A stretch of 22,289 nucleotides of DNA, taken from NCBI RefSeq assembly GCF_006345805.1, contig NW_021836995.1, positions 1 to 22,289 on the forward strand, read 5' to 3'. Of the stretch, positions 1 through 22,289 are shown piece by piece. Position numbers and translations under genes: made by a program. The stretch's first letter is position 1; each line of letters begins with the position of its first letter. The notes under the pieces are model-generated. The model was not told the DNA's origin. It worked only from the letters and a program-made list of their open reading frames with translations, and did not search any database. Origin of the DNA: Octopus sinensis (Eukaryota).

Positions 1-1320
1 ACAGGGATGCAGCAAATATTGGTGTACTTCCGTCAAAAAATCAGCCAGAAGTTAGGGATCCGGCCCAGCCCTAGGGTTTCCATTTGTGAGACTTTTTAAG
101 AACACGCTTTAGCTCTTCTACAATTGCCTACCATTTCTGCTTTTCAACTTCATCCAGCCTCGTTTTCTCACGTCCTATCCAGTGAGCTTCAGCATTATAT
201 TCTTTTTTTTTTTGTTGCTCCATCCAGAGCTCTTTCATTTCCTCAGTCTTAGGTGCCTCCTTTACTTTTATCTTGCCTTTGACAATTTCCCTATAAATTT
301 TGTTGCATTCGTCTTGAATACCTTTCGATAAAATTTGATTCTTTTGTCATACCTTCTAAGCCATTGGGCTTTTAATTGTATTCGTTATTTCATTAGTTCC
401 TTGGTTGCGGGGAGGTTTATAAAATCCTTTATTTCATATTTTTACGTGATATTTCTAGCTTGTTTCGTTTAACATTTACTCTTCTAGCAAGTTCATCGAG
501 AACTGGTACATCCGCACGCAGAGATTCGATCCCTTTTGTATTGCTATTTTCCACCTAGGAGGTCTATTGATATGGTCCCTTTCTGTGTTGTACTGAAACC
601 TACTTGAGCAGTTAAATTTCTAGCAGTGGAATAGATGAGGTTATTTACGATTGTTAGTTAATTTCCCTTATTTCCTAAGATCTGTCTTAGAGCAACATTA
701 TACACCATAGTATTGGTGTTAATTTTATGCTGTTTTAGAGCTTTGGTAGCAGTTCTCTATTGATCCTGTCAGTAAATTCAGTCTTGTTGGGTTCTCTCAT
801 ATCTTCTTTTGCTTCTATGATCTCTTTATTATTCACCTCAAATTCTGTTTCAAATATATTCTGGTGTTCATGAGGTAGGTCTACTTTTTTCACATATCTT
901 TTCTTCGCTATTCTGTCGTTCGGATGTACTGGTTGTACACTGGGTTCTGTGCATCAATTATCTATTTTATCTGCATTGTTGCAATTTTCATTTGGTCTGC
1001 CATGAGATATTTGTGTCCTAATTTGGTTACTTTCAGCGTCAGTTGATCTTTTATTCTTAATAATGTGTCTACGTACATTACTTAATTTGTTTGCGTCTAT
1101 ATATCTGCATACTTCGTTGCCTATAAAGTTTCTCCATGAAGTGTATGTTTGTACAATGAGGTCATTGTTTGGGTTTAGGTGAAATGTATAGAAAGCTTTC
1201 AACATATCTTTATAATCCTTTCTAGTTCATTTTATGCGTTTTGCTTTAGGGGGCGTTTTTGATGATGTCACTACAGCTCTAGGGTAAGGGTAATCGTGGT
1301 TCAGTAGGATAGTCTGTTTC
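1..1320 (-). mobile_element. Degenerate R4/Dong-like non-LTR retrotransposon, N-terminal ORF part up to the start of RT; runs off the left edge of the window
   Basis: The reverse complement is colinear with ~5800-7160 of the plus-strand copy. ORF 954-1205 (MLKAFYTFHLNPNNDLIVQTYTSWRNFIGNEVCRYIDANKLSNVRR) matches VLKAFYTAQLNPNNNLSVQTYISWRNSVGNDVRRYIDANKLSNVRR at ~5910-6050. Positions 1-200 match 6955-7160. It carries in-frame stops (e.g. TGG>TGA in KW at ~1226), so it is a dead copy. Confidence 0.9.
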
Positions 1321-1328
1321 AAATATAG

Positions 1329-2925
1329 TCGTGCAGGTCTGTCCACGAAAAACTTCACCTTCTTCGATACATCATAGAAAGGGCTGGGGCTAAAGCTGGC
1401 TTCGGGCGTACTCTGATCAATTCGGATCAATCCAAAGCATTCGAGAGCAACGGCCATCGCTACTTGGAAGCCAATCTGAAAGCAGATGGTTTCGGACCCG
1501 TTTTTAGAGACTGGATTGCTGCAATGCACAGCGGTACCTTTTCAGTGGCCAAAGTAAACGGCCACCTATCGGGGCTGTTTGGCATTACATGCTCGGGCCG
1601 TCAGGACTGCACACTGTCGCTTCTTCTCTACGTATTGGTTCTCGAGCCACTACTGCGAAACTTGGAACAGCTAAAGGGCATCCTTTGCGAACTGGGACGA
1701 TGAAGGACAGTGTCGGCATACGCGGTGACGCCACCGTTATGGTGTCGGACGCCTCCGAAGTGGAGACAGTCGGCACCATCCTAAAAGAATATGAGTCGGT
1801 TGCAGGGGCTAAAATTAACGCCGACAAATCGATGGATTTGTGGTTGGGCTCCCGGAGAGGCAGGACGATGCTATCGGAAGGCGTCGTTGGACGCTGGACC
1901 AACGGATCAGTTGAATTGATCGGGATCTGGTTTGGTCCAGACCTCCGGGTTGATAAGAACTGGGACGAGGTGGCGAACAGGGTAGCTAGTCTTACTCAAA
2001 AATGGGCTGAGAGGAAGTTAAGAGGATTAGGTATGCCATGGCTGCTCATGCGAAGACACGCCGTTAGGTTATGTCCCTCCAAAGATTTCTGGACGGTGAT
2101 TGAGTGTGGACTACGTGTGACGAGAATGAACTGTCTAGTGTGGTCCGGAGAACTTTTCGTTCGGGAACTATCATGGATAATTTCCAGGTGCTTTTGGCCT
2201 GGCATTGCTACCGATGGGTACTACCGGTTCGAGATAACTCTGCAGGCATGGATGTGCTGTCAGACGGGCTTGTCCGAGATGCGTGCTGTATGACGAAACC
2301 GTTCTGCACGTCCTCGTTCAGTGTCCGGGCATTGCTGTCACGTGTGGGACAGATCTGTCTGTCGGTCGTGTCTGTAGTGATGATCGCCCCGACGGCCTCC
2401 TTCAATCGGGCAGGCAGTTTTTCTTTCTCTAGTGGCTGTGGTAAAAGAAGTTATTTGGTGGATAAGGCTCTTTGGTAGAGCTCTCATTGACTTTTCAAGT
2501 TACCATGTAAAGGAAACTGAGAGTTGAGAGGGAAGTATTGTCTTCGAGTGAGTTTATTGAAAAGTGGATGAAAGTTGCGAACATGGCAAGAGTGTATGTT
2601 ACCTCTCTAAGTGTAGACCTGTGAGTCGAAGGGAAGGAATTGAGAGGCAGCAGTTGCTCTTGGGGTTTCAGGGAAGTCTGCGACAGTGAGGTTCCTCGAT
2701 TATCCCTAGAGGCCTTCCTGTATCAGGAGGGCCACATCTCTATAAACTACCCCAACACTTTTTAAAAAACCTTTGTATGCTATGCATATGTCTCTTCTTT
2801 TTCTGTGTATACCATGTTTACTTTCTTTCGTTCTTTCACTTTTTTAATCATTTTATTAAATCCTCACACTATATGTCTGTCTTCTATGGCCCCCTTACCC
2901 TTCGTGCTCGTGGCAAATAAGTGAA
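1329..2925 (+). mobile_element. 5'-truncated, internally deleted Tx1/L1-clade LINE (ORF2 RT + CCHC + 3'UTR), pseudogenised
   Basis: The frame from 1329 reads RSVHEKLHLLRYIIE...INSDQSKAFE...GRQDCTLSLLLYVLVLEPLL (RT domains; consensus-like DQSKAFD and RQGCPLSPLLY). The YADD motif at 1719-1729 is broken by a 1-nt deletion (TAC GCG G-T GAC). Downstream is GAKINADKS...LIGIWFG...KWAERKL, a CPRCx8Hx4C knuckle at 2271-2324, and an ORF end ...ARVYVTSLSVDL* with the stop at 2622-2624. A pyrimidine-rich 3'UTR ends at GGCAAATAAGTGAAA. Confidence 0.88.
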
Positions 2926-2978
2926 ATCATCGTTATTATTACTGTTATCATCATCATCATCATCATTATTATTATTAC
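2926..2978 (+). repeat. Mixed (ATC)n/(ATT)n microsatellite at the Tx1 3' end (tail or target)
   Basis: ATCATCGTTATTATTACTGTTATCATCATCATCATCATCATTATTATTATT directly follows the Tx1 3'UTR. Confidence 0.8.
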
Positions 2979-3010
2979 TATAATAAATTATAACAAGAGT
3001 AAAATGAAAA

Positions 3011-3253
3011 TAGTAGTAGTATTAGTAGTAGTAGTAATAATAATAATAATAATAATAATATTAATAATAATAATAATAATATATAAAAATAATAAAATAA
3101 TAATAATAATAATAATAATAATATAATATCATAATAATAATCATAATAATCATAATAATAATAATAATAATCATAATAATGATAATAATAGTAATAATAA
3201 TAATAATAATAAAAATAAAAATAATAATAATAATCATATTAATCATAATAATC

Positions 3254-3284
<31 letters not shown>

Positions 3285-3395
3285 TATAATAATAATAATA
3301 ATCATAATAATCATAATAATCATAATAATAATGAATGATAATAATAATAATATAATCCAATAATAATAATAATAATATAATATAATAATAAAAAT

Positions 3396-3449
<54 letters not shown>

Positions 3450-3450
3450 C

Positions 3451-3487
<37 letters not shown>

Positions 3488-3537
3488 TAATAATAATAAT
3501 AATGAAAATAATAATAATCATAATAATCATAATAATC

Positions 3538-3569
<32 letters not shown>

Positions 3570-3746
3570 CACAATAATAATAATAATTATATAATAATAA
3601 TAAAAATAATAATAATATAATAATAATAAAATAATAATAATAATAATAATAATAATCATAATAATAAAAATAAAAATAATAATAATAATAATGAAAATTA
3701 ATAATAATAATAATCATAATAATCATAATAATAATAATAATCATAA

Positions 3747-3777
<31 letters not shown>

Positions 3778-3801
3778 ACTATAATAATAATAAAAAATAA
3801 A

Positions 3802-3857
<56 letters not shown>

Positions 3858-4017
3858 ATGATAAAAATAATAATAATACATACTAATAATAATAATAATA
3901 ATAATAATATAATAATAATAATAATAATCATAATAATCAGATAATAATAATCATAATAATAATAATAATAATAATAATAGTAATAATAATAATAATATTA
4001 ATAATAATAATAATAAT

Positions 4018-4064
<47 letters not shown>

Positions 4065-4138
4065 TAATAATCATAATAATCATAATAATCATAATAATAA
4101 TAATAATAATAATAACAATAATAATAATCATAATAATC

Positions 4139-4169
<31 letters not shown>

Positions 4170-4342
4170 TAATAATAAAAATAATAATAATGATAATAAT
4201 AATAATAATCATTAATAATAATAATGATAATAATAATAATACTAATAATACTAATAATAAATAATAATAGCAATCATAATAATAATAATAATAATAATCA
4301 TAATAATCATAAAATAATAATAATCATAATCATAATAATGAA

Positions 4343-4379
<37 letters not shown>

Positions 4380-4612
4380 TATTAGATACTATAATAAATA
4401 ATAATAAATAATAATAATAATAATAAATAATAATAATAATATAAAAATATAATATAATAAATAATAAATAATAATAATAATAAGAATAATAATGATAATA
4501 ATAATTTAATAATATAATATATAAAATAATAATATAATAATAATAATAATGATATAATTTTAATAATAATAATAATAAAAATAAAAATAATAACAAAAAA
4601 TAATAATAAATA
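3011..4612 (+). repeat. Long degenerate (AAT)n microsatellite with CAT/AAA/GAT variants, preceded by a short (TAG)n
   Basis: Read directly from the sequence. It accounts for all poly-I/poly-Y ORFs at 3061-4596. Confidence 0.98.
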
Positions 4613-4910
4613 AGAAGAAGAAGAGAATAAGAAGAAGATAGAATAAGGAAGAAGAAGAAGAAGAAGAAGAAGAAGAAGAAGAAGAAGAAGGAGATCAGAA
4701 GAGAAGAAGAAGAAGAAGAAGAAGGAGAAGTAGAAGAGAAGAAGGAGAAGAAGAAAGAAGAACCAAGAAGAGAAGAGAAGAAGAAGAGATAAGAAGGAGA
4801 AGGAAGAAGAAGAAAGAAGAAGAAGTAAGAAGAGAAGAAGAAGAAGAAGAAGACAAAGAAGAAGAAGAGAAGAGAAGAAGAAGAAGAAGAAGAGAAGAAG
4901 AAGAAGAAGA
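4613..4910 (+). repeat. Degenerate (GAA)n purine tract
   Basis: Read directly from the sequence. It accounts for the poly-S/L ORF at 4695-5000. Confidence 0.97.
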
Positions 4911-5197
4911 ATTATAATAGCTCCGGGCTGAATAACAACATGGATGTTCCCTGGGAGCCTCTCTCCAAAAAAACGAATTTAATTCCAAGAAAGGTTCCAC
5001 AAAATATCTTTTCCAAATGTCTTTTAAGGCAAAGTAACTAAAAAGTCCGAACTATTATTGCCATATATAGTATGGTTTTCTTTCTTTTATGCATAATATT
5101 TCCATGTGACATGCATAAGAAATAGAAGCGAACATCAGAGCTCTTGAAAGACAGTAAGTACATAAATTGATTAATTAATTAATTAATAAATAAGTAT

Positions 5198-5293
5198 ACA
5201 TGCAACTGTTTATGCATACACGTACACATTTTAATTATAAAGTGTACATGCAACTGTTTGTGCATACATGTACCCATTTTTAATTATAAAGCA
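5198..5293. repeat. Two-copy ~48-bp tandem duplication
   Basis: TACATGCAACTGTTTATGCATACACGTACACATTTTAATTATAAAG is followed by TACATGCAACTGTTTGTGCATACATGTACCCATTTTTAATTATAAAG. Confidence 0.85.
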
Positions 5294-5589
5294 TAAATAA
5301 TGCTTACACGCGCTCACACGTACACACAGAAAAAAAACCACGTTACGCGGACGAAAACAAAACAAAAACAAAGCGATTTTTTCACGAACAAACGCAAAAA
5401 AGAGCAAATTGGTCACTGAATTTAGAAAGTCACTGAACAGTTATGCCCGGAAACATGACTACCAAAAAAATAGAGGCGAATTTCGATCTGTAAGTCTTAT
5501 GCGAGTTCGATATGAACAATATATTAATTCGGAGAGAATTCAGAAGCGGTGTTTTGTCAAAAAATTGACCATGTACAAACAGTCCCTTC

Positions 5590-8500
5590 TTCTAACGTCA
5601 CCGTCACAGAGGCGGCGGCTTGTCAAAAGTTGACTCTGAAAAAATGGACCCCTCTGATGTCGCCGTCAATCATTTAATGAAAACAAGCCAAAATCATGCG
5701 GATCGGTCATCGCCCGGGACAACAAGGACCGCGTTACCCAGTAGGGAACCAGACTGGGGTCGAAAAGTTGCTGCTGGAACAAACTCTCAAAAAGAACGAT
5801 CTACCATGTGACCAGAACCAGAATACTTCTAACTCTGGACTTGTAGTTGACAACCAAAAAACACCACCTAAAGCAAACGTATAAAATGGACCAAGAGAGG
5901 ACTATGAGATGTGTTGAAAGCTTTTTATACAGCCCAACTAAACCCAAACAATAACCTCAGTGTACAAACATACATCTCATGGAGAAATTCCGTAGGCAAT
6001 GACGTACGTAGATATATAGACGCAAATAAATTAAGTAATGTACGCAGAGATTAATTAAAAACAAAAGACCTAATTGACGCTGAAATTGACAAAATTAGGA
6101 CATAATAGCTCATGGTAGACAAAAGAAAACAGCAACAATGTACACGAAATTGGTAACAGTAGCACAGAAGCCAGTGTACAAGCGGCAAATCAACTTCCCA
6201 AGGGGAAGTTTAAACAAAGAATAGCGAAGACGAGAGATTTGAAAAAAGAGGAGAACTTAGACCTTCCTCAAGAAAACAAAATAGATATGACATAGATGAT
6301 GCGGGAATAATAGAGAAAAGATTATGGAAGCAAAAGTGGACATTATGAGAGAACTCGGCAAGATTGAGCTCACTGACATGGTTAATAGAGAACCACTACC
6401 AAAGTTTTCAAATGGCACAAGAAATAACAACACAATCATGACATATAACGTTGCCCTAGGACAGATCTTAAGAATAAGGGGAATGATTTGACAACCTTAA
6501 ATAATCTCATTTATTCCACTGCTAAAGAGTAACTACCCACAAGGTATTAAGATGACAAAGAAAAAAGACCAGGCATGTCAATGAACCTCCTAAGTGAAAA
6601 GTTAGCGATACAAAAAGAGATTGAATCTCTGCGGGCGGATGTTTCAGTTCTCGATGAGCTTGCTAGAGGAGTGAATATTAAGCCGAGAAAAGCTAGAAAA
6701 ATCAAGCAAAAATATAAAGCTAAGATCTCATAAACCTCCCTGCAACTAAGGACTGTTGAAACAACGGATACCGTTGAAAGCTCAACGGCTTAGAAGGTAT
6801 GACAAAAGAAACCAATTTTATCGACAAAATAAATTTGTTAAGACAGATGCAAAGAAATTTTATAGGGAAATTGGCAAAAATAAAATACACATAGAAGATC
6901 CACCTAAGCTTGAGGAAGTGGAGGAGTTCTGGAAGAAGGTATGGAGCAACGAAAAAGAGTTTATTATGCTGAGGCTGACTGGATAGAACGTGAGAAAGAG
7001 AGACTGGATGAACTTAAAGACAGAAATGGGAAGCAATAGGAATAGAGGAGCTAAGGTGTGTCCTTAGGAGGCTCATAAATGGAAAACCCCAGGACTGATC
7101 GGTCCCTAACTCCTGGCTGAATGTTTGACAGAGGTACACGAACATCTCGCTGCATCTCTGTCTGATGTCATTCAGAACCCCAGAGCAACTACCTGCTTGG
7201 CTGACTGAAGGAACCACCTACCTATTACCTAAAACCGAAGAGACAAAAAAACCAAAGAATTACCGGCCAATAACATGTCTCAACACCACCTACAAAATCC
7301 TCACATCCATAATAACGGAGAGAATGTACGCTTTCCTTGAACAAAATTCTATCCTTCCACAAGCTCAAAAAGGTTTGTAAAAGAAACTCTTATGGGTGCA
7401 AAGACCATTGCTCATAAACAGAATGATTGTAGAGAATTGCCGGAGCAAACAAAAACCTGAGTATGGCATGGATAGACCAAGGAAAGCGTATGACAGTGTC
7501 CCACATAAATGGATACTCAAGGCCCTGAGATATACAAGATCTCTCCTGTCGTCTCAAAATTCTTAGAGAATAGCATGACCATGTGGAACACACGTCTCTT
7601 TCTAAGCCATAGTAATGGGATGAGCCAGTCCAACAGCATCAACATCAAACGAGGCATCTTTCAAGGTGACTCCCTCTCTCCATTACTTTTTTGCATGGCA
7701 CTGTCCCACTCTCAAACGAATTGATAGTACCAGATATGGGTACAAAGTTTTTAGTAAGTTAATAAACCACCTTTTCTATATGGACGACCTAAAGCTGTTT
7801 GCCAGGGAATGACCGAGAGCTAGAAGGGCTGCTAACAAATGTTAAAGAGTTTAGCAATGATATCGGAATGGATTTTGGGGCCTTGATAAGTGTGCTAAAG
7901 CAACTTTTGTAAGAGGCAAGCTCAGGCAAACAGCTTCTGTTAAATAGATATTGACACTACATCAAGGGAACTTGACCCACAGGAAGTTACAAATACCTAG
8001 GAATCAACGAGGAGATGGTATCCATCATGCTACTATGAGGAAAAATAAGAAAGGATACTATAGGAGAATAAGGCTTGTACTGAAGACTGAACTCAACTCC
8101 AAAAATTGCATTGAGGCCATTAACACCCTGGCACTTCCAGTAGTCCAGTACAGTTTTTACATCATTAACTGGAACCTTACGGAACTCAACGCTTGGACAG
8201 GAAGACAAGAAAGTTACTGACATCTAAGAGCATGCACCACCCTAAGGCAGATGTAGACCGCTTGTACCTACATAGAAGCAGCGGGGGGAGAGGAATGATG
8301 CAATTAGAGCTGTGCTATAAGACCTCTACGTAGGAATGAACAGGTACCTATCTAGTACAAGGACTGGATGCTGCGACTTGTGTGCGAACACGAAAGTAGC
8401 AAAAGCTGCATTCTATTGTCAAGGAAGCTTATAAGTTCGAAGGGAACTAGACATTACCTTGAATCAGATGAAGAGCCGGAAACACTGCTACCCCCAGCCA

Positions 8501-9471
8501 AAGCAACAAGCGAATCAGCAGACTGCAAAAAAGAACGGCAGAATCAAATTGAGAGGCGGGGGAGTCAGAAGCCCCTGCATGGACCAATATATTCTCCGAA
8601 GCCAAATATTCTGCCATGTAGAACAACCCAATACATTAGTGGCTGAAGAGCTCTGGATTGAAAGCAGAGACTGAAGGCTTCATAATGGCAGCACAAGATC
8701 AAAGCTTGTTTACCAGAAATTACCAGGCTAAACGTTCTCCGAAACTGTACTGACCCTAAATGCAGATTCTGCGACACATTTGACGAAACGATAGACCATC
8801 TCGTTTCGGGATGTCCTGTGCTGACACCAAACGAATACAAAAATCGCCACGATAGGGTAGGACAGTATATCATTGGAAGATATGTAACCACTACAAATCC
8901 GACACTCCTGCTAAACTGGTATGAACACATCCTCAGCCAGTTGTTGAAGGTAAAGATGTCACCATCCTCTGGGATTTTCCAGTCAACACTGACAGAACGA
9001 TCAAGGCTAATCGACAGACATAATTGTTAAAGACAGGGAAAAAATACCTGCAGACTAATAGAAGTAAGCGTCCCCACTGATAAAAATGTATCTGTCAAGG
9101 AATTTGACAAACTTAGTAAATATAAGGACCTGGAAATCGAAATACAGAGGATGTGGAATCTTAAAACAAAAAACTGTTCCTGTTATTGTAGGTGCCCTAG
9201 GTATGATAAAAAGGATGTCAAGAAACACCTAGACATATCCCTGGAAAACCATGTCTCAAGGAAATCCAAAAGATTGTGCTAACAAGTACTGCCCCTCCTT
9301 AGAAAAACCCTATCAATGTAAATGTTTGGGTTGTATTACATGGAGATATTTCTCTACTTCCCCTCCCCAAGCTTTCAGCTATATTTCAACAACTCTTAAC
9401 CTTCACTTGCCCTAGGCGCTGGGTGTGCCCGGCATGTGATTGCATCTAACATGCATTTAAAAGTAAATGAC
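5590..9471 (+). mobile_element. Near-full-length R4/Dong-clade non-LTR retrotransposon (RT + CCHC + restriction-like endonuclease); 3' end abuts (AAT)n
   Basis: It has a single ORF architecture with a C-terminal RLE and no APE domain. The 3'UTR spans 9322-9471 and ends at AAGTAAATGAC|AATAATAAT. Dong-type R4-clade elements are known to target TAA repeats. The 5' boundary is uncertain (somewhere in 4920-5600). Confidence 0.93.
5696..9321 (+). pseudogene. Frameshifted R4/Dong polyprotein ORF (start uncertain)
   Basis: Joined frames give KNYRPITCLNTTYKILT (7255-7305), AWID..KAYDSVPH (~7465-7505), RGIFQGDSLSPLLFC (7650-7695), HLFYMDDLKLF (YMDD 7777-7788), FGLDKC, GGRGMMQLE, GLKAETEGFIMAAQDQ, CRFCx8Hx4C (8761-8814), RHD (8845-8853), R(P)DIIV (~9012-9028), LIEVSVP (9055-9075), KLSKYKDL, PVIVGALG, and LRKTLSM* (stop 9319-9321). 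It is interrupted by many +/-1 nt indels. Confidence 0.92.
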
Positions 9472-9491
9472 AATAATAATAATAATAATAA

Positions 9492-10041
9492 ATGCCCTGA
9501 TGCAGTACCTGGCAGTGGCTCTCATGGCTTCTGATCTACTGATGGAAGTGTTATCATGTACATTGTTTTGTCTTGGTATAAAAGATGAGCTACAGCACAT
9601 ATTCTGCTTAATACCACAGATTTGCTTGTCAGTTGTTTGTCCTTAACCAGTTGAGCATGTCCCTTAGTGGCTGACGATATGTGCATCTCTGATCACGAGC
9701 ATAATAGTGGGGGAGCATCATAGTCATGTGTGTGAGAGGGATTCTTTGGGGCTTGAATAATTCACCTCTGGAAACATGGTGGTTTCTTTCAACATCCTTA
9801 AACAACCCTTATTCAGGGACCTTTTGAGTGGGATGGGCTACTCAACCTGAAGAAAATTCTAACTGGGCCCCACCTGCAAGGTCATGTGCCGTTTATCTTG
9901 ATATGAGATCCCATGTCGCACACATATGGTTGTGATGCATGTGCCTGGTGTACCCTATCAGACGGGTAGTCATGATGGGTAATTGGGCTTCGTATATTTT
10001 GCCCCAGTGTCACTTTGATGGCATGCACTGCTCTCTCACTC
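9492..10041 (+). mobile_element. Unclassified ~550-bp (AAT)n-embedded non-coding element, copy 1 (sense strand unproven)
   Basis: Starts at TAA|ATGCCCTGATGCAGTACC and ends at CTCTCTCACTC|AATAAT. It is homologous to copies 2 and 3, has no coding similarity, and shows no TIR or clear A/B box. Confidence 0.85.
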
Positions 10042-10061
10042 AATAATAATATATAATAATA

Positions 10062-10107
<46 letters not shown>

Positions 10108-10114
10108 TAAAATA
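10042..10114 (+). repeat. (AAT)n spacer between units 1 and 2
   Basis: Read directly from the sequence. Confidence 0.95.
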
Positions 10115-10669
10115 ATGCCCGGATGCAGTACCAGGCATGGCTCTCATGCTTCTGATCTTAACTGATTGGAAGTGTTATCATGTACATTGTTTTGTCTGAA
10201 TAAAAGATGGGCTACAGCAAATATTCTGCTCAATACCACAGATTGCTTGTCAGTTGTTTGACCTTAACCAGTTGAGCATGTCCCTTAGTGGCTGACGATA
10301 TGTGCATCTCTGATCACGAGCAGCATAAGTAGTGGGGGAGCATCATAGCCATGGTGTTGAGAAGGATTCTTTGGGGTTTGAATAATTCACCTCTGGAAAC
10401 ATGGGTGTTTCGTTCAACGTCCTTAAACAACCCTTATTCAGGGACCGTTTGAGCGGAATGGGTTACTCGATCTGAAGAAAATTCTAACTGGGCTCCACCT
10501 GCAAGGTCATGTGCTGTGTTTTATCTTGATATGAGATCACCATGTCGCGCACATATGGTTGTGATGCGTCCTGTGTACCCTTATCAGACGGGTAGTCATG
10601 ATGGGTATACTGGGCTTCGTATATTTTACCCCAGTGTCACTTTGATGGCATGCTCTGCTCGCTCACTTC
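10115..10669 (+). mobile_element. Unclassified ~550-bp (AAT)n-embedded element, copy 2
   Basis: Starts ATGCCCGGATGCAGTACC and ends CTCGCTCACTTC|AAAATAAT. It is colinear with copy 1 along its full length, with scattered substitutions and small indels. Confidence 0.85.
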
Positions 10670-10671
10670 AA

Positions 10672-10754
<83 letters not shown>

Positions 10755-10776
10755 AATAATAATAATAATATAATAA
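10670..10776 (+). repeat. (AAT)n spacer between units 2 and 3
   Basis: Read directly from the sequence. Confidence 0.95.
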
Positions 10777-11223
10777 ATGCCCTGATGCAGTACCAGGCAG
10801 AGGCTCTCAATGGCTTCTGATCTTAACTGATTGGAAGTGTTATCATGTACATTGTTTTGTCTTGGTATAAAAGATGGGCTACAGCAAATATTCTGCTCAA
10901 TACCACAGATTTGCTTGTCAGTTGTTTGACCTTAACCAGTTGAGCATGTCCCTTAGTGGCTGACGATATGTGCATCTCTGATCACGAGCATAAGTAGTGG
11001 GGGAGCATCATAGTCATGTGTTGAAAGGGATTCTTCGGGGCTTGAATAATTCACCTCTGGAAACATGGGTATTTCGTTCAACATCCTTAAACAACTCTTT
11101 TTCAGAGACCATTTGAGTGGAGAAGCTACTCCACCTGACGAAAATTTTAACTGGGCCCCACTTGCAAGGCCATGCCCTGTCTATATATGAGATCCCCATG
11201 TGGCACGTATATGGTTGTGATGC

Positions 11224-11225
<2 letters not shown>
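10777..11225 (+). mobile_element. Unclassified (AAT)n-embedded element, copy 3, lacking the last ~100 bp
   Basis: Starts ATGCCCTGATGCAGTACC. Homology stops at GGTTGTGATGCAT (11225), where (TA)n and a SINE begin. Confidence 0.85.
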
Positions 11226-11257
<32 letters not shown>

Positions 11258-11259
<2 letters not shown>

Positions 11260-11649
11260 TGCAGGAGTGGCTGTGTGGTAACTAGCTTGCCTACCAATGG
11301 CATGGTTCCGGTTCAGTCTTTCTTCATGGCACCTTGGGCAAGTGTCTTCTACTATAGCCACGGGCCGACCAAAGCCTTGTGAGTTGAGTTGGTAGACGGA
11401 AAGCAACCCGTTGTATATATATATGTGTGTATGCGTGTGTCTATTTGTACTTGTGTGTGTAGTGTGTTTGACCCTTCTCCACCGTCGCTTACAAACCGAT
11501 GTTGCTGTCTTTATGTCCCAATAAGCTAGCGGTACGGCAGAAGACAAAGATAGAATAAGTAGCAAGTTTACAAACTCTATTTATTCAACGAAATGCGGTG
11601 CTCCAGCGTGGCCGCTGTCACATGACTAAAACAAATAAAAGAATAAAAG
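11258..11649 (+). mobile_element. Full-length tRNA-derived CORE-type SINE (octopus OR-like): head, internal TA/TG microsatellite, tail
   Basis: It has an A-box-like TGGCTGTGTGGT, a B-box-like GGTTCAGTC and a CORE-like CCTTGGGCAAGT. The tail GCTTACAAACCGATG...GGTGCTCCAGCGTGGCCGC...ATGACTAAAACAAATAAAAGAATAAAAG is homologous to 14665-14858. A (TA)n run lies at the 5' end. Confidence 0.85.
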
Positions 11650-11780
11650 CGAGAATAAAAGAATACATACATACATACATATATAAAATTAAATTAGAGA
11701 TAAAACCACTATTAGGCAACTCAAACAGTGATATACTCCCTAATATTATTATAAGATATATATATATATATATATATATA

Positions 11781-11940
11781 GGCGTGGAGGTGTGGTAAGT
11801 AGCTTGCTTCACAACCACATACTCCTCGGGCTCAGTCCCACAGAGTGGCATCTTGGGCAACTTTCTTCTACTACAAACACGGGCCGACCAAATCCTTGTG
11901 AATGGATTTGGTAGCCAGAAGCTGAAAGAGGCCCGTCGAA
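11781..11940 (+). mobile_element. Same SINE family, head module only, flanked by (TA)n on both sides
   Basis: GGCGTGGAGGTGTGGTAAGTAGCTTGC...TCTTGGGCAAC...GGGCCGACCAAATCCTTGTGAATGGATTTGGTAG...GCCCGTCG is colinear with 11258-11415. Confidence 0.85.
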
Positions 11941-11996
11941 TATGTGTATGTATATACGTGTATATATATATATATATACGTGTATATATATATAAC

Positions 11997-12070
<74 letters not shown>

Positions 12071-12075
12071 GTATG
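11941..12075. repeat. (TA)n/(TATG)n microsatellite
   Basis: Read directly from the sequence. Confidence 0.95.
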
Positions 12076-12119
12076 TAATATGTTTATATATCAAAATAAT
12101 CAGCAAGGATAATTTGTGT

Positions 12120-12620
12120 ATCTCTATAAATTCATACTTAGGTTATACACTATACTGGTATTCACTGTTTATAAAAAAATACTCCTTAGATTAAAATTTT
12201 ATTAATATATAATTAGTATGGTCCTTTACCATAATACTCCTTTATTAATACCAGAATATACCAATTAATCAATATTCCCAGATACCATCTGATGAGTTAG
12301 CATTTAAGTATACAATATGTATAAATATTAAACTATTTCTGGATAAATTCTTTTCCTCTATTGTGATAAAAGTTTGGTATATACTCAAAAGTATTCATAA
12401 ATTTCTATCCTTTTGTTATAATATTCTTCTTAATAATCCTCTGAATAACTCTAAACTTTAACTGTATACATTATAGCAACATTGTTTAAAATATTGTACT
12501 ACATGATAAGACTTCCCCTGTTTCATTATCAATGGTCTGCTAGTGGGAGACCCCCTTGATTATCAGCTAACAACTTGTTTTAAGTTTTTCCTTTCTAAAC
12601 CTCATGATTTTACTTATAAT
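12120..12620 (-). mobile_element. Possible highly decayed L1/Tx1-type ORF2 C-terminal remnant
   Basis: One minus frame (with stops) reads CIQLKFRVIQRIIKKNIITKG...LINWYILVLIKGVLW*R. This resembles the Q(F/Y)RIIHRI..N and L..K..IW..R segments flanking the L1-clade CCHC, but the knuckle itself is not recognisable. Confidence 0.35.
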
Positions 12621-12938
12621 AAATCTTGATTTTTTATGACTATACCAGCTATACACGCAGATATACGAGTGTATGTAAATACATATATGTATAAAGGAAT
12701 GAGACATATGCATGACAGTCGCCCTTATGCACCGGATAGTCTTACACTCATATGCATACCTACACACGTACACTTATACATAAAACGAAAATGTTACTAT
12801 CGATCAATTTTATTAAGGGTAAGCACTACCTATCTTGCCTACCCAGGCGGCATGCCCCTGATACACATGCATACATATATATGCGTATTCATATATATAT
12901 TTACTCTACATATATATTATATATATATTATAGTACGC

Positions 12939-13064
12939 ATATATAATTATAATAATTTTAATGACAGAGAAAAATCTAAATGATATGTATGTATATATAT
13001 ATATATATTTATTATATACATATTTAGACTTTTCTCTGTTATTGAAACTATTATAATTATATAT
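12939..13064. repeat. Imperfect 43-bp inverted repeat around a TA-rich spacer (small MITE-like hairpin)
   Basis: Arm 12939-12981 and the reverse complement of 13022-13064 are identical at 39 of 43 positions. Confidence 0.8.
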
Positions 13065-14040
13065 ATGTAAAGTCATATATATATATATATATTATATATA
13101 TAGACATATATGCAAGCATCTATGTATATAAACATATATAATGGTGTGTGTGTACGTACATACATACATACATACATACATCAACATGTAATACAACATA
13201 TTAATGTGTAGATTCGATTTGTGTGTAGAGGCTGTAAGCGTTTAATTAATTAGAGATGGGCGTGGTAGAGAGGCAAGTGTCTCGACATGTATCACGCGTG
13301 AAATCCATAACGAAAGCAATTAAACATGATAGAGTAATATCCTTGCATTTATTGTCTCGTTCGGGAAGTAGAAGGCCAATATTACAGACCGATCGCGTTT
13401 CTCGTTAAGTTTTTATTAAAGGGGATACGGAGACAGCAGTAGTGGTAAGGAGAGACAGAGCGAAGAGATGTAAGGAAGATGTGAGGTAGGTGTATGAGAC
13501 ACAGCAAGAGAAGGAAAGAAATGAAGACGGAAAGTAGGAAAGAAGGTAGAAAGGAGAGAGAAAAATAAACATAGAAGAAATTATTTGTAATTTTGTTGTT
13601 CACAAATTGTTAATAACGTTTCATTGCATTTTTCCTCGGGAATCGTACAATCTTATTTGCTTGTAAATTTTTGAAATGTATGTATGTGTGTGTGCGTATG
13701 TGTGCGTATGTGTGTGTTTGTATGTGTGTTTCTATGTACATATGAATATGCGTATCTATCTATAAGTGTTTATGATTAAATGTGTGTATTTGTCACTATG
13801 TAGACATATATACACATATTTATGTGTGAATATATGTATGTGTCTATGTGTGTGTGTGCGTATATATATGTGTGCACGCGTGTATTTATGTGTGTATATA
13901 AGTGTACTTGTGTGCGCGCGTGTGTGTGTATCATGTAGTTATATATATGTATATCTATGAATACAAGTGCACATTCATACTCACACTCGCAGACACACAA
14001 ATATTTACATGCATACTTATAAACACACACATCCTCACAT

Positions 14041-14139
14041 ACGACAGGCTTCTTTCAGTTTCCGTCTACCAAATCCACTCACAAAGCTTTGGTCAGCCCG
14101 ATGCTATAACAGTAAGCACCTGGAACCATGTGGTTGAGG
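14041..14139 (-). mobile_element. SINE head fragment, internally deleted
   Basis: CGACAGGCTTCTTTCAGTTTCCGTCTACCAAATCCACTCACAAAGCTTTGGTC...GGAACCATGTGGTTG is the reverse complement of the SINE head. Confidence 0.8.
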
Positions 14140-14354
14140 GCATATATGTGTGGATACGCTAATGCGAATGCATGTAAAGCGCATGTTAATATATATAGTT
14201 TTTGATAAACTTCTAGATCGCACCTAATATTTATTGGCACACGCTTATATTTACACTCACGCGCACAAACACACTTTCAGACGCGCATATGATACAAATG
14301 CATGCACACACATTGACAGACGTTTCTGAACTGCGACACCAATTACAACATCCA

Positions 14355-14550
14355 TTGTCAGCGCGTCGGTGTTTCCATGATGCTTGACCTCCAGATCGTG
14401 AGCCTCATGAATGGCACTGTGGATTCTTTTGGCCTACCACTCCATATCACCCTTAACACAATAGTAAAGCATGGCCTACAAGCCGCAACTTCCTTCTCAG
14501 CTCGAGGTAGCGCGGTTAGACTAGGGGACGAAAAAGCCGGACGGCATGAC
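14355..14550 (-). mobile_element. Possible RTE-like LINE ORF 3' remnant
   Basis: This is a GC-richer island. Minus frames give ELRRKLRLVGHAL and VLRVIWSGRPK, which resemble the RRLRxxGH...GRP motifs at the C-terminus of RTE ORFs. The match is short and weak. Confidence 0.3.
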
Positions 14551-14600
14551 CATTTCTCGTTCCTTGGCGAGATATATTTCCTTATTTTGTAAGTTATATA

Positions 14601-14645
<45 letters not shown>

Positions 14646-14664
14646 CGTGTGTGTGTGTGTGTGT

Positions 14665-14858
14665 GTCTTGTTGTCCAACCAACATCGCTTGACAACCGAT
14701 GCTGGTGTGTTTACCTCCCCGTAACTTAGCGGTTCGGCAAAAGAGATCGATAGAATAAGAACACGGCTTACAAAATAATAGTCCAGGGGGCGATTTGCTC
14801 GACTAAAGGCGATGCTCCAGTATGGCCACAGTTAAATGACTGAAACATGTAATAGAAT
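14665..14858 (+). mobile_element. SINE tail module following (TA)n(TG)n, with no head upstream
   Basis: CGCTTGACAACCGATGCTGGTGTGTTTAC...CTTAGCGGTTCGGCAAAAGAG...GCTCCAGTATGGCCACAG...ATGACTGAAAC is homologous to 11480-11649. Confidence 0.85.
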
Positions 14859-15230
14859 CAAATCGCTCTGTGATAAAATTATTTAGACGAAGTGGTAACG
14901 TTTTTTCTCTCACAGTATTCTTAAATATGTCGCTGTGTTGGCTAAGTCTAAATATGAAGGCGTTTGTCTTTCCTGAATATGTCTAGTTATAATAGATTTA
15001 TGTTAAGCAGGAAATTATGAGTTCCCGTCTCGATACACTCCTCATGTATGAAGATTTTCTTTTCATGTCAGCTAAATTATAGATAGTACGATAAAATTGC
15101 AAATTTCTGTTGAGTATTTAAATTCCCTATCATTGATCAAGAATCTAACGATAGAACATTGCAATGAGACCGAACACTAAATTATATATTTACACACACT
15201 CACACACACACACACATACACACACATATA

Positions 15231-15277
15231 TGACAGGCTTCTTTCAGTTTCCGTTTACCAAATCCACTCAGAAGGCA
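15231..15277 (-). mobile_element. Short SINE head fragment (3' part of the head)
   Basis: GACAGGCTTCTTTCAGTTTCCGTTTACCAAATCCACTCAGAAGGC matches 14041-14090 and 15821-15870. Confidence 0.8.
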
Positions 15278-15680
15278 TATACCATGACAGTTTGCTTTTC
15301 TTAGCCTGACGAGCGCTGGAACCTGGACTAGTAGGTGAATACGCCAAGGAACGAGAAATATATTGGATATATTTGGGGTACTTAGATCTGCTCAGGACTT
15401 AGTGCTTGCTTTTTCCATGAGTATGAGTAAGTATTTCATTTATGTCTTACGTATTTATCGCTGAGGAGGGAAAAATTCTTATGAATTAACCCCGAAATTG
15501 GGACCAATACGGTAATAACGGATTTTTTAGAAATTTCTATCGGCTTGTTCCGAGACGCATAAATTATAATGGTTATTGACAATTTTGTCTTTTTTCGGCA
15601 TATTTGGCACTAGAATTTTTCTTTTTTCGTAAGTTATTTTTTATTTTGTAAGTTATTTATAAATTAACATTTAAAGGTAT
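15278..15680 (+). mobile_element. Probable Penelope-like/retrozyme-type terminal repeat remnant carrying a broken type-I hammerhead
   Basis: CTTAGC-CTGACGA-GCG...CGC/GCCAAG at 15300-15348 (see findings). The 3' extent is a guess. Confidence 0.35.
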
Positions 15681-15750
15681 TTTTTTATATGCTGGCCATT
15701 GATAAAATTTTTGTTTCGAAAAAAAATTTATCCACATCATACTTAGGTGT

Positions 15751-15804
<54 letters not shown>

Positions 15805-15820
15805 TATATTATATATATAT

Positions 15821-15980
15821 ACGACGGGCTTCTTTCAGTTTCCGTCTACCAAATCCACTCACAAGGCTTTGGTCGGCTGAGCTATAGTAGAAGACACTTG
15901 CCCAAGGTGCCACGCAGTGGGACTGAACCCGGAACTGTGTGGTGGCAAGCAAGCTACTTACCACACAGCCACTCCACGCC
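15821..15980 (-). mobile_element. SINE head module, well conserved, ending in (TA)n
   Basis: The reverse complement reads GGCGTGGAGTGGCTGTGTGGTAAGTAGCTTGC...GGGTTCAGTCCCACTGCGTGGCACCTTGGGCAAGTGTCTTCTACTATAGC...GAAAGAAGCCCGTCGT, with A box, B box and CORE-like block. Confidence 0.9.
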
Positions 15981-17346
15981 TATAATTGTAGGTAATTAAT
16001 TATGAAATATTTGGAGATATTAGCCTACCTATTCCAAAGTAACAACACAGTCTACACAGAAATTACAACAATCTTCACTGCTCCCACTTAAATGTGGATA
16101 ACTATGAGCACAGACTTTACTGCGGTTGTTGCAGTGAGAGAAACTTTCACATTGGTTTTTTGGTGCAAAATACATTCTTATTTATAGCACTAGCAGGCAG
16201 ATAAATCCGCTACCTAGAGGCAAGACAATCAGAGCACGGAATTTCCAATCTCTTTGGGCTTGTCAATAATGGACACTCGACCGCTAGAGATAACAGCAAT
16301 TCAACTACCCGCCAGAGATATATAGATTGATAGAGCCAGAATAGGCACCGGTTTGCGATTATACACACATTATAGATAAATATAGATAGATAGATAGATA
16401 GATAGTTTGGAAGATAGATAGATATCCATGTATCCATATATCTGCATATGTATTTATATGCATGTTCTCATGAATGTGGCTGGAAAAATACAAGAGAAAC
16501 AGGACATCTATAGACCATAAGATAATGAGTTTGCAAATCCAGCAACAAAGATACATTTTCAGCTTTAAAGCTATTATGATTGGAGAAACAAGGATACGTA
16601 CCAAACTCTCTCGAGCAAAGCAGGGCAGAAGTTAGGAACTTGGGGACAGAATGCAAATCTATAATTTATATGCTACAATTCATATTTGGAAATATAAAAA
16701 TCTGCAAGACCTTCTTAAAATTTGAAGGATGATGGTTAAAAGAAAGTCATTTCCTTCACAAGGTATACATACATACATATATGCATGCATGCATAAATAC
16801 AAACATACATACACATGCGTGTATGTGAGTATTTATGTAAGTGTACATATATGTAGGAATGTGTTTACATCTTGAATGCCTCTCGCATCGAAAGGAGTCC
16901 TTGAAAACAGGGTAATTATGTGTGTGTGTGTGTGTGTGTGTGTGTGAGCGGAGACATGTGTTTTGATAGGGGAATAAATAGTTTGATAAATAGATCTCAA
17001 CATGTAGAACCATTACTTTCCGACACGATTTCTTTGTCTCACCGACACAATTTCTTTCTCGTACTCTCCATTTATTTTTTTGTCACATTCCCTTTTGTCG
17101 AAGAGCGTAGGATTGAAACGTCAAAAACTTTTCCCTTTTTCCCCCGAGCGTCAAACTAAAACGCATGCTTGTTGTTTCCTCACCTGTCTCTCTCTTTTGT
17201 GTGTATGTGAACTACACATACACACACAGCGACACACACACACGCGCACACACACGTGTGTGTGTATATATATATGTATGTATATATGCATACATACATA
17301 TATACATAGATCCATACATACATTTTTGACGTTTCAAGCCTACGCT

Positions 17347-17877
17347 TGTGTGTGTGTGTGTGTGTGTGTGTGTTAGAAATCTACGGATACACTAATGCGC
17401 AAAACGGAGAAATTGAAACAACCCCGAGTGGGGGAACAGTTCTTCAAAAAACCCTCGATTGTTTTCCTCCAAAAGTTCCTATGTGCTCGGAATCTATATA
17501 GTCCGAGGTATATTTGTAGAGAATTTCATTAAAAAATATCCATTTTCTTGAAAGTTAAGACGAATGAAGTGGACTCCGGTAAATTTTCAGAAGTTCCCCA
17601 TCCAACGCCCTCCTAAAACACTTTCTCCACAAAATTTTGTATAATCAAAATCTACATGATTTTCTACACGTAGAAATTTTCATTAAAAAATGCCCATTTT
17701 TCTGTGAGTTATCTTCATCCAAAATCGGGGAGAAAGAAATTTGTTGTTACGCCAGATAATCATTTACTCCTTTCATCTCACTTTCTCCTACAATCGAAGG
17801 TTTTTTTGAAGAACTGTTCCCCCACTCGGGGTTGTTTCAATTTCTCCGTTTTGCGCATTAGTGTATCCGTAGATTTC

Positions 17878-17910
<33 letters not shown>
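17347..17910. repeat. Foldback/MITE-like structure: perfect 79-bp inverted arms (17373-17451 / 17802-17880) extended by (TG)13 and (CA)15
   Basis: The arms match 79/79 when compared base by base, with imperfect extension to 17461/17791. The spacer is ~330 bp. Confidence 0.92.
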
Positions 17911-17913
<3 letters not shown>

Positions 17914-18219
17914 AATTAAAAATGTTCAAGCGGGGAATTATTCCATTCAATATCATGTATATTATAGAGATTATGTAACAAATTATATTTGTGTATTTAA
18001 CTGTGCGTGTATATTCCTTATTTTTGCTTCTGGTGTCTTCTGCCTTTCTATTAGAAACGTTTACCTAGGAATTTACTTCAAGTGAAAAAAAATTATATGC
18101 AACAGATAACTCGTCTTAATAACATATTTCTGTGTATGAGAACTTTAGCTGTTGTTTTTAGCATAACGAGTTTTCTGGTGAGGGTTTCATTTGCCTTTAT
18201 TGCCTGTTTGTTGCTTCAG

Positions 18220-19060
18220 TAGAAATCTGATACGGACGACTTCTTCCGAAACACCCCCAAGTGGGGAACAGTTCTCAAAAATAACCTCTAATTGTTTTCT
18301 CCCAAAGTTCCTATGTCCTCAGAAACTACATATTCTGATGTATATTTGTAGAGTATTTCATTAAATAATATCCATTATGGACACCGGGGAATTTTCCGAA
18401 ATTCCCCACGCCATCCTCTCCTGAAACACTTCCCATAAAAATTTTGCATATCTGGAATCTACATGATATAATGCATATTCGTTAAAAAAATTATTAAAAA
18501 ACTAGCAGTATCGCCCGGCGTTGCTCGGGTTTGTAAGGGAAATAACTATATAAGCATTTTTAGAGAGTTACTTCCCTTATAGATGCCAATTCGGGCTTTC
18601 TTAGCCATTTCTGTTTTGGTGTCTTCAAGCCATGAAGTCGTTGTTCTAAAAGAATGCTGGTCTCCTTGACAACGACGTTGATTTCTTTACACTCCCTTCC
18701 CCACAGCTTCACGAGGAGGGAAGAAGAAGGGGGAGAAGCAAACAGGTGCAGGTGTGACCATTGACGCCAACTCCGCCGCCATCGACACACGAAAAATATG
18801 CATAAAATGGAATAAAAAATGATGTTAAATTATTTTTAAAATCGTAGATCAGCGTAGACGCGCGCTAATACTCAGACGGGCTCGATATGAATCACGACTA
18901 TAAGATACCCGAATTGTTTAAACTGCACCGCAAAATGTGGGAGTAGTTAGGAATCTAATTCGAAGGGGACAGACACTCACACAACTACAGTTTTATATAT
19001 ATAGATATCCATTTTCTGAAAGTATATCGTCCAAATTGAATGTGGGTGGGTAGTTATGCC
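18220..19060 (+). repeat. Diverged paralog of the 17373-17760 repeat, split by a Helitron at 18501/19006
   Basis: It shares the blocks TAGAAATCT..GATAC, GAAACA.CCCC.AGTGGGG.AACAGTTCT, CAAAGTTCCTATGT, TATATTTGTAGAG.ATTTCATTAAA and AATCTACATGAT. Homology resumes at 19006 (TATCCATTTTCTGAAAGT). Confidence 0.8.
18502..19005 (-). mobile_element. Non-autonomous Helitron (504 bp)
   Basis: The minus strand starts with TC(TATATATATAAAA) at 19005 and ends with CTAG at 18502. A GC hairpin at 18513-18530 lies 11 nt from the 3' end. It is inserted between A and T with no TSD, and the empty site matches the paralog at 17531-17556. Confidence 0.88.
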
Positions 19061-19193
19061 GAATATCTAGTGAAGTTCATTAGCTTACAGCTATCTCTGT
19101 TATAAGATGCATTGGAGTGCTTCAATAACAGTTTATAGCGTCATCGGAGCCTCGAATATGACGGGCGAAATATATGGGAAAGAATTATATTAA

Positions 19194-19196
<3 letters not shown>

Positions 19197-19251
<55 letters not shown>
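19197..19251. repeat. (TA)n microsatellite
   Basis: Read directly from the sequence. Confidence 0.95.
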
Positions 19252-19253
<2 letters not shown>

Positions 19254-20029
19254 TAAAAACATTACCAATGAGAAAGCCACTCGTACGGCGGGGATAAATG
19301 TCAAGGGCTCCTCCCATAAATTAAGCTGATGATGTTCATTAGAGTATCGTTTATATCATTGTCGTGTAATTTTCTTATTTCCGTCCGCCCTGTACAAGAC
19401 TAATATTTCGATCAGGAGCATATATATATATATTGGGTTCTATACCAGGTTATTAGTTTCCGCAATGCCCAGGCGAAATATACACACATATATAGACACA
19501 AATATACACACATATTGTGTGTGTGTACTCACACACACATACACATACATACACACGCGTGCTATATTTTGTGTGTATATGTGCTGGTATGTTATCCCTT
19601 TATCTTTGTGTATAATCACGCAAATGTGTTTGTCTGTATGGAGATATAACGAGTGCACGTGTCAGTTCGTCCGTGTGTATGATCGTATATTAATCAACAC
19701 CGATATTTAAGGCATTTAAATGAAATTACTTTTGGGTAAATCGATTTGCCTCTCAAATGAGTGTTAATTTCCAACTTCAAATTAGCAAAATCGTTATACA
19801 TCATTGTAGAAAAGCATTAACATTATTACCTTATGTATTTTTTGAAATTTTATTTTGGGTAAAGCATAGAAAATTCAATTAACAATTACAGTTAAGATAA
19901 TTAATAATACGAATTATTAAATTATTTTACTTAGCGGTTTAAAATATTTATTAATTCATAAATTCGTTAATAACGTTCATTAAACGGACGTAATCCATAT
20001 ATCATAAACACGTATAGAATGCATATATA

Positions 20030-20345
20030 AATGTGTATATATATGTATATATGTATAAATATGTATATGTATATATATATATATATCTATATATATATAT
20101 ATATATACAAACCTATATATATATATAGTTATATAGATAGATACATGTATAAGAATATAAACATATGTATGTGTGTATATATCCATGTATGAATGTATGT
20201 ATGTATGTATGTATGTATGTATGTATGTATGCATGTATGTATGTGCGTATGTATGTATGTATGCATGTATGTATGTTGTGTGTGTATGATGTATGTATGT
20301 ATGCATGTATGTATGCAGTGTGTATGTAAGTATGCATGTATGTAA
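20030..20345. repeat. Compound (TA)n/(TATG)n microsatellite
   Basis: Read directly from the sequence. It accounts for the HTYI-repeat ORFs. Confidence 0.93.
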
Positions 20346-21122
20346 AATGTGCACTTTTCTCACGATTCTTTGATATAATTTATACCCTCCCAGCCTAATT
20401 GCGGTTAAATACACATCCTTTGAGAAATTACTGAATATGCATTAAAACTGAAAATTGCTATTATTTCTATAAATACTCATTTAATTTACATTAGTGTATT
20501 TTGTGTTTGTAAATTTACTATATACGTGCGTTTTTGTATGTACACTTATACCTATATATATACACTTACATATATACATGTATATACATATATATATACA
20601 TATTTAAATATATATATATATACATACATATTTATACATATATACACACCTGTGTGTGTGTGCGTGTGTGTGTGTGTAATTATAATATATTCCCTCACTT
20701 CAATGAAATATATTTTAACACAACCATTTAATTAGTAGCATACTAACAATCTTTTTATCTACCCTGTGTATATGTGTGCGAACGTGTGAGCTTGTATATG
20801 TGAGTATATGTATGTGTGACACAGAGAGATTCAGAGTCAAACAGAAAGAGCGAGATGGAATGGAGAGTGAGTGATTATGCAGCAATTTAAAAATTAAAAA
20901 AATTGCAGCAAAAAATACTAATAAATAGATATAAAAGAAACAACTAAAATCTTAATACACTTTCAACTATTTAAATTGCAAATTATCTCCATAAGCATTA
21001 AAAAATAAAGTAGGCTTGATATATTTCGAAATCTCGTATTTATGAGAGGAAATGTTTTCAATATATACCATATATATATGGTTATATATATTAAGTTTAT
21101 ATATATATATATATATATAGAT

Positions 21123-21153
<31 letters not shown>

Positions 21154-22054
21154 CTTATATATATATATATGATATATACATATATAATTAAAAATCTATA
21201 TATGGTCATAGATGCATGTGTGTATGTATGTATTGATTTATCTATCTAACAGCACACACACACATACACACACACACACATACACACACACACACATACA
21301 CACACAAGCAAAACGTTTGGCATCACTCGATAAAGAAACTTAATTTATATAGATAATATAAATATAGAATGTCTTATAGTAACTTCTAGAATAGCCACGC
21401 ATATGTATCATGACACTAAGTAAGTATTCCATAAGCTGAGTATTTTATCATCAGTTCTACTCAACAGTCATGCACTTTCTATTCAAAATTGAAACTGGTA
21501 ATTCCCAGTATTCCTTGCCGTGGATTATCATCGACAATTCTCATTTAAAACCGCTAATGGACCTGAACTATAACTGTATTATTTATTCAATCATGGAACT
21601 ATGCAACGCAAACCTATCTTACTCTCATCCTTCCCTCATTTTTGACAAACTGGAATATACCCATATCATCGGCCGGGGACATTCCGTCATTTTCACAGTT
21701 TTATGACTTCTCTATCTCTGATGATGGTATACTCCACTTATGGAATCCTTACTCAATATCATGAACCACACGTTTGACTATTCTAGAAATAGCTGTAAGA
21801 GATTCTATATGTTTATATTCTCCATATAAATTAAATATCTTTTTCGACCGCTGCCAAACGTTTTGCTTTTCCATTTTTACTTTCATCTATATCTACCCAG
21901 TCATGAAGAAACCACTTCCATCCACCTCTGACAGGCAGTCTTAACATTACACTTTCATTTGCAGCTCAAGCAGGAATTGTAGTGGTGACCCAAGCTGAGT
22001 ACTCATAGTTCATACCTATTACATTATGTCAGTTACCGAAAACTCCATATATAT

Positions 22055-22056
<2 letters not shown>

Positions 22057-22119
<63 letters not shown>
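22057..22119. repeat. (AC)n microsatellite
   Basis: Read directly from the sequence. Confidence 0.97.
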
Positions 22120-22121
<2 letters not shown>

Positions 22122-22184
22122 ATATATATATATATATATATACATACAAAGATATACATACATACATACATACATACATACACA

Positions 22185-22289
22185 TCTTTTATACTTTTTC
22201 AACTATTAGACAGGAGCTATGTGGGGCTCATCGTAGTGCTTTTAGTCGAAATTCGATCTCAGTATTTATTTTTTATGAAGCATGGGTAC
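22185..22289 (-). mobile_element. Diverged SINE tail running off the right edge
   Basis: TTTAGTCGAAATTCGATCTCAGTATTTATTTTTTATGAAGC resembles the reverse complement of the tail at 14765-14810 (TTTAGTCGAGCAAATCGCCCCCTGGACTATTATTTTGTAAGC). Confidence 0.5.

Follow-up and report, generated by a model that had tools for sequence, protein, structure and literature searches.

Dong elements take TAA repeats as their target, including in a mollusc (PMC3812793), and octopus genomes contain many Dong-R4 LINEs with recent activity, among them five families and 1129 near-intact insertions in Octopus vulgaris (PMC13282606). RLE-type LINEs can have short, non-coding partners. R2 SIDEs have the same target and orientation as their LINE and keep the 3' end of the parent together with a 5' HDV-like ribozyme, and RLE-LINE partners of this kind rely on the 3' region (PMC3414825). 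Another group of comparable elements is made up of SINEs and LINE 3' fragments that end in a microsatellite, such as the RTE-derived ones of Lepidoptera. They combine a short body with a simple-repeat tail, are conserved next to the tail and can be truncated at the 5' end, and families of shared microsatellite flanks arise from them (PMC2887409). Other classes are recognized by a single defining feature: classical SINEs by a pol III-derived head with A and B boxes, MITEs and DNA transposons by terminal inverted repeats, and metazoan retrozymes by a hammerhead in each monomer.

Here we describe a locus in Octopus sinensis that resembles several of these systems in part. The window, by which we mean the whole 22,289-nt stretch of DNA that was analysed, contains a region (9472-11225) in which a unit of about 550 bp is present three times, head-to-tail, with AAT repeats in between. 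The array is genuine, and its unclassified, non-coding unit most likely represents a small non-autonomous retroelement. A link to the Dong-like LINE beside it is a possibility that the orientation clues within the window do not favour.

Architecture of the array

The array starts in the tail of the LINE, an (AAT)n block of 20 bp (9472-9491) that is shared with the first unit. It is followed by unit copy 1 (9492-10041, 550 bp, full length), an imperfect (AAT)n block of 73 bp (10042-10114; TRF row 10042-10116), unit copy 2 (10115-10669, 555 bp, full length), a second imperfect block of 107 bp (10670-10776; TRF row 10672-10776) and unit copy 3 (10777-11225, 449 bp), from which the final ~100 bp of the plus strand are missing. 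No strand is assigned to any of these features. An earlier note, made from the letters of the sequence, had proposed three copies separated by AAT blocks of roughly 20, 73 and 107 bp; alignment and BLAST return the same coordinates for the copies, and the block lengths are as measured above. When each unit was compared with the window by BLAST, the copies found one another with E-values of 1e-138 to 1e-178 and pairwise identities of 90.8% (1 v 2), 90.5% (1 v 3) and 88.5% (2 v 3), and there was no other significant match in the 22 kb. At 88-91% identity the copies are not one fresh tandem duplication, a point on which the earlier note was right.

Copy 3 ends at consensus position ~449, where it directly abuts a (TA)16 tract (11226-11257, no strand, detected by TRF). 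Next comes a SINE copy on the plus strand with a (TA/TG)n tail (11258-11424), which heads a cluster of SINEs and forms the right boundary of the array, as determined from a five-copy alignment within the window and self-BLAST. The ~100-bp remainder of copy 3 is absent elsewhere in the window by BLAST, and no AAT tract is found on the right of this copy. The tRNA-type SINE of the window is likewise placed between (TA)n tracts (self-BLAST and the alignment of five copies), so retroelement arrays punctuated by microsatellites are normal in this window.

The junctions of the units with the repeats were described as conserved in the earlier note. On the left this is so for copies 1 and 3 (TAA|ATGCCC), but copy 2 is one base off (ATA|ATGCCC). 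On the right, copy 1 reads CACTC|AATAAT and copy 2 reads CACTTC|AAAATAAT (short form CACTTC|AAAAT). The note also considered the copies to be more like separate insertions than one fresh duplication. Conserved junctions do not show this, because unequal exchange between AAT tracts would copy both junctions and would also give spacers of variable length.

A decayed Dong-like LINE beside the array

To the left of the array is the decayed ORF of a Dong-like LINE, RLE-type and TAA-associated (5699-9318, plus strand). It was recognized by an RVT_1 match, by tblastn colinearity with RT relatives of 1221-1223 aa from about residue 9 to the C-terminus, and by motifs that are still legible in the translation, namely a CCHC motif (C-x2-C-x7-H-x4-C) and RPD...E..K. 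Its closest Dong-like proteins, which come from other organisms, are ~40% identical to it, and among solved structures it is R2 proteins that come closest to an intact relative (P0003). The 3' UTR of the LINE (9319-9471, plus strand), delimited as the sequence downstream of the last residue aligned to relatives, is about 154 bp long and ends in ...AAATGAC, compared with ~70-145 bp in three relatives (L001-L003). The junction of the LINE with the repeat is ATGAC|AATAAT, just as the earlier note stated.

We compared this LINE with relatives at five loci from other organisms (L001-L005). In four of the five, the element lies in clear (TAA)n and in the same orientation, while L003 has a short A/T-rich stretch only and no clear (TAA)n tract. 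At the four loci in (TAA)n, the 3' end of the element X is followed on the sense strand by AATAAT (X|AATAAT; L001 and L004 show minor variants), and its 5' end, wherever that junction is visible, is preceded by ...AATAA (...AATAA|X). L001 is an array in which (TAA)n tracts separate a LINE, a 5'-truncated LINE and a full-length LINE, in this order. At L005 there are eight pieces with TAA repeats between them, all in one orientation, and those with detectable coding similarity represent several diverged families (38-60% identity to P0003). Dong-like families that share one array have completely different 3' ends. The short array members at these loci are 5'-truncated LINE pieces of varied length in which C-terminal coding sequence is kept. 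With four of the five relatives in (TAA)n and several of the loci forming head-to-tail arrays, the comparison supports the label Dong-like, TAA-targeted and array-building for this clade, on the strength of the RT/RLE motifs and the TAA site and in agreement with the literature on Dong elements (PMC3812793) and on the Dong-R4 LINEs of octopus (PMC13282606). The identification of the neighbour as a TAA-associated RLE-type LINE, already made in the earlier note, agrees with the RVT_1 match and with the colinear relatives in (TAA)n, which share its orientation and phase.

The LINE copy itself has 22 in-frame stops in its last 766 codons, which corresponds to at least 15-20% substitution when decay is simulated on an intact relative. 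A second copy of the same family, on the minus strand at 1-1302, is 76% identical to it. By comparison, each unit carries 2.7-4.4% private substitutions. Given the difference between these values, the LINE had long been dead when the units arrived or were last copied, and its copy is several times as old as they are, or at least as their last common ancestor. Because the LINE is decayed and so much older, the two lie side by side through sharing an AAT tract and not through a working partnership with this particular copy. We also rejected the possibility that the unit is an extension of the adjacent LINE's 3' UTR, on account of the same difference in age and because a UTR of ~154 bp is normal for the clade.

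The octopus array and the Dong/R4-type arrays at L001, L002, L004 and L005 share their layout: elements of one orientation alternate with AAT tracts of varying length, the right-hand junction being X|AATAAT and the left-hand one ...AATAA|X. They differ in that the members of the latter are LINE pieces of unequal length that have kept C-terminal coding sequence as well as a 3' UTR of their own, whereas the units are uniform and non-coding. Searched against 120 Dong-like proteins with tblastn, the units gave a best E-value of 0.02, compared with 5e-36 for the control, the last 550 bp of the LINE. We therefore rejected 5'-truncated Dong copies as the origin of the units, which have no C-terminal coding trace and are uniform in length, unlike the ragged, coding-bearing pieces that ordinary truncation leaves at the comparison loci.

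There are two short likenesses between the ends of the unit and sequences at these loci. The full-length LINE at L001 starts with ATGTCCTGG and the unit with ATGCCCTGA, but the likeness ends after 8 nt, and we attribute it to chance because it is so short and because the LINEs at L002-L004 start otherwise. A ~420-bp non-coding piece at L004 ends in CTCACTTC|ATAAT, which may be compared with the unit end CTCACT(T)C|AAT; there is no further similarity behind it.

Features of the unit

The unit is a non-coding sequence with defined ends and without a recognisable head. The longest ORF within a unit is 59 aa, no Pfam family matched the consensus in six frames, and nothing among 5.8 billion proteins resembled the six-frame translation of the consensus. 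ARAGORN detected no tRNA in the unit. In Rfam, neither strand of 9000-12200 matched a family at E<=1, HDV-like, hammerhead and other ribozyme families included, and nothing in the whole window reached gathering score; by eye, there is no plausible P1 pairing at the 5' end of the unit. We found no terminal inverted repeat, the closest pairs being internal matches of 10-23 nt. Runs of T4 are present on both strands. Compared with shuffled sequences, the whole unit has folding z-scores of -1.1 (plus strand) and +1.2 (minus strand), so there is no significant fold on either strand, and the z-scores of the terminal 110 nt range from -2.0 to +1.6. BLAST found no homology between the unit and the adjacent LINE, including its 3' UTR, and no match to either of the two LINE 3' ends that are present in the window. 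The unit is thus as the earlier note described it, with no ORF, terminal inverted repeat or tRNA-like head (the ORF, ARAGORN, Rfam, inverted-repeat and Pfam results all agree), and, by BLAST within the window, with no clear end homology to the LINE.

With the defining feature of each class looked for and not found, the unit is not a classical SINE (no pol III-derived head by ARAGORN or Rfam), a MITE (no terminal inverted repeats), a retrozyme (no hammerhead at E<=1) or a truncated Dong copy. On a plus-strand reading it is like the R2 SIDEs in being short and non-coding and in having the target and orientation of an RLE LINE, but neither a parental 3' end nor a 5' HDV-like ribozyme was found, the ends having been compared with one old LINE copy.

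Invariant stretches of the unit, as exact 33-, 27- and 26-mers, were searched against metagenomes, viral contigs and prokaryote genomes, collections outside which the source genome lies, and no other copies were found. Strings from the unit and the SINE, searched literally in the full texts of papers, gave no match. As for the rest of the window, a search with the ORF of its other LINE returned two contigs only, of 580-722 bp, and the ORF at 1589-2293 has no recorded counterpart.

Distribution of substitutions among the copies

Substitutions are unevenly distributed along the unit. When the three copies are aligned without the gapped columns, 8 of the left 205 columns are variable, as against 41 of the right 233 (Fisher p about 3e-6), which means that the substitution density of the right half is 4.5 times that of the left 240 bp. 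CpG is involved in 13 of the 49 variable sites and so explains part only of the uneven spread. Indels are no rarer in the conserved half, and since many of them fall in short homopolymers, some may be assembly errors. With three copies and no outgroup, a tree of the units carries no information.

The uneven spread bears on whether the three copies arose by insertion or in place. If a ~550-bp sequence between two AAT tracts had been duplicated twice by unequal crossing-over or slippage, the result would be a macrosatellite with a period of ~625-665 bp that has since diverged by ~10%. Much about the array is what such local amplification would produce: the flanking AAT tracts are ready direct repeats, exchange between them keeps both junctions while varying the spacers, the three copies are adjacent, of one family and in one orientation, their pairwise distances are nearly equal, and no further copy turned up in the 22 kb or in the collections searched. 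However, neutral decay of local duplicates predicts an even spread of changes, and a 4.5-fold difference in density is not what uniform decay gives, so local amplification would need gene conversion in addition. It also leaves the truncated third copy unexplained, and the related LINE arrays elsewhere consist of separate insertions that differ in length and family. Taking these points together we consider local amplification unlikely, if still worth serious consideration. As an observation on the pattern itself, partial gene conversion among tandem copies could imitate uneven conservation.

The comparison with TE-derived satellites and macrosatellites is similarly mixed. The array is like them in being a tandem of three with ~10% divergence that ends in mid-unit, and unlike them in having only three copies, a long and variable microsatellite in each monomer, and non-uniform divergence. 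Uneven conservation is what copies taken at different times from a family would show if one half of its sequence, the functional one, were under selection. It suggests a mobile family under selection, and we favour a mobile family over local amplification, though not strongly, giving the former about an even chance.

Sense strand and candidate drivers

The two strands of the unit are nearly balanced as candidates for the sense strand. We incline slightly to the minus strand and hold the plus strand to be a little short of an even chance. The reading in the earlier note, in which the unit is a partner of a Dong element, requires the plus strand, because every Dong-like element that we examined has (AAT)n after its sense 3' end. 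Read on the plus strand, the unit appears as ...AATAA|unit|AATAAT, with orientation and phase as in six Dong-like junctions, and the 3' terminal 110 nt fold slightly better than shuffled sequences (z -1.2 and -2.0). The LINE-like orientation and phase, the existence of Dong-R4 enzymes in octopus and this slight 3' fold are the points that speak for the plus strand.

Two features of the copies point the other way. Copy 3 is without the plus-strand 3' end and tail, which on the minus strand is an ordinary 5' truncation but on the plus strand needs a later deletion. The conserved half of the unit adjoins the left AAT block, so that on the minus strand it would be the tail-proximal 3' region, the part that a LINE enzyme recognises, while the 3' region of the plus strand is the least conserved part of the unit. 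The window also contains a fragment of a LINE that ends in an (ATC/ATT)n tail (1303-2990), so that tails of this type are known from this genome. As a strand clue, base composition is equivocal, since the minus strand is A-rich yet the 3' UTR of the LINE is T-rich on its sense strand, and RNA structure was rejected as a clue because none of the z-scores is decisive. The Dong-partner reading of the earlier note therefore fares differently in its two parts: the unit does have the orientation and phase of the LINE, but copy 3 and the position of the conserved half do not favour the strand on which that reading depends.

If the plus strand is nevertheless the sense strand, the unit could be a derivative of another Dong-R4 family. 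That family would be one that is absent from the window, and the unit would be either an internally deleted, SIDE-like element with both ends of the family or the family's long 3' UTR, cut short on its 5' side each time at an internal TAA stretch because of microhomology with the TAA target. The orientation and repeat phase fit every Dong-like junction examined, several active Dong-R4 families coexist in octopus (PMC13282606), and R2 SIDEs provide a precedent (PMC3414825). Given that 3' ends differ completely among Dong-like families in one array, the missing homology to one old LINE copy says little against such a derivative, and the slightly better fold of the plus-strand 3' 110 nt is in keeping with it. 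On the other hand, 550 bp without any C-terminal coding trace contrasts with the ~70-145-bp UTRs of L001-L003, the plus-strand 3' region is the least conserved, copy 3 has no 3' end or tail on this strand, and Rfam finds no ribozyme-like element at the 5' end. In our judgement an origin from another Dong-R4 family is improbable.

The strict form of the earlier reading goes further, in that the unit would be a SINE-like RNA unrelated to any LINE, with plus sense, that is moved in trans by a TAA-specific Dong-R4 enzyme via its (UAA)n 3' tail only, with no shared ends. In the mechanism that this implies, the (UAA)n end of the transcript would anneal to the nicked TAA target, and the Dong-R4 retrotransposase would copy an unrelated RNA in trans; we regard this mechanism, like the reading as a whole, as very improbable. 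The evidence from orientation and phase is the same as for a Dong-R4 derivative, the unit is not homologous to the adjacent LINE, and the diverse 3' ends of co-resident Dong-like families are compatible with recognition of the tail only. Such parasitism would be the microsatellite-tail counterpart, in the RLE-type site-specific LINE clade, of the poly(A)-dependent parasitism of Alu on L1. Yet it has no precedent among RLE LINEs, for which binding of the 3' UTR is required (PMC3414825). The truncation of copy 3 and the low conservation of the 3' region count against the plus strand here as well, the unit has no promoter-like head, its plus-strand T4 runs would stop pol III, and there are no dispersed copies in the collections searched.

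On the minus strand, the closest likeness is to the microsatellite-tailed SINEs and LINE 3' fragments (PMC2887409), with their short body, simple-repeat tail, conserved tail-proximal part and 5' truncation. The unit differs from these in having no pol III head and a tandem arrangement in the sequence at hand, and in that no LINE of the window has a matching 3' end; its tail would be (ATT)n.

Proposed origin of the array and its implications

The explanation that we prefer, and to which we give about an even chance from the sequence comparisons above, is that the ~550-bp unit is a non-coding, non-autonomous non-LTR retroelement with an AAT/ATT tail that was copied three times into the AAT tract by target-primed reverse transcription. 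The AAT tract would have begun as the tail of the old, now dead Dong-like LINE. The repeat tail of the RNA would anneal to the nicked strand of the microsatellite and prime cDNA synthesis, and as every insertion would regenerate the repeat tract, the tract could be hit again, building up a head-to-tail array punctuated by microsatellites. If the unit has plus sense, the driver would be a TAA-specific Dong-R4 enzyme. If it has minus sense, the tail would be (ATT)n, copy 3 would be an ordinary 5'-truncated insertion, and the driver would be another LINE with a microsatellite tail.

Several observations speak for this explanation. The arrays of relatives at L001 and L005 show the same architecture, produced there by repeated insertion, and the (ATC/ATT)n-tailed LINE fragment lies within the window itself. 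Other observations speak against it. One locus is known, with no dispersed copies in the collections searched, and an array of one family with nothing between the copies and near-equal distances is also an outcome of unequal exchange. On both strands the unit is without a pol III head, a known ribozyme and a significant fold, and it matches neither of the LINE 3' ends in the window. From this one locus we infer both the existence of a dispersed family and its movement by reverse transcription.

What the array means depends on which of these explanations is correct, although either way it is a point of genome annotation that has no bearing on a gene or phenotype. If there was only a local triplication, the array is a matter of ordinary repeat annotation. 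If the unit is moved by its tail alone, the recognition of the 3' UTR that is thought to be obligatory in the RLE clade would be bypassed. If the unit is a family dispersed in AAT/TAA repeats, it would join the few non-autonomous elements that are linked to a microsatellite-specific LINE. Such a family could tell whether these LINEs read their template by its 3' UTR or by the repeat tail alone, and it would help to explain how long tracts of trinucleotide repeats grow and break up in octopus, whose genome is rich in repeats.

The two copies of the Dong-like LINE and the sequence 5' of the ORF

The family of the decayed Dong-like LINE, whose ORF lies at 5699-9318 (+), occurs twice in the window: a further copy, diverged from the first, is on the minus strand at 1-1302 and is 76% identical to the reverse complement of 5815-7161. 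This second copy is incomplete, as the window start cuts through it, and the similarity between the two copies stops at 1302/5815. Upstream of the ORF there is an imperfect (TAA)n tract of 1.5 kb with many CAT/AATCAT variants, with 300 bp of (AAG)n directly after it (together 3035-4911). The LINE ORF homology begins at 5699, beyond an unassigned stretch of about 800 bp that comes after the (AAG)n, so the 5' flank of the LINE is today not TAA. Within this unassigned stretch, a 48-bp unit is repeated 2.1 times at 5183-5295 with 87% identity.

The unit and TAA arrays in other organisms

Among the three copies of the non-coding ~550-bp unit, each preceded by an (AAT)n block, substitutions are nearly absent from the first ~110 bp (9492-9600 and the equivalent stretches in copies 2 and 3). 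The same stretch has nine gap columns, mostly losses of 1-2 nt within short homopolymers or dinucleotides, and instead of real changes these gaps may be errors of the assembly or indel errors of long reads.

Two loci from other organisms that encode relatives of the Dong-like LINE also have TAA tracts. In L004, from an unrelated organism, an AT-rich non-coding piece of ~420 bp (3991-4409) lies between an A-rich/TAA stretch just past the stop codon of a Dong-like LINE and a 51-bp (TAA)n. Two readings fit this piece: a 3' UTR of unusual length, or one more non-coding occupant of a TAA array. Compared with the unit, this piece has no similarity except the terminal CTCACTTC. The L005 locus has a dense array at 7344-13900, in which eight TAA tracts, all on one strand, set apart 5'-truncated pieces of Dong-like LINEs. 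Those with detectable coding similarity belong to several diverged families, with 38-60% identity to P0003, an intact relative of the Dong-like LINE protein, and the 3' terminal sequence differs from piece to piece.

Other repeats in the window

A SINE of ~175 bp, which starts with GGTGCAGGAGTGGCTGTGTGGTAA, ends in ...GAAAGAAGCCCGTCGTATAT and has a (TA/TG)n tail, builds its own microsatellite-punctuated arrays (11226-12100, 13990-14130, 15180-15300, 15740-16000). It occurs as two copies on the + strand, both with (TA)n on either side, one full copy on the minus strand and two 3' fragments; ARAGORN made no tRNA call in it.

Further right, a near-perfect inverted repeat (17347-17455 / 17798-17906) has arms of 109 nt that are 99% complementary and 342 nt apart, with (TG)n at its start and (AC)n at its end; it is possibly a foldback element or one of MITE-like type. 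Related to it is a direct repeat at 17415-17544 / 18248-18376 (86%). Another inverted repeat, of ~150 nt and 79% identity, is found at 21306-21454 / 21718-21868.

At 1303-2990 (+) we found a fragment of a LINE other than the Dong-like one, with RT motifs read by eye and a 234-aa open stretch at 1589-2293. The fragment had no Pfam match, and the only two homologues found are on short contigs, at 57-67% identity. On its 3' side there is an (ATC/ATT)n tail, followed by (AGT)n and then the long (TAA)n tract described above. This fragment shows that the Octopus sinensis genome contains LINEs with ATT-type tails.
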